Sequence record: OP589283.1
Length of the DNA: 64,000 bases
Direction: 5' to 3' (one strand)
The position numbers were made by a program, and so were the translations under genes. The notes beneath the pieces were generated by a model. The model made no database searches and had not been told where the DNA came from. It saw only the letters and a list, made by a program, of their open reading frames with translations. This document shows positions 1 through 64,000 of this stretch, one piece after another. Numbering within the stretch: the first letter of the stretch is position 1; every line of letters begins with the position of its first letter.

Positions 1-51
1 AAGTGAATAAATCAAACAATGTTGTTTGATACTTACTTAAGGAATTCGATT

Positions 52-339
52 ATGAACACATTACCTTTTGTTTTACCAGAAAACTTAGAACAAGACATCG
101 CCGCTGTTGTTGCAATGACCGATTCAGAGAAAGTTAAATTGGCTGATGATTTGTTTGGTTATACAGAAACCTTGAAAGGCCAAATCAAAGATGAGACTTA
201 TGAAAAAATAATGTCTCGCTCTAAAGAGTTCAAAGAAGTTTTAATCGATATTTTCAAATGGGTGAAAGTTGGAATGACTCACGAAGATATTGGATTTAAG
301 ATGTTTCAAGAAGTATCTGCAAGAGGTATAAACAAATAA
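52..339 (+). CDS. hypothetical protein
   Basis: ORF 19..339; ATG at 52 has AAGGA RBS; followed by a terminator hairpin. Confidence 0.7.
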   Translation: MNTLPFVLPENLEQDIAAVVAMTDSEKVKLADDLFGYTETLKGQIKDETYEKIMSRSKEFKEVLIDIFKWVKVGMTHEDIGFKMFQEVSARGINK

Positions 340-343
340 TTCA

Positions 344-381
344 TAATAGCTGCTACTCCCAATTGGGAGTAGCAGCTATTA
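344..381. terminator. bidirectional intrinsic terminator (38-bp perfect palindrome)
   Basis: TAATAGCTGCTACTCCCAATTGGGAGTAGCAGCTATTA between convergent genes, T-run follows. Confidence 0.85.
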
Positions 382-401
382 GTTATTTTTTTTTGTTTAC
401 A

Positions 402-2135
402 TTACTGCGGTTCAGCGACCTTTGGTGTAACACCAGTCATCGCCAATTGCAACATTTGACCGCCGGGTAAACTTCTTAACCAATAAAGGTTGTGTGTATA
501 CCCTTTGTTCACCACACTGGAAATACGATAAGGCGTTTCCCAATTGTCTAAGTTGAACTGGTGTAGATTACCATCCAGCGTTTCAAATAGAACATGTGTT
601 GGTGTAGGTGCTTGCGTTTCATCAAACGTAATGTAGCTTGGTAACACTGGCCAATACAACGCATTCAATAAGGCTTCTTTTGATTCGAAACCAGAGAAGT
701 CTACGTCATAGTTACTACCGGGAACATAAGGAAGTTTAAACGCAGTATAAGCAGGTTTAGTATAGTCATACTTAATCCGCCACTGTGCAGTATCAACCAA
801 GAAATTCCCTAACAGGACAATCGTTGTATGTTGGACATGAATGTAACTTTCATACGCAGGTGAAACATCGCGTAGATTGATATTGAAAATCATGTTCTGT
901 TCAACACCATACAACGTACCCGCCCAGACTGGAGATTGTTCGTTAATACTAACGTGTTGTGTCACATCACGACGAATCTCGCGGTCGAGGTCATACAAGT
1001 AGTGTTTCAACATGTAACGACTGTTTGCAAAATCCCACTGAGGCACAGTGTACAACTTAGGACTGTATGCACCACGTAACGCAGTTGCTTCAATCGTGTA
1101 AAGTTGTTTCATGTGGAACGGGCTACCGGGTTCAGCCATGTAAGCCTGCTCATCTGGACTGAACTTATAAATCAATACCAATTCAGCAGTTTGACCAGGA
1201 TACTTAGGACGATACTCAGAAACCCCTTCTAATGCAAAGCGGTCTCCATTCACAGGTAAAATTTCAAATGTGTTATCTGAATAAACTACCTTACCTCTGA
1301 ACTCAATGCTGGATAACACTGTGTTGATAGGTAACAGAATTTTCTCGGCATTAGTACTGTCAGTAAACCAAGGAGAAATTAACTCGATGGTTTTAACGTA
1401 CTTCATTGCAACAGAATGGTCGCGTAAGTAAGCAGTTTGACTTACCATCAGTGGCTGTACTGGAGGAATAAAGTTACCCCCTTCATCAAAGAAGACTAAC
1501 GTACAGCGAGCACCGTCTTCCAGCTCATGGCTGTTAGCAGTTACACTGAAACCACCTGTGGTGAAGATGGTACGGTTGTCTAATTGACTTAGTGCAGCCA
1601 GCACAGTAGGAACCCGATTAGATAACAAGTTACCCGCGGTGTCATACTGAGCAGAAATGATAGTGCCGTTTTTGCTAACGTCGTTACCACGATACACCAG
1701 TGCATATGCAGCACCGGGACGCATTATGGTGGCGTCGACACGAGCCACGTTAGGGCGCACGCTATAATCAATAGACAACATAGCTTCACCAGCCAAAGGC
1801 CCGCCTCTAACACCAAAGATAGTATCTTGGTCATAAGTAGCCTCCTCGGTAACGTTATTAAACGCCCAAGGGCTTAGCGTTGTTTTGTAATCCCCTTCTA
1901 CGTCAACATGAGAAGCGAAATGAATGCGACCGTTAGGCACATCAAAAACAAGTTCGCCTTCATTAGGAACGACGTATAACTGAATTTCATCTTTACTGTG
2001 AACATCCGGATTAAAAATTTGTTCGATATAATGGAAACGACTGCGTTGTCCATTACTGGCATTGGAGACATTAGTGGTCGGTATTTGAGCTGAAGCTACC
2101 GTACTAGGTGTCTTATTAAAAATAGATTGTGTCAT
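402..2135 (-). CDS. phiKZ-like virion structural (tail/baseplate region) protein
   Basis: 577-aa beta-rich ORF in the operon divergent from the tail sheath; function inferred from context. Confidence 0.55.
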   Translation of the reverse strand: MTQSIFNKTPSTVASAQIPTTNVSNASNGQRSRFHYIEQIFNPDVHSKDEIQLYVVPNEGELVFDVPNGRIHFASHVDVEGDYKTTLSPWAFNNVTEEATYDQDTIFGVRGGPLAGEAMLSIDYSVRPNVARVDATIMRPGAAYALVYRGNDVSKNGTIISAQYDTAGNLLSNRVPTVLAALSQLDNRTIFTTGGFSVTANSHELEDGARCTLVFFDEGGNFIPPVQPLMVSQTAYLRDHSVAMKYVKTIELISPWFTDSTNAEKILLPINTVLSSIEFRGKVVYSDNTFEILPVNGDRFALEGVSEYRPKYPGQTAELVLIYKFSPDEQAYMAEPGSPFHMKQLYTIEATALRGAYSPKLYTVPQWDFANSRYMLKHYLYDLDREIRRDVTQHVSINEQSPVWAGTLYGVEQNMIFNINLRDVSPAYESYIHVQHTTIVLLGNFLVDTAQWRIKYDYTKPAYTAFKLPYVPGSNYDVDFSGFESKEALLNALYWPVLPSYITFDETQAPTPTHVLFETLDGNLHQFNLDNWETPYRISSVVNKGYTHNLYWLRSLPGGQMLQLAMTGVTPKVAEPQ

Positions 2136-4786
2136 GGTGTAACCTCAAAATGACCACGAATTTTGCACACTCCTTTTAAGTAGAGTTTATTCACTAGCTC
2201 AATAAACAATAGTTGGTCAGGAGTAACAGCAATCGTGTCCAAATTAGCATAAGGGAAAATATCGAAGAATCGTAAATCGAAATTTAGAATTACTGGGTCA
2301 ACCGCAAGCAGATATTCATACGTGCTTAACGTTTGTTGAATGCTTTGGTTGGTAAACGTGGTACCTGATTTCTCAGGCAGGGTAAGTACTCCTAATTTAA
2401 TATCGTTAACCACTTTATTTAAAAATGTTGAAAATAATGCGTAACGATCTAACTGGGTACCTTTACCTAATGGTTCGTCTTTATTGAGAATGGACGTGAG
2501 GTACTGACTGACTCGTTCATCTAACTCTCGTGCAGCATCGTAACCATAACGGCTGTTTGCTGGATGAGGTCCCCATCGCACATCTTGATAGATGTGTTTT
2601 ACCATGTAGGGTTTACCTTCCAAACTGGCTGGAAGCAGTGTGCCTTTGTCCGTCTCAGTGTTAGCCACCTTTTCAATGGGAAACACTTTACCGCCAATAA
2701 CACATTTCACATTTCGATAATCTCGAGGATTGTGAATTTCCGTGTTGCCAATTTTACCATTCTCAACAAATCCCAGTTCGGTTTCGTACTTAGGATTGTC
2801 GATATCTTTTGTTGTGCCGTAACCAATCACGGTGATTTGTTGGGCTCCCGGTACGAGATACTCTCTATTAAAAATAAAGAAGCGTCGCAATACAGGGTGA
2901 TAAACCCAATCCACGTTATCAATCAAATGATGACCATTGAGAATGATGTCATAGTTTGCCATGCTGATGTAAGAACGCATTCTATCTTGTTCGGTCAACA
3001 AGTCAAATAAACGGAAGCTCAACGTGTGGTCTAAATGATTTAGATTAAACGTCTTACCAGCAAAGCGGCTACTGGACGTAACGTACAGTTTATCCCCGTA
3101 AGGAAGATTAGGACCGTTGCGTACCGTTAACGTGCCGTCGTTATTATCAGTAATGACGTAATATGTTCCCTGCTTATCTGTAACATCCACCAGCTTCTCT
3201 AGGAAGTATTGGCTTGGGTTACTGAACTTACCGCTGTAAACACGTGTGTCACTGTATTCAAAGGTCAGTCCTTCGGCTCCCACTAAATCCCCGATATCTT
3301 GGTCAGGTAAACACACCCCACCCGGAATAAATTCCACCAAACGACAATTGCTGTTTTTGGGGAAATACCAATTGCTGTTGAACTGAATTAAAGATTCAAT
3401 CAATAACCCGTTCTCATCGTACTCGTTCGCTGTAGCCAATCGAGTGTTAGTGGATGTACTGCTACGACCGTAAGTAGGTGGAACAACGAACCCGGTATCG
3501 ATTAACGCAGGGGTCACTTCGAACATGTTTTTAGCCAACACCTGAGACACACCGTTATACCCAATTGCATTATAAATGCTTTCATACGTCAGGTTTTCAC
3601 CTTGTGAAGAGACTACATTAATAAAGTCGGATTGTTCTAACTGGTTTGCTGTCCATTCAGGCAACGAGCTTAACCCACCTGTCATCGCATTAAGTATATC
3701 CGCGTCATTCATACGGTACAAATAATGCAACGCGTTACTGGCATGTTTAATTTCAAACTGATTAACTACGTTTCTCACAAACACAATAATCCGGAGTTTA
3801 TCAGAGTATTCATTATACTTAGGTAGTTTAGAAGCCTGAGTAATGATTTGGTCATGCGCTAACGCACAGTCTTTATGAGTTAACTGTCTGACTGCGGTTT
3901 CACTGTTACGGTGAAAATATGTTCCATAACCATCCGGCGTTGTGATGTAATAATCGTTATCGTCAAAGTACCGTAATGAAAAATCCCCTTCCACTTTTGG
4001 AGGGTGAAGAATGACTTTTCGTTTTTGGTCTCGTTCAGAATAGAAATCTTTCAGACTATCTACCAAGTAACTTTCTAACGACGTTACAGTAGGGTCATGC
4101 CAGATTTCAACGATATCGCCCACAACCAATGGTAGCGCAGTAGGTGCCATTAAAGTAAAGATGCCGTTATGATAACAATATGTCACACCCGATTTAGCTT
4201 TTAACTTATTCCAGTGACTCATAAACGTGAGAAGTTCTGAACTGGATTCATACGTCATGGTGATGTGTGAATATGGATTATCTTTATCCATGTCAGTATT
4301 ACCAAAACGGTCTACTGGTACAGTAGGAGTGTAACAACGGAAATACCATTCATCCCCAACCTGTAATGGGATTTGAGTAGTTTTCTCTAACGCGATTAAC
4401 GTTACCCCGTCATAAGACATCAACACCCATGCTTTGTTTTTAGGAAACTGTAAACCAAATCCATTGTAAATATCGATTTGCATTCCACGTGTGGTAGATA
4501 GACTACTCACTTTCACCCAACGGTCTAATGGGTTACGTGTTTTAAAGAATTCAGCGAACCCCCAATATCCTGGGTCAATACCACCGACGGTGTATACTTG
4601 ATAAAAACCTTTACTGGTTGGCAAGTCTCTCCAACTTCCCAAATAACGAAAATTACCCGCATATCCCAGTTCAGGGGATATACGGGGAATATGTACTTGG
4701 TATTGTAAATCTTTTTCGGGTTGTGCCCAAAGGTTTTTAATCGCATATACAGTTAGTGGGTGGTTACCATCTAACGGTATAGTCAT
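2132..4786 (-). CDS. phiKZ-like virion structural protein
   Basis: 884-aa ORF, 4-bp overlap with the next gene, same structural operon. Confidence 0.55.
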   Translation of the reverse strand: MTIPLDGNHPLTVYAIKNLWAQPEKDLQYQVHIPRISPELGYAGNFRYLGSWRDLPTSKGFYQVYTVGGIDPGYWGFAEFFKTRNPLDRWVKVSSLSTTRGMQIDIYNGFGLQFPKNKAWVLMSYDGVTLIALEKTTQIPLQVGDEWYFRCYTPTVPVDRFGNTDMDKDNPYSHITMTYESSSELLTFMSHWNKLKAKSGVTYCYHNGIFTLMAPTALPLVVGDIVEIWHDPTVTSLESYLVDSLKDFYSERDQKRKVILHPPKVEGDFSLRYFDDNDYYITTPDGYGTYFHRNSETAVRQLTHKDCALAHDQIITQASKLPKYNEYSDKLRIIVFVRNVVNQFEIKHASNALHYLYRMNDADILNAMTGGLSSLPEWTANQLEQSDFINVVSSQGENLTYESIYNAIGYNGVSQVLAKNMFEVTPALIDTGFVVPPTYGRSSTSTNTRLATANEYDENGLLIESLIQFNSNWYFPKNSNCRLVEFIPGGVCLPDQDIGDLVGAEGLTFEYSDTRVYSGKFSNPSQYFLEKLVDVTDKQGTYYVITDNNDGTLTVRNGPNLPYGDKLYVTSSSRFAGKTFNLNHLDHTLSFRLFDLLTEQDRMRSYISMANYDIILNGHHLIDNVDWVYHPVLRRFFIFNREYLVPGAQQITVIGYGTTKDIDNPKYETELGFVENGKIGNTEIHNPRDYRNVKCVIGGKVFPIEKVANTETDKGTLLPASLEGKPYMVKHIYQDVRWGPHPANSRYGYDAARELDERVSQYLTSILNKDEPLGKGTQLDRYALFSTFLNKVVNDIKLGVLTLPEKSGTTFTNQSIQQTLSTYEYLLAVDPVILNFDLRFFDIFPYANLDTIAVTPDQLLFIELVNKLYLKGVCKIRGHFEVTP

Positions 4787-4797
4787 TTTAACACCCT

Positions 4798-5664
4798 TTA
4801 AATATCGTACGCATAATTCAAGGTTTTGGTCATTTCTTCAATACGCTGTTTATCACGGCGTTGGTCAATAACCATACCAATATTTGTTTTAGCAAAAATG
4901 TTATTGTTTAGGATAGCATACGTTAATGCAGTCATTAAACAAGGACATTCTGCTGCCGCAGAAATTACATGAGGTCCCACGCTGCTAAATGCTAATTTAC
5001 TGATGACACTTAAGAAATCTTTTAAATCCAATTTATGCAGTTTGAATAGCATGGGATGGTTTTTGATTTCTTTTAATAAATCGTTAATCCCCAACATGGG
5101 TTCAACTTCTTCAATAAATAAAGAAGCAGACTGGATAGCTTGGGTTTCACGTGCAATGTTGTCAGCGACAAAATGCAGATTAGTGGTAGCATGGTTTTCA
5201 GAAATACACACCCAATAAAAAACCAATAAGGCTTTCAAGGCAGTTTCTTCTTCAACGTTTAATCCAGCACGTCTTACCAATGCAGAAGCAAGTGCAGAGA
5301 CAAATCCCTTTACCACCAGATAACGAGTTGATTTTAAAATACTCACGTTACCAATCACTGCGTCTTGTTGTAAGTACGCACAAATTCGCATCATCTGCTC
5401 TTCGGCAATGTTTAATACCGCGTTGCTTTTACTGATAAAAGGACGCTTATCATAAACGGTAATCCACTCACCATAATTTGTTTTTAGTGTAATGGGGAAA
5501 CTAAAAGGAGGAACTGCCATTACACTGTGGTCAATACAAAAAACATTTTTCTTTGTTGTTTCGACCAGGCGAGAGGTGAGTTCCAGTGTTTTAATTGTTT
5601 GTTCTACTTGCTCAGTTACCTTGTAGATTTTACCGGGTAACGAGTCATGTGGGTTGATGATCAT
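4798..5664 (-). CDS. conserved phiKZ-like protein, probably virion-associated
   Basis: 288-aa ORF with GGAG RBS, first gene of the operon divergent from the sheath. Confidence 0.5.
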   Translation of the reverse strand: MIINPHDSLPGKIYKVTEQVEQTIKTLELTSRLVETTKKNVFCIDHSVMAVPPFSFPITLKTNYGEWITVYDKRPFISKSNAVLNIAEEQMMRICAYLQQDAVIGNVSILKSTRYLVVKGFVSALASALVRRAGLNVEEETALKALLVFYWVCISENHATTNLHFVADNIARETQAIQSASLFIEEVEPMLGINDLLKEIKNHPMLFKLHKLDLKDFLSVISKLAFSSVGPHVISAAAECPCLMTALTYAILNNNIFAKTNIGMVIDQRRDKQRIEEMTKTLNYAYDI

Positions 5665-5825
5665 TTTTACTCCCTTTACGATTCCGGGTCATGTTGAAAT
5701 TTTATGTGGTTTAACATCACTGAATAAAGCTTTCGTATAACTAAACTAATCATACGATTAGGCGGTTGTACACCATACTTTTTTGATCAAAAAGTTATAG
5801 ACTTCTTCAAACTTCGAGGTTATAT

Positions 5826-8018
5826 ATGTCCACTTTACAAATTGTACCTGGTCATGTACAGAACTTTGGTATCCGGGATATGTCGATTCCGACGTATAAT
5901 CCTGAAATGGCTACCTTTGCTCTGCATGCACCAGTGATTCACTTGATTACCCCTAAGGGTCGTCTCGCAAAAGACCACGGCACACAATGGATTCGCACTG
6001 CGGACTTTGTGGGTTTATTCGGTGATATTTCTAAACCAAACACGCCTTACTACGGCCCTGCTTCAAAATTAATTGAGGCGTTGGCAGCAGCTGGCCAAAG
6101 TTCCATCGGTATTCGTTCACTTAGTGCCAACAAAGAAGTAGCTCGTATCCAGCTTGTTGCTGTTGTGACGATGGACCCCGATGTCCCTATTTACAAGCGT
6201 GATTTCTCAGGTCAGTACCTTCGTGATCCGGATGGTGACAAAGTACAAGATGGTGTTAAAACCGTTCAAGGTGCGCGTGTATCTATTGTTCCTGAATTAG
6301 TGGAAATGGGTAGCCGTCCAGGTCAGCTAGAATTCGAACAAACAATCGGTGACGGCGGTTTGAACGACGATGGTCTTCCTATGGAAGGTGGTGGTCCTAC
6401 TATCTATAAATTCCCCCTAGTGGAATTTATTGGTGGTGTGGGAGATTACTACAACGCATGTGGTATGAATCTGGGTGTTAAACAAGGCTCATTAAACCGT
6501 AAAGCCACTGCTGCGTTCGTTGAAGCTACCGGTATCTATCCTTTCAGTTTCCGTATGTTTGAAGATTTGGCTTCTGGTTTCCGTAACTACGTTAAGACAG
6601 TAGCAGGTGCCGAAAGTTCAGATTTGACTCTGTTTGAAACAACTTACAACAACGTACGTTACAGCCCTGTTGATGCGGTAGGTGCTTACACCAACGGTAA
6701 CATCAACCGTCAAGTTGCTATCCGTAGCTGCCCAATCAATGATGTTGTTGTTTACAAAGAGCATATTGAATCTCTTTGCCAACTACTGTGGGGTTTAGAG
6801 AACCAAGTTATCGACAAACGTCTTCTTTCGTTTGAACATTATCCTTGGCGTCAAATGAACCCGTTCACCTGCCAAGACCACACTGGTGCGCCTTATCATT
6901 CAATCATTGAAGAAGAGCCAGGTCTGTGGGACACCACTCATGCTGTAAACTGTAATGGTGGCGTTAGTCGTTTTTTCACTAATGAAGGTTTGCCATTAGA
7001 AGGTGCTGAGCCTCCAGCGGTTAACGACACATTCCTGTTTATGGGTGATGTTGAAAATCCATTCACTTATCGTGAAGGTTGGATTACGTCTAACAAGCTT
7101 ATCGAAGCCGATTTAAAGGTTTACGTTGATTCGTTGGAAATGGAAGACTATATCCGTAACCGCCAATCAGTCTTCTGGGATATCGGTTACACCGAAGAAG
7201 TCAAAGAAGTCGCGATGCAGTTGCTGGGTAAACGCAAAGACATCATCGTTGTGCCGGACGGTACCGTTTGGGACCCATCAGGTAAGATGAACCCTGTCGC
7301 TGAAGTGTACGGTCGCATCCAAAGCTTGGTCAGTTCAGTACGTATGTATCCTGAATCTGAAGAATGGGGTACTGCGGCATGCCGTAGTTCAATCAACGCG
7401 ATTGAAGCGAAAATCATCAACGAAGCAACACACAGCTATTTCTCTGGTAACATTGATTTGGCTTATGCGTTTGCATTGTTCGCTGGTGCAGCTAACGGTA
7501 CAGTAACACCATCCGCTTCACCTGACCACGGCATTAACCGCGTACTTCGTTTGATGCATGCACCTAACATCGAGTTCGAAGGTTCTACTGTTGCAGCGGA
7601 TAACTTCAATAACGGTGCGGTGACTTTACGTCCTTATGACGTTACTGGTGCATTCTTCCGTCCTTCTTTGGTTACTGTTTACCAAACTTCTGCTGATAGC
7701 GTGCTGAAAGATTTGGTGACCAACTTCCTTTGCGTCTGTATGGAAAAGATCGCTCAAGACCAATGGAACTTGGTTGTGGGTGACACCAGCATTTCAGCAG
7801 AGAACTATGCGGCCGAAACCAAGGATCGTATCGAACGTAAATGTCGTGATGCGTTAGGTGGTATCCCTAAACAAATCAATGCAGAGTGTTGGTATAACGA
7901 AGCCCAACCAGGTGGTCGTGCAGTTATGAATGCTCGCATTCATGCATGGTTCAACAAAGGCAAGTACATGATGAACCTTGACTTGTTCGCTTACAATGAA
8001 GAAGACTTAACAGTTTAA
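5826..8018 (+). CDS. contractile tail sheath protein (phiKZ gp29-like)
   Basis: 730 aa, GAGG RBS, sheath-like C-terminal region, directly upstream of a ~300-aa tube-sized gene. Confidence 0.8.
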   Translation: MSTLQIVPGHVQNFGIRDMSIPTYNPEMATFALHAPVIHLITPKGRLAKDHGTQWIRTADFVGLFGDISKPNTPYYGPASKLIEALAAAGQSSIGIRSLSANKEVARIQLVAVVTMDPDVPIYKRDFSGQYLRDPDGDKVQDGVKTVQGARVSIVPELVEMGSRPGQLEFEQTIGDGGLNDDGLPMEGGGPTIYKFPLVEFIGGVGDYYNACGMNLGVKQGSLNRKATAAFVEATGIYPFSFRMFEDLASGFRNYVKTVAGAESSDLTLFETTYNNVRYSPVDAVGAYTNGNINRQVAIRSCPINDVVVYKEHIESLCQLLWGLENQVIDKRLLSFEHYPWRQMNPFTCQDHTGAPYHSIIEEEPGLWDTTHAVNCNGGVSRFFTNEGLPLEGAEPPAVNDTFLFMGDVENPFTYREGWITSNKLIEADLKVYVDSLEMEDYIRNRQSVFWDIGYTEEVKEVAMQLLGKRKDIIVVPDGTVWDPSGKMNPVAEVYGRIQSLVSSVRMYPESEEWGTAACRSSINAIEAKIINEATHSYFSGNIDLAYAFALFAGAANGTVTPSASPDHGINRVLRLMHAPNIEFEGSTVAADNFNNGAVTLRPYDVTGAFFRPSLVTVYQTSADSVLKDLVTNFLCVCMEKIAQDQWNLVVGDTSISAENYAAETKDRIERKCRDALGGIPKQINAECWYNEAQPGGRAVMNARIHAWFNKGKYMMNLDLFAYNEEDLTV

Positions 8019-8037
8019 GTCTTAGGGGAAGAAACAA

Positions 8038-8937
8038 ATGGCAACTAACGCTCCTCATCGCACGAACGCCACTTTGCTTAGTGCAAGTGATGCTTTCGTT
8101 AATGCAATGGACCTATCCGCCCGCCCGGTGATTAACGGTGCTGTCGGTGGTATGTGGGGTTGGGCTGGCAATATTTTCGAATATGTCAGCGCTCAACCTC
8201 ATATTCAACAACAATCGTTTTGTATTGTGTTGAACACTCCTTCTTTCTTCAGCAAACTGCCAGGCGGTAACGCACTACACTCACTGTGTAAAGCGTTCTT
8301 TGAAAACCGTACTCAGAGCTTTGAAGGTCTACGTGAACAAACTGAAGTTAACTTCGGTGAAATCCGTTGGGCGGGTGGTCACACGCTGAGTATTCCTGCG
8401 GGCAGTACTCGTAGTTTAGGCGTACCTACTCACACTGTTATTGATGCTGAAGGTGAAGTATTCACCAAGATGATCAAAACGTGGGTAGAATGGGGTCTGA
8501 TGGACCCTAAAATCCTAAACGCTAAATTGGTTACGTTAAATGACCCCGGTGACATGTTGATTGATGACATTTCATTGTCAGCCATTTACTTTGAACCAAC
8601 GCGTAACTTACGTGATATTTCTCACGCTCAGTTAGCCGTTGCGGTCATGCCAAAGAACACGGTACCTATTGAACTTCGTCGTAACAAAGAAGATGAAGGT
8701 AAGATTCGTATCATCAACCAAGAGTTTGTGGCGTGTATTGAATCAGACACATTAGCCGTGAAAGAAATTGCACGTGCTATGTTGAAACAAATGAGTTTCT
8801 ATAACCCTGATGCAATTGCGGCTCCTGCTGGTTTCAAATCACGTACAAGCATCCTGACCAGTTTAACTGACTCAGGCACAATTGAACGTATGAAAGACCA
8901 AAAGGCGCAAGTCGCTAACCAAAACTACATTGGTTAA
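8038..8937 (+). CDS. tail tube protein (phiKZ gp30-like)
   Basis: 299 aa, follows the sheath, strong terminator after it. Confidence 0.75.
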   Translation: MATNAPHRTNATLLSASDAFVNAMDLSARPVINGAVGGMWGWAGNIFEYVSAQPHIQQQSFCIVLNTPSFFSKLPGGNALHSLCKAFFENRTQSFEGLREQTEVNFGEIRWAGGHTLSIPAGSTRSLGVPTHTVIDAEGEVFTKMIKTWVEWGLMDPKILNAKLVTLNDPGDMLIDDISLSAIYFEPTRNLRDISHAQLAVAVMPKNTVPIELRRNKEDEGKIRIINQEFVACIESDTLAVKEIARAMLKQMSFYNPDAIAAPAGFKSRTSILTSLTDSGTIERMKDQKAQVANQNYIG

Positions 8938-8956
8938 TCTGTTCGTTAATTAGTCT

Positions 8957-8988
8957 CTCAGGTTACTTCCGGAAGGAGGTAACCTGAG
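8957..8988 (+). terminator. intrinsic terminator
   Basis: CTCAGGTTACTTCC-GGAA-GGAGGTAACCTGAG then TACTTTT. Confidence 0.8.
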
Positions 8989-9032
8989 TACTTTTAATGC
9001 TATGTTTATTTTTTAAGCGGGCAGAGGTTTTT

Positions 9033-9878
9033 ATGAACTGTGTGGATTACGCCATTAACTACGTCATGAACAGTGACGTTGATGATTATTTATTAAAATT
9101 GGCATTTGAAAATCCCAATTCTGGATTTACGGGTAACTGGTATGCGCTGGTTACTAACAATACGGTTTCTCAAGGTATCCGAGAAAAAGTAATACATCAA
9201 ACGATTTTACCTGCCTGTAACGTCATGGGAGGTAAAACAGAGTTTATTGATTTAACAGGGGCGTTTAAACGGGACATTGGTAGTAACTGTATTGAAGTTA
9301 ACGTACCAGACGCATTAACGGGCGGACGACACATCATTGATGTCGAACAAGTTTATTTAGGTACGATGACTACTGTACCTGCTGCAACAGGTGTAGGGAT
9401 TAACTCCAACATTGGTTGTGGTGGTGGTGTATTGAATGAAATGATGCAAGGCATGATTGGGTCATTATCAGGTAACGTAAACATTCCTCCTACGTACACC
9501 AATATTCATATGTTGGGTAACAACAGTTTTGTGATTGTAGGTTGCAACAACGGCACCAATTCATTAACCGCTAAATGTCTAATGGAATACGATGCCGGAT
9601 TAAGCAGCATCCATCCTCGTGCTTACCAAGCGTTTTCAGAGATGGTGTTATTAGCAGTCAAAGCGTTTATTTTCCGTAACTGCCGTCGACCTGCTCAAGA
9701 AGCGGTTATTCGTAGCGGTGTTCCGATTGATGAAATTAAAGACGACATCAACGAGTATCGGGATTGTTGGCAACAGTACAACGAATATCTAAATACGACA
9801 TGGACTAAGTATATGGCGTATTCAGATAGCCAAAAGATTTTCGACAACATTAACATGACGGTTCCAAGCCGTCTTTAG
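9033..9878 (+). CDS. conserved phiKZ-like virion protein
   Basis: ORF 8997..9878; ATG 9033 has GAGG RBS; position after the tube gene. Confidence 0.55.
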   Translation: MNCVDYAINYVMNSDVDDYLLKLAFENPNSGFTGNWYALVTNNTVSQGIREKVIHQTILPACNVMGGKTEFIDLTGAFKRDIGSNCIEVNVPDALTGGRHIIDVEQVYLGTMTTVPAATGVGINSNIGCGGGVLNEMMQGMIGSLSGNVNIPPTYTNIHMLGNNSFVIVGCNNGTNSLTAKCLMEYDAGLSSIHPRAYQAFSEMVLLAVKAFIFRNCRRPAQEAVIRSGVPIDEIKDDINEYRDCWQQYNEYLNTTWTKYMAYSDSQKIFDNINMTVPSRL

Positions 9879-9887
9879 GGGGCTGTC

Positions 9888-11228
9888 ATGGGTAAACCCT
9901 TTGAACCTACTGTATCGTTATTTGATTCAATTGAATCAAAAATAATCATCCCTGATGAATTATTAGAGTCGATTAATGGGTTAGAAGCACTTGGTGATAT
10001 TTCCGGTAACAAGATTTTTAAAGTCTGTGATAAACATGCCGCATTTATCGAGTTTGATAAAGAATGGGCTACCGCATTAAGAAAGTATGTGTTTAACTTC
10101 ACCACTCGACGAGAAGGCGGGGTAGATTACATGGATTTCTTTGGTAGTCCTTATTTAGGGTTACAAAAAATCGTATTTAAAACGGGTGACCGTAATGAAT
10201 GGTTTTCCACTGTTTTTGATATTGATGAATTGGAACTTAAAAAGGATATTACTGATTTAAAAATCATTGGGAAAGACTGGCATGTACTAAACGACATGTT
10301 CAACTTAACTATTCCCTATATTCTTCATCGGGTATTCCACAGTAAGTTAGATGAGAAAACTAAACATCAGGCAATGAAAGATATGTTGTCAATGTATCAA
10401 TACAAGTGTTTAACCAGTATTCTCAATAACGATTATCCTTGGACTGCATCTAAAGAAGTAGCGGTGGAAACGTATAACCAACTGAGTATGAAATTCGATT
10501 TAAAGAAATACGGCAGTTGGCGAGCGTTAATTGAAGCCCGCAGTGAAAACATCTTGGATAAACACACTGGTATTCACTATAACACCATTGTTACTATGTC
10601 ACCTGATAAAAAGGTACTCTACATGGTAGGTGACATCCAAGACCGACTCCGCGGAATGATTAACGATTTAAACACCGTTTTTCATAGTGTTAAAAATAAA
10701 ACGAACTTGATCAGTTTCGAAGGTAATAAAGTTACTTTAGAAGACGGTGAAGCACTTCGTTTTAATCAGAAAGAAGAACTCAAGTATAAAAACTACATTG
10801 AGCAAGTGTTGGTGGCTGAACGTGGTTTTTACAAAGAGGAATTGATTGACTATGCTGTCAAAGATATGGGATATGCTCCACGAGACAAATTAACCTACAT
10901 CATTGAAAACTTCCCTGCGTTATACAACAGCAAGAAGGGAGATGCTTACGTTAAACTGGTGGACGATATTATCGTTCATATGTTCGAGTATCTTCACGAG
11001 AAACAAGTCAATCGCATTAACCTGTATGAAGTATTGGTGAGGATGCGTGGTATTTATAATAGTCGCCGAGGAAACACTGACGAGTTGATTTCTTTACGGG
11101 ACAGAGGGGATGAACTGGTGAAAACGCTTACTGGTATTAAAACTCCTATTACTGTTACCGGGCTCCGCACTAGCTTCTTACTTTATATCGTGTTACGCAC
11201 ACTCACTCGGGAACATTATTCTGAGTAA
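9888..11228 (+). CDS. conserved phiKZ-like protein (probably structural)
   Basis: 446-aa ORF, GGGGG RBS, same operon. Confidence 0.5.
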   Translation: MGKPFEPTVSLFDSIESKIIIPDELLESINGLEALGDISGNKIFKVCDKHAAFIEFDKEWATALRKYVFNFTTRREGGVDYMDFFGSPYLGLQKIVFKTGDRNEWFSTVFDIDELELKKDITDLKIIGKDWHVLNDMFNLTIPYILHRVFHSKLDEKTKHQAMKDMLSMYQYKCLTSILNNDYPWTASKEVAVETYNQLSMKFDLKKYGSWRALIEARSENILDKHTGIHYNTIVTMSPDKKVLYMVGDIQDRLRGMINDLNTVFHSVKNKTNLISFEGNKVTLEDGEALRFNQKEELKYKNYIEQVLVAERGFYKEELIDYAVKDMGYAPRDKLTYIIENFPALYNSKKGDAYVKLVDDIIVHMFEYLHEKQVNRINLYEVLVRMRGIYNSRRGNTDELISLRDRGDELVKTLTGIKTPITVTGLRTSFLLYIVLRTLTREHYSE

Positions 11229-11239
11229 GAAGGAGAATT

Positions 11240-11872
11240 ATGTATATCGTTATAGAGGGAATAGATTGCAGCGGTAAAGATACAGTCACTGCTGCACTAA
11301 TAAAAAAATTAGAAGAATTAGGACACGAGGTTGTTTCAGTTCGAGAACCCAGTGACCATAGCGAACACTGTCGTGATATTCGTAAGACATTAGAGTTTAC
11401 GAAAGGATTGACAGATATTCATCGTTATCGTCTATTGATGGATGCTCGAGAGCATTTGATGCGTGAGCGTGTTTCTCCTGTGATGCGGTCGGAAAAAATG
11501 ATTGTGGGTAACCGTAGCTTTATTAGTACGTTAGCTTATCAACAATCGTTGAACAGTGACGAAGTCTTTGCCGAGAACAGAAAGCTGTTGCATCACTATG
11601 AAACCATTCCAGACTTGGTCGTTTATTTAGACATCAATCATGAAACGTATTTAGCACGTATTCGACAACGACGTGAAGAAAAGAGTACGTTGGAAAAGTG
11701 GATAGATAAAAAAGAAAACTTTGAATCTGTCCGGGACCGATATTTAGATGTCATGTATGACAAATCGTTGTTCCGTAGTTTAGGTGGAAGTAAGTCGATA
11801 GCGTTAATGGTGCTAGACGGCGAGAAATCCATCGAAAGCTCTGTGTGTAGTATCTTGAGTCACCTGAAGTAA
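11240..11872 (+). CDS. tmk: thymidylate kinase
   Basis: P-loop IEGIDCSGKDT, VREPS, NRSFISTLAYQ, PDLVVYLD motifs. Confidence 0.9.
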   Translation: MYIVIEGIDCSGKDTVTAALIKKLEELGHEVVSVREPSDHSEHCRDIRKTLEFTKGLTDIHRYRLLMDAREHLMRERVSPVMRSEKMIVGNRSFISTLAYQQSLNSDEVFAENRKLLHHYETIPDLVVYLDINHETYLARIRQRREEKSTLEKWIDKKENFESVRDRYLDVMYDKSLFRSLGGSKSIALMVLDGEKSIESSVCSILSHLK

Positions 11873-11874
11873 AA

Positions 11875-11915
11875 TAATACCTCCTAGAGCCTTTGAGGGG
11901 CTCTAGGAGGTATTA
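11875..11915 (+). terminator. intrinsic terminator
   Basis: 17-bp stem TAATACCTCCTAGAGCC / GGCTCTAGGAGGTATTA. Confidence 0.8.
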
Positions 11916-11930
11916 GTCTTATAAGGCTTA

Positions 11931-11974
11931 ATTTTTAACTTATGTTTCATTTCAGGTCTATATAACTTAGGTGA
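11931..11974 (+). promoter_or_regulatory. early (virion RNAP-type) promoter, copy A of a 44-bp exact repeat
   Basis: CTATATAAC core at 11958; 44 bp identical to 29176..29219. Confidence 0.75.
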
Positions 11975-12032
11975 AATAAAGTACATAAATGGTTTATGTA
12001 CTAACCTTTATCTTAAGCCTTAGGAGGCTATT

Positions 12033-12467
12033 ATGAACGCATCAAACAATGTAAACTTAGGTCAACGTTTTTGTGAAGAAGCCATTTTCAACGAACTGTC
12101 AAAAATGTCGGTTCCCAACATGAAAGAGTTGGAGAAAGAAACATTTAAAGGCGTGTTACGTATGGATGGTGTTGACCCTAACGGGTTCATGTTAGGCGCT
12201 GTTGTTGCAGCAACTAACGGGGTGGTAAGTCTGGGTGTAGGTGCCCTGTTAGGTGTTAACGCCGTTGGTGGGTTAAACAATCTAGCTGGTCTGGCTGTTG
12301 CTACCGTAGCTGGTGGTATTGCATCTAAGACTATCGACAACCCAATTCATTCCTCATGGGTTGCAACTGGCGCCGGTTTAATCGGTACTCAGTTAGCTGC
12401 TCACGGGGTTGAAATGCTGCGTCGTCCAAACGAAGTAGCAGCACCAGAATTCAACCAATACGCCTAA
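12033..12467 (+). CDS. glycine-zipper-type membrane protein ending APEFNQYA
   Basis: GGAGG RBS; Gly/Ala-rich hydrophobic segments; paralog of 29280..29993. Confidence 0.7.
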   Translation: MNASNNVNLGQRFCEEAIFNELSKMSVPNMKELEKETFKGVLRMDGVDPNGFMLGAVVAATNGVVSLGVGALLGVNAVGGLNNLAGLAVATVAGGIASKTIDNPIHSSWVATGAGLIGTQLAAHGVEMLRRPNEVAAPEFNQYA

Positions 12468-12478
12468 TCAATAAATAG

Positions 12479-12509
12479 TTTAATAGGAGTTGTAATGACT
12501 CCTATTAAA
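12479..12509 (+). terminator. intrinsic terminator
   Basis: TTTAATAGGAGT / ACTCCTATTAAA stem. Confidence 0.65.
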
Positions 12510-12549
12510 TTTAAAAAGAAATCTTGAATTTCTTTTTTGGAGAAAAATC

Positions 12550-13215
12550 ATGGACAGTCAAGTTTATAGTTTAAACCTTACCGCTCGCTCTGAGCAAATG
12601 GAACACTCTATGCGTAGAGCAAAAGAGTTTCTAAACGGGGACAGAAACGTTCTCAAGTTAAAAGACTTTGAAGGATTAATCAATGTCCTCGAAGAACACG
12701 GTAAAGTTGTTTTAACTGAAGCCGTTGAACTGGTTGATAAATTTACTTACTTCACTGAAGTTATTAAGACAACCTGTGTTATTACTCCTCATGAAGCGCG
12801 TGAGCGTTACATTATTGAGTTAAAAATCGACAGTATTGTTGATGGTGTAAGTTCACCATTGTTATCCAATACTGTGTTGTTCTACTCATTTAAGGATAAC
12901 AGAGTACATCAAGAGATTTCTCTTGGAAATGGTGTGGTTGTTAACTCAACGTTAAGTACTAAAGAACCAGACCAATTTGTTTCTTTGGTGAGAACCAGAG
13001 CAGCAAATGCTCAGGATTTTAACTTAAACGTTAATTTTAGGGTAGACAAATCCCTAATCGAAAGTGACCAGTTAGTAAGAGCAGCTGGTTATGATCCAGA
13101 TGGGAACTTCATTTCAATCACAGGTAAAGGTAAAGTCGCCTTGATTGAAGACTACATAGTAACCGAGTTGGGTTATTTACCACTCGATAAGGAGATGAGT
13201 AATGTCTTTAACTAA
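12550..13215 (+). CDS. hypothetical protein
   Basis: 221-aa ORF, GGAG RBS. Confidence 0.7.
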   Translation: MDSQVYSLNLTARSEQMEHSMRRAKEFLNGDRNVLKLKDFEGLINVLEEHGKVVLTEAVELVDKFTYFTEVIKTTCVITPHEARERYIIELKIDSIVDGVSSPLLSNTVLFYSFKDNRVHQEISLGNGVVVNSTLSTKEPDQFVSLVRTRAANAQDFNLNVNFRVDKSLIESDQLVRAAGYDPDGNFISITGKGKVALIEDYIVTELGYLPLDKEMSNVFN

Positions 13216-13675
13216 TCCTGTTGTAGCAATCTTTAAATTGATGTGTAACTTTTTATGGATTGACAGTAAGGTTCAAAACTGCTTTGGTGCGCCTATTGAG
13301 GATGAACGTTTCAATATTGAAAGTGTTTATCGGTCTTTTGCTAAATCTGTTTTACAAGATTGGTACGCCCATATCTTGTTGGACGGTTACGGTAAAGTGG
13401 TGCACACCTTTACACTGGGTCAACGTTGGTTTATGGTCAACGTTGTTTTCGACCCTGAAACCAGTAAGTATCGGGTATTTACCAAAGTCAGTGGGGAACT
13501 GTTAAGTGAAGAAGAAGAACGTTTACTGGATTTCTTCGAGTGGTATTTAAGTGTCTCATTAACTGCTGCACACGATATTGATAGAAAGTCTGGATATACT
13601 AACAGAGTCGATATCTATCAGCGTCGTAACGATAACTGGTGTGTTGGTAAGAATCGCATCATCGCACCTATCTAA
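13202..13675 (+). CDS. hypothetical protein
   Basis: 157-aa ORF, AAGGAG RBS, overlaps upstream stop. Confidence 0.7.
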   Translation: MSLTNPVVAIFKLMCNFLWIDSKVQNCFGAPIEDERFNIESVYRSFAKSVLQDWYAHILLDGYGKVVHTFTLGQRWFMVNVVFDPETSKYRVFTKVSGELLSEEEERLLDFFEWYLSVSLTAAHDIDRKSGYTNRVDIYQRRNDNWCVGKNRIIAPI

Positions 13676-13684
13676 TGTCAACAA

Positions 13685-13720
13685 ATAACTTCACTCTATC
13701 GAAAGGTAGAGTGAAGTTAT
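13685..13720 (+). terminator. intrinsic terminator
   Basis: 16-bp stem with GAAA loop followed by T-rich tract. Confidence 0.8.
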
Positions 13721-13777
13721 CATTTTACTTTATTTTTTTATTTCAGTAAAATTTCACCAGGACTACATTTTATAAAA

Positions 13778-13804
13778 AAAGATTAAAGATTAAAGATTAA
13801 AGAT
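13778..13804. repeat. tandem heptamer (AAAGATT)x3 plus AAAGAT
   Basis: read directly in the non-coding interval 13721..14147. Confidence 0.8.
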
Positions 13805-13926
13805 ATTCATTAAATTACTGTAAATAAATATCAAATCATTATTGAATATCCCAGGGGGTGATCCCTATTTTTTTTTAATAATTCTATTTAATATATTCCG
13901 AAGGAATAATTTTGATCTTTTTGATC

Positions 13927-13974
13927 GGTATATATCCCCCATAAAAGGATTCTATCTTTAGGGGGATATATACC
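13927..13974. repeat. 14-bp perfect inverted repeat, 20-nt spacer
   Basis: GGTATATATCCCCC ... GGGGGATATATACC. Confidence 0.85.
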
Positions 13975-14201
13975 TTAAGTTGTTTGAATGAATGAATTGT
14001 TTTAAGAAATCTTACGATAAGTTGGAAAAGAATGAATAGAACAAAATTAATTATCCCCCTCCTCCTGTCGGTGGAAATATTCTTTAATGTGCTTGTAATT
14101 CATTCTAATCGATTTTTATCACCTTAACTGATAAAGTATACTGTTTAATGAAATCGTTTAATAGAGAACGATTTAGAGCGTTTATTGGAGATGTAGTAAT
14201 T

Positions 14202-14594
14202 ATGGCTAAATTAAAGATTCTGAGTGCAGATTACCCTAAAACGATTCCCGTACCCAACATGAAAAAGAATCGTCTGTTAGAACCCATTACCGTGAATTGG
14301 GTAGATAAGAATGGACTGCATAAAAAGTTCACTATCCAACAAGGTAAGCACAGTGATGGGGCAAGTATTCCCAAGATATTCTGGACGGTAATTGGTGATC
14401 CATTTAATCCTCGTTTTGCTCGAGCGGCTTGGTTCCATGATTACATGGCACATCGTGGTGCTGATCAGAAAGAAGTTAGTGAAGTGTTTTATCGTTTACT
14501 GTTGGAAGACGGCACTAATCGCATTAAAGCCAATCTGATGAAATATGCTGTCTGGATTTTTGTAAGTTTATATTACAAATTAACGAAAAGTTAA
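14202..14594 (+). CDS. DUF1353-like protein
   Basis: SDGASIPKIFW and AAWFHDYM motifs; ATG 14202 with GGAG RBS. Confidence 0.75.
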   Translation: MAKLKILSADYPKTIPVPNMKKNRLLEPITVNWVDKNGLHKKFTIQQGKHSDGASIPKIFWTVIGDPFNPRFARAAWFHDYMAHRGADQKEVSEVFYRLLLEDGTNRIKANLMKYAVWIFVSLYYKLTKS

Positions 14595-14615
14595 CATTAA
14601 TTAAAAATTAAAGTT

Positions 14616-14624
14616 CTATATTAC
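14616..14624 (+). promoter_or_regulatory. early promoter core CTATATTAC
   Basis: matches the phiKZ early consensus TATATTAC. Confidence 0.7.
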
Positions 14625-14696
14625 TGTAGGGAAGTTGTAAAAGACGTTCTTACAGTAATATCACTGTTTAAACCAGCTATAGATGGAAATAATAAC

Positions 14697-15629
14697 ATGA
14701 AAAAGATTATCATTGGATATCATGGTTTTTGTATGGACGGTATTGGGTCGTTAATTGTTGCGCAACGGAAATTCGGCGTAGAAAACGTTTTCCCTGTTCC
14801 GCTAGATCACTCTAAAAAAGACGAAAGCTTTGCACGCCTAATTAAAACGATAGAAGAAAATGAAGGCGTTGTTTCTAGTTTAGCCATTTTAGATTTTGCA
14901 TTTGATTTTGATATCATGAGTGAAATCGAAGATATTTGTGTGGAACGAAATCTTGGTTTATTATTAATTGACCATCATGAAGGAATGAAAGATGAAATAA
15001 ACAAATTCATCAATTATTCCGACCGTAATGGAACAGAAGTCATTTTTGATACGGGTCGTTCAGGGGCCTATTTAACGTGGGAATATTATTTTCCATCTAT
15101 TCCTGTTCCTCCGTTATTGTGTTATATCGACGATGGAGACCGTTACAAATTCAATTTACCCTCTGCTCGTGAAGTATGTGGTACATTGGTTTACTTGACC
15201 GGTAAAACAGACTATAAAGAATTAATGACTCATCTGAATAAAACAATGGATGAGTTACTGACCTATGCCGGCCCTGAATATGGTTTTATTACGGAATATG
15301 TAAGAAAGACTGTAGACCTTTACACTGTCGGAGTCCGAACACAGGAATTAGAAATCAATGGTGAAAAACTTTCCATTATTTTGAAGCCTTGTGATTTAGC
15401 CTTTTCAAGTTTAGTGGGGGAAGCATACTACAACATTCGTACAGACGTTAATGCAATCGTTATGTATAGTGGGGTAGGAAAAGAAGTAAACCTTTCCATT
15501 CGTTCTGGAAGTACTTTCCATGACGGATACGCTAAAAAGATAGCTCAGTATTTTGGAGGTAACGGACACCCTAATGCAGCAGGTTGTAAATTACCCCGTA
15601 AACAATTTGTAGAGTTGTTTTTAAAATAG
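14697..15629 (+). CDS. DHH/DHHA1-family phosphoesterase
   Basis: YHGFCMDG, ILDF, IDHH, and C-terminal GGNGHPNAAGC motifs. Confidence 0.85.
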   Translation: MKKIIIGYHGFCMDGIGSLIVAQRKFGVENVFPVPLDHSKKDESFARLIKTIEENEGVVSSLAILDFAFDFDIMSEIEDICVERNLGLLLIDHHEGMKDEINKFINYSDRNGTEVIFDTGRSGAYLTWEYYFPSIPVPPLLCYIDDGDRYKFNLPSAREVCGTLVYLTGKTDYKELMTHLNKTMDELLTYAGPEYGFITEYVRKTVDLYTVGVRTQELEINGEKLSIILKPCDLAFSSLVGEAYYNIRTDVNAIVMYSGVGKEVNLSIRSGSTFHDGYAKKIAQYFGGNGHPNAAGCKLPRKQFVELFLK

Positions 15630-15684
15630 GTATAGTTTCCTAATAAAAAACTACAGAGTTTATCATATACCACCCTTACTGACT

Positions 15685-15714
15685 TACAGGACTCCGACAT
15701 ACTGGAGTCCTGTA
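15685..15714 (+). terminator. intrinsic terminator
   Basis: TACAGGACTCC / GGAGTCCTGTA then CCTTTT. Confidence 0.7.
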
Positions 15715-15788
15715 GTCCTTTTATGATCTAAGTTTAAATCGGAGCATTATCATGTATCAACAACAAGTACAATTAACTGGTGGTTATT

Positions 15789-16166
15789 ATGAGTGAAGAA
15801 ATAAAAGTTGCTTATTGTTTAGGTGAGGTGATCGAACTTGGAGATGACCCCTCTAAGCATCTTGAAGAAGTAGCCGACCATTTCCAAGTTTCTATGGGGC
15901 TGCATGATTTAAGTGTTTTATTGGCGGAAGGTAAAAAACTTTCTTTAAGTAAAGTAGCACTGCAACTCCCGATGTTCGACATCGATCCAAAAATCATTAT
16001 TGAATTCAACATTAAAGAGTTTGATGTTCAAATTCTTAAAGGTAATGAATACCCTGATGGTAGTTGGGAAAAGAATCTCATCGGAGTAATAATCCGCGCT
16101 GGTCATATGCTTAATGACGCTATTTCTAACAAAGTCATTATGCCGACTAATTTTACTGTACAATAA
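15789..16166 (+). CDS. hypothetical protein
   Basis: ORF 15780..16166, ATG at 15789. Confidence 0.65.
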   Translation: MSEEIKVAYCLGEVIELGDDPSKHLEEVADHFQVSMGLHDLSVLLAEGKKLSLSKVALQLPMFDIDPKIIIEFNIKEFDVQILKGNEYPDGSWEKNLIGVIIRAGHMLNDAISNKVIMPTNFTVQ

Positions 16167-16195
16167 TTCCACCAAACAAGTAATAGTGAGTTGTT

Positions 16196-16594
16196 ATGGA
16201 AGTAATAAAAACATTACCGGAAACCATAAGTTGTTATCTGCTCAAACCTGTTGCATTACATTTTCACGTTAATGATACTGCTAAAAAATTAATGTGTGAA
16301 GTGATTTGTCGATTTGCTAGTCGGGACGTCACGTTAAAGTTACCCCCTATGGAAATCACCCCTAATAAAAGAAACGTTATCAGGCTCGGAGGGATTCAAA
16401 CATTACCAGAAGACATCAATGTTTTCACAGTGTATTTGAAAATCTTCGATGAAAATAACGTCGGTGTTAAAATGAAAACAAAAGTTAGAGTAGCTCGCAA
16501 TATCAATATGCAAGCTTACATTAACTTAAACAAACCGGGTACTCGAGCCCATTATCTAACCATCCCAGAACACAACTGGGATATAACACAATAA
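16196..16594 (+). CDS. hypothetical protein
   Basis: 132-aa ORF. Confidence 0.6.
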   Translation: MEVIKTLPETISCYLLKPVALHFHVNDTAKKLMCEVICRFASRDVTLKLPPMEITPNKRNVIRLGGIQTLPEDINVFTVYLKIFDENNVGVKMKTKVRVARNINMQAYINLNKPGTRAHYLTIPEHNWDITQ

Positions 16595-16620
16595 TTTTAC
16601 CAAATCTGTCGGAGGTCACC

Positions 16621-17193
16621 ATGAACTGGATGACAAATAAACCCTTCCCTAAATCAGGCAGTATCAACGAGGATACTGATGACCGTTGTGAACACGTTGA
16701 AAAAGATCCTAGTTTAGCACATTGGATTTTTGAAGAACACGACTCTTGGGGTGTAGTCGGTCGTTACGTTGCGTGTTGTGAATGTAAAGTCGCTCATAAA
16801 GAAGCAGAAGAAAACGAAGAAGAACCCTGCTATGATTGCGGTGGACTATTTAAGAATAAAGACCTGCGCCATTGGAGAGGGTTTTATTTTGATGCAAAGG
16901 CTGGTGAAGAACCTCTGCTTATTTGTAAATCGTGTTGTGAGAAAGAAAAACATAAAAAGCGTATTGAGCAGTATAAATACGATGAAGAACAAGAACGTCT
17001 TAATGACGACGAAGACGACTTAGATTGGGGGGACGATTATTACGAGGATGACCCTTCAGACCACGAGTTCTTTGATGAGAGCGAGGATGACTTTCAAACT
17101 CATCTTAATCAAGATATTGAAAAAAGCATGCTGGAAGAACAGTCAGCTACCGCCTCTGATTTCCTACAAGATGAACTTGCCAGTAAAGAGTAA
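16621..17193 (+). CDS. Cys-rich (putative Zn-finger) protein with acidic C-terminal tail
   Basis: CCECK, CYDC, CKSC motifs; D/E-rich last ~70 aa; GGAGG RBS. Confidence 0.65.
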   Translation: MNWMTNKPFPKSGSINEDTDDRCEHVEKDPSLAHWIFEEHDSWGVVGRYVACCECKVAHKEAEENEEEPCYDCGGLFKNKDLRHWRGFYFDAKAGEEPLLICKSCCEKEKHKKRIEQYKYDEEQERLNDDEDDLDWGDDYYEDDPSDHEFFDESEDDFQTHLNQDIEKSMLEEQSATASDFLQDELASKE

Positions 17194-17195
17194 TC

Positions 17196-17240
17196 TTTAA
17201 CTTATGATTTAAATTAAGTCTATATAACCTAGGTGAATAA
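17196..17240 (+). promoter_or_regulatory. early promoter, diverged third copy of the 44-bp repeat
   Basis: TTTAACTTATG...GTCTATATAACCTAGGTGAATAAAGTA, core at 17220. Confidence 0.7.
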
Positions 17241-17277
17241 AGTAAACAAAGTTGTTTACATAAACTAGGAGTTTGTT

Positions 17278-17373
17278 ATGGAAAAGTTTAAATCATTCGT
17301 TTTTGGTTTTATCGGAAGTTCTATCATGTTTTTCACTTTGGCTCTTACCTACGCGACGGCGAAAGGTTGGTAG
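17278..17373 (+). CDS. 31-aa single-TM membrane peptide (below the ORF-track cutoff)
   Basis: AGGAG RBS; MEKFKSFVFGFIGSSIMFFTLALTYATAKGW; own promoter and terminator. Confidence 0.7.
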   Translation: MEKFKSFVFGFIGSSIMFFTLALTYATAKGW

Positions 17374-17377
17374 CCCC

Positions 17378-17409
17378 CGTTAACAGGAAGCAGATGCTTC
17401 CTGTTAACG
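17378..17409 (+). terminator. intrinsic terminator
   Basis: 15-bp stem CGTTAACAGGAAGCA / TGCTTCCTGTTAACG then T7. Confidence 0.8.
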
Positions 17410-17462
17410 TTTTTTTATACCCTATTATTATTTTTATGTTAATTGCTGCGGAAAAGTTGAAA

Positions 17463-17645
17463 ATGAAAAATACTACGTCGGAACCGGAACCAGACGAAAT
17501 AAATGCACCGGAGTTTTCTTTAGATAAAGAAGAAATACCTGATGGTCTTTGTTCTTTTATTTATTTAGTGATTACATTAGCTGTTATTTTGTTTGTTATA
17601 CTAATCCCTGGGGTGCGTGATGAAGTCTTTTCTTTATTTAGATAG
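17463..17645 (+). CDS. small membrane protein
   Basis: ORF 17367..17645; likely start 17436 or 17463; acidic N-terminus then one TM helix. Confidence 0.5.
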   Translation: MKNTTSEPEPDEINAPEFSLDKEEIPDGLCSFIYLVITLAVILFVILIPGVRDEVFSLFR

Positions 17646-18162
17646 CGATGGTGTATTAGCTGATTGGGTGTCTAAAATGATTGAGATGATTAACCACCCT
17701 GAGATTGTTTGTCAAGAAACATTAAACAAACATCCTGAACGCAGCATCTATATTCAAGAGGTATACAAGAAGAATCCGAATCTATTTGCTGAACTTAACC
17801 CCATTCCATTGGGGGTTAGTTTAGTGAACAGACTTAGAGATTTAAACATACCTTTTAAAATTCTTACTGCAATCGGGCCCGACCATCATTCCTTTGAAAT
17901 TGCAAAAGAAACTAAACTACAATGGTTTAAAAACCATTTCTTATTATCAGAAGAAGAAGTTGTTTGTGTGCCTTTATCTGAAGATAAGAAAATGTATTGT
18001 TGGGACGGGGTGGTTTTAGTTGACGACTATGAAAAGAATGTCGAAGACTGGAATGAAAATGACGGGATTGGGTTGTTGTTCAAAGAAGATGAAAGTGTTG
18101 TTTCAAACATCTTAGAACAAATTGTGATTCATCATAAAAGTTGGAATACTCAACAAATGTAA
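17617..18162 (+). CDS. HAD-family 5'(3')-deoxyribonucleotidase
   Basis: motif I LYLDSDGVLADW, ILTA, LVDDY motif IV. Confidence 0.85.
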   Translation: MMKSFLYLDSDGVLADWVSKMIEMINHPEIVCQETLNKHPERSIYIQEVYKKNPNLFAELNPIPLGVSLVNRLRDLNIPFKILTAIGPDHHSFEIAKETKLQWFKNHFLLSEEEVVCVPLSEDKKMYCWDGVVLVDDYEKNVEDWNENDGIGLLFKEDESVVSNILEQIVIHHKSWNTQQM

Positions 18163-18178
18163 CGGTATAGGTGGGAGC

Positions 18179-18727
18179 ATGAAATACAATATTTATGTTT
18201 ATTTGGAAGACGTAGCAATAAACTGGTTACTCAGAATAAACGAAGGATTGAAAGTAGCGACGGAATTAAAAGTTCCCCATACTCTATCTACGTTCTTTGC
18301 TAACGGTGACAGAAACCTATTAATAAAGAAAGCATTTTCTACTCCTAGTTTATACTTTTACGGTATCCCTTTAACCAATTCAACTCAGCAATTGATAAAG
18401 GGCATGAACGCCGAAGATTACATCAACTACAAAATAGTCATGTTAAGTAGCGAAGCTGAGTCAAAACTTACGTGGCTTAAAGAAACGTTTAACATCCCAA
18501 AGAAGGATGTTGTTTTTATTCCATCTGACCTCGAAATAACAGAATTAATAGAAGAGAACAGTATATTTATTCTGAATGAACCGGAACTAACCAAAGTAAT
18601 AACTGATGCTAACGGTTATGTTGCGGGTTCATTTAATTCAACTTTTACAAAAGAAGATACACTATGGTTGTTACATAAGTTAAATGAGTACACTACAAAG
18701 AAGGAACCGCCCTGTGGAAATTTATAA
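18179..18727 (+). CDS. degenerate paralog of the HAD nucleotidase
   Basis: same layout (IYVYLEDVAINW; KLTWLKETFNI; SIFILNE) but catalytic DxD and DD missing. Confidence 0.55.
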   Translation: MKYNIYVYLEDVAINWLLRINEGLKVATELKVPHTLSTFFANGDRNLLIKKAFSTPSLYFYGIPLTNSTQQLIKGMNAEDYINYKIVMLSSEAESKLTWLKETFNIPKKDVVFIPSDLEITELIEENSIFILNEPELTKVITDANGYVAGSFNSTFTKEDTLWLLHKLNEYTTKKEPPCGNL

Positions 18728-19772
18728 AGAAACGCTCAGAGAGATTATTAAAAATGGTAATCAAATGCACAACAAACGCACTGGCATTACTTGTTATAAT
18801 GCCTTTGGCGTTGGAATCATGTATGACACTGGGGATAAATCTCCTATGCCAACCATCAAGGAAGGTTATTTTACCGGTGCAAAAGTTGAACTAGCGTGGA
18901 TATTGAAAGGGTTAACCAACACTGATTACCTCCATCAACACAAAGTTCACTTTTGGGATAAATGGCGTATTGTGGGTAATAAACCTCGCTCCGTTGAAGA
19001 CGTGGTTTACCTATATGAACGTCGTCATGGTAAAGGAAGTGTGGCTAAAAAGTTAGGGGATATAGAAGGTATTGATTTCAAAGAACTTCTTGTCCTGCTA
19101 GGAATGTTAAACGGGCCAGTGTTATCTCATTATTACGATGACCGAGACCAAATGGTTGACGAAATCCAGTGTGGTGACTTAGGGCCCGTTTATGGTAAAA
19201 TGCTGCGGGAGTTCCCTAATCCGGACGGCACTACAACTGACCAGTTGAAATTGTTAATCGATGGTTTGATTAGTAATCCATCTAGTCGTCGTCATGTTGT
19301 AAGCCTGTGGTGTCCTTTCTATTTACCAGACGAATCGATTTCTCCACAAGAAAACGTATTACGTGGTAAAATGGCATTGGCACCTTGTCACTTTATGTGG
19401 ACATTCCATGTAGAAGACAATCATCCTAAAGACCTTATGGAAGAACGTTATACACTGAACCTGCATTTTAATATGCGGAGTAACGATTATGCGGTAGGTA
19501 ATCCAGTGAACGTTGTTTTCTATGATTTACTGTTAGCGTTAGTTGCGCAAACAGTTGGGATGAAGAAAGGGAAGTTGTGGTTTACCGGTACTAACGTACA
19601 CGTTTACAGCGACCAGCTTTTAGAAGCTAAAATATTATTGGGTCGTGATCCCCTCACATTACCAACTTTAGTGTTGGATAAAAAAGCAACTGTGTTTAAC
19701 TTTGAACCGCATATGGCGACGCTTGAAAATTACAAGCATCGTGGTAAAGTCAGTATTAAAGTAGCAAAGTAG
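18714..19772 (+). CDS. thyA: thymidylate synthase
   Basis: ELAWILKG, DLGPVYG, SRRHVVSLW, ALAPCH, RSND, NVHVY motifs; GTG 18714 has AAGGA RBS. Confidence 0.92.
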   Translation: MEIYKETLREIIKNGNQMHNKRTGITCYNAFGVGIMYDTGDKSPMPTIKEGYFTGAKVELAWILKGLTNTDYLHQHKVHFWDKWRIVGNKPRSVEDVVYLYERRHGKGSVAKKLGDIEGIDFKELLVLLGMLNGPVLSHYYDDRDQMVDEIQCGDLGPVYGKMLREFPNPDGTTTDQLKLLIDGLISNPSSRRHVVSLWCPFYLPDESISPQENVLRGKMALAPCHFMWTFHVEDNHPKDLMEERYTLNLHFNMRSNDYAVGNPVNVVFYDLLLALVAQTVGMKKGKLWFTGTNVHVYSDQLLEAKILLGRDPLTLPTLVLDKKATVFNFEPHMATLENYKHRGKVSIKVAK

Positions 19773-19781
19773 CTATTATAT
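19773..19781 (+). promoter_or_regulatory. putative promoter CTATTATAT
   Basis: same 9-mer occurs at 31196 upstream of chimallin; lies immediately after the thyA stop. Confidence 0.45.
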
Positions 19782-19784
19782 TGT

Positions 19785-20315
19785 GAAGGAGTGGTTTTCG
19801 TAGGGTGAATCACTTGTTTACAGAGGGGGTGCTCCGACTCCCTCAATTATATGTACAATTCAGTTGTTTGCTCCCAACTTCACTGTGTTGTCAAATAGGG
19901 GGTTCCTGATGTGCGGTCACAAAATAGGTGTGCAGCGCGAATCGTCAGGAATAATACTGGGAGTGAGGAATTACGGTCGGCGAAAGCTCGCCTCTTACGT
20001 CGTCAGCCTGAAACGATGTCTTGACCACCTCACTCCCACCCCACCCATTCAGGAGGAGAGCAGTGACGAAAGTTTCCGACCTGCATAGATGCGCACAGAC
20101 ATTTCTACTCGCTCTCCTCCGAATACCTCTCGTGAATTTATTAACCCGTAGTGTAGAACTCTTACTGACACACAGCTAACTCCTGACATGGGCTGTTTTT
20201 CTTTTAATGTCGGTTTTACACTACGGTTTAATGAGTTTATGTTTATCACCTTTACTAAACTCATTAGTGGTGTTGGCGCACCACTTGCTTTTGCATGTGA
20301 CGTGAACAGCTGGTA
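19785..20315 (+). ncRNA. large structured non-coding RNA of unknown class
   Basis: at least 8 helices including long-range 19861-19871/20302-20312 and 11-14-bp stems; G-U wobbles favour the + strand; promoter motif upstream, terminator downstream. Confidence 0.7.
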
Positions 20316-20326
20316 TTTCCTTTTAT

Positions 20327-20369
20327 CCCTTACTCTGCTCCTTAATTGGGGTGGAGTAAGGGTTTTTTT
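20327..20369 (+). terminator. intrinsic terminator
   Basis: CCCTTACTCTGCTCC / GGGGTGGAGTAAGGG then T7. Confidence 0.85.
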
Positions 20370-20439
20370 GATCTTTTTTATTTACCATAAAGACTATTAA
20401 ATGTACTTCTTTTATGATTACATTAAAAAGGAAATAAAA

Positions 20440-20796
20440 ATGAAAGCAAATCAGTACGGTGTTGGTAAAATCATCTTTAGTGATAATACTGAAAAAGAAA
20501 TTTCATGTGTTCAATTTGGAGATGGGTTTACACAGATAATGACTGTTGAATGGGATTCAAAAGATGTTGGATTAAAGCTCCAACACAACCCAGATGGCCC
20601 AGGTCCATTCTCAGAAAGAATCTTTTACAATGAGAACCATTTACCTGTTGCTTCAGAAAATCCTGAACTTTATTTACTTTTTGATAATGTCAAGTCGATC
20701 GACGCAATGATTGATTCTCTTAATTACATCAGAAAAACACTTGTTGAGAAAGAATCAGTAATAGAAGTCACCCCTGAAAAGGATGATGCACTATGA
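20440..20796 (+). CDS. hypothetical protein
   Basis: ORF 20401..20796; ATG 20440 has AAGGA RBS. Confidence 0.7.
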   Translation: MKANQYGVGKIIFSDNTEKEISCVQFGDGFTQIMTVEWDSKDVGLKLQHNPDGPGPFSERIFYNENHLPVASENPELYLLFDNVKSIDAMIDSLNYIRKTLVEKESVIEVTPEKDDAL

Positions 20797-21317
20797 GCAT
20801 CATTTGTTACAAAGCAGGTATCTTAGCCGCTGATGGAATAGAAACCCATCGTGACCTGATTAGCAGTCTAAACATTGAAAAAATTGTTAAGGCAGATAAA
20901 TCTAATAAATGGTCGATACTAGGTAAACGCATCGTTGCTTTTGCAGCTTGCGGTACCGTCACTGCTGATATCACAATGCGCAAATGTTTAACCGAAGGTA
21001 TTGGGTTGGAGAAACAATTCATTAACGTTTGTCATGATGAGTTTAGCGCACTCTGTATTGATGATTCAGGGAACAGTTACATTATTGACAGTATTATTGA
21101 TAACGGGGTACATAAATTAATCATCGTTGATGTAAAACCGCTTCAATTCCCAATTGCAATTGGGGTGGCTTCGGAAACCGCAAGAGCGCTCATGACGTCC
21201 AGTTTAGATTACAACGCGGTGGATGCAGTAAAGTTTAATTGCGAGAACTTTATCTCTTGTGGTGGTACAATTCAAGAAGTTAACATCGCCAAATTAGTAA
21301 AAGAACTTAACGACTAA
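20793..21317 (+). CDS. HslV/proteasome-beta-like Ntn-fold protein (Ser at position 2)
   Basis: M-SIICYKAGILAADG N-terminus, Lys in EKI, AIG motif late in the chain. Confidence 0.55.
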   Translation: MSIICYKAGILAADGIETHRDLISSLNIEKIVKADKSNKWSILGKRIVAFAACGTVTADITMRKCLTEGIGLEKQFINVCHDEFSALCIDDSGNSYIIDSIIDNGVHKLIIVDVKPLQFPIAIGVASETARALMTSSLDYNAVDAVKFNCENFISCGGTIQEVNIAKLVKELND

Positions 21318-21335
21318 CGTTACTTTTTTTAAGTA

Positions 21336-21344
21336 CTATATTAC
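21336..21344 (+). promoter_or_regulatory. early promoter core CTATATTAC
   Basis: consensus match upstream of the second Ntn-like gene and phuZ. Confidence 0.7.
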
Positions 21345-21388
21345 CTATTTGAATGTAACCCAATATTTTTTAACAGTAAAGGTGAAGT

Positions 21389-21997
21389 ATGACAATCATT
21401 TGTGCTAAAGACGGGATTCTCTGTTCTGACGGTTATATCACATTTAATAACGGTATGCTTGAAAACGATCAATTTAATAAAATCCATACTCCAGAGCCCG
21501 GTGAAATTTGGACTGTAATGGGGAAACGGGTTTTAGCTTTTGGTTTAGCGGGTACGTTGAGTGTGGTAGACCCCTTTAAAGAATTATTGCGTAAAGGTAT
21601 TTACCACGACACTAAAACATTCCACGGCATTGGTGGAGCATCTATTCTTCTCTATACCGAAGATTTAGATTTAATTTATATTGGTGTAACTGATAAACAC
21701 GACCGTGAAGAAAGCTTGTTTCTCATTCACGAGCAATCTGGTGATTGCAGTGCCGTGGGTGTGGCTACAGCCGTCGCTAAAACGTACATGGTGACCGGTA
21801 AATCAGCCCGTAAAGCAGTTGAATTACTCGTTAAAACCAACGTTAGTTTAGGTGGTAAAATCTCCGAACTTAACGTTGCTGAGTGGAAAAAAGAATTGGC
21901 TGAAAAAGAAGCTGCCTTACCAAAAGACTACGTCTTCAAACCCAAGTTCCAATACTTGGCACCAAAAGTCGAACAACAACCTCAAAAACAAGCTTAA
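21389..21997 (+). CDS. HslV/proteasome-beta-like Ntn-fold protein (Thr at position 2)
   Basis: M-TIICAKDGILCSDG N-terminus; clear paralog of 20793..21317. Confidence 0.55.
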   Translation: MTIICAKDGILCSDGYITFNNGMLENDQFNKIHTPEPGEIWTVMGKRVLAFGLAGTLSVVDPFKELLRKGIYHDTKTFHGIGGASILLYTEDLDLIYIGVTDKHDREESLFLIHEQSGDCSAVGVATAVAKTYMVTGKSARKAVELLVKTNVSLGGKISELNVAEWKKELAEKEAALPKDYVFKPKFQYLAPKVEQQPQKQA

Positions 21998-22013
21998 CAT
22001 TAAGGATGGTAAA

Positions 22014-23003
22014 ATGAGTTTACGTTATTATTTCTGTGGTGGCGCTGGTATCAACATCGGTAAAGCAATTTGTCAATCTCCAAAGACCGCTATCAGCCCA
22101 GGTAATCGTGATGCTGTCTTTGTTGGGTTAGATTCCAGTGGTGCGAATGACCCAGAAGGTGCATTTGAAGTATGTCGCATGCCTTCGTTAAATGGTTCAG
22201 ATGAGCTTGCAAACGGCAGTGGTAAAGTTCAATCAACCAATTATCCAAAAGCTGTGCCGTTCATCAAAGACATGTTGTCTAAGCATGTTCCTGGTGCGTA
22301 TAACGTGGTGGTGTTCAGTACAAGTGGTGGTACTGGTGGTATGTTGGCTGTGGTATTGATTCGCGAGTTATTACAACTCAATCTTCCAGTAGTGGCGGTT
22401 TGTATCAGCGACCATACATCGGTTATTGAAATGAAAAACTCAGTAACAACACTACGTAACCTAGCCAATCAAACTTCGCCATCTCAGCTTGACCGTCCAA
22501 TTGCGTTTATTGAAGCCATCAACGACAATGAACACACCCGCGGGCAAGTAAACAAGCGTATCATCAATGACTTGAATCTTTTATCTATCTTCTTAAGTAA
22601 CAATAACGAAGAAGCAGATTATAAAGACATTTTGAACTTGCTTAACTATAATAAGGTGATTGGTGTGCCAGCATCACTTTCTCGCATTAAGTTCTTCAAT
22701 AAAGAAGATGCGATTAAATATGACGGCAAACCTCCTGTTGCTTTCTGTAGTCTATTTGATGCGCGTGATAATATCGTTCCTCGTTTTGCGGGTGGCGGTT
22801 ATCGTGTGACAGGTGTGTTTGGTGTTGAAAACAGTGTGATTGATGCTGAAGAAATGCACATGACACTTGACCACGGTGAAGCACTTGAAGAGCTAGAAGC
22901 AAAAATCAAAGCACTGGATAACCAACAAACAGCAAAAGTGTTGGCTTACTCTCGTGTGTCTGATTTTGGTGGTGGTGATTCTAACGGCATGAACTTTGAC
23001 TAA
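22014..23003 (+). CDS. phuZ: phage tubulin PhuZ/TubZ
   Basis: FCGGAGINIG and STSGGTGG tubulin motifs; acidic C-terminal tail; ATG 22014 with AAGGA RBS. Confidence 0.92.
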   Translation: MSLRYYFCGGAGINIGKAICQSPKTAISPGNRDAVFVGLDSSGANDPEGAFEVCRMPSLNGSDELANGSGKVQSTNYPKAVPFIKDMLSKHVPGAYNVVVFSTSGGTGGMLAVVLIRELLQLNLPVVAVCISDHTSVIEMKNSVTTLRNLANQTSPSQLDRPIAFIEAINDNEHTRGQVNKRIINDLNLLSIFLSNNNEEADYKDILNLLNYNKVIGVPASLSRIKFFNKEDAIKYDGKPPVAFCSLFDARDNIVPRFAGGGYRVTGVFGVENSVIDAEEMHMTLDHGEALEELEAKIKALDNQQTAKVLAYSRVSDFGGGDSNGMNFD

Positions 23004-23009
23004 CCTTTA

Positions 23010-23047
23010 ATTTAATCCGCTGCACATAATCGTGCAGCGGATTAAAT
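23010..23047 (+). terminator. intrinsic terminator
   Basis: 16-bp stem ATTTAATCCGCTGCAC / GTGCAGCGGATTAAAT. Confidence 0.75.
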
Positions 23048-23334
23048 ATCATATTTTTTTGAGGTATGTAATGAAACATTCAAATGATAAATCAAATGTT
23101 GATGAAACCAGTAAAACTAATAATGTGAATGAATTAACTGCGGCCATACGTCATGGGTTCACCATTGAGATACATCGGGATTGATTTAACGGAATCAGGA
23201 CACAATCCAACGAAACTTATGGCGTTATTTACTATCCATATCAATAACTTAAGAAAAGTTAAAGAAAATGTCCGTGACATTATGCGGGCATTACTACGAA
23301 CTTATTTAATGTAACAGATTATAAGGTTAAAAAT

Positions 23335-23784
23335 ATGAAGGCAATCGATGAACGAGCAGATGCCCTTTTTGAAGAAGTAGAAAAGATTTCGATGGAGTTG
23401 GGTAGTGAAGCACATAAACAGTACCAGATTATGGTTTCTGCTTACAAACAAATTTTAATGATTCATTTTTATAAACACATTAATGAAATGAGTCCAGAAA
23501 ACCGTGATTTTAAAATCACCATTCTTCCGGAATCAGAGGAGAGAAGAAAAGAAACTCACTTTACCGGAACATTAGTAGAGTTGGCTGATTTATTAACTAG
23601 CCAAATTTACACAGTGCCCTTTCGATTTTGGTCGCGCATATATTCGGAAAATGAATTAAAATACGTCGTCAGTTTACTTATTTCTTCGTTGAATGAAAAG
23701 AAAGATGAAAAAGAAATTATTGAGTACGTACAGTGTAACCCTGTACACCTTTTAGTAGAAATGCAACCGCTAAACAAAATATAA
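23335..23784 (+). CDS. hypothetical protein
   Basis: 149-aa ORF, AAGG RBS. Confidence 0.7.
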   Translation: MKAIDERADALFEEVEKISMELGSEAHKQYQIMVSAYKQILMIHFYKHINEMSPENRDFKITILPESEERRKETHFTGTLVELADLLTSQIYTVPFRFWSRIYSENELKYVVSLLISSLNEKKDEKEIIEYVQCNPVHLLVEMQPLNKI

Positions 23785-23795
23785 CGTAATAATTT

Positions 23796-23830
23796 ACTAT
23801 TTCAGTATCCGTTAAGGATACTGAAATAGT
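23796..23830 (+). terminator. intrinsic terminator
   Basis: 15-bp stem ACTATTTCAGTATCC / GGATACTGAAATAGT. Confidence 0.75.
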
Positions 23831-23890
23831 TTATGTTTTTAGTTACTAAACCAACTATTACTATGTATCAATCAATTTTAAGGGGGCTGT

Positions 23891-24169
23891 ATGCTCGTTA
23901 TTGACGTAAAAACAATTTACGAATATGCTGGGCTTAGTTTTGCAGAATCCTTCTCTAAATTGTTTCTAGGAAGCAGTATAACGGATTGCGTTTACACCTG
24001 TTTAGTAGATTTAGGTTTTAACCCTGTAAATGGACGTTATGTTGTTGTACCGGAAACCGTCAAAAAACTTTTATTATTACATTTAGAACAAAAGTTGATT
24101 GGTATCCCCACCAACACAATAATTACGTTAAACGAAGTTTATCATTTCGTTTACGTATACATAAGGTAA
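23891..24169 (+). CDS. small hypothetical protein (phuZ-pol interval cluster)
   Basis: 92-aa ORF, GGGGG RBS. Confidence 0.65.
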   Translation: MLVIDVKTIYEYAGLSFAESFSKLFLGSSITDCVYTCLVDLGFNPVNGRYVVVPETVKKLLLLHLEQKLIGIPTNTIITLNEVYHFVYVYIR

Positions 24170-24180
24170 CGGTTGAAAAT

Positions 24181-24639
24181 ATGATTAACTTTGATGCGAT
24201 GATAGCAAATATGAATCTACCCGTACTCACCAGTTTAGAGGTAGACAAGCGAGAATTGTTTTTAAAGGTATTTGAATCGGCGATTACGATTCATAATCAA
24301 CCTACGGAAAGATTACAATATCAAGCAATTGAAACATTAGTTGAAGAACTAGAAGAGTGGGATGAACTTGAGTTAGTGGACTTTGTTCATTATCTTTTAA
24401 GTTACATTACTAATCACAAAGTTAAAAACCGTATTCCAAAAGAAATCAAATTAAAATTACACCTCGTTGTCAATAATAAAGTGGCGTGTATCGGTAATTT
24501 GGAAATGTGTGCTAAAAGAACATCAGAAATTTATATGTTTGAAATGGACATGTATTCTGAAAAACTTGAAACTACATTAAACGAAGAAGATGTCATCGAT
24601 TACCCCACATTAGAGGATTTGGAGAAAGTGGATGTATAA
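24181..24639 (+). CDS. small acidic hypothetical protein
   Basis: 152-aa ORF in a tightly coupled operon. Confidence 0.65.
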   Translation: MINFDAMIANMNLPVLTSLEVDKRELFLKVFESAITIHNQPTERLQYQAIETLVEELEEWDELELVDFVHYLLSYITNHKVKNRIPKEIKLKLHLVVNNKVACIGNLEMCAKRTSEIYMFEMDMYSEKLETTLNEEDVIDYPTLEDLEKVDV

Positions 24640-25042
24640 AGTACATGTGGTGGACTGTCAACATTTAATGTCGTTATTAAAAGATGATGTCCCAAATCAT
24701 GTATCTTCTAATACGCTGACACCTAATCTGATTAATCGTATTTGTAAGCGGCTATTAGTTGAAGCCATCTTTCGAGCGTTGCCTAATGAATGCACGTTTA
24801 ATGACCTTAACTTAATGGATTATTCGTTATTGTCTAATATTCTTCCTGATGAACTGGAACGATTATTAGACATTACTATGGATAATTTAAAATTGCTTTT
24901 CTTCAACCAGCAATATGACCTTCAGAATTACGCGCACATTAAGTGTCGTTTTGATGGAACATTTTTGCATATATTAGCGGGGATAGAAAAATGCGAGACA
25001 AAGTACTCACCGTTAATGTCTACGGATTACTCAGAAATTTGA
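24632..25042 (+). CDS. small hypothetical protein
   Basis: 136-aa ORF, GGAG RBS. Confidence 0.65.
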   Translation: MYKVHVVDCQHLMSLLKDDVPNHVSSNTLTPNLINRICKRLLVEAIFRALPNECTFNDLNLMDYSLLSNILPDELERLLDITMDNLKLLFFNQQYDLQNYAHIKCRFDGTFLHILAGIEKCETKYSPLMSTDYSEI

Positions 25043-25317
25043 CTGCTGCTTTTGGAAAAGAAACCGCGGAAGTTGCACTTGTTCGATTCGTCACCAGTTT
25101 TATTGAAAATACAGGAGATACGTTAGCGGATTGTGTCGTTCATACTGCCGGAGCAGAAACCCGTTCGGCAGCTGAAATAGTCATGATTAATAGCTCCCAA
25201 CTTATCGAAGAGTTAGAGCTTAACATTTCTGTGATTCAAATGACTGACATTATCTTCAGTTGGCAATTATTAAATTACAACCTGTTTTTCAACGCGGGAA
25301 AAAGACATGAACAATAA
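24991..25317 (+). CDS. small hypothetical protein
   Basis: 108-aa ORF overlapping its neighbours. Confidence 0.6.
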   Translation: MRDKVLTVNVYGLLRNLTAAFGKETAEVALVRFVTSFIENTGDTLADCVVHTAGAETRSAAEIVMINSSQLIEELELNISVIQMTDIIFSWQLLNYNLFFNAGKRHEQ

Positions 25318-25645
25318 AGCTCACGTGTTTACATTTCCAAAACATTGCAATCAAGAAGTTATGCTCCGCATGATAGTAATGTTGATGAATGTGCACGGCA
25401 TTAACACCTCAGTGTTTCCAGGTTCACATGAAGTAACACAAGAAGAAATGTTGACGTTCAGTATGATGCATCCTGATTTTACCGCCTCATACGTTGAAAT
25501 CATGAATTTTTGTAAAATGGTTACCATGGATAATAACGCCACGTTAATCAACATTGTTATTTCATCACTGAGTGGAACAGGAACAATCATGGTGGGATTA
25601 ACATCCAAATCCATGTTTATCGAAATGGGAGTATTTAATGGATAA
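25307..25645 (+). CDS. small hypothetical protein
   Basis: 112-aa ORF. Confidence 0.6.
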   Translation: MNNKAHVFTFPKHCNQEVMLRMIVMLMNVHGINTSVFPGSHEVTQEEMLTFSMMHPDFTASYVEIMNFCKMVTMDNNATLINIVISSLSGTGTIMVGLTSKSMFIEMGVFNG

Positions 25646-25985
25646 ACACCTCCATCAATTGTTAGATGCTAAGACGTTATTGGTCGGTCACTTAGACCCA
25701 TTAGCGCTGTTTACTCATTTTTGGAACAAAGTAGATTGTGATTCTGACAATGAGTATTCCGTTGAGCAACTGTACAAAGCTATCGCTCAAGAAATAACCT
25801 ATTTTGAAAATGCGGATTCTGAGATTGATGAAACCTTCTTTAATTTGCTAACTATTGATGGTATGTACGAGGTTGTCCAGATTAAACTACTGGACGTGTG
25901 TATTATGGCTTATTGTCACGATGGTGAATATCGTGAAATGCCTGCTATCATTTTGACAGTAAGGAAGAATTATGATCGAACCTAA
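25638..25985 (+). CDS. small acidic hypothetical protein
   Basis: 115-aa ORF, GGGAG RBS. Confidence 0.65.
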   Translation: MDKHLHQLLDAKTLLVGHLDPLALFTHFWNKVDCDSDNEYSVEQLYKAIAQEITYFENADSEIDETFFNLLTIDGMYEVVQIKLLDVCIMAYCHDGEYREMPAIILTVRKNYDRT

Positions 25986-26385
25986 AAAAGGGGATATTGT
26001 TGATTTCTCATTAGAGAATGGCAGTATAATCTTTGCATCTCGTAGTGGCGTTACTGTGACTGCGGGATTAATGGATTACTCTACTGCTCGAATCGTTGAC
26101 CCTCAGATTGTGTCTAAACACCAATCGATGTTTCCCTACTTCAAACAAAAGGTAGATAACATCAACGACCCAAGCATTTACCCCTACATGGCGTTTAAAA
26201 ACCTTAACGGCACCATTGAAGTGATTGGTATCCCGTGGATTAAAGATAGCACGTACGTGACTGTAAATACACGTATCGCTACTTATGTCATCAGTAACTT
26301 CAAAGAAGAGTTCCGTGCACCCATTCAGACTTTCCTGTCTAACTTAGGTGCAAGTTACACCATGACTGTAAAAGACCAAGTGTGA
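25972..26385 (+). CDS. conserved phiKZ-like protein upstream of the DNA polymerase
   Basis: 137-aa ORF, AAGGA RBS, high-expression-type codon usage, terminator follows. Confidence 0.65.
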   Translation: MIEPKKGDIVDFSLENGSIIFASRSGVTVTAGLMDYSTARIVDPQIVSKHQSMFPYFKQKVDNINDPSIYPYMAFKNLNGTIEVIGIPWIKDSTYVTVNTRIATYVISNFKEEFRAPIQTFLSNLGASYTMTVKDQV

Positions 26386-26394
26386 TTGAGTTAA

Positions 26395-26433
26395 AAAATA
26401 CCCTGAGTCCTATTTTAGGACTCAGGGTATTTT
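26395..26433 (+). terminator. intrinsic terminator
   Basis: 18-bp stem AAAATACCCTGAGTCCTA / TAGGACTCAGGGTATTTT. Confidence 0.8.
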
Positions 26434-26478
26434 AATTACGTACTCTTTTTTCTTTTTCTTTTATGCAGAGTATTTTTC

Positions 26479-28629
26479 ATGAGTACAAAGGCTTCTTCCC
26501 CATTTAAAGATACGGCATATTTTAAAGACCGTAACTTGCAACTTCATTACTGTAAACAAATGGCTTTTTTGTTATCTCGTTTATATAACAAACCAGAAGC
26601 AGAAATCCGACCATTGGTAGATCAAATATTCAAACGCAATACCAACGGATTTAAAGACATCAAATTCAAAATTATTAAGAAAAACAAATACGGAGACCGT
26701 GAATTTAAAATTGTTAATGCGGGTGATTTCTTTAATGAAGCTGAAGCAAACAATTATCACGTTAGTCCGAGTTTGGTATGTTACACCCATTCTGATACTG
26801 AACAATCCGTAAACAGTATTGGTACAGTTAAGTTCTTGAAAGATCGTAAGTTATATAAAACCAAACGTCAAGAAGCCAAAGCGGTTGGCAATAAAGAAGA
26901 TGAACGGGCATTCGACCAGATTCAGAACGCGTTAAAGATATTCAACAATGCTCAGTCTGGCGCAATGAGTAGTAACGGCACCCCTATTAATAATAAAAGT
27001 GGACATACTACTTTAACGTCTACTTGTCGTGTGTTAACCAGTTTAGCCAACATGATGAACGAACGGTTATTAAGTGGAAACCGATTGTTTATCAACTATG
27101 AGAAAACCATTGAGAACTTCCTAAGTTTGATTGTTCATACTGACTTACCACGACTAGAAGCGTTTATGTTGACCAACAACATGAGACACGCTACTGTTGA
27201 TGAAGTTATGACGATGGTGAAACGCTGCACTTATTACTACTGGAGTGATACGGGCAGAATGAAAATGATTCAATCGTTTGTTGAATTGTTGTCTCCTGTT
27301 GAACGTTCTGCCATTCTGATGATTAGCGACTTAAGTGGGTTGTTAGCTACTAACAAAGATATCTTAATTCGTTTCTTACAGGATTTCGTTCATGTCCCTG
27401 AATACGTTAAAGGTAAGGAAGGGATTGAACCCAGTAACGCTGATTACTATATTTTGTGTGTTGGTAAGTTGCGTCGTGATCCTTCTGTTAAAGTAAGTGA
27501 TACTGAATCTGAAGAAGTGAAGGCTGCAGCCAAGCTTAGAGAGAAAGAGTTAAAACAGGAGTTAGAAGAATACGTTAATCAATTAAACGAATACCATTTA
27601 AGTGTAGAAGCAAAATGGAAGGAGTTTATCGAGCTATTCTTTAAAGTGAGTGTTCCACCAAGTGGGATTTACAACATTAAAGAAATGGTACGTGAAAACG
27701 TATTAACATCGGATACTGACTCCAGTATTTATACTGTAGATGAAATCCTAGACTTATTAGGAGAAGATGAAGATACTCAACTCAACCTTAATGCTGCGCT
27801 TACTTACATGATTCGGATGATCAGTGTTCACCAACATGCGATGTTCAGTAAGAACATGAATGTGGCGGATAATAACTTGTATCGTCTCAATATGAAAAAC
27901 GAATTCATGTTTGGTAGTTATGTAACCACCTTAATGAGTAAACATTATTATGCTACTCAGGTGATGGTAGAAGGAGTGATGAACAAAACCATTGAAATGG
28001 AAATTAAAGGAGTCCATCTACGTAGTAGTAAAATCGCCAAAGCCATTAAGGATTTTGCGCATCAGTTAATGCGGGATATTTTAGATGCTATCTATCATAA
28101 ACGTAAGTTGGACGCGGCACGTATTCTGGCGGAAGTAGGTAATTTGGAACGGATGATTATTGAAGACATCATGGTTAAACGGAGCCCCGTCTGGTTAACG
28201 GTTAACACCATTAAAGACGATACTGCGTATGAAAATCCTGATTCCAGTATTTATCAATACCACAAGTTATGGGAATCTGTCTTTGCAGATAAATACGGTA
28301 GTCCTCCTGATATTCCGTATCGGGCATATAAGCTTAATACTGTCATGGGGAGCAAGACTAAGTTAAACAACTATTTAAACGAACTTGAAAACAGTGGATT
28401 TAAAGATCGGTTTATTAGTTACTGTGATGACCGTAAAGACCTTAACGCCATTTATCTTCCGATAGAAGTCATTGAAAAAACAGGAGTATTCCCTAAAGAG
28501 ATTATTCCGGCGGTAGATATTCGCGGTATTATCCAACAAAACCTAAAAAGTGTTTATGCAGTATTAGAAACGACGGGATTGTATTTCTTAAATAAAAAGA
28601 TTACCCGTCTTGTTAGTGACGAACATTAA
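26479..28629 (+). CDS. family-B DNA polymerase, polymerase-domain subunit (phiKZ gp50-like)
   Basis: QNALKIFNNAQSG (KxxxNxxxG), TSDTDS palm motif, KHYY and EIKG; no N-terminal exonuclease domain seen. Confidence 0.85.
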   Translation: MSTKASSPFKDTAYFKDRNLQLHYCKQMAFLLSRLYNKPEAEIRPLVDQIFKRNTNGFKDIKFKIIKKNKYGDREFKIVNAGDFFNEAEANNYHVSPSLVCYTHSDTEQSVNSIGTVKFLKDRKLYKTKRQEAKAVGNKEDERAFDQIQNALKIFNNAQSGAMSSNGTPINNKSGHTTLTSTCRVLTSLANMMNERLLSGNRLFINYEKTIENFLSLIVHTDLPRLEAFMLTNNMRHATVDEVMTMVKRCTYYYWSDTGRMKMIQSFVELLSPVERSAILMISDLSGLLATNKDILIRFLQDFVHVPEYVKGKEGIEPSNADYYILCVGKLRRDPSVKVSDTESEEVKAAAKLREKELKQELEEYVNQLNEYHLSVEAKWKEFIELFFKVSVPPSGIYNIKEMVRENVLTSDTDSSIYTVDEILDLLGEDEDTQLNLNAALTYMIRMISVHQHAMFSKNMNVADNNLYRLNMKNEFMFGSYVTTLMSKHYYATQVMVEGVMNKTIEMEIKGVHLRSSKIAKAIKDFAHQLMRDILDAIYHKRKLDAARILAEVGNLERMIIEDIMVKRSPVWLTVNTIKDDTAYENPDSSIYQYHKLWESVFADKYGSPPDIPYRAYKLNTVMGSKTKLNNYLNELENSGFKDRFISYCDDRKDLNAIYLPIEVIEKTGVFPKEIIPAVDIRGIIQQNLKSVYAVLETTGLYFLNKKITRLVSDEH

Positions 28630-28638
28630 GGAGCATTG

Positions 28639-29118
28639 ATGTACATTATTGTTGAGGGGATTAATAAAAGTGACACCACGAGACGTTGTCATGCGGTAAC
28701 TGCTCGTTTAGGGATTAACCCCATTATCTTAGGATTCCCGAGTGATCATTGCAGCAGTGCAAGAGCGACTCGTCATACGCTAGAGTTTGATTCCGTCATT
28801 ACTGACGAGCAACGAGAAGAGTTAATCGTTAAAGAATTTAAATTACTTAACGATTACGCTCAGACACTCATTGCTAAAGGACACTCTGTTATTATTAATG
28901 GTGGGCCTTTTTCTTATTTACACTGTCAGAACAAATTACCTGATTTCACGACAGTTAAGAAATTGAAAAACATCCTGCCTGATGGTGTGCTATTTGAAAA
29001 GATAATGACTCCCCCAGTAAAGATAGTTGGAAAGAGTCATTTTGCTAAATGGATAGAGAAAGATGAAAATATCGCCATTTGGACTACTCGCATAACTGAA
29101 GTGTTTAAAATGATTTAA
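28639..29118 (+). CDS. degenerate thymidylate kinase paralog
   Basis: MYIIVEGINKSDT vs MYIVIEGIDCSGKDT, FPSDHCS vs EPSDHSE, RHTLEF vs RKTLEF; P-loop GK lost; truncated. Confidence 0.65.
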   Translation: MYIIVEGINKSDTTRRCHAVTARLGINPIILGFPSDHCSSARATRHTLEFDSVITDEQREELIVKEFKLLNDYAQTLIAKGHSVIINGGPFSYLHCQNKLPDFTTVKKLKNILPDGVLFEKIMTPPVKIVGKSHFAKWIEKDENIAIWTTRITEVFKMI

Positions 29119-29124
29119 TCAATA

Positions 29125-29160
29125 CCTTACCCTATTCCCTTAATTGGGAATAGGGTAAGG
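29125..29160 (+). terminator. intrinsic terminator
   Basis: 15-bp stem CCTTACCCTATTCCC / GGGAATAGGGTAAGG. Confidence 0.75.
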
Positions 29161-29175
29161 GTTATCTATGCGTTT

Positions 29176-29219
29176 ATTTTTAACTTATGTTTCATTTCAG
29201 GTCTATATAACTTAGGTGA
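29176..29219 (+). promoter_or_regulatory. early promoter, copy B of the 44-bp exact repeat
   Basis: identical to 11931..11974; CTATATAAC core at 29203. Confidence 0.75.
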
Positions 29220-29279
29220 GTAAGATGCAAACCTTTGTATCGACTCACCGTTTAGTTGCGCGACTAAGTGAGGTTAAAC

Positions 29280-29993
29280 ATGCAAACAAACAACAAAAAG
29301 AAACATGGGGGGGCAAAACCAGATAAACTTCCTCCATGTGAGGGTTTTGTCGTATTGCCCAAATACGGGAATCATCCAGTAATGGATATTTCCCACACCA
29401 TCGCCAAAAGCGATGAAACTGTTTTAAAAGCAGAATCTCATATTCCAGATGAGATTCTAGAAGAAGCTAATTCCTTAATGGAAAAAGCAAACCAATTAAC
29501 TAACGTTTTAAACGAGGGTAAGGCCATGGAAAATTTAGCAACTCAACAATCACAAGTCGCCGGTCAACAAGCGGCAGAGTGTGCAGCTCAACAAACTCAA
29601 CAGTTTGCTGAAGACACAATGAAGCAATCTGTTGATGCTGCGCAAAAAGCAGCTCAGCAAACCCTTAAAGAAGGGGATGTGGGTTTTATCACCTATGGCA
29701 AAGGTGATAAAGTACATTGGGCTGTAGCTGCGGGTGTAGGCGCCGTTATCGGTGCTGCGGTTAACTTTGACCAACCATTGACTACAATGGCGGTTGGAGC
29801 TGTAACATCTGGTATCGCTGCTGGTGTTACTCATCACTACGTTGATGACTACAGCGCGCCAGCAGCAGTAGCCGCAGCCTTAGCTGTTGGTACTGGTGTG
29901 CGTTTCCTAGCCCCAACAGTGGGTTTAGGTAAAGCCAAAGAAAACGACTTCGTGTTACCAGAAGTCGCGCCTGAGTTTAATCAATACGCATAA
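29280..29993 (+). CDS. glycine-zipper-type membrane protein ending APEFNQYA
   Basis: ATG 29280 with GAGG RBS; possible internal start 29526; paralog of 12033..12467. Confidence 0.7.
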   Translation: MQTNNKKKHGGAKPDKLPPCEGFVVLPKYGNHPVMDISHTIAKSDETVLKAESHIPDEILEEANSLMEKANQLTNVLNEGKAMENLATQQSQVAGQQAAECAAQQTQQFAEDTMKQSVDAAQKAAQQTLKEGDVGFITYGKGDKVHWAVAAGVGAVIGAAVNFDQPLTTMAVGAVTSGIAAGVTHHYVDDYSAPAAVAAALAVGTGVRFLAPTVGLGKAKENDFVLPEVAPEFNQYA

Positions 29994-30001
29994 GTAATGT
30001 T

Positions 30002-30033
30002 AGTAACCTGCTCCCGATTGGGAGCAGGTTACT
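30002..30033. terminator. bidirectional terminator
   Basis: AGTAACCTGCTCCC-GATT-GGGAGCAGGTTACT between convergent genes. Confidence 0.8.
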
Positions 30034-30049
30034 CTTCATTATTTTTTTT

Positions 30050-31174
30050 TTAATTCATGTTGAGTTCATTAAGAATAATAACTTCTTTTACCAACGCAGT
30101 TAAGTGTTCCGCAACTTTACGGTCATTTAACTGACGATATCGTTTAATCATTTTATCCGATTGGATTGACACCATGGTGTTGATATCACCTGCACGATAA
30201 AACTCTCTATTAGCGTAATGAAGGTATAAACGAATAATCTTTAACATCATTGCGTCTAACACCCAACGAAGGTTATTGAAGTTATCCAATTGTTTAATCA
30301 TGCCCTTATTACCACCCACAATCGAATAAGGGGATAATGAGATATCTTCCTCGTAGATTGAGAAGATCTGTTTAACCAATTGATCTAAATGGGTGATGCG
30401 TTTTTGAGAAAAGGTTACTTGCAAGAAAGTCAAGTATTTCCTCAACTCACTTTCCTCACTTAACGTAAAGAAAGCAGTATAATCCATTTGAACACTTTCA
30501 GCGAACGGTTTATCGTAAAAACAAAAGTCATGTAGCGCATTGACTATATTGAGTTCATTATGAACCAGTGCTGCCTTACGCAAAGGATAGTTAACTAGAT
30601 AGGCGTGGATGCCGGTACCTTGTCCTTGGTGATTACGCATATACCACCACCAACCAATAGCAAGTTCAACCACGTCAATCCCAATAAAAGCAAACTTGTT
30701 CTTATTAGTAAACCCATCACTTGTTCGTTCAATACTTGCGTTATAATCCACAAACGTATCATTTATATACGTTGGAATAATAGGAGTAAGATCAGAAATA
30801 TTTAATTTTTCTTCTACGTAAGTCCTATCATTATACACCGAGAATAACACCTCGTATGTGTCTTTATAAAACACATTCGTTTTGGCTTCTGCATTCCGGT
30901 TAATGTTGGTGATACCACAAATACTGCACACACTGTTTTGTCTGTGTTTCACAATGATGATTAAATCTTCTAGTGACCAACTTGAATCAATAGATAATAA
31001 TTGTAAAAGGTTAACTAACGGATGACTGTTGTTTAAATTATACCCGGTTCTGAGAATCCATTCATCCATTTGTCCACGGTTGAATTCGGTAATGCGTCTC
31101 AGATTATCTAGCGTGGTATACGTTCTTAACGGGTAATTCGATACGTATGGATTAGGTATTCTTAAATACGACAT
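30050..31174 (-). CDS. conserved phiKZ-like protein divergent from chimallin
   Basis: 374-aa ORF; position typical of the family. Confidence 0.6.
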   Translation of the reverse strand: MSYLRIPNPYVSNYPLRTYTTLDNLRRITEFNRGQMDEWILRTGYNLNNSHPLVNLLQLLSIDSSWSLEDLIIIVKHRQNSVCSICGITNINRNAEAKTNVFYKDTYEVLFSVYNDRTYVEEKLNISDLTPIIPTYINDTFVDYNASIERTSDGFTNKNKFAFIGIDVVELAIGWWWYMRNHQGQGTGIHAYLVNYPLRKAALVHNELNIVNALHDFCFYDKPFAESVQMDYTAFFTLSEESELRKYLTFLQVTFSQKRITHLDQLVKQIFSIYEEDISLSPYSIVGGNKGMIKQLDNFNNLRWVLDAMMLKIIRLYLHYANREFYRAGDINTMVSIQSDKMIKRYRQLNDRKVAEHLTALVKEVIILNELNMN

Positions 31175-31195
31175 AGTTAAATTCCAAGAAGCAAT

Positions 31196-31289
31196 CTATT
31201 ATATGTAGAAACAAAACAACAGGACCCTACCTGTTATAGGGTTATGTGTGCTGTTTCAATTTTCATAGAATTTCTGACGTCTATATTAC
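31196..31289 (+). promoter_or_regulatory. chimallin promoter region (CTATTATAT at 31196, CTATATTAC at 31281)
   Basis: two promoter-like motifs upstream of the ORF. Confidence 0.6.
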
Positions 31290-31354
31290 TTAGGCGAATG
31301 AATGAATAATGTTTTATTCTTCAGTAACGTTACTGTAACAAAAAGGAAAACGAT

Positions 31355-33370
31355 ATGCAAAAAGGTGAAAACACAACCTTCAACCAATCCAGTTGGGAAA
31401 CAAAGAGTAAAGAAACCACAGGGTCTAACGCCTTAGCATTGCAAGGTTTAGGTGCCCTCTTTGGTCTGACTTCTTTAACTGCCGATAACCGCAACTTGGC
31501 CGATGTGGACTCAGTGGTTGAAAGTTTAACCAAATCTTTTGAAACACACAAAACGTCTACGACCAAAGACGTACAACTTCAAATCATTCCGAAAATCGAA
31601 AAGCTGACTTCTCAAGTTAGCCCTAATTTACCCGGTCTGTGTTTGAGCAAAGAAATCGGTGACGTGTTGTATGTAAGCATTGCGTTATTCTCTAACGACC
31701 AGCTAAACATCGTTAGCAAAAATATTCCGATGTATCCATCAAGCGACATGCCAGCCAATGCGATGTTTGGCAGCATCGTGTCTACTCAATGGACACCTAG
31801 CCAGTACATCAACAAAGAAATCAAAGACAACGTTGAAGCGTTCTACTCAGCGGGCGGTAAGAAAGTCACTATTATCTGTATGACAGTAGTCGACTTGGAA
31901 ATGTACAAGCATTCTGAAGTGCTTGATGACAAAGACCGTGTCCGTCGTATCAGCAGCATGCTGGCACAAGAATGGGAAGAAGCGGTTCTGATTCAAATCG
32001 CGCTTGAAGCAGTAGGTGCAGGTGTTAAATTACCATCTCCATTCAAAACGCCAGAAAAGCCATACGGCCAACATGGTTCTGCTGAAGCTCGCGTTAACGT
32101 TATCGAAAGCCGTGTTAACACTGCTGGTCAGATTTCACCTGCCAACATGGAAATTGTGGTTACTACCAGCAACCCTAATGCCATGGCAACATCTAACCAA
32201 GCCAATGCTAAAGAAATCGCCCGTGTTCGCTGTAACGTTGCGTTGAGTGCTACATCGTTTGAAAGCTGGTTATCAGCTAACAAATCTAACCTCACTGCCG
32301 GTATGCCTTTCTATGGCATGGCTGAAGGTTACAACGGTTATCAGCCTTTACGTCCTATCATCACAATCGATCAGGTTTTCCCTGGCGAACAATTAAACTA
32401 CAACGGTGGTTTGTACACACTGTTCTATGGTTTATATGCCGCTATGACAACCAACAACAACTACGTATTCGCCGATGCGATTCGTAAACCTTCTGCACGT
32501 GGTTCTTTAGCCGACCTCGAGCGTCGTATCGAAATGATGATGATGTCTTATCCTCAAACCAACATGATTCTTTCTCAGTCACCACGCACAGTGTTAGATG
32601 AGAAGAAAATGGGTGATGCTGATTTAGTCAGCCAATGGATTAAAACCAACGTCAGCAAACATGCGACTTTCCAAATCAACTTGATTCGTCATGGTGTCAA
32701 CAGTGCGTTGAACAACTTCCTGATCAAGCTGGCTGAAAAGCGTACATTTGAACTGCGTGAAGGCGATGGCGAAAAGTCTCTGATGTCAGTTGAGCTTAAC
32801 ACTGTTATCAGCATTCTGAACGCGATGACCAGCGGTGTATTCAGCAAGAAGTGTACTGAAAACAAAGCTGCGGGTAAAGGCTGGTGGCCAGGCAAACCAA
32901 TCCTGTATACCACTAACACCATCACTGCCAACGGGTTAACTCATCACAAAGGCAAGTGGATTAACACACTTGAATTAGATGAAACCATGTTGGGTAACAT
33001 CAAAGGCAAGAACACTAACGCCATGTTACAATACATGATGTTAAGCTATGGTCGTGCCGACAGTAACGATGGTAAAGACCGTGAAAGCCGTTGCCACAAA
33101 ATCGGTGTGTCTCTGAAAGAAGGTATGTTCTCTGAGCGTGTACATATTAACGCTTATGCGACTCCTTGTATTCTGAACCCTGAATTTATGGCGGTGTTAG
33201 GTGCATCTATGAACAGCATTGGTACAATGAACACCACTGGTAGCTATGGTACTTACCAACCTGACAGCATGATTTTCGCTCCAGGTATGGGATTAGCCAC
33301 TACTATCAGCGTAGGCCACGACTCTTTAATGGGTGACCTGGCCAACTACTCAAGCGGTGTCATTTACTAA
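31355..33370 (+). CDS. chmA: chimallin, major phage-nucleus shell protein (phiKZ gp54-like)
   Basis: 671 aa, high-expression codon usage, early promoter, immediately upstream of the nvRNAP beta' gene as in all phiKZ-like phages. Confidence 0.8.
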   Translation: MQKGENTTFNQSSWETKSKETTGSNALALQGLGALFGLTSLTADNRNLADVDSVVESLTKSFETHKTSTTKDVQLQIIPKIEKLTSQVSPNLPGLCLSKEIGDVLYVSIALFSNDQLNIVSKNIPMYPSSDMPANAMFGSIVSTQWTPSQYINKEIKDNVEAFYSAGGKKVTIICMTVVDLEMYKHSEVLDDKDRVRRISSMLAQEWEEAVLIQIALEAVGAGVKLPSPFKTPEKPYGQHGSAEARVNVIESRVNTAGQISPANMEIVVTTSNPNAMATSNQANAKEIARVRCNVALSATSFESWLSANKSNLTAGMPFYGMAEGYNGYQPLRPIITIDQVFPGEQLNYNGGLYTLFYGLYAAMTTNNNYVFADAIRKPSARGSLADLERRIEMMMMSYPQTNMILSQSPRTVLDEKKMGDADLVSQWIKTNVSKHATFQINLIRHGVNSALNNFLIKLAEKRTFELREGDGEKSLMSVELNTVISILNAMTSGVFSKKCTENKAAGKGWWPGKPILYTTNTITANGLTHHKGKWINTLELDETMLGNIKGKNTNAMLQYMMLSYGRADSNDGKDRESRCHKIGVSLKEGMFSERVHINAYATPCILNPEFMAVLGASMNSIGTMNTTGSYGTYQPDSMIFAPGMGLATTISVGHDSLMGDLANYSSGVIY

Positions 33371-33404
33371 TATTTGCTAATAGTCGCTAATAGTAAATAA
33401 ACTT

Positions 33405-33440
33405 TATAACCCAGTTGGAGTAAAATCCAACTGGGTTATA
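33405..33440 (+). terminator. intrinsic terminator
   Basis: 15-bp stem TATAACCCAGTTGGA / TCCAACTGGGTTATA then T-run. Confidence 0.8.
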
Positions 33441-33473
33441 TTTTTATTCTCTTTTTAGTTTAAGGATAACACT

Positions 33474-34919
33474 ATGCAATTTCCAGAATTAACTGATAGT
33501 AATCGCCTCGCTATTGAAGCGCTCACTAAAATCAGTGTGGAAAGTTTAGATCCAACCAGTCGTTATCAGGCATTTGCGAAAGGAATGAACTTAGCTGAAA
33601 ACTTTGATTACTTCCAATCGTTATACCCTGATTTTGAAGACTACAATTTTTTACATGACAGTTGTCCTCATCAGCAAATTTATTTAAATGACTTTGACTT
33701 TAATTTAGAAACTGACCGAGAACATCTCGCACAATTAATGCGGCTCGAATTTAAAGGTAATACTTTTGAGACCATTGCAAGTTGTGGTTGTTCTACTGGT
33801 GGGTTACGTGGCAACTACTTATTAGGTAGCGGTAGAGTTTGCCCGCGTTGCGGTAACGAGGTTGAACGTTTCTTAGATAAGGGTAATCAATCCAAACTGT
33901 GGTTAAAAACTCCTGAAGGAGTGGCTAAGTTTATCAATATCGGGGTGTACAACAATTTATTGACCAATATTAAAGTCAGTAAAACAGGCCCGGTGTGTTT
34001 ACCTCAATACTTTATGTCGAGTAAGTATCGCCGTAAACTACAGAAAGAAAAAATTGGGAGTGTGCAGTTAGTTGAACAAATCCTCAATGACTTAGATATT
34101 AAGAAAGAAGATGTGTGTTTAAATACGTTTGTAGAACGTTATGACGACATTATGGAATTCTTATTGAATGGTCCAGGGTTACGCACTTATACCAAAATAG
34201 GTGTAAGAGCACCCGCTTATTACGAGATTTATAAACACTCTCGTGATGTTGTTTTTAGTGACTATTTGAAAGTACCTAATCGTCAAAGCACCATTCTGGA
34301 AAATTCAGGTCGAAATGTTTACGCAACCAAAAATCAATTAGAAGTTAACCGACTGATTATTGATATTGCGGACACCAAACGGTCTGATGATTTCTACGCG
34401 CTTAATGCTAAAGATATTCGCCACAACAATGATGTGGTGGGTAACTCATTGGTTGAATTAAGTGAGATTCTGAATGGTAAAATCAGTAAGTCTCATTTAT
34501 TTGGTAAATACCAGTTAAGCCGTCACCATGTGAGTAGTGGTAGTATCCCGTTTACTGGTCGTGCAATTATTGCAAGTGAAACGGGTATACTTGATAATAG
34601 CAAATTGATTATCCCTTGGCGGATGGCGTTAAACATTTGTTATTACCACATCTTTAACGCGTTTTACCGAGATGGATTGTCTCCTAAGCAAGCTGCTAAG
34701 AAATTTAACTTAGCGGGTTATGCTTTTGATGAAAAAATCTCCAAGATATTTGAACGGGTGGAACAAGAGTGTAAGTCAGCTATACAAGCTGGTCGTAACC
34801 CAAGTAACGAATACCTAAGTTTACGGGTGTTCTTTATGGTGGTTAACCGTTGTTTAGAGGATGAATCCATCCACATTCCAATTTTAGCTTGTGGTGAGTA
34901 CAACAGCGATTTCGACGGT
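33474..34919 (+). CDS. non-virion RNAP beta'-like subunit (phiKZ gp55-like), exon 1
   Basis: Zn motif SCGC...CPRC, GRAII, QAGRNP; ends YNSDFDG just before the intron. Confidence 0.85.
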
Positions 34920-35314
34920 AAACTACAACGATTGCCGTCGTTAAACTTCTCTAACTGCTGGAACGCCGTAAAGTTCATTTAACTACAACGTGACTGGAAA
35001 CGGTGAGCGTGAATGTGGTCGAAAGACAGAAAAAATAAATGAAATGACCTATGCTTAATATCCCTGTTTAGTTTAATGGGGTGCTAAGGGTATCATAATT
35101 GGTAATCAGCAACGAAGTCTATTCTTAGGAGTGGATGTGTTCAACGACTAGGTGGGTCAAAATCGTGACTCGAACGGGAAGTAAACTTTCAGGATGAAGG
35201 TTGAAAGATATAGTCTCAACCGGTATGAAAGTATCGGAGTAAGTTTTAGCCAACTTACGACAGTGTGACGTACTGTTTAAAAACTTTAGAGCAATCTAAA
35301 GAACAATGAAATTG
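34920..35314 (+). mobile_element. group I self-splicing intron, 395 nt, no endonuclease ORF
   Basis: IGS GCCGTCG (34934-40) pairs with exon CGACGGT giving U-G at the splice site; P4 TGCTG/CAGCA; R GTTCAACGACTA; S AAGATATAGTC; terminal G at 35314. Confidence 0.9.
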
Positions 35315-35494
35315 GATCAAATGTACGTAATGTTTTTACTGGATAATGAATCCAAGGCAAAAAGTTATGGTGCTTTAGGTCATCAACAAATGTTGGATAA
35401 AAACAAGTTATTTACGGTAGGTGGTTATGCAGCTCAAACCGCAACTAACTTGATGAATCTTAACACAATGATGATTAAGACAAAACTCAAGTAA
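35315..35494 (+). CDS. non-virion RNAP beta'-like subunit, exon 2
   Basis: starts GAT (Asp) and restores NSDFDGDQM; spliced product 541 aa. Confidence 0.85.
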   Translation, partial: DQMYVMFLLDNESKAKSYGALGHQQMLDKNKLFTVGGYAAQTATNLMNLNTMMIKTKLK

Positions 35495-35504
35495 GGAGAA
35501 CTTT

Positions 35505-36128
35505 ATGGCACAACATAGTGCTGCCTATTTCAGTCATGCGTTTTCAGGTGCCTTAAATGAAAGTCAAGTTAATCAATATCGTAACTATTTAGATAACTCT
35601 CGTACACATCTCTCGGGTTGGTTAGCAGAGCAAGCTAAAATAGTGTCCGGTAACTTTACCGATTTTGTGAATTCCAAAGCATGGGAGTTCAGCAAACGTT
35701 TAATGAAACGTAATGATGGTGAATATGTTTCTGCGTTTGAAATCGGTTATTTGGGTACCATGAGTGGGCTTCAGAACGCTACTGGCTTAATGCGTAATTA
35801 CATTATGGCTAATGAAGACGTTATGGGGCTTTATTTAGACGAACGTATTGACGGTTATGGCGGTGATTTCAACCAATGGTGTGTTGGTGTAGGTGAAGAT
35901 AACTTATATTGGCGACAAGCAATGTCAGGTGTGCTGACGACCAAGAAAGTAAACGACGTAGAAGTGTTGGCCCACAATCATTACCGAGACTCGTTAACAG
36001 GAGAACTGAGTTTCCGTGAGAAAGTGGATATCCATAAAACATGGAATGCCATCACCCATCATATCGCAAATAAAGATTTATTTGACATCACCAGTGTCGA
36101 AAATGAGAAGATGAAACCTAAAGAGTAA
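35505..36128 (+). CDS. conserved phiKZ-like core protein
   Basis: 207 aa, AAGGAG RBS, nucleus core gene block. Confidence 0.65.
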   Translation: MAQHSAAYFSHAFSGALNESQVNQYRNYLDNSRTHLSGWLAEQAKIVSGNFTDFVNSKAWEFSKRLMKRNDGEYVSAFEIGYLGTMSGLQNATGLMRNYIMANEDVMGLYLDERIDGYGGDFNQWCVGVGEDNLYWRQAMSGVLTTKKVNDVEVLAHNHYRDSLTGELSFREKVDIHKTWNAITHHIANKDLFDITSVENEKMKPKE

Positions 36129-36208
36129 TTTAATAGGTGACCAATAAGGGGAGGGCGACCTTCTCTTATTGGGTTTCTTTTTTTATTTTTTTTTTATTAG
36201 AGGTCTGT

Positions 36209-36616
36209 ATGGGAACATTTTGCGTGGGTACCATGAGAACCAGTCATGGATGGGAAACATCATCTGCTGAAGAAGCCGCAAGTCTTCATATCACATATTG
36301 GTTAGCGAGCAGACACAGCCAAGGTCGCATCTATAATAAAGTACCAAGCTTCTATTATCTATGGAAGGAATTTGGTGACAACAAAGACCGGTTAGTAGAA
36401 GAAGTGGGAAACCACTTAGAAGAATATTTCAAAGAACTCTTTGAAGGGGTTCTGGTGCAATGCACAGCAGAATTTAATGAAGGCAGTAAATCTAAGTATA
36501 ATCTGCGTATTGCATTACGATTTACTGTAGACGGTAATCAATATGACTTAAGCAAAGCCGTATTGGTAACAAAAGAATATTATCGCGCGCTAGATGACGC
36601 AAGAGGAACAGTATGA
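36209..36616 (+). CDS. conserved phiKZ-like core protein
   Basis: ORF 36137..36616; ATG 36209 has GAGG RBS. Confidence 0.6.
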   Translation: MGTFCVGTMRTSHGWETSSAEEAASLHITYWLASRHSQGRIYNKVPSFYYLWKEFGDNKDRLVEEVGNHLEEYFKELFEGVLVQCTAEFNEGSKSKYNLRIALRFTVDGNQYDLSKAVLVTKEYYRALDDARGTV

Positions 36617-37404
36617 GCGAATTAAACCAACTTACTCCACAACAACAACGCATCATGGATGAAGACCTTGGTTACTTAAAGGAAATGTACATTCATGAAA
36701 GTGAAGGTAAACGTTTCTTAGGTAACGAAAACAAGGCGTACAATATCGAATGGCAAATAAAAGAAAGCGAGTTTGTAAAGAACTGGTTGATTCAATTTGC
36801 ATTGGGTAATGATACCGGTATTAATTATTTTAACATCGCTGAATGGGGTAAACGCACTAACCGCGGGCAGGGATTGGTAGAAGTCATCACAGACGATAAC
36901 ACCTCTGATAAAACAACTAGCTTATTTATTATTCCGCCGTTAATGGCAGTGAACATGAATAATCAGGATTATCAGTTAATCCGTCGCGCTATCATGATGA
37001 TTAACTTTAATATGGTGGATGAACAAAACACCCGTATTAAAGATAGCAACAAACCCATCGCTGATGAATTAGCGTCTTTATTGGAGAACAAGCGTATTCC
37101 GATTCCAGACAACGTCCCTGGATGGTTCTATGAAAAACACGGTGTTGTTCCATTAGTAGAACAACAGTGTTTCTTTATCCGTGATGTTATCAATGCTGAT
37201 AAACCTTATCCTCATGAAGAGTATTATCGTCTTCGCGATATTTTGTATCGTAAATTCCGTAAAGAACCTATTACTGCGGAAGAAAGAACCGTTGTTGACA
37301 CCATGAGTCGTAACAATATTGAGTGGGAGGAGGTAAAAGAAAACAGCGCATCTAATTCTACTAACGTAGAAGAAAACGATGGGTACGACCCACTAAGTTG
37401 TTAG
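36613..37404 (+). CDS. conserved phiKZ-like core protein
   Basis: 263 aa, GAGG RBS, 4-bp overlap. Confidence 0.6.
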   Translation: MSELNQLTPQQQRIMDEDLGYLKEMYIHESEGKRFLGNENKAYNIEWQIKESEFVKNWLIQFALGNDTGINYFNIAEWGKRTNRGQGLVEVITDDNTSDKTTSLFIIPPLMAVNMNNQDYQLIRRAIMMINFNMVDEQNTRIKDSNKPIADELASLLENKRIPIPDNVPGWFYEKHGVVPLVEQQCFFIRDVINADKPYPHEEYYRLRDILYRKFRKEPITAEERTVVDTMSRNNIEWEEVKENSASNSTNVEENDGYDPLSC

Positions 37405-38543
37405 CAATGAAAGAAGCGATACGGTTCTTATGGAGCAGTGACCAACACACGCTTCATAATAAAACTCCCACCACACATATTCTGCAAAACCTCTCCCGGT
37501 TCTTAATGAAAGAACACCATCTACCCGATACAGATTTAATTCTTTTCGGAGGAGATTTCATGGATAGGTTAGTTGAAACTAACAACCATGACTTTTTAAA
37601 AGTATTGGATTGGTGTGACAAGTTTTTAGCGGAATGCGAAAAGCATAATGTGGTTGTGCGGTTTTTAGAAGGGACGAGTAGCCATGATTGGGAGCAACAA
37701 AAACATTTCAGATTAGGGTTGTTTAATAAACTGAATGCAGCTTATATTAACTCAATGAGTGTGGAGATTATTCCTGAACTCAATAATTTAAGCATTTTGT
37801 ATGTTCCGGACAATATGTCTGGCTCTAAAACACCTGACCAAATATGGGAACTGGCGTTAGAAAAACTGGCTGAAGCGAATTTAGCAGAAGTGGACTTTGT
37901 TGTTATTCATGGTGGGTTTAGACACCAACTCCCTGAAAAGGGTTGGAAACATGCTCACATGATAGAACGTTGGAAAACAATTGCTAAATACGCTATTTTT
38001 GCCGGACACATCCATATCCCCTGCATTATGGAATCGGATAAGTTTTATTGCTCGGGAAGTTTTGACCGAATTCGTCATGGTGAAGAACATCCCAAAGGAG
38101 GGTTTGTTGGGACCCTCAACAAAAGCCTTGAGAGGTTCAACGTTGAGTTTTGGGAGAATAAGAAGGCATTACCTTATGTCACTATTAAACTCTCGTCTGA
38201 GTGGGATTTAGGCACTACAATGAACCGCATTGTAGATGTTATTGTCAAACGTAATTTTCCCGCTAATAGTCACGTGAAATTAAAAGGAGGGAGTCCAAAC
38301 ATTGTTGCTCCTCTTTTATTGGAGTTTAGTAAGCAATACCCTCTTTTAAATTTCACCGCCGACAACGATGTTTCGGACAGCCTTATTGTAGATGAAACGT
38401 TGTATGATACGGACACATATAAAGGAGTGACACTCACTAAAGAAAATTTATTTGATTCTTTATTTGTGGAAATTGAAGCTACTCTTTTAGAAAGCAACAT
38501 TTCAAAAGAAGAAGCCAGCTCAATTCTAAATGAGTTTTTATAA
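37398..38543 (+). CDS. Mre11/SbcD-like metallophosphoesterase nuclease
   Basis: SDQH, GGDFMD, EGTSSHD, VIHGGF, AGHIH motifs. Confidence 0.85.
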   Translation: MLAMKEAIRFLWSSDQHTLHNKTPTTHILQNLSRFLMKEHHLPDTDLILFGGDFMDRLVETNNHDFLKVLDWCDKFLAECEKHNVVVRFLEGTSSHDWEQQKHFRLGLFNKLNAAYINSMSVEIIPELNNLSILYVPDNMSGSKTPDQIWELALEKLAEANLAEVDFVVIHGGFRHQLPEKGWKHAHMIERWKTIAKYAIFAGHIHIPCIMESDKFYCSGSFDRIRHGEEHPKGGFVGTLNKSLERFNVEFWENKKALPYVTIKLSSEWDLGTTMNRIVDVIVKRNFPANSHVKLKGGSPNIVAPLLLEFSKQYPLLNFTADNDVSDSLIVDETLYDTDTYKGVTLTKENLFDSLFVEIEATLLESNISKEEASSILNEFL

Positions 38544-38553
38544 GGAGGTTTCT

Positions 38554-39339
38554 ATGAGTAGAACCTTAGGTAACTTAGGCATATCCGTTGGAACCTCCGC
38601 TGCGTTAGAAGGTGAATTAACGAAAACATTATCTAGTATGGATAATTTTTTTATTAACTTTAGAACGTTAGTAAGAAATGCGATTGAGTCTTACGCTTCG
38701 GAGGATTCCCCTAGCGTTGATGAAATTGTTAAAAATGTCAAAGATGACTTAATGGGAGTATTAAAGTTTGTAGACACACACCGGGGGCAAAAACAAATCT
38801 TAATTGATGTGTATAACCCCAGTTATAAATCCAGAGAAAGCAAATTTAAATACGCCATCTTAAAGTCACCTAAAACTGACAAACAAAAAGCAAGAGCAAA
38901 ATTATTTGAAGAAGTGATTTCACTCTTTAAAAAGAATAACAGTGGGGTATTGAGAGAAACCGATTGCGAAATTAAATCATTTGTAGGTCGGGCTCTTATA
39001 CTCACACATCATGTCATGGACTTGACATTCAGTAATTCTTACTCACGGTTATATTTGTTAGAGAGTTACACGGGTTACATTAAAACATATGTTACGTGGA
39101 ACACCAAATTAACCAACGGTAGTGAATTACACAACATCCCATTTAACAGACTCACTTTACAGATTTTCGGGGATAAGGGAACGGATTTCTTTACTCACAG
39201 CATGGCCGTTAAGGCATTGGTTAATGAACTCGCTACTTCTCATAAATGGACTACAGGTACGTCTTACGATAAAGTAAAAAGCGATATCAGAGGATTACCT
39301 AAATCTGTTGATAGAGAAGCATTAATTATGATGTTTTAA
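38554..39339 (+). CDS. conserved phiKZ-like core protein (possible 5'-3' exonuclease-like fold)
   Basis: AAGGAGG RBS; FINFRTLVRN, THHVMDL, QIFGD segments. Confidence 0.55.
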   Translation: MSRTLGNLGISVGTSAALEGELTKTLSSMDNFFINFRTLVRNAIESYASEDSPSVDEIVKNVKDDLMGVLKFVDTHRGQKQILIDVYNPSYKSRESKFKYAILKSPKTDKQKARAKLFEEVISLFKKNNSGVLRETDCEIKSFVGRALILTHHVMDLTFSNSYSRLYLLESYTGYIKTYVTWNTKLTNGSELHNIPFNRLTLQIFGDKGTDFFTHSMAVKALVNELATSHKWTTGTSYDKVKSDIRGLPKSVDREALIMMF

Positions 39340-39387
39340 AAAACCAGCCACCCTATTTATTAGATACCCGATTGAGGAATTTTCATC

Positions 39388-40086
39388 ATGGCTCAACAAC
39401 AAAATTTTCAGCCCCGTAAAAAAACGATTTTAAATGATTACCGGATGCCACTTCCTGCATCGGCTTCTCCTATGGAAGGCGCACGTAATCCAGCCCAATT
39501 TATGTGGGAGTTAAAGAACAACGGCAAAATCGTTTTTAAAGTAAACGATGGCGTTTACAAACAAGGTGCTAAAAACACTCACAAAGAAGTCGAATTGGAT
39601 TACCATGAACGCGGTATGATTTTCGAAGCGATTCGTGATGCAATCAACAATAAGGATTTTGTCAACAAACAAATCCCTATTCGTAAAAAAGACTTTGTCT
39701 TTTCAAATGGTCGCAGTCAGATGTCCGACCAACCTATTCTGAAAGCCACTATGACAATTCGTCGTGACGACCAAGGTATTATTCATTGGGGTTACAGTAA
39801 AGGTGATTATAAAGTCGAGGTCAGTTTCCGTGGTCCATTTGATACTGCGGTTTATTACAAAGACGATCAAGGTAACCGTCGTGAAGACTTTGGTGCATTA
39901 AGTCGTTACAGTGCGGCAGCTTACGTTCGTTTCCACGAACCTATTCTTAACCGCATTGAAGAAGAACACTGGACTCCACCTAAACAAAAAGAAGGTAGTG
40001 GTGGTGGTAACGGTGGCGGTAATAATTACGGTGGTGGTAGCCAACCTTCTGGTGATGATTTCGATTTTGACGACGTTGATTTCTAA
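39388..40086 (+). CDS. single-stranded nucleic-acid-binding protein, ChmC-like position (phiKZ gp67-like)
   Basis: 232 aa with SSB-like Gly-rich linker and DDFDFDDVDF acidic tail; directly upstream of the gp68-like subunit. Confidence 0.65.
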   Translation: MAQQQNFQPRKKTILNDYRMPLPASASPMEGARNPAQFMWELKNNGKIVFKVNDGVYKQGAKNTHKEVELDYHERGMIFEAIRDAINNKDFVNKQIPIRKKDFVFSNGRSQMSDQPILKATMTIRRDDQGIIHWGYSKGDYKVEVSFRGPFDTAVYYKDDQGNRREDFGALSRYSAAAYVRFHEPILNRIEEEHWTPPKQKEGSGGGNGGGNNYGGGSQPSGDDFDFDDVDF

Positions 40087-40102
40087 TCTTTTTGCCAACT
40101 AA

Positions 40103-40133
40103 CCTTCCTTACCCTTTGTTGGGGTAAGGAAGG
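40103..40133 (+). terminator. intrinsic terminator
   Basis: CCTTCCTTACCC / GGGTAAGGAAGG. Confidence 0.65.
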
Positions 40134-40202
40134 ATTCCACTAAAAATATTTAACTCTACATTATTAACGTGTATAAGTAACAAACTATTAACGGAGTTAC
40201 CC

Positions 40203-41756
40203 ATGCTGGAAATTAGAATAATCAGGAATTCTAAAACAGTGATTGAAAAAATCGTTGTTGAATATGGTACCCGGAAAATTGCGTTTAATGGACGTGCTAA
40301 AATCTTCTTAGAAAAATCCATTAACAACTTTTCTGAAGGGGCAAACTTATTTGACTGTCAAAATGATTTTGTTGCTCGCACGTTTTCTGAAGAAGAACAA
40401 TTAGAATTGTTCAAACTGTATGAACAAGCACATGCTATCTGCGAAAGCAGTAAAGATGTAGATTACAAAGAGGAATTATTTGAACTTAAGAAAATCGTCG
40501 ATGAAATTTACGCGTTATTTAATGTAACAAAATTCATCGGGTTCATCCAATACAGTGACCATTTAAAGGTACCTAAAAATTTGGTGGCTGCAACCAGCAA
40601 AGGTGACTATCCAGAAGAGACTACCATACTTGAGCACGATTACATAAACTTAGCGAAGTTTACGTTTGCGGTGCGGGTAATCTATCCTATTCTTTTTGGT
40701 ATCACCAGTCGTCTTACTTCTATCATGGGAGAAACCCACGCGTTATTAAATATCGGTCAGTTAATCAGTCATAGTCCAAGTTTGGTTTCTCTCACGGGTT
40801 GGGAAAAACTTAAACTGTATGTAAAGACCACGTTCATTAAACACGGGGTTGGACAAAGCTTAACTGAGTTTAGTACAGGTGTAAACTCAGTTGAGAAAAC
40901 TGTTTTTAAAGTGATCATCAGCCGGTTATGTAGTTCTGTTATACCAGAAACAGAAAAAGACAAACATATTGCTAACGTGATTAACAGTGTATGTCAAACA
41001 GCGAAAAGTGAGTTTAACGAAGCTTTCCGTGAAAAAGAAGACAGTTACGGCGATACTGAAGATAAACGTTCTGTGTTTGAGCGTTATCAGATTACTGAAA
41101 ACAGTAATCCCAGTAAAGAACAAGCTGAAGCAGAATGGTTTTCATTTGGGTTATTTGACCATAATGGGAATCCTAAATTACACGACCGCTTTAAATACCA
41201 ATCGCAAACATTAGGTATTGATGAACAACTGGTTGATATGGTTTATGACCGAATCCCAAGCAATTGGAATTTTGAATTAGACCGTCATATTTTAACGTTG
41301 TTGCAGTTAACCTTCATTGATGACGTTAGTCCCTATACGTTTATTGCGTGTGACTACAATCAATTGATGGCAGCTATTGCGTTAGGTCAAGTGAAGTTAG
41401 CTTCAATGGGTTATCAGTACTTACCTTCAGTATTAGGGTGTGTGCATGACCCAGAAGGGTTGCGTACAGCAGATTCGTTAAAACTCAACAACGAAGATAG
41501 AGAGTCCATTGAATCTATCTGCTCCGTGCAAGCAAAAAATACCGATGCTCGCAGCGCCAACGAAGCAGTATTAGCGGTAATGGATTTCATCGAGAATTTC
41601 GGTAACGGAATTTGGAAAAGTAATTTGGAAGTGGGGGTATTGGCGAGTAAAGAAATTTTAGCCAGTTATCCCGTAGGTGGGATGTATCCTCTGGAAATTA
41701 CCAACAACATCAAAGTAGAGTTTGTTGACTTTATTTTACGTATTAATCAGTGTTAA
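40203..41756 (+). CDS. non-virion RNAP sigma-like subunit (phiKZ gp68-like)
   Basis: 517 aa, helical, syntenic position. Confidence 0.7.
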   Translation: MLEIRIIRNSKTVIEKIVVEYGTRKIAFNGRAKIFLEKSINNFSEGANLFDCQNDFVARTFSEEEQLELFKLYEQAHAICESSKDVDYKEELFELKKIVDEIYALFNVTKFIGFIQYSDHLKVPKNLVAATSKGDYPEETTILEHDYINLAKFTFAVRVIYPILFGITSRLTSIMGETHALLNIGQLISHSPSLVSLTGWEKLKLYVKTTFIKHGVGQSLTEFSTGVNSVEKTVFKVIISRLCSSVIPETEKDKHIANVINSVCQTAKSEFNEAFREKEDSYGDTEDKRSVFERYQITENSNPSKEQAEAEWFSFGLFDHNGNPKLHDRFKYQSQTLGIDEQLVDMVYDRIPSNWNFELDRHILTLLQLTFIDDVSPYTFIACDYNQLMAAIALGQVKLASMGYQYLPSVLGCVHDPEGLRTADSLKLNNEDRESIESICSVQAKNTDARSANEAVLAVMDFIENFGNGIWKSNLEVGVLASKEILASYPVGGMYPLEITNNIKVEFVDFILRINQC

Positions 41757-41774
41757 TATCAAAAAGGAAATATC

Positions 41775-43220
41775 ATGTCAAGTACATTGCAATTAACTGA
41801 AGTCATTGTCGGTATCGGTAACCCTGTTCACGCTCACGTCAGACGTCATAACGAAATTAATGCCGATTCAACAACACTTGATGCATTAATTTCTGAACAG
41901 ATGAACGGTGGAATGACACCATCCACGTTAAATGAATTCAGTATTTTATCTGGCGGGCTTAGCACTACCCCACAAGGAAACATTGAAATTTCTGATGGAT
42001 GGAATATTCGTCGCGGGTTAGCAATGTTGCGTTTTGTCGTGTCAACCAACGCAATAAACCAAGAAGAGTTGGTTATTCTTGGTTATTTAGTAGGAGGGGA
42101 AGTTTCATTTGAAGGCCTCGACCCCAACACTGTATTTGTGCCGGTGAGAAGCTGGTCAATTCTGATGACCAATCGCCAGGACCTTAATACTGGATTACCA
42201 TACACACAAACCACCATCAATGACTCTCAGCAGTTTTTACTAGGTACAGATAAAAATCTAGTAACTAACCGGCCAATTGACGTATTAAACAATATGGGTG
42301 TGATGTGTGCAAATGTTGATATGGGAATGCCTTTAACGTCATATACGGGGATGTCCAGCCAAGACCTTAAGTCTTCTGGGATACTCATGTCGAAAACGAA
42401 AAACCTCGACCCCACACATTGCTCAAGAGCCATTTTGGGCAGCACAATAAGAGCGATGGCCGGTTCAATGGAATCTGGCAATGATCGTGATGTGTTTATT
42501 GGTGATTTGTTTGAGAAAGCTACAGGGTACGACGTCGTAGAACAAAATACACTTCAAAATGCGTTTCTTTCAGTAATGAACGCCAGTTTAGGTGGGATGA
42601 ATTTCCATGGGTTTAATGGTTACACCTTTGGTGAGATTGCCGGGGTGTTTGAGAACTTGGCCGATGTACTTAACTTAAATATCTTGGCTCAAAGTTTTGA
42701 AGACCCTAATTGGTTAATGACAACGTCTGAATACGGTTCTTCTAGTTATTCTGAGCGCATCGCAACAGAAGTAGCTGTTATGGCTGCTCACGCATTGGTG
42801 CGTTCAGGTCTCACGTTTGTTGAATTCCTTGCATCTAACAATGCTACTGAAATTGGGGGGTTAAATTCAGAAAATGGCTTAATGTACCATATGGGTGCCG
42901 CAATGCCATTGCTAAATAATGAGACTAACCTTGCAGGTCGTGTTGAAACTTTCAAAGAAGAATTAGCGCGCAGTTTCTTTGCTCGTTATCGTTCCGATAT
43001 CCGCGGTGGTTTTTCAATCAGCATTAATGCTAAATGTTACGTTTTCGGTGAAACTTCTGTTACAGTTGTAATTGATGGTAAACCTGAGACTGAACGTACC
43101 TTCACAAATGCAACGTACAAGTTAAACTTAACAAGCACCAACATTTCTGAAAACCACAAAGCCATTAACTCAACTATAAATATGCTAAACAACATTCAGT
43201 CATATTTAGGTTTTAATTAA
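41775..43220 (+). CDS. phage-nucleus protein import factor PicA/Imp1-like (phiKZ gp69-like)
   Basis: 481 aa, immediately after the gp68-like gene; assignment by synteny and size. Confidence 0.6.
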   Translation: MSSTLQLTEVIVGIGNPVHAHVRRHNEINADSTTLDALISEQMNGGMTPSTLNEFSILSGGLSTTPQGNIEISDGWNIRRGLAMLRFVVSTNAINQEELVILGYLVGGEVSFEGLDPNTVFVPVRSWSILMTNRQDLNTGLPYTQTTINDSQQFLLGTDKNLVTNRPIDVLNNMGVMCANVDMGMPLTSYTGMSSQDLKSSGILMSKTKNLDPTHCSRAILGSTIRAMAGSMESGNDRDVFIGDLFEKATGYDVVEQNTLQNAFLSVMNASLGGMNFHGFNGYTFGEIAGVFENLADVLNLNILAQSFEDPNWLMTTSEYGSSSYSERIATEVAVMAAHALVRSGLTFVEFLASNNATEIGGLNSENGLMYHMGAAMPLLNNETNLAGRVETFKEELARSFFARYRSDIRGGFSISINAKCYVFGETSVTVVIDGKPETERTFTNATYKLNLTSTNISENHKAINSTINMLNNIQSYLGFN

Positions 43221-43247
43221 CCCTTTGCTTAATTTACAGAGGTCATA

Positions 43248-44720
43248 ATGAACGAACTCAACAAACTATATTCCGCGATGTGGAAATCATGGAACGGGGT
43301 TATCGAAGATAACGGCAAGATGATGATTAAGGTGGGGGAAGAAAAACTTCCTATCACTATTGATGGTCAAGAACTCTACTTGGGGTTAAGTGAACTCATT
43401 GAAGGTAAAACAGGTAATAAGGTGTTTTTCCACCCAGCGTGTGAAAATATTACCAGCAAAGAAACTGAAGTGTTCAAAGTGATTCGCAAAGCGACTGCGA
43501 TGAAACTTCTGTTTACCTTTATGAAGTATCCGGCTATCATTATCCCAATAGCCACTCGTAAACCAAAGAAAGCATGGCGTCAGGATGTGGTTGACATGTT
43601 GCAACCACTGAAAAATGTCAAGAAATCGGTTATCACTGAAATCAGTAAACTCTTTCAATTGATGACAATTGAAAATGAAAGCGAAGTTCATGACTGCCGT
43701 TTTGTTCATATCAAGACTACTAAGTCTGGTGCGCGGTCTCCTAAAACGGGTGCAAAGGTGTATTACACCGCCAAGCCTTCCTTTCCTTTCTATAACGAAC
43801 TGGCAAAGAAATTGGCGCGTAGCACTGGCGTGAGTGAAAACCAAGAAGTGGAAGTATTTGGTACATCAGTTTCCATGGCGGCGCTTTCAACAATTGTTCA
43901 CTTATTTGAATGTTGTATTCCAGGTGTTAACAACCCAGATGATTACGCATTCGAATCATTTGACCCAATTGCTTCTCGATTAACAGCTTACTTAGGTTCA
44001 TATTCACTCATTGCTGAAGATTTGAACCGAGTTCAAAATGTTTTCCGTGAAGACTTTGATAGCATCGGGCCCGGTCGTATTTATATCGACTGGATTGAAA
44101 ACATGGAACAGTTACCTGATATTTGGCGACAAATTCCAACAATGGATTACAATAGCCACAACACTCAACAGGAAGCGGATGTTACCATCAGCCGGGTTAA
44201 TGGGTTATTCGACATTAACAGTGCAAACGGTACACCTCAAAACAATACTGTTGTGATGACTAATCAAACCCAAAATACATCCGGTGCAACCAATATCGTT
44301 TCTACCCCGCAAGGTGACTTCGATGTTAGTCCACCTATGATGATGAATGGTGATACTTATTCTCACTATGAATTGGATTTGATTAACATGCGGGTTCGCC
44401 ACCATGCGTACTCAAGTGGACGTCAACCTGTAGTGTATGTGTGTTCACGTCAAGGCAATTTCTTACAAAAAGAAATTGTTAATGGCATGATGCCTGGGTT
44501 GATGAACAACATGGGTGGAATGAACGGTATGATGGGTATGATGAATAACCCATTACAACAACAACTCATGAATCAACAAATGTTGATGAATCCTGCAATG
44601 GCAGAATTTGTTAAGCAACAACAAGCGATGCAAATGATGCGTAATTTGCAATCCATGGGTCAACCTGCGACGAGTACTTCTGTTACAGGTGGTGCTTCAA
44701 GCGATACCTTTGTTTATTAA
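43248..44720 (+). CDS. conserved core protein (phiKZ gp70-like) with Met/Gln/Asn-rich tail
   Basis: 490 aa, GAGG RBS; low-complexity C-terminus. Confidence 0.6.
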   Translation: MNELNKLYSAMWKSWNGVIEDNGKMMIKVGEEKLPITIDGQELYLGLSELIEGKTGNKVFFHPACENITSKETEVFKVIRKATAMKLLFTFMKYPAIIIPIATRKPKKAWRQDVVDMLQPLKNVKKSVITEISKLFQLMTIENESEVHDCRFVHIKTTKSGARSPKTGAKVYYTAKPSFPFYNELAKKLARSTGVSENQEVEVFGTSVSMAALSTIVHLFECCIPGVNNPDDYAFESFDPIASRLTAYLGSYSLIAEDLNRVQNVFREDFDSIGPGRIYIDWIENMEQLPDIWRQIPTMDYNSHNTQQEADVTISRVNGLFDINSANGTPQNNTVVMTNQTQNTSGATNIVSTPQGDFDVSPPMMMNGDTYSHYELDLINMRVRHHAYSSGRQPVVYVCSRQGNFLQKEIVNGMMPGLMNNMGGMNGMMGMMNNPLQQQLMNQQMLMNPAMAEFVKQQQAMQMMRNLQSMGQPATSTSVTGGASSDTFVY

Positions 44721-44730
44721 TCGATAACAC

Positions 44731-44766
44731 TACTACTCCATTCCCAGTGACGGGAATGGAGTAGTA
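44731..44766. terminator. bidirectional terminator
   Basis: 15-bp stem TACTACTCCATTCCC / GGGAATGGAGTAGTA. Confidence 0.8.
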
Positions 44767-44781
44767 TTTAACTTTTGTTTT

Positions 44782-45111
44782 TTAACGGCGCTGTGTATTA
44801 CTACGAGTTATGCAACTGTTGAGTTCGTTCTCATTTATCAGGTAAATTTTTTGTAATCCTGAAATAGATGCAAACGGATTAACAATATCGTTTATATATG
44901 CATTAGCCCACCAATATCGTTTATCGATCTTTAGGTGTCTTAGCAATGCATAAAAATCATATCTAAACATTTCAATAACGTTGAGCGTCGTTAAAGGTTG
45001 TTCTGCGGCAGTAGAAAGTAAGAATTCTTTTTTAGATCTAACTAACGTTTTAAATCGACTAGAATAAAAATACTGATCGTCAGCAGAAATCCCGGAGGAC
45101 TCAATAGGCAT
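44782..45111 (-). CDS. small conserved protein, possibly LysM/baseplate-wedge-like
   Basis: ATG at 45111 on the minus strand with AAGGGG RBS; 109 aa. Confidence 0.5.
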   Translation of the reverse strand: MPIESSGISADDQYFYSSRFKTLVRSKKEFLLSTAAEQPLTTLNVIEMFRYDFYALLRHLKIDKRYWWANAYINDIVNPFASISGLQKIYLINENELNSCITRSNTQRR

Positions 45112-45186
45112 GGTTACCCCCTTATAAATTATTAACCCTATATTATTTATCTGAATATGTGGTCGTGTGTTATTAAGGAAATAAAA

Positions 45187-47313
45187 ATGAAGATAAAACC
45201 CACGGTAAATAATTTGCATCCTGCAACACAAGGTGTGAATTCGAATTTATCCGGCGACAACTCTCAGAAATCAGCAGGTCGTAGTTACATGGCAGGCAAC
45301 ATGATTCCTAAAAGTGTTGTTTGTACAGGTAATGACGAACCTTTAATCATTTCAGGCTTTGAACCACAATACGGTAAATTCACTCGTTCTATTAAAGCGC
45401 CAAGTAATATGACGGTGGAAGCAATTTTTTATGTAGGAGATGCTGAGAACGGTAGAGATGAAATGGGGGAATGGGAAACCATTTACGTCATCTTTAAGAA
45501 TGAGGAATTAAACAAATACGATATTTTGTATTTGTACAAATATCATTCTCAGAACTCTTACATTGCTTGGGAATATATTTACGACAAAGAAATGATGCGT
45601 CGTCTTAAAGTGGGTGCAACTTATCGCAAGGGAGAAGTATTTGCGAGAAGCCCACGCGTTACCAAAGACGGTAGCTGGCATTTTGCAACTAAGACGTTAG
45701 CTGCTGCGATGTCTTCTCACATGACAGAAGAAGACGGTATTGTCGTTTATGAACATTACGCCCGTGAGAAATTAGGCTGTACATTTAAACACGAACGTAA
45801 ATTTGGTTGGAAGGATGACGAATACATTCCAGTAATGTGTTATGGTACTCCTGAAAATCCTCGTCCATTCCCTGAACGTGGTGAACGTGTTCGTTCTGAC
45901 GGTGTTGTTATGGCATTCCGTAAACGCACTCCTGGTATGGCGTTATCAACACTCACTAAGAAAGCATTACGGGAAGTTGATTACAATAACGATTTGTTAT
46001 TCAGGGTAAACAGCTTAGACTGTGAAGTGGTGAGTATTGAAGTATTGAGCGACCGTATTAAGAATTCGGCTAATAATCGTCGAAACGAATACATCGAACA
46101 AGACCATACCAAAATTTTGAGTATGTATGAACGCCAAGCGAATAATTTCAATTTAGAGATTATTTATTGGTACGAAGAAAAGTTAAGACGGAGTAGTGGT
46201 GAAGTAGACATCACTCACGACTTAAACCGATTCATTGTTTATGCGTATCAAAATTACACCAATGACCCAAACAAACGGGGTGAAGGAGGAGTTAACAAAC
46301 TTCGTCGTCGCATCAAGTTAACACCGATTGAAGATTGGTATGTTCACATTACGTTGCGTGAACGTGTTAAAGGTAAAGTCAGATTTAAACTGTCGGGCTT
46401 GAACGGGGACAAGGGTATCATTGTACAAATTCGTCCATCCGAAGAAGCACCTACTTATTCAGATGGTACTCGTGCGGATATTTGTATTAACAACACACCT
46501 GCATTCCGTCGTCAGATTTACAGTATGTTGGTAACATCAGCGATTAATTTCATTAACATGAAGGAACACAAGATTGTCATTGGGTTATACCAACAAGACA
46601 AGATTGAAGAAGCCTATGAACATTTGATTACGTTCTATGAAACGGTTTCTCCTGAGTTTGCTGCAATTTGTCGTAATGTTCATTGCACTGACGAATACAA
46701 ACGTGAGCACGTTGAACATGTAGCGAATAACTTTATTCAGGTTCAGATTCGCAGTGACTCAGAATTTCATGGTGCAGGTATTGTTCGTCGTTTGATGAAA
46801 CAATATAGTCATAAACCAGAACAAGTTACGTTTGTTAACTCATTGGGTGAACGAGTTAAGTCAGAATACCCGATCATGATTACCAACTTGTATTATCTTT
46901 TGTTAGATAAGTTTGGTAATGATGCAAGTAGTCTGGCACTTCCAAAGCGCAACATCTTTGGATACCCAAGTAACTTAAATGAGTCTGACAAATATGCCGG
47001 TTTTCAAAGGGAGGTGTTAAACCGCAATATGGGTGAAGCTGAAGCAACACTTCAGTACACTCAGCGTGGGCCTGAAGAAGTGGTGAAACAGTTGGCATTA
47101 GGATATTCAGCAGAATGTCAAACCAAAGTTGTTAAATCGCTGATTCGAGCCGATGATCCTTTTGATATCGATCGTATACTTAAACGGGAGGATTTCCTTT
47201 CAAACAGTGCTGTGCAAATGGCAAAAGGAATGTTGAGTGACCAAGGTTATCGTTTACGTCATAAAACATCCAAAGACGCATATGTTCCCCCCATTGACAT
47301 TAACTTAGAATAA
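45187..47313 (+). CDS. non-virion RNAP beta-like subunit (phiKZ gp71-73-like), uninterrupted
   Basis: KFKLSGLNGDKG-type motif (KVRFKLSGLNGDKGII), EEDGIVV, RNMGEAE; ATG 45187. Confidence 0.85.
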   Translation: MKIKPTVNNLHPATQGVNSNLSGDNSQKSAGRSYMAGNMIPKSVVCTGNDEPLIISGFEPQYGKFTRSIKAPSNMTVEAIFYVGDAENGRDEMGEWETIYVIFKNEELNKYDILYLYKYHSQNSYIAWEYIYDKEMMRRLKVGATYRKGEVFARSPRVTKDGSWHFATKTLAAAMSSHMTEEDGIVVYEHYAREKLGCTFKHERKFGWKDDEYIPVMCYGTPENPRPFPERGERVRSDGVVMAFRKRTPGMALSTLTKKALREVDYNNDLLFRVNSLDCEVVSIEVLSDRIKNSANNRRNEYIEQDHTKILSMYERQANNFNLEIIYWYEEKLRRSSGEVDITHDLNRFIVYAYQNYTNDPNKRGEGGVNKLRRRIKLTPIEDWYVHITLRERVKGKVRFKLSGLNGDKGIIVQIRPSEEAPTYSDGTRADICINNTPAFRRQIYSMLVTSAINFINMKEHKIVIGLYQQDKIEEAYEHLITFYETVSPEFAAICRNVHCTDEYKREHVEHVANNFIQVQIRSDSEFHGAGIVRRLMKQYSHKPEQVTFVNSLGERVKSEYPIMITNLYYLLLDKFGNDASSLALPKRNIFGYPSNLNESDKYAGFQREVLNRNMGEAEATLQYTQRGPEEVVKQLALGYSAECQTKVVKSLIRADDPFDIDRILKREDFLSNSAVQMAKGMLSDQGYRLRHKTSKDAYVPPIDINLE

Positions 47314-47322
47314 GGATTGAGT

Positions 47323-49332
47323 ATGTTTGAGGAATTAGCATTTTCATTACGGGAATTTGCCGAATTACCAGAAAGCAAAATTCTCCTCTGGCGAGGACTT
47401 CGATTACCTTGTCTAGTGACTGACGATGCGGGGGAAACACTTCACACCGACACATATGAAATGATGTTGAGTTGGTATGGTTTATCTGTCCACCGTGAAA
47501 TGGAAAAGATGCAATCATTCCCCTACTTAATCAATGAAATCATCCAATGTGAGTTTTACAATAACAATACTTTAAAGCAACCTATCGATAATTACTTAAA
47601 GCGGTTTATGCCGTTTAATCAACATCCTGTTATCGTAGACCGTATTAAGATTTTAGTTTGGGTTTGGCAAAACAAATTCAATAACTTCTTAACGGTCTTT
47701 ACGGAGCGGTATGCAATTAGCGCTAGGGCGGAAGATATTGTTGAGTTGGTGGATTCTGAATTTATTCAGGATTTACGTCAACGCATCATCTTTGGTGAAA
47801 TCACGATTAACGAAGGTGAAACAGAATTCAGCACTTGGATTCTGAAAGACGAAGAATACGAACATAACAACTTTGTTATGTTAAGTCGTGTTGGCGGTGT
47901 GTCTATTAACCAAGGGTATCAAACAATTGTGATGCGGGGCGCGGTGTTCGATTTGAATAACCGCATTTTACCTAATCCTATTTTTGATAGTTACTCAGAG
48001 GGTATCGTTGACCATGCCGATAGCTTAGGGGAAAGTCGGGGTTCTGGTAAAGCGCTGTTAAGTAACGGCGCTGCATTACAAAACTCTGAATGGTTCCACC
48101 GTAAAGGCCGTCTATTTGCTTCTGTGGTGCACGGTATTAGTCACGAACAAGATTGTGGTTCTACTGTATTAGTTCCGTTTAAAGTCACGTCGTATGACTT
48201 GTTATTGGCTTTACAAGGCAAGTACATTAAACTGAATCCCGAAGACGAGGTATTGACATTAGCAACACCTGAATACTTGAAGTCACTAACGTTACCTATT
48301 ACGTTATGGGCAAGAGATTCCGCGTTCTGTTTAAGTCATGACCCTGCTCAACCATGCCCAACGTGTTATGGTGCAATGGTAACGGGTATTCCGTATAACG
48401 TAATTACTAAGCGTTACGCTAACGTAGGGGGTTGGTCAGCAACAGCGATTATTAAAGATATCGGGCAAGGGTTATTATCAATTAAACACTTCTTGCGTAA
48501 CACTGTTACTGTGCCTTTTGTGGTAAACCCTCGTGATGTCAAAGTGATTTCGTCTAACAAGCATGAAATCTTTTTGAAGAAAGAGTTGGTGGACCCAGGT
48601 ACGGAACTCATTCTAGATGCTAAGTTGATTAAAGAGTTATCTGACATGCGTGGTTTAGATAGCTTAGAAAACGTAAGTGACGATAAACTCAGTTACTTCA
48701 CTGAAGTCACTTTACGTTACTTAATCGACGATCCAATGAATGACGGTAAAGCAGTGGTGCAACAACCTGTTAACGTCAGTGTGTCTAACCGTAAAGCGAT
48801 CATGACATCTGATATGTTGGACTATGTGTTGCGTGTAGGTTGGGAACAGCGTGATAAGAAATTCATTTCGGTGAGTTTATCGGAATGGAACTTCTTGTTA
48901 CCTATGTTCAAGTTAACGAACACTCATGAAGATTTGGACTATTTACGTAAAGAAGTCGAAAACTTTATGAAGTTCAGTAACCGAAACAGCAAGTGGTTAT
49001 CTCAACCTGTAACACCAGAGTTATTTGGTGAAACAGTGACCGAGCTTTGGAAGTTAATTAATACCAAGTTTAAAGGTCACAACATTATCCATACCAGCAC
49101 GTTGTTGTATTCGTTATTGTCTACTGACCCTGAAAATGGGTGTTACAGTATCATGAATGGTCACGGAACAAAATACTTCTCGAGTTATGAGCGTAATTTG
49201 TTTAACCGTGGTGCTGGCACAGCGTTCTTGTTTAATGACCCACAGAAACTGTTGAATACACCAGAGTGGTTCTTAGTTAAAGACCGTATGAATGGTCCTT
49301 CTGAAGCCTACTGGCAACATGCGGTAAGTTAA
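47323..49332 (+). CDS. non-virion RNAP beta'-like subunit (phiKZ gp74-like)
   Basis: QDCGS ... FCLS ... CPTCYG Zn site; follows the beta subunit. Confidence 0.85.
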   Translation: MFEELAFSLREFAELPESKILLWRGLRLPCLVTDDAGETLHTDTYEMMLSWYGLSVHREMEKMQSFPYLINEIIQCEFYNNNTLKQPIDNYLKRFMPFNQHPVIVDRIKILVWVWQNKFNNFLTVFTERYAISARAEDIVELVDSEFIQDLRQRIIFGEITINEGETEFSTWILKDEEYEHNNFVMLSRVGGVSINQGYQTIVMRGAVFDLNNRILPNPIFDSYSEGIVDHADSLGESRGSGKALLSNGAALQNSEWFHRKGRLFASVVHGISHEQDCGSTVLVPFKVTSYDLLLALQGKYIKLNPEDEVLTLATPEYLKSLTLPITLWARDSAFCLSHDPAQPCPTCYGAMVTGIPYNVITKRYANVGGWSATAIIKDIGQGLLSIKHFLRNTVTVPFVVNPRDVKVISSNKHEIFLKKELVDPGTELILDAKLIKELSDMRGLDSLENVSDDKLSYFTEVTLRYLIDDPMNDGKAVVQQPVNVSVSNRKAIMTSDMLDYVLRVGWEQRDKKFISVSLSEWNFLLPMFKLTNTHEDLDYLRKEVENFMKFSNRNSKWLSQPVTPELFGETVTELWKLINTKFKGHNIIHTSTLLYSLLSTDPENGCYSIMNGHGTKYFSSYERNLFNRGAGTAFLFNDPQKLLNTPEWFLVKDRMNGPSEAYWQHAVS

Positions 49333-49388
49333 TTATTTACATTGTAAACTGTTAGGGGTTGTTAACCCCTAACAGTAGGGAGCTTATA

Positions 49389-49952
49389 ATGCCTATTTTA
49401 CCAGATGAAGCGATTAAACTAAAACACGAAGAGTTTGATTTCTCTTCTTTGAGTGCTTTGATAGAGGATATCAGAGAAAAGCGTAAAAAGCTTTTAATCA
49501 AAAAATATATATTAGATAAAATAACCCAAATGGTCAATGAAGAACCAGACCATTGGGTTCTTGTTATCCGACTGCTTGGTGAAAATTCTTCAAATAAAGT
49601 GCAGGGAAGTATTAAAATTCTGCAAGAAGATTCCCCTTACGGTTTCGTTAATGTACACGTTAGCAAAGATGGTATTTTTGTTAATACCCCTTATGATAAC
49701 AGCACTCTCGTTTCTGAATTGCTAAAGAATAAAACCGTTGAAAAAATGGTTAAGAGTATTATGTTTCTTTACGGTGTTTTTATGGCGCTGAGTCTAAGTG
49801 TTGGTTGTAAGTTTATTTGTGATATTGACAATCACACAATCGACACAAAACCACTCACCGACCCTCAAGAAAATCCAATCGAAATCATCGGTGAGTCGTA
49901 TGGTGGTAAAGAACTACTTTACTACGTCATTAATGAAATCATTAAACCTTAA
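49389..49952 (+). CDS. hypothetical protein
   Basis: ORF 49359..49952; ATG 49389 with AGGGAG RBS. Confidence 0.65.
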   Translation: MPILPDEAIKLKHEEFDFSSLSALIEDIREKRKKLLIKKYILDKITQMVNEEPDHWVLVIRLLGENSSNKVQGSIKILQEDSPYGFVNVHVSKDGIFVNTPYDNSTLVSELLKNKTVEKMVKSIMFLYGVFMALSLSVGCKFICDIDNHTIDTKPLTDPQENPIEIIGESYGGKELLYYVINEIIKP

Positions 49953-50080
49953 GGTTTTTTGTACTACTTCAGAGTGAAATAAAACGGACGATAGCATTTT
50001 ATAGCTTATAGATACGTCTTATGGGTTATAAGCGCCGTCGTTTATTTTTATTTTTTGGATTAACCAAGGGTGGACAACGT

Positions 50081-52699
50081 ATGAAAAACTTTGTCACTAT
50101 ATCCAGAGCACACAACTATTTACGGTTATTTGATTATAACCAAGAATTTGTCGCAAAGGTTATAATGCCGTTTTGCCGTTTACACCTTTACAAGTATGTA
50201 CAAGAACCTGACCCCATTACCGGAGACCCCGTATGGAAGGTGGACAACGTATTTGCGAGGTTTAACAACGACAAAACAGAATTTAGAATTTCATCCGGAT
50301 TCTTAAGTACATTGGTTGACTTTATGGTCAAGCACAATTATCCCGATGAAGGTATCAACTTTATTACTGAACCAGAGATTGTTCCAGTTCCTGCTAAGTT
50401 TAAATTTAAGAAGGGTTGGGGAGAACCGAGAGAGAATCAAATAGACTATATCGCTTACCAGAATGCACCAGGCGCGTTAAAGGTCAATAATGCAAGCATG
50501 GGCGCAGGTAAAGCTCAAAGTTTAACCTCGTTACTTAAAATCCCTAATGGTTGGAAGAAAATGGGGGATATCAAGGTAGGAGATACGGTTATTGCAAAAG
50601 ACGGTTCTCATACCAAAGTCACAGGGGTATTTCCGCAGGGGGTTACTGAGTTATATCGTGTCACTATGGACGATGGGCGTGTCACAGAATGTAACCCGGA
50701 ACATCTTTGGGATGTTTACAACTGGGGTATTCTTCAATCCAGTAAAAACCCAGGAGATTACGAGAAACGTTGGGAGACGATTACCACTCGAGATATCGTT
50801 AACAAGATGAATACGCGTAAAAACTATAAAGCGTATATCCCCTTGTGTGAACCGGAGGATAGTCCTGATCATCCTTTCATTATACACCCTTACGTTATGG
50901 GAGTGTTGTTAGGGGACGGTGGTCTTTCATGTGGTCAGCCCACTGTAACCAAACCTTACCAACAAATCTTTGACAATATTGAAAAATTGTTACCTGACCA
51001 CTTAAAGTGTCAATGGATAAATGATTCTGAAAGAGGAAAACAGTTTACATTTAGTATCATTCGTAAAGAACGTGGTCAGGGTGTTATATTAAAAGAATTA
51101 TTAGAAGGGGAAGGTGTTTGGGGGAAACGTTCTTGGGAGAAAGGGATACCGGTTGATTATTTATTAAAAGCCAGTAAACAACAACGTTTAGATTTATTAA
51201 ACGGATTACTAGATACTGATGGGTGTATAAGTGATAAGGGTACTCCTTCTTTTAGTTCTAGTTCTAAACAACTTTCCTTAGGGGTTCAATACTTAGTACG
51301 GAGTTTAGGAGGTATCGCCAAACTTACCACTCGAACTCCCCATTACACTTACAAAGGAGAAAAGAAATCAGGAAGAACGGATTATCGAGTATTCATTCGA
51401 TATCCTCGACCTGAGGAGTTGTTTACGTTAACTCATAAAAAAGAACGTTGCCGTGTCACGCAATATTCCAAAACATTAAAGTTAGGAATTAAATCTATCG
51501 AAAAAATAGAGAATGCAAAGACTCAGTGTATTATGATAGACCATCCAAGTCATTTATACGTGACTGATGATTTCATCGTAACACACAATACGTTCATGGC
51601 GATGAGTACCATTATACACCATCAAGTTAGAACACTGGTTATTGTGCAACCAAAGTACATACCGGTTTGGATTAAAGCTTTTGGTGAACAATTGGATTTC
51701 GGATTAGAAGATATTCTAATTCTGGATAATGGAAACATCGAGGAACTCCATACATCGTTTTTAAATAAAGTAATAGACCCAGGTATTGTTGTTATCCCAA
51801 TGACCCGCATTCAAATGTATTTAAAGAAAATGAAGGAGGATAGTTCTCTTCCTTCGTTGGACAAAATCTTTTCTGATTTTGGATTTGGTCTAAGACTTTA
51901 TGATGAAGCACATGAAGCGTTTCATCAAATCTACACCAGTATGTTGTTTGGTAATGTTGCTAAAACACTAATGTTGTCGGCTACTATGAAGTCAGACGAT
52001 AAATTTACCAACAACATGTACAACATCGTTATCCCACCTGATATTTATCTGAAAGCAACGGAACATAAACAATACATCGAGACTTATGCTTACCACTATC
52101 GAATAGACCAACGTCGGTTCTTTATTGGACATAAGAGTATGGGTAATTATAGTGACGTTATGTTCGAAAAGAATATGATGCGTAACAAAATTACTCAGAA
52201 ATTTTACTTGGATATGATGTACAAATCTTTTGAGGAATATTACTTATCTCGTCGGAAAGAAGGTACTAAGTGTATTATCTTCTTTACTAAGACTGATACG
52301 GTCGAACGGTTTAAGAACTACTTGTTAAAGAAACATCCTGATTTAGATGTAATTGACTTTACAGGGTTGATTACAAAGAAAAAGGAAATGAAGAATGAGT
52401 ATCTTAAACACGAGGTGGTGATTACTACTCCGGGTAGTTGTGGTACAGGTAAAGATATACCGGGATTGATTACGGTGTTGTGCAGTCACAATGTGAGTAG
52501 CATTCAACGTAATGACCAAATCATTGGACGGTTACGTCCAACTGAAGGAAAGTTTGATCCCTACTTACCACCAATATTTGTTTATTTCGTTTGCGACGAT
52601 ATTCCTAAACATAGAGAGTATCATGATAAACGTAAAACATTATTCCACAGTAAAAGTGTTTTACAAAAGAATATCGACAGTCACTGTCATCTTAATTAA
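50081..52699 (+). CDS. SF2 DEAH helicase (phiKZ gp75-like) containing an intein
   Basis: split Walker A MGAGK|T, LYDEAH, LSAT, TGKDIPGL, QIIGRLR; about 513 aa after splicing. Confidence 0.88.
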   Translation: MKNFVTISRAHNYLRLFDYNQEFVAKVIMPFCRLHLYKYVQEPDPITGDPVWKVDNVFARFNNDKTEFRISSGFLSTLVDFMVKHNYPDEGINFITEPEIVPVPAKFKFKKGWGEPRENQIDYIAYQNAPGALKVNNASMGAGKAQSLTSLLKIPNGWKKMGDIKVGDTVIAKDGSHTKVTGVFPQGVTELYRVTMDDGRVTECNPEHLWDVYNWGILQSSKNPGDYEKRWETITTRDIVNKMNTRKNYKAYIPLCEPEDSPDHPFIIHPYVMGVLLGDGGLSCGQPTVTKPYQQIFDNIEKLLPDHLKCQWINDSERGKQFTFSIIRKERGQGVILKELLEGEGVWGKRSWEKGIPVDYLLKASKQQRLDLLNGLLDTDGCISDKGTPSFSSSSKQLSLGVQYLVRSLGGIAKLTTRTPHYTYKGEKKSGRTDYRVFIRYPRPEELFTLTHKKERCRVTQYSKTLKLGIKSIEKIENAKTQCIMIDHPSHLYVTDDFIVTHNTFMAMSTIIHHQVRTLVIVQPKYIPVWIKAFGEQLDFGLEDILILDNGNIEELHTSFLNKVIDPGIVVIPMTRIQMYLKKMKEDSSLPSLDKIFSDFGFGLRLYDEAHEAFHQIYTSMLFGNVAKTLMLSATMKSDDKFTNNMYNIVIPPDIYLKATEHKQYIETYAYHYRIDQRRFFIGHKSMGNYSDVMFEKNMMRNKITQKFYLDMMYKSFEEYYLSRRKEGTKCIIFFTKTDTVERFKNYLLKKHPDLDVIDFTGLITKKKEMKNEYLKHEVVITTPGSCGTGKDIPGLITVLCSHNVSSIQRNDQIIGRLRPTEGKFDPYLPPIFVYFVCDDIPKHREYHDKRKTLFHSKSVLQKNIDSHCHLN
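50513..51589 (+). mobile_element. intein with LAGLIDADG homing endonuclease, 359 aa, Ala-start (class 3-type)
   Basis: N-term AQSLTSLLKIPNGWKKMGDI; EHLW; VLLGDG and GLLDTDG; TQCI; ends VTHN followed by T. Confidence 0.88.
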
Positions 52700-52701
52700 C
52701 C

Positions 52702-52737
52702 TAATACCCCTTAAGGAGCAATCCTTAAGGGGTATTA
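52702..52737 (+). terminator. intrinsic terminator
   Basis: 16-bp stem with GCAA loop. Confidence 0.75.
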
Positions 52738-52758
52738 TAATTTATAATAGGTGAAAAT

Positions 52759-53304
52759 ATGAAGGATTTAAACGAGGTCATATATCTTGGCGAAAATGAA
52801 AGACAGCGTTATTTCAAGAAATATTTTGATGAAGTTTATAAAGAAATAAAAGACACGTTCAAACGTTTTCATCGTTATGACGGGTTGTGTGAAATAGGGG
52901 AACTTTTATTAAAATTTAAAATCGACGACATGGCATTTTGTAATAATACAAATCTCTATCACACGTTGTTGATAATTAAAAAAGAAATTGGCCCTTTGTG
53001 CAAAAATATGTTACACACTCTTAAGTATGTATCACAACCCACAAAAGAAAAAACAACTAACTTAATTTTAGCATACGACCAATTAATATCTAAAATAGAC
53101 GCATCGGAATATAAAGAAGAGTACGATTGGTATTTTTGCTATCTAATCTTGTGTCTTTTAAAATCTGTTGTTTATTTATTGGATTTACGCATCATTATTT
53201 ATAATGAACTATACAAAATTAAAACGATGAATCCCTTTGTTGTATACAAACTAGGTAAGTTGATGCGGTCGCTTTTCATTAGAAAAACAATCTGGTATTT
53301 ATAA
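52759..53304 (+). CDS. helical hypothetical protein, paralog family A
   Basis: aligns by eye with 53324..53839. Confidence 0.65.
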   Translation: MKDLNEVIYLGENERQRYFKKYFDEVYKEIKDTFKRFHRYDGLCEIGELLLKFKIDDMAFCNNTNLYHTLLIIKKEIGPLCKNMLHTLKYVSQPTKEKTTNLILAYDQLISKIDASEYKEEYDWYFCYLILCLLKSVVYLLDLRIIIYNELYKIKTMNPFVVYKLGKLMRSLFIRKTIWYL

Positions 53305-53323
53305 TAAATTAGGCGAGGAAAGT

Positions 53324-53839
53324 ATGAAAGGACTAAAGTATTTAGAAATATTAAGCGAAGAAAGACGATTAGACCATTTCAAAAGGCGTTTCAGTAATAC
53401 AGTAAATTCTTTAGAAACAGCAACCACATCAAAAGAACATAACAACGTTTTGATGAAAAAGTTATTTTCAATATTAACTAATAACAATAAGTTATCTGAC
53501 AGAACAGCGGTGTTGATGTTAATATCAACAACAAAAGAAGTTGGGGATGGGTTATGTAAACAACTTCTCAATACATTTGAATACATAAGGTCTGAGCCTT
53601 CCAAACGAACCCTGTTGATGGGTATCGAACTATATGCTAAACAAATCGATTTAATAAAAGATATGAAAAGCAAAGAGGCTGAAAATTGGCATTTTACTCA
53701 CTTCTTTTTACTCATATTGGAAACGTTAGTGTGGTTACTTAGCGTGCGTAATGAAATTGTTTGTGAGGTTAATCGATACAAAGGAAGTTTATTTAAACAA
53801 TTTAAACTTAAAAGGTTACGAAAGAAGCTATATATTTAG
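53324..53839 (+). CDS. helical hypothetical protein, paralog family A
   Basis: GAGG RBS; aligns with 52759..53304. Confidence 0.65.
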   Translation: MKGLKYLEILSEERRLDHFKRRFSNTVNSLETATTSKEHNNVLMKKLFSILTNNNKLSDRTAVLMLISTTKEVGDGLCKQLLNTFEYIRSEPSKRTLLMGIELYAKQIDLIKDMKSKEAENWHFTHFFLLILETLVWLLSVRNEIVCEVNRYKGSLFKQFKLKRLRKKLYI

Positions 53840-53882
53840 TAATGTTTTAAACAAAACACGCAGGTTATATTTTGTTTAAGTT

Positions 53883-53891
53883 CTATATTAC
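53883..53891 (+). promoter_or_regulatory. early promoter core CTATATTAC
   Basis: consensus match. Confidence 0.7.
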
Positions 53892-53949
53892 TTAAGTGAG
53901 AAAGTAATACGCTTTAGTAAGTTATTTAATAAATTTAAGAGAGTTTACC

Positions 53950-54357
53950 ATGAACATTAATAAGCAAGGCGTTTGTGCGTTTATTGTTAACAGTAAAAAT
54001 GAAGTATTAATGTTAGACCACGTCAAGCACGACAAGTTAGCATTGCCTGGCGGTAAAGTTGACCCGGGTGAAGATGCTGTTTTTGCTATTGCTCGGGAGT
54101 TGTACGAAGAAGTAGGGATTCAAAACTTCACATTAGGTGACCACCATGTTGTGTTGGATGACGTGACTGGTGTGTTGTTTCACATTTTTGTTGTCATGAC
54201 AAAAGACACCCCCTTTAATAAAGAACCAAAGAAACATCGTGCAATGCTTTGGGTCGACTCCCGTCCTGAAAACTTTAAAGGTAATATTAACCGTATCACC
54301 TTTACCGCGTTAAAGAAAATCGGATACGATGTAGGAACTGACGAATACATCGATTAA
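53950..54357 (+). CDS. NUDIX hydrolase
   Basis: Nudix box LPGGKVDPGEDAVFAIARELYEEVG. Confidence 0.9.
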   Translation: MNINKQGVCAFIVNSKNEVLMLDHVKHDKLALPGGKVDPGEDAVFAIARELYEEVGIQNFTLGDHHVVLDDVTGVLFHIFVVMTKDTPFNKEPKKHRAMLWVDSRPENFKGNINRITFTALKKIGYDVGTDEYID

Positions 54358-54378
54358 GTATTTAATCTGTGTGGATAA

Positions 54379-54404
54379 ACTTGAGAAGCCAAGGCTTCTC
54401 AAGT
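54379..54404 (+). terminator. intrinsic terminator
   Basis: ACTTGAGAAGCC / GGCTTCTCAAGT. Confidence 0.65.
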
Positions 54405-54424
54405 ATTTATAATTAAAAAGGAAC

Positions 54425-54925
54425 ATGCTCGTGAAAAATGCTAATCGCTACGCTAAAAAATTATTAATCTCCATTGGCAAACTAAGTGCTGCTATGGCCA
54501 GTGAAGTGTTCAAACGACATAGCGTCGACAAAAACTATTTAGAGTTTTATTCCAAAAAAGATGCCAATTGGCTAATGAATGAATTAGGCATGGTCAATAA
54601 GTTAGTTGATGGTGTTCATAATACGTGTACTTCTCGTTTGATGGCAAGTGAGTATTTTCGTTTATACGTTACTAAACATTACAAGTTTGGTAAAATTACG
54701 CCGGGTGACCGTGTGGGCACCTTCTTGGATACCGAAAAGATAATCTCGACTTACATTCTTGGTGGAAAGGATATTAAAACAAATAAAAACACCCTACAAG
54801 AAAATCAACGTCGTGTGATTAGACGTATTTCTGAATTAGAAAAAGCGGGTAGTGTTTTAGATATACGGGCTTCAATCAAACACAGTGAGGTTTTTATCAC
54901 TGTTTATCTTAACCCAAACAAATGA
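54425..54925 (+). CDS. hypothetical protein
   Basis: 166 aa, AAGGA RBS. Confidence 0.65.
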   Translation: MLVKNANRYAKKLLISIGKLSAAMASEVFKRHSVDKNYLEFYSKKDANWLMNELGMVNKLVDGVHNTCTSRLMASEYFRLYVTKHYKFGKITPGDRVGTFLDTEKIISTYILGGKDIKTNKNTLQENQRRVIRRISELEKAGSVLDIRASIKHSEVFITVYLNPNK

Positions 54926-54932
54926 GGTTAAT

Positions 54933-55595
54933 ATGAAAAAGTTTATTGCGTTTGCAAGTTGTTATCCAAGTAGACGACACATCCTTTCAAATCCTCTTAA
55001 CTCGCTATTTGAAGAAATCCCTCACTATCGCATGTACAACAGCCAAGAAGAATTCACTGCGGCTGAACGTGCTTTATTACTCGAGCGGTTAGCACCATCG
55101 ACTCATAAAGGTTATGTGTGTCTTTATGAGATTAAACAGTTAAGTGATAGTGACCTAGAATTAACGTTAATTCAAACTGTTGAATATGAAATTGCTACTT
55201 CTCAACGTTATTTAGTGTTGACTGAAAAAGAAAAAACCACTCTCGATTTATTAATCGATTTAAAAGATCGAATTGACAAAGCTTCGAGTTGCTTAGAACC
55301 TCTGTTGTTAGATAGCAAAACACATACTCGGACTGAAGGTCGATTAGAACGATTTGTTGTTGTATTCACAGAGTACTTCTATTTAAGAGACGATGAAAAA
55401 GTCAAATCAAGTACTTATGATTCAGTTATTAATCGTAAAATCTTTTCTCGTTCCGATAAGAACGAGCTAGTCGGTGAACCAACTAAATTGATGCAGTGGA
55501 AAATGCTTGACCCTAAAGTTAAGATTATGTTTTCTATTCAGGAATCCCCTGTTGTCACTCACACGACCCCTTTGCCAGAACTAAGAGAAGATTAA
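54933..55595 (+). CDS. hypothetical protein
   Basis: ORF 54885..55595; ATG 54933 with GAGG RBS. Confidence 0.65.
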   Translation: MKKFIAFASCYPSRRHILSNPLNSLFEEIPHYRMYNSQEEFTAAERALLLERLAPSTHKGYVCLYEIKQLSDSDLELTLIQTVEYEIATSQRYLVLTEKEKTTLDLLIDLKDRIDKASSCLEPLLLDSKTHTRTEGRLERFVVVFTEYFYLRDDEKVKSSTYDSVINRKIFSRSDKNELVGEPTKLMQWKMLDPKVKIMFSIQESPVVTHTTPLPELRED

Positions 55596-55596
55596 C

Positions 55597-56139
55597 ATGT
55601 GTGAAAAAACGATTAAACCGGTAGATATGTTTTACTATAATGAGCACTATAAAAAAGTGTTCTTGTTAAATTTAAAGGCGTTTAATCGGGAGTGTTTGCC
55701 AGTAGAGTGTTATTCCGAAACCGCAAAACAACTGGCAAAGATTCTACCAAACAGTCAATCGGAAATTGATACTAAACAAATCATTCTTTCTGTTGATTGT
55801 TTATTAATCGAAATCCATCAAGTGATTGATGGATTAAAAGACACATGTCGATTTTTACAAGAGTATGCAACAAACGACATCACTATCGTGAGATGTTCCA
55901 CTGTTGGGCCGATGATAAAGTATTTAGCCAAACAAATTTTTGAATTTAATAATCAGATTCAAGAAGAAGGCAAAATTGAGTATTGTCACTCCATCTTGGA
56001 ATGTTTACGTGCATTAATTGTACAACGCGATACGTTATCGAGGGAGTTAAACACACTCCCATTCTTAACCCGAGTATTCCACCATAAATACATTGATGTG
56101 TTGAAGCACAGTATGTGTTTTGGTGGAAGTTATAAATAG
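55597..56139 (+). CDS. hypothetical protein, possible distant member of family A
   Basis: 180 aa, similar helical pattern. Confidence 0.6.
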   Translation: MCEKTIKPVDMFYYNEHYKKVFLLNLKAFNRECLPVECYSETAKQLAKILPNSQSEIDTKQIILSVDCLLIEIHQVIDGLKDTCRFLQEYATNDITIVRCSTVGPMIKYLAKQIFEFNNQIQEEGKIEYCHSILECLRALIVQRDTLSRELNTLPFLTRVFHHKYIDVLKHSMCFGGSYK

Positions 56140-56155
56140 TGATAAAGAGGTCTTT

Positions 56156-56683
56156 ATGAGACAAGTGGATGTTAATGAGTTGTACTTGCTGCTTATTGAC
56201 CTCGATGTCGAGGTTGCTGAACGTGTAATAGAAAAGTTTGGATTTAAAGACCCCAAACTACTTTACACAGATTTATTCACGCTTCCACATGTTGAATTAA
56301 ATCGGTTAAACACATTGGTGCGGTGTTACCAGCAAGAAGACTTGCTGAGAAGCTCTAAAACCACGTACAACGATATTTATAACTGTTGTATAGTAAACAC
56401 CCATTCATTGGTTGGTCTTTATACAACCTCTCTGGATTCGTTTGATAAACGTTTAATGTTTTACGACACAGTAAGCCAAATCAATTCAAAGTTGTTTGAA
56501 GGGTTTAGTGTTAAAAACGTTATCGATTCTACCCCAGATGATTTTAAAGCAGTAGTCCCGGTATTAGTGAGTTTATATAACTCACATGATGCCATTTTAG
56601 TTTACCCCGCAATAGAAAAGACACAAGGGTGTCTTTCTTATTACTCAATTGAAAATAACCTCATTGGGGTTTATTTCGAATAA
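56156..56683 (+). CDS. hypothetical protein
   Basis: ORF 56120..56683; ATG 56156 with GAGG RBS. Confidence 0.65.
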   Translation: MRQVDVNELYLLLIDLDVEVAERVIEKFGFKDPKLLYTDLFTLPHVELNRLNTLVRCYQQEDLLRSSKTTYNDIYNCCIVNTHSLVGLYTTSLDSFDKRLMFYDTVSQINSKLFEGFSVKNVIDSTPDDFKAVVPVLVSLYNSHDAILVYPAIEKTQGCLSYYSIENNLIGVYFE

Positions 56684-56701
56684 CACTATCAGGAGCAAGA
56701 C

Positions 56702-57067
56702 ATGAAATTTATCGCCGTTGAAAACGAAAAAGTAACTGCACCAGTATTAACGTTCCCTAAAGGTACTGTGGTATACTCAACGTTTGCTAAACTGCAAGAA
56801 GCAGTTGCTAAGAAATACCCTGGTGTGGATGACGATAACTTTACTGTTTATCATTGTAAAGATGAGGACACCAAATTCTTTTGTGGTGTCCGTTTCACCA
56901 AACACGACACTGAATTCTACATCGGATTGCCAAAAGAAATGGAAGCCACCGCTGAAGTTAAAGTTGAAGTCGTTAAAAAGCGTTCCAACAAAAACAAATC
57001 AGAAAAGGTGAAAACCTTTGACAGTGAAATGTTTAAAGAACTCATGGAACGTGCTAGAGCGGAGTAA
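56702..57067 (+). CDS. hypothetical protein
   Basis: 121 aa, AGGAG RBS, high-expression codon usage. Confidence 0.7.
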   Translation: MKFIAVENEKVTAPVLTFPKGTVVYSTFAKLQEAVAKKYPGVDDDNFTVYHCKDEDTKFFCGVRFTKHDTEFYIGLPKEMEATAEVKVEVVKKRSNKNKSEKVKTFDSEMFKELMERARAE

Positions 57068-57072
57068 TTAGC

Positions 57073-57651
57073 ATGGCAGAAAGCACTACTGTAGCGACTG
57101 CAGCGGAAGACAAGAATAAAGCATTGCGAGTTGTTGCAGCCAGACAACTCCTTTGTTTAATCCTCCGTCTCCCCAGACCGGCCGCTCAAAGCACCTTTGA
57201 TAAATTGGGTGCGGGTAAACACCCACTGGACACATTCTTGAAGTTGGATTACAACACATTGTGTAAACATATTGTTGCCACACGGAAACGAGTGTATGAC
57301 CTTAATAAACACCTTCCGGCTTACAAAAGAGAGTTACCACATAAATTATTGGAACATTACGATTTATGTGTGCCGTTGAATAAAGCATTAACACCCAACT
57401 CTCAATGGCGGTCGTTAGAGTCCGAAACACGCATTCTCCTGCGTGTTATTGAGAAGACCGGACGTTTCCCTACCAAACATCGTTTAAGTGCAATACAAAG
57501 CGATTTAGAAGGTAAATTGATTTTGGACGTTTTAGTGTCGGTTAGAACTGACCATATTTTGTTGAAAGTATTTACTGCAAAAAATATGAAACACCCGATG
57601 TTTAAAATCAGTAATAAGGAAAAAGATCATGCCGTATGTGTTAATGGATGA
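57073..57651 (+). CDS. basic hypothetical protein
   Basis: 192 aa, GGAG RBS. Confidence 0.65.
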   Translation: MAESTTVATAAEDKNKALRVVAARQLLCLILRLPRPAAQSTFDKLGAGKHPLDTFLKLDYNTLCKHIVATRKRVYDLNKHLPAYKRELPHKLLEHYDLCVPLNKALTPNSQWRSLESETRILLRVIEKTGRFPTKHRLSAIQSDLEGKLILDVLVSVRTDHILLKVFTAKNMKHPMFKISNKEKDHAVCVNG

Positions 57652-57841
57652 TGTAGGTGATGAAGCTGTTGTACCAGCAGGTACTCATGTTTATGCTAAT
57701 CCGGGAGCTGCAAGAAAAAGAGCCTTAAAAAGGTTAGGGCCAAACACTGCAATTTATGCATGTGAAAACATTCACGTTTACCGTTGGCATGGTAATCTGT
57801 TAACCAACAAAACAATTGCTTTTAGTAAGGTCAGTTCTTAA
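57629..57841 (+). CDS. small hypothetical protein
   Basis: 70 aa, AAGGA RBS, terminator follows. Confidence 0.6.
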   Translation: MPYVLMDDVGDEAVVPAGTHVYANPGAARKRALKRLGPNTAIYACENIHVYRWHGNLLTNKTIAFSKVSS

Positions 57842-57848
57842 TAAACCC

Positions 57849-57882
57849 AATTCCTCTTTTAGAGTTATCTAAAGGAGGAATT
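57849..57882 (+). terminator. intrinsic terminator
   Basis: AATTCCTCTTTTAGA / TCTAAAGGAGGAATT. Confidence 0.7.
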
Positions 57883-58155
57883 ATGTGTCTTATTTTTCTT
57901 AGGTAAAATCTATGAATGTTAATCACCACTATTTAAACGTAAACAAAAGAGAAATGTATATTCACAACATTTAAAGAAGAGTATTGGGGTAGACATAAAC
58001 CTCATAAATTAAGTTCTTAAGTAAATAAAGTTTTATTTTACCACGCAAGATAATTATATACATCTTGTTCTACGCAAACATGCTCTTCTCTAACTCTTTC
58101 TTTCATAGATTTTTCCATAAATTGGTAGTTCTTTTTATGGTGGTCTATGGGGGTT

Positions 58156-58189
58156 TGGGGGCAAGAAGTCCATGGGGGCAAGATGTCCA
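58156..58189. repeat. 17-bp tandem repeat inside a four-G-tract island
   Basis: TGGGGGCAAGAAGTCCA TGGGGGCAAGATGTCCA (1 mismatch); G-runs at 58149, 58157, 58174, 58193. Confidence 0.85.
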
Positions 58190-58480
58190 GTTGGGGCCCC
58201 CGGCCGAACTTTACTAAGTTATTAGAGATTTGATGTATATACTCTGTAACCCTTGATATGACTGAGTTTTATAAGATCAAAATTAAATAAGAAATAATGA
58301 ATATTTAGTTTATTTATTATTACAAAGTATATTAAAAGAGAGTTTACTTAACTATAGCCTGAAGAAAGAATTATTATTCATTAGAATGTATCTGATGGAT
58401 CATAATCACCTAAATTAGTGTAATTGAGAAAATAGATTACATTAATAAGCACTATTACCAAAATAGAAGGATTAACTATC

Positions 58481-59437
58481 ATGTCAAATGACCATTTATC
58501 AGATCTTTTATCTTCGATGAATAAAGAATGTAATTATTTAGACAAGACTTTTGAAAACATAAATGAGACTTTATCTACATCTATGAACAAGGTGGATGGT
58601 CTACTAGAGGAACTCGATAAAACAAAAATAGATTTAAGAGACACCCTTATAGAAAAGCAATTCACTGATTTAAACGATATTGCTAAGAAAGTAGAAAATG
58701 ATTTAATCGATAAATTAGATTTTGATTTTGGGTCAGAATTGGAAGAATTAGAAGAGGAGATGCGAGAGTTAAATCAAACAGTTGATTGGATTCCTCTTAA
58801 AAAGAAAACCACCCCTAATGTTAAACTGTCGAAACTAAGTTCGGTGTTTACACAAGAATCATTGATAGGAAAAGAAGTTTATAATCCCCTTAAACCTGAT
58901 TTAGCCTTACCCGTTAAACCTATTCCTCCTATAGTGGGATTAGGGATAACGTGGGTGTGGATTAAATACCGTTGGAATACGTTATTAGGCAGAGATATTA
59001 AAGCCAAATCCCTTTACGACGTTTACGTTAATTACCAGAATAATAAAGCGGATGTAATAAACCGATACGTAACCATTAAGCGTAGTAAGTTAGGCAACCA
59101 GTACGGATTAAGTCCATTAAGTACTATTAGTGCAAAATGGTTTATTTCTGATTATTGGAGCTTTATGCCGTTTAAACCAGTATTGGACCATTTTATCTGG
59201 AAGGCCATCAATAGTAATGACTTTAGTCATCCACTGTTGGCTGGGTTATTCGATAAAAGACATTCAACCAAAGAACGCACTGCGTGTTTTAACATGGTAG
59301 TGAATTATTGGGATGACATTTCTGAATCACATCAGTACAGCATCATCAATAAGGTTAATGAGAATAGAAGAACTGCTTCAGCAGAAACCAAACAAGAAAT
59401 TGAAGACCTTTTAGAAATTCTAAAGGTAGTATATTAA
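58481..59437 (+). CDS. hypothetical protein with acidic coiled-coil N-terminus
   Basis: 318 aa, AAGGA RBS. Confidence 0.7.
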   Translation: MSNDHLSDLLSSMNKECNYLDKTFENINETLSTSMNKVDGLLEELDKTKIDLRDTLIEKQFTDLNDIAKKVENDLIDKLDFDFGSELEELEEEMRELNQTVDWIPLKKKTTPNVKLSKLSSVFTQESLIGKEVYNPLKPDLALPVKPIPPIVGLGITWVWIKYRWNTLLGRDIKAKSLYDVYVNYQNNKADVINRYVTIKRSKLGNQYGLSPLSTISAKWFISDYWSFMPFKPVLDHFIWKAINSNDFSHPLLAGLFDKRHSTKERTACFNMVVNYWDDISESHQYSIINKVNENRRTASAETKQEIEDLLEILKVVY

Positions 59438-59509
59438 GTTAATCTCTTTACCCCTTTGGAGGCTTCTCCTTAGGGGTAAGGGGGTTATAACGGTTAATAG
59501 GGAGTTATT

Positions 59510-60073
59510 ATGCAGATTAATAAGTTAAGCGCTCATTTAGCATTAATTGCAGGAATGAGTGTTTCTGGTGCGTTTGATGATTTAGGTTGTTTAGCAGGTA
59601 ATCGAAAACAACAGGACTTTACTGTTCACCCACACCAACACTTAAACCAAACCACGATGTCGAAAATAGGGTTGAGTGAAGAACAAAAGGCACTGTTTGA
59701 TAACCCAAACCCTTTCCAGTTACATTCGTTAAAAATGATTAGAAATGGAATGGTTATTGATGTTAATAATGAACAACCTAATCAGTTCGTAATTTATTAC
59801 ATCAAAGACTTAACAGATGACATCCTTAAGTTCAAAACATCGGTATATCGCTTTAAAGGTGAACCTGACGTTGTGTTTTATAAACGACTGATGATGTACA
59901 TTTACATGACCAGTGGTAAAGGACTAAAGGACTTATTATTAAGAGAATGCTTTAGTGTGACGTCAGCACCAGCCGGACTATCTGCTATCTTAGAAAAAAT
60001 GGATAGTGGGTTAAAGGGTGCCTTTGTTAAAATGGCTGAAGTGCTAATTACTGTTAAAAACTACAAGGGGTAG
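59510..60073 (+). CDS. hypothetical protein, paralog family B
   Basis: shared C-terminal segment FKG...YKRLMMYIY. Confidence 0.65.
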   Translation: MQINKLSAHLALIAGMSVSGAFDDLGCLAGNRKQQDFTVHPHQHLNQTTMSKIGLSEEQKALFDNPNPFQLHSLKMIRNGMVIDVNNEQPNQFVIYYIKDLTDDILKFKTSVYRFKGEPDVVFYKRLMMYIYMTSGKGLKDLLLRECFSVTSAPAGLSAILEKMDSGLKGAFVKMAEVLITVKNYKG

Positions 60074-60075
60074 TT

Positions 60076-60798
60076 ATGCGTGAATATTCTGAAAAAGTGA
60101 AGGCGATGGGTGTTCCTGATAGAGTAGGGATTATTGGTGGTGTGGGTTTAGTTTCCGCTACATCAGCCGCACGTGCTTTAATGGGTGGGATACATCAAAA
60201 AATGCCAGTGACGGTTACTTCGTCGCCAGAAACTCACATGCCTTATGACAAATGGCTAGAAAGTCAAGTGGGTAGCATAGACAAGTTAAACTTTAATGCC
60301 CGTAATTCTCGCCAATTCAAATTGCGCATTAATGGTGACAGTTATCCTAACAATGCGTATTATGAAGATGTGGTTCATTCAATCATTCGTGAAGGTGATT
60401 TAAGACGCATCAACAACGCTAAGGAAATTAACCCTTACGCTAAAAATCGTACGATAGTTTCTATCAAAATGATAGAATCATCCCCCCACATAACCCGTTA
60501 TCAGTTTTTAACGCTGGATGGGGGTTTCTTTAAGTTGTTGAATGAAACAAAGGGATTTAAATTCACCGGTACGTCAAAAGATGTTATCTGTAAACAGATC
60601 ATTATGTGGATGTACATGAAGGGGCATAAATACTTTAAAGCAATGGTGCTCGGAATACCTTTATTAGGTGAAAATGTTACTCGTGAAAACTTCACTAAGG
60701 TACTTAAAGAATATTCCGACGACTGTGAGTCGTTATTGGAAATGGTAATCCAAGAACGACTAATGGATTTTGATAACGATAACTTGAACTGGGGATAA
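60076..60798 (+). CDS. hypothetical protein, paralog family B
   Basis: FKFTG...CKQIIMWMY. Confidence 0.65.
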   Translation: MREYSEKVKAMGVPDRVGIIGGVGLVSATSAARALMGGIHQKMPVTVTSSPETHMPYDKWLESQVGSIDKLNFNARNSRQFKLRINGDSYPNNAYYEDVVHSIIREGDLRRINNAKEINPYAKNRTIVSIKMIESSPHITRYQFLTLDGGFFKLLNETKGFKFTGTSKDVICKQIIMWMYMKGHKYFKAMVLGIPLLGENVTRENFTKVLKEYSDDCESLLEMVIQERLMDFDNDNLNWG

Positions 60799-60803
60799 CA
60801 CAA

Positions 60804-61364
60804 ATGTTCAGTCAGTTATTTAAAGCCATAGGAGAATTATTTAGTTTTTCTTTTATGCTACCTACTCCACCTGAGAACAGTAAAGAAAATACCTCTTATC
60901 GTTCTTACAACCAAAACAACATTTCTGGGTTATTTATTTCCAGTCGGCTGGTTAAATTCGTTTTATCTGATTTATCCACCAGTTGTGTTGAAAAATTAAG
61001 TTCAGGTAATTTATTAGCCATTAATAAAGACCCTGAAATTAAACGACTGGTTAGAGACTACTGCATTATTGATTTAAAGCCCTTAGAAAGCATCAGTTCG
61101 CTTAGTACTTGTTTTAAGGTAATTACCTTACCCGTTAAAACTTCGTTCGTTAGAAACGCTTCTAGGGGGTTTAAACACCTAGGTGAAAAAGAAGAACGGT
61201 TTAAGAAAGAGATTATTATTTATCTCTATTCAAAAAGCACTCTTCAGCTTAAAAACAAGATGGCGGAAATGTGTTCGGTGGAACGAAGAATGTTTTCAAC
61301 GTACATCAGCAATTACAATGGAAACGTTTCTGTGTTATTAACCAAAATGATTAGTCTCTGCTAA
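60804..61364 (+). CDS. hypothetical protein, paralog family B
   Basis: FKHLG...FKKEIIIYLY. Confidence 0.65.
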   Translation: MFSQLFKAIGELFSFSFMLPTPPENSKENTSYRSYNQNNISGLFISSRLVKFVLSDLSTSCVEKLSSGNLLAINKDPEIKRLVRDYCIIDLKPLESISSLSTCFKVITLPVKTSFVRNASRGFKHLGEKEERFKKEIIIYLYSKSTLQLKNKMAEMCSVERRMFSTYISNYNGNVSVLLTKMISLC

Positions 61365-61376
61365 TCAACTTTAACT

Positions 61377-61420
61377 CTATATCACTTAATTGAACGTAAG
61401 CAACCCTTACGTTCAATTAA
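61377..61420 (+). promoter_or_regulatory. early promoter variant CTATATCAC plus 15-bp leader hairpin
   Basis: TTAATTGAACGTAAG / CTTACGTTCAATTAA directly after the core. Confidence 0.6.
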
Positions 61421-61492
61421 ACTACCGTGTTTATTTATATAGCTTATGACCCTACTTAATAGTGGTCTATTTTTTTGTTAATAGGGTTTATC

Positions 61493-61924
61493 ATGGATAC
61501 TAACGAACTACTTGAAAAATCATTCTCTGTTGTTATGGATTTTTCACCGATTTGTCAAGATGTTGACAATGTTGCGATGTATGCTTTTTTAAGTAGCTTG
61601 GAAGACACGATTATGGGGTACTCTCTTTCAGAATTAATCATGGAGGAGTATTCTGCCGATAATTTATTGACAATTATAACTGATTTTAATTCGGGTGAAT
61701 TAATTCACATGTATCACCAAGACATGATGAATAAACAAACAAATGAAACAGATTATAAATTCCAATTGCTTTCCCAAGTAAAAAAGATAGTCGATTATTT
61801 TAACCAAGAACATTTAAGCAAATTTTCTTTGATTGAAGATACTTACAACATCAGAGACATCTCAACAAACTGGTACGGAAACACTATTATCGTACTACTC
61901 ACTGGAGAAAGATATCGTGATTAA
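61493..61924 (+). CDS. small acidic protein, family C
   Basis: ATG 61493; ends STNWYGNTIIVLL. Confidence 0.65.
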   Translation: MDTNELLEKSFSVVMDFSPICQDVDNVAMYAFLSSLEDTIMGYSLSELIMEEYSADNLLTIITDFNSGELIHMYHQDMMNKQTNETDYKFQLLSQVKKIVDYFNQEHLSKFSLIEDTYNIRDISTNWYGNTIIVLLTGERYRD

Positions 61925-62306
61925 ACAAAAATCTAGTGTAATAAATTTCACCGAAGTCTCCAAAAATGTGGGTGACTTTATTGCGGTCATGGCGTCAGAG
62001 TACGTTGCAGCAGAATTAGAAAGTGTGTTAAGTATAGGTGAGTATGGAAAGTTCCCCCATGATACTTTATCGTGGCTTTATGACACCTATGATTTCTCTG
62101 ACGAAATCTCTGACCCTCAATCGTTAGACGACATGTATCAAAGCACCGCAGACAGCTTAAGTGTGGCGGTATTTGAAATCCATGCGTCTTATGACTTCCA
62201 ACACACCAAAGACTTCCTATTACAAAACATCGCGTTATTAGAAGACGTAGAGTTTGATAATCGCGAAAACAGAATTGTAGTGAATATGGATATTCACGAG
62301 GAGTAA
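61917..62306 (+). CDS. small acidic protein, family C
   Basis: GTG 61917 with GGAG RBS. Confidence 0.6.
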   Translation: MIKQKSSVINFTEVSKNVGDFIAVMASEYVAAELESVLSIGEYGKFPHDTLSWLYDTYDFSDEISDPQSLDDMYQSTADSLSVAVFEIHASYDFQHTKDFLLQNIALLEDVEFDNRENRIVVNMDIHEE

Positions 62307-62308
62307 TT

Positions 62309-62758
62309 ATGAGTGCTACTTACGCCCACGTAATGCACGTGGGTCATTTACATGAAGAGATTGGTGAGGACTTTACTGCTTACACGTTAGATTACCTTAA
62401 AGAAAAGATTTACGAATCTTTTGTTGGTGCTCAAAACGGCTTGACCTTAAATGATTGGATTTACAATAACACAGACCTTGGAACGATTTTTCATGAATCT
62501 GCTGATTTGTGGGATGAAGAAAATGGTTCCGCTATTGACTATGATAGCGAAGAATACGCTATTTTGGTTAATGACTTTGTAGGTTCTATCGCTGATACCA
62601 TTACGGCGGGTATATTTGAAATTGAGAAAATGCCCGAATATCAATCATTAGTTAATCAGGTCAACACTGAACGAGAAAACATTATTGATATGCACTTCAA
62701 TGATGATACCCGAGGGTTTGTCACTATACTTACTTTGAAAAGGGGGCGACATGAGTAA
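62309..62758 (+). CDS. small acidic protein, family C
   Basis: 149 aa, GAGGAG RBS. Confidence 0.65.
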   Translation: MSATYAHVMHVGHLHEEIGEDFTAYTLDYLKEKIYESFVGAQNGLTLNDWIYNNTDLGTIFHESADLWDEENGSAIDYDSEEYAILVNDFVGSIADTITAGIFEIEKMPEYQSLVNQVNTERENIIDMHFNDDTRGFVTILTLKRGRHE

Positions 62759-63170
62759 AACAAAAGCATTCGTGCTAAATATAGATGATTTGTTCCAAAA
62801 AATCGGCCCCATTGTTTCAATCGCAGTTTGTGAAAAAATTAAGAGTAGCGTCGAGCACTGTATCGCCACTACTCCAAATGTGACAAACATTAAAGAGTTG
62901 GATGTGTTCTTTAACTCTTTATTTGATCATTTGAAAAACATAACTTCAAAAGATTTCATCGTTACTCATCGAGAATTAAGCGATCAAGAAAAGGTCGCTT
63001 TAAATAATCTTGAATTAAGACTTGCTAAAGCACTAAAGTGGTTTGCTAATAATGAAGACTTCACTTTACATCTATCAGCCTTAAAGTTGAATCATGAAGA
63101 TGAGTTTGAATCAGTTAATGTCGAATTCAATGAAAAAGTGATGACCTTTGTAATCACACTAAAAGATTAA
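62751..63170 (+). CDS. small hypothetical protein, family C-like
   Basis: 139 aa, GGGGG RBS. Confidence 0.65.
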   Translation: MSKTKAFVLNIDDLFQKIGPIVSIAVCEKIKSSVEHCIATTPNVTNIKELDVFFNSLFDHLKNITSKDFIVTHRELSDQEKVALNNLELRLAKALKWFANNEDFTLHLSALKLNHEDEFESVNVEFNEKVMTFVITLKD

Positions 63171-63231
63171 TCTAAACCAACCTACCCGTTAAAAGGTAGG
63201 TTAGTTAAAGAAATTTTTAAAGGAGTTATCC

Positions 63232-63720
63232 ATGATAACAGGTGTATTGAAAATTGATGGGGGGTTAGATGATGACCTCACCATTCCAATGACGGAATAC
63301 TTTTTTGCGTGGTTTGTTGTTGAAACCATTAAAAGTATAGTTAGTTCAAATGGTGACTATAACACATTAACTAACTATTACGACATTGGAGATCTTGAGT
63401 GTTCTTCTGTGACTTACATAGATGTGTTCGTTGAACAACTTATGGAAATGTACGCCGACTGCCATAAGCCAATAATTCTAAACATTGATGAAGAAATACC
63501 CTTCACAGTACTTAATCAAGTGTTAGGTGACTATCATTTCAACCTATTCAAAAGTTTGGTCAGTAATAACTCTTTTGAAGAGTTAGTAAACATCGCCAAT
63601 GAAGTGGGGTTAAATGGGGGTAAGTACAGTGCCACGATTAACACATACGGTAATACTTTTGTGTACCTGATTCAGGGGGATGCTGTAGCTAATAGTCTGA
63701 ACGCGTTACTCAATTCCTAA
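63232..63720 (+). CDS. small acidic protein, family C
   Basis: AAGGAG RBS; TINTYGNTFVYLI resembles the 61493 protein C-terminus. Confidence 0.65.
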   Translation: MITGVLKIDGGLDDDLTIPMTEYFFAWFVVETIKSIVSSNGDYNTLTNYYDIGDLECSSVTYIDVFVEQLMEMYADCHKPIILNIDEEIPFTVLNQVLGDYHFNLFKSLVSNNSFEELVNIANEVGLNGGKYSATINTYGNTFVYLIQGDAVANSLNALLNS

Positions 63721-63729
63721 TTAACTCTT

Positions 63730-63764
63730 ATAACTACCAATGTCGTGCGACATTGGTAGTTATA
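63730..63764 (+). terminator. intrinsic terminator
   Basis: TATAACTACCAATGTCG / CGACATTGGTAGTTATA. Confidence 0.75.
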
Positions 63765-63797
63765 ATTATTTTATTTAACTTTTGCTTTTATTTAGAC

Positions 63798-63806
63798 CTA
63801 TATTAC
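63798..63806 (+). promoter_or_regulatory. early promoter core CTATATTAC
   Basis: consensus match. Confidence 0.7.
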
Positions 63807-63841
63807 TAACTTGAGTAAACCAACTATTATTGAGGTGCATC

Positions 63842-64000
63842 ATGTACGTAGGTTATAAAAAATCAGTTAGTTTTGTATTCCAAAACAACTCTCGTAGCGA
63901 AATAGAAATGTTTAGCAGTTTGTTAAAACACTGCTTAAACAAAAAGTTGTCATTGTTAGAAGGAATTAAGAATCCACCTAACAGTGATGTCGATGAACCA
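63842..64000 (+). CDS. hypothetical protein, truncated by the window edge
   Basis: GAGG RBS, open frame MYVGYKKSVSF... to the end of the window. Confidence 0.6.
   Translation, partial: MYVGYKKSVSFVFQNNSRSEIEMFSSLLKHCLNKKLSLLEGIKNPPNSDVDEP

Follow-up and report, generated by a model that had tools for sequence, protein, structure and literature searches.

The thyA region of phage FishSpeaker

Record OP589283.1 is the genome of Shewanella phage FishSpeaker (203,356 bp), a chimallivirus with the host S. oneidensis MR-1. Since it encodes chimallin, a PhuZ tubulin and split multisubunit RNA polymerases, FishSpeaker is a nucleus-forming jumbo phage. The window, i.e. the whole stretch of 64,000 nucleotides that was analysed, matched it at 100% identity and has the coordinates of the record itself. 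In the record, thyA (thymidylate synthase, 18714-19772) is followed by an unannotated gap (19773-20439) and then by a hypothetical gene (20440-20796). The thyA gene is intact, its C-terminus being normal and its stop lying at 19772, and no repeats flank the RNA region. An initial annotation of positions 19785-20369, whose sequence and coordinates agree with the record, had called the gap GC-richer. Across the entire 203-kb genome, the most GC-rich window of 300 nt was indeed found inside this region (0.51, compared with a genome mean of 0.39).

The 9-mer CTATTATAT at 19773, which had been described as common to this gap and the region upstream of chimallin, recurs at 31196, 158 nt upstream of the chimallin gene. 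Over all 203 kb, the pattern WATTATAT has five copies, every one of them on the + strand, while about 12 would be expected per 64 kb. Two of the five lie in the gap studied here (table 1), the copy at 58052 lies within another unannotated gap of 640 nt, and that at 117984 lies within a gene. A number as low as five speaks against the motif as a general early promoter in this phage; a naive k-mer count for such a general promoter motif found nothing. The copy before chimallin is in a divergent intergenic region, and because chimallin follows a gene on the opposite strand, its promoter must be located in that region. Early promoters of jumbo phages are AT-rich, about 10 nt long and centred near -10 (PMC7598289), and the chimallin gene of phiKZ has such an early promoter (PMC8244752).

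At the 3' boundary, the terminator with a T7 tract that the initial annotation had placed there was detected, and it co-varies among homologues (helix 20, 100% paired, with double changes at 9 of 15 pairs). It is present in every homologue, and a conserved GC-rich stem-loop with a run of U behind it is what characterizes intrinsic termination. Transcription is proposed to start at one or both copies of the rare AT-rich motif c(T/A)ATTATAT(T)GT and to end at this strong intrinsic terminator. We infer from these signals that the RNA is a separate transcription unit that has a promoter-like signal and a terminator of its own. As the putative start motif also precedes the gene of the nuclear shell, chimallin, the RNA is probably an early and abundant product of a phage RNA polymerase. 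The hairpin H2, located between the two motif copies, is terminator-like and may end transcripts coming from thyA or from the first copy, P1. A related motif (P3), 45 nt upstream of the next gene, is taken to mark where the next transcription unit begins.

The predicted minimum free energy (MFE, RNAfold) of the + strand of 19773-20375 was -226.6 kcal/mol, compared with -166.8 +/- 5.9 for dinucleotide shuffles (z -10.2), and the reverse complement of the same segment gave a z of -5.6. From 5' to 3', the RNA consists of P1, H1, H2, P2, hairpin A, domains 2, 3 and 4, hairpin E and the terminator. Nearly all helices of the initial annotation were recovered at the same positions in MFE or consensus folds, and these are included in table 1.

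Table 1. Features of the RNA region and related motif sites in OP589283.1
Feature	Position	Strand	Basis or remark
P1, promoter-like motif CTATTATATTGT, immediately 3' of the thyA stop	19773..19784	+	same position in every homologue
H1, 5' leader hairpin (19782-87/19817-22 and 19789-97/19807-15)	19782..19822	+	MFE folds
H2, GC-rich hairpin GAGGGGGU/ACUCCCUC followed by AAUUAUAU, terminator-like	19823..19844	+	terminator listing
P2, second copy of promoter-like motif, CAATTATATGTA, abutting hairpin A	19844..19855	+	conservation
Hairpin A, CAAUUCAGU/ACUGUGUUG (19856-64/19882-90), loop CUCCCAA at 19871-19877	19856..19890	+	helix 2
Domain 2, branched, closed by GGGGG (19898-902) with C-tract (20040-44); contains hairpin 19904-09/19946-51 and 11-bp helix 19958-68/20028-38	19898..20044	+	helices 4-7
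Domain 3, hairpin domain GGAGGAGAGC/GCUCUCCUCC	20052..20120	+	fold, alignment, helix 12
Domain 4, long helix B5 (20131-44):B6 (20228-41) and P4 (20146-58/20214-26)	20131..20241	+	covariation
Alternative hairpin B6:B7, UAAUGAGUUUA/UAAACUCAUUA	20229..20266	+	covariation; mutually exclusive with B5:B6
Hairpin E, GUGGUG-UUGGCG-CACCAC	20267..20285	+	helix 19
Lineage-specific 3' strand GUGAACAGCUG, able to pair with 19861-71	20302..20312	+	FishSpeaker, L004 and L145 only
Intrinsic terminator, 15-bp stem, 6-nt loop, T7	20327..20369	+	helix 20
P3, related motif CTATTAAATGT, 45 nt 5' of the next gene	20394..20405	+	conserved in L006, L007, L011
WATTATAT sites	19774, 19845, 31197 (before chimallin), 58052, 117984	+	
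Helix	19789-97/19807-15	+	reproduced by MFE/consensus
Helix	19823-30/19837-44	+	reproduced by MFE/consensus
Helix	19902-11/19943-52	+	reproduced by MFE/consensus
11-bp helix, GGCGA/UCGCC inside	19958-68/20028-38	+	reproduced by MFE/consensus
Helix	20052-61/20111-20	+	reproduced by MFE/consensus
Helix	20146-58/20214-26	+	reproduced by MFE/consensus
Helix	20229-39/20256-66	+	reproduced by MFE/consensus
Helix	20267-73/20278-85	+	reproduced by MFE/consensus
Terminator stem, T7 after	20327-41/20348-62	+	reproduced by MFE/consensus

Homologues in uncultured relatives and conservation of the fold

Relatives of the phage were collected by searching 5.8 billion proteins with ThyA, and with the downstream 174-aa protein as a second query. 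The ThyA search gave relatives at 98, 82-83, 67, 58, 49 and 40% identity, all of them in assemblies of public sequencing runs (Logan), and the second query added further ones. Homologous gaps were recovered from six lineages, all from Logan assemblies of uncultured relatives: a gap of 0.5-0.7 kb lies 3' of thyA in L004/L005, L145, L006/L007 (with the fragment L008), L010, L011, L012 and L147. All of these matched in an nhmmer search (E 1e-154 to 9e-14), which gave no further match in the 1.16 Mb searched, including the whole FishSpeaker genome. A covariance model of the 3' core, trained without L147, detected L147 at an E value of 1.3e-9. The homologues from L011 and L147 also have strong predicted folds (z -12.0 and -7.3).

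In several other relatives the locus is reduced or missing. L013 (ThyA 58%) has just the motif, a hairpin and a terminator, together about 170 nt, and the gap behind thyA is absent from L014, L139, L140 and the Vibrio phages pVa-21 and pVp-JHP1101. L009 (ThyA 49%) was considered as a further member, as it carries the identical motif, a structured RNA of 415 nt (z -7.3) and a terminator at the corresponding place; neither nhmmer nor the covariance model detected this RNA, so that it is either an analogue or has diverged past recognition. Searching 50,697 phage records, including phiKZ-like phages, by blastn (word size 11) returned FishSpeaker itself only. No relatives were found in IMG/VR by protein-based, alignment-based and DNA-pattern scans. 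Among the matches listed from a metagenome scan with a loose DNA pattern, nhmmer recognized no homologue, and DNA-pattern scans of a genome collection gave no homologue and three chance matches. The homology search proposed in the initial annotation has thus led to uncultured relatives, and to none of the other deposited phages. In the collections searched, the RNA family is confined to a small phage clade of about six lineages. Its presence in few lineages, and its absence or reduction in their neighbours, indicate that the locus behaves as a variable slot. The RNA is missing from the related L013, L014 and pVa-21, and is therefore dispensable for this type of phage.

The main covariation test was carried out on a seven-sequence alignment with 121 consensus pairs; the controls were the same pairs with the 3' partners slid by 1-3 columns, and 500 shuffles. 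In the alignment, 87.4% of the consensus pairs were paired, as against 42-49% in the slid controls, and double compensatory changes were present at 52 of the 121 pairs, as against 7-20. None of the 500 shuffles reached the observed values. With nine sequences (alifold), 34 of 62 pairs showed double changes. Covariation analysis, which had been suggested along with the homology search, shows that it is the fold that was kept, by compensatory changes, and not a reading frame; this combination is the one that distinguishes a structured noncoding RNA gene.

The degree of conservation differed among the parts of the RNA. The motif keeps both of its positions in every homologue: ATTATAT of P2 was invariant in all nine sequences (AATTATAT in eight and CATTATAT in L147), while P1 also has a counterpart at the corresponding place in L009 and, as ATTATATT, in L013. 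The motif was likewise found in intergenic gaps of pVa-21, pVp-JHP1101 and L009. A hairpin is present at the place of H1 in every lineage with varying sequence, and H2 (helix 1) had double changes at six of its seven pairs. Hairpin A (helix 2) was 88.9% paired, with a UA/GC/UG exchange at one pair, and its loop CUCCCAA was invariant in the seven-sequence alignment and is GUCCCAC in L147. The closing pair of domain 2 changes from A-U to G-C in three sequences and its helix 7 has double changes at five pairs, the internal sub-helices of this domain being lineage-specific. Domain 3 is variable, and wholly missing from L006/L007. In domain 4, double changes were found at 9 of the 13 pairs of P4 (helix 13), and the apical region is conserved. 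Hairpin E (helix 19) was 100% paired with three double-change pairs; it is missing in L147, and its loop, UUGGCR, was invariant in every sequence that has the hairpin. It was also found that the conserved blocks sit in G-U-rich helices and in loops.

The initial annotation had closed the fold by a long-range helix, 19861-71/20302-12. This helix exists in FishSpeaker, but its 3' strand (GUGAACAGCUG) lies in an insertion that, relative to the other lineages, is restricted to FishSpeaker, L004 and L145, and L004 has changes within it. On the alignment, the conserved 5' element is hairpin A, which takes the place of the closing helix.

Close relatives were used for an estimate of evolutionary rate. 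Among FishSpeaker, L004 and L145 the RNA differs by 2.3-4.9%, compared with 9-18% at the 4-fold sites of the adjacent thyA, i.e. the RNA has changed 2-8 times more slowly. Of the 33 variable positions in this trio, 24 are unpaired, and none falls within 20131-20288. By this comparison, purifying selection on the RNA is shown at the sequence level, and it is strongest in the 158-nt 3' core.

Several observations bear on whether the region could encode small proteins. Open frames of 52-74 codons occur in it, and the statement of the initial annotation that there is no credible ORF led by a ribosome-binding site has to be modified, since AGGAGG at 20051-56 stands 6 nt before a GTG at 20063 that opens a frame of 38 codons (20063-20179). 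This frame is absent in the other lineages: domain 3 is lost in L006/L007, and the start is missing in L010, L011 and L012. No other frame was conserved either, the longest open frames varying in position, frame and strand among the homologues. Indels among them were not multiples of three, and translated similarity between the homologous gaps was equally weak in all six frames of both strands. Moreover, the bases resembling a ribosome-binding site are paired in the fold, and the region had no family match in Pfam or PHROG. Small proteins are scarcely credible as the product of this locus.

The second explanation to be considered is that the region is a long structured 3' UTR of thyA, acting in cis, which would stabilize or insulate the operon and block read-through into the PhuZ operon without being a separate gene. 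The region does start directly where thyA stops, both H2 and the terminator at the 3' end have terminator-like form, and L013 retains nothing beyond motif, hairpin and terminator. An insulator, however, needs no co-varying multi-domain fold of 0.5 kb with invariant loops, nor would it account for a rare motif shared with chimallin and present twice at the 5' end. The comparison of L010 and L011 also argues against a function tied to thyA. Their thyA genes differ at 24% of nucleotides (56% of the 4-fold sites), whereas their RNAs are 94% identical, which points to recombination at the border between thyA and the RNA and shows the RNA to be independent of any one thyA. We regard a cis-acting 3' UTR as quite unlikely.

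Finally, the conserved feature could be the DNA itself, as a replication origin, packaging site or set of cruciforms, or as what is left of a mobile element or intron. Transcript-primed origins, such as those of T7 and ColE1, have promoters followed by a GC-rich block, and the tandem promoter-like motifs and GC-rich block found here have the same order. It had been argued previously that G-U pairs on the + strand, which would be A-C mismatches on the - strand, favour an RNA over cruciforms. In the consensus pairs, 83 G-U cells were counted against 32 A-C cells, a count that leans to the + strand because the structure prediction was made on that strand; the much stronger fold of the + strand agrees with it, and both favour a + strand RNA over a DNA element. 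Cumulative GC skew gave no signal of an origin at 20 kb. As to an intron remnant, group I introns do occur in the genome, but the RNA region matched no intron or ribozyme model, thyA is intact, and flanking repeats are lacking. A DNA-level element or mobile remnant is very improbable.

Taken together, the sequence comparisons indicate that this is a genuine new family of large phage ncRNA. The description of the locus as an unclassified multi-domain + strand RNA of about 0.55 kb agrees with the covariation, the slow evolution, and the lack of both a conserved ORF and an Rfam match.

Alternative helices in the 3' core

The strand B6 (20228-41) can pair either with B5 (20131-44) or with B7 (20256-66), and the two pairings are mutually exclusive. 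The initial annotation had listed the second of these, as an 11-bp hairpin (20229-39/20256-66) that was recovered here as B6:B7, but had overlooked the pairing of 20228-41 with 20131-44. B5:B6 extends P4 to a helix of up to 27 bp, which in L012 amounts to 27 continuous pairs. It was 97.6% paired in the alignment, with four double-change pairs. B6:B7 was 89.6% paired and had three double-change pairs, which lie at B6 columns that also co-vary with B5 (columns 122, 123 and 127); independent events are few in number. The clearest case is L147, in which B6 changed from UUAAU to CCGAU, B5 from AUUAA to ACCGG, and B7 from AUUA to AUCG. In constrained folding, the energies of the two states differed by 1.7-6.6 kcal/mol in all nine sequences.

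Two exclusive helices, each co-varying and of similar stability, form the pattern of a bistable switch, and these results suggest that the 3' core is a bistable module. It is proposed to toggle between the long helix B5:B6 and the hairpin B6:B7, each state exposing a different A/U-rich single strand. The double pairing of B6 can also be read as sequential folding, as belonging to two different transcripts, or as intermolecular pairing. In having a strand with two exclusive co-varying partners of close predicted energy, the RNA resembles bistable or riboswitch-type RNAs. Unlike riboswitches, it matched no known aptamer, and its alternative helices overlap neither the terminator nor a ribosome-binding site, so that there is no evident expression platform.

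The 3' core is also the place to consider that the RNA might be a precursor from which smaller regulatory RNAs are released, with RNase III cleaving the 27-bp helix or RNase E cleaving at the A/U-rich strands. The continuous B5:B6 and P4 pairs of L012 would suit the former enzyme, a shorter RNA without B5 would explain the double pairing of B6, and a 3' fragment made up of B6:B7, hairpin E and the terminator would be built like an Hfq-type small RNA, with A/U-rich single strands beside hairpins and a U-tailed terminator at its 3' end. The known ncRNAs of phiKZ (3'UTR_PHIKZ298, 5'UTR_p40 and other short 5'UTR species) are of 70-200 nt with two stem-loops, derive from UTRs through processing or premature termination, and in some cases end at a terminator (PMC8545117, PMC10914365), which fits such a precursor. 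Against it, selection and covariation span the whole 0.5 kb and not the 3' end alone, and a search of the phage genome for conserved targets of complementary sequence found none. None of the conserved elements has a mismatch-free reverse complement elsewhere in that genome. One candidate, a 10-nt identity in FishSpeaker between B6 and the start region of PhuZ, does not co-vary; it is not kept in L006 or L147, and was therefore rejected as a coincidence. Processing into small RNAs is considered unlikely. The FishSpeaker RNA shares with the phiKZ species that it is a noncoding RNA carried by a chimallivirus; it differs in its length of about 0.5 kb, its several domains and its own promoter-like motif, and showed no sequence similarity by blastn to phage records that include phiKZ-like phages.

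Relation to known RNAs and proposed function

Rfam 15 (4227 families) covers ROOL, GOLLD, HEARO, OLE, raiA, 6S, RNase P, tmRNA and SRP, as well as group I and II introns, riboswitches and small ribozymes. At the gathering threshold, its sole match in the window was a group I intron. For the RNA region, four homologues and the RNA of L009, a search at E <= 10 gave chance-level matches far below gathering. In the 64-kb window, ARAGORN detected neither tRNA nor tmRNA genes. That the RNA lacks the signatures of tmRNA, RNase P, SRP and group I or II introns, as noted from inspection of the sequence, was borne out by these searches, and the novelty of the RNA stands after the Rfam search. Identity as a group I intron was rejected, as thyA is uninterrupted and the model RF00028 finds nothing in the RNA region. 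The intron found with this model lies elsewhere in the window, at 34868-35237. A full-text search of the literature revealed no description of the RNA or of FishSpeaker.

The RNAs called ROOL and GOLLD (RF03087, RF01998) are of about 0.5-0.8 kb, have many helices, are borne by phages or prophages, and were recognized by covariation, their function being unknown (10.1101/2024.12.08.627333). The comparison with them made in the initial annotation holds for size and phage carriage alone, but not for homology, as no match in sequence or structure was found even at E <= 10. The FishSpeaker RNA also differs in its carrier, which is a jumbo phage that is strictly lytic, forms a nucleus and infects a gamma-proteobacterium, and in having no adjoining tRNA genes (ARAGORN, window). 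By analogy with ROOL and GOLLD (10.1101/2024.12.08.627333), copies of the RNA might assemble into an RNA-only particle through loop-loop and helix contacts; size, multi-domain fold and phage carriage are similar. Strands B5, B6 and B7 could pair between molecules, and a 4-nt complementarity exists between the conserved loops CUCCCAA and UUGGCR, both of which are altered or lost in L147. This complementarity is of 4 nt only and without compensatory change, which puts it beyond a test by covariation. The lack of homology to ROOL or GOLLD and the dispensability of entire domains in some lineages also speak against self-assembly, which is judged distinctly improbable.

The pRNA of phi29 is another structured RNA encoded by a phage; it is expressed from an early-type promoter and works by loop-loop contacts and protein binding. 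It is found in small podophages and is 120-174 nt long. The FishSpeaker RNA did not match the pRNA model of Rfam, and no evidence was found linking it to packaging.

The best explanation, which we hold to be probable, is that the + strand of the locus carries a stand-alone gene for a structured ncRNA of about 510-585 nt that acts in trans as a platform or decoy and has an accessory role. The RNA would act through its fold, most likely by binding a host or phage protein, and protein binding is favoured over antisense pairing as its mode of action. A binding platform was arrived at by exclusion and analogy, from the stable GC-rich fold with its several domains, the placing of the conserved blocks, the two-state 3' core and the chimallin-like start signal. 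That domains are gained and lost as modules, together with the restriction to a small clade, suggests an accessory, host-directed role, which would lie in host takeover or counter-defence rather than in core replication.

A more far-reaching possibility, which is speculative and unlikely, is that the RNA represents a new class of large phage RNA and is produced along with chimallin at the very onset of infection. It would serve as a switch, or in a self-assembled or catalytic form, in takeover of the host or in evading RNA-targeting immunity. Immunity of this kind has been reported to reach nucleus-forming phages, where DNA-targeting systems cannot.

The FishSpeaker RNA carries a rare start signal in common with the gene of the nuclear shell, the promoter role of this signal being putative. 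The doubly co-varying strand B6 offers a clear structural hypothesis that can be tested, and since the carrier is a cultured phage with the host S. oneidensis MR-1, direct experiments are feasible. Large RNAs of bacteria and phages that lack an assigned function are few, and this RNA adds a family to them. The ncRNAs reported for chimalliviruses are of 70-200 nt (PMC8545117, PMC10914365), and a 2026 review mentions nothing larger (PMC13282480). As the RNAs reported so far are short and derived from UTRs (PMC8545117, PMC10914365, PMC13282480), nucleus-forming jumbo phages would have in the one described here their first RNA gene that is large and of several domains.

Neighbouring proteins and the thyA border

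In pVa-21-like phages ThyA is 451 aa long, exceeding its FishSpeaker counterpart by about 100 aa, and when the FishSpeaker protein was compared with this longer ThyA by tblastn, only 82-83% of it was aligned, in two pieces. Downstream of the structured RNA gene, two paralogous genes precede PhuZ; both products start M(S/T)IIC...DG, and the second was annotated as 'peptidase HslV family protein'. All relatives have kept both genes.

Between two contigs of uncultured relatives, L010 and L011, 24% of the thyA nucleotides are different, rising to 56% at 4-fold sites, whereas the RNA genes are 94% identical. Comparison of the two contigs indicates recombination at the border between the thyA stop and P1, the motif copy that directly follows it.

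The PhuZ start region (window 22012-22023, AAUGAGUUUA) matches RNA strand B6 exactly over 10 nt, and is therefore complementary to B7, a strand with which B6 can pair. This identity was not kept in the relatives L006 and L147, and for this reason the match was judged to be a coincidence.

Positions of features in FishSpeaker and other phages
Feature	Sequence	Position	Strand	Remarks
thyA	L002 (pVa-21)	4001-5356		
Paralogous gene, first	window	20793-21317		
Paralogous gene, second	window	21389-21997		
thyA + RNA gene	L010	945-2618		
thyA + RNA gene	L011	997-2675		
Group I intron	window	34868-35237	+	RF00028, 72.5 bits
Large unannotated gap	L138 (FishSpeaker record)	185217-185799		
Large unannotated gap	L138	188990-189395		
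Unannotated gap, 640 nt	window	57842-58480		rare motif AATTATAT at 58052
Structured RNA after thyA, 415 nt	L009	11134-11548		z -7.3; same rare motif; has a terminator
Further gap, 594 nt	L009	1425-2019		rare motif at 1454
Intergenic motif CTATTATATAGT	L002	534		
Intergenic motif CTATTATATAGT	L003 (pVp-JHP1101)	1740		

A group I intron, possible further introns and RNA polymerase gene pieces

The group I intron splits a gene for an 'RNA polymerase beta subunit', whose annotation falls into two parts, at 33474-34982 and at 35306-35494. More introns may lie in the two large gaps of the FishSpeaker record. Adjoining these gaps are fragments of RNA polymerase beta subunit genes as well as a gene for an HNH endonuclease.

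The rare motif in other gaps and phages

The 640-nt gap, which carries the rare promoter-like motif, showed moderate folding (z -4.6 against shuffles) and may be another noncoding transcription unit. It also contains a GC-rich block in which GGGGGCAAGA(A/T)GTCCA occurs twice, at about 58150-58200.

In L009, a more distant relative whose ThyA is 49% identical to that of FishSpeaker, homology between the post-thyA RNA and the FishSpeaker RNA was not detectable.

In the Vibrio jumbo phages pVa-21 and pVp-JHP1101, small genes start about 160 nt beyond the intergenic motif. Since the motif was found in these two phages, it may be a start signal common to a wider phage group.
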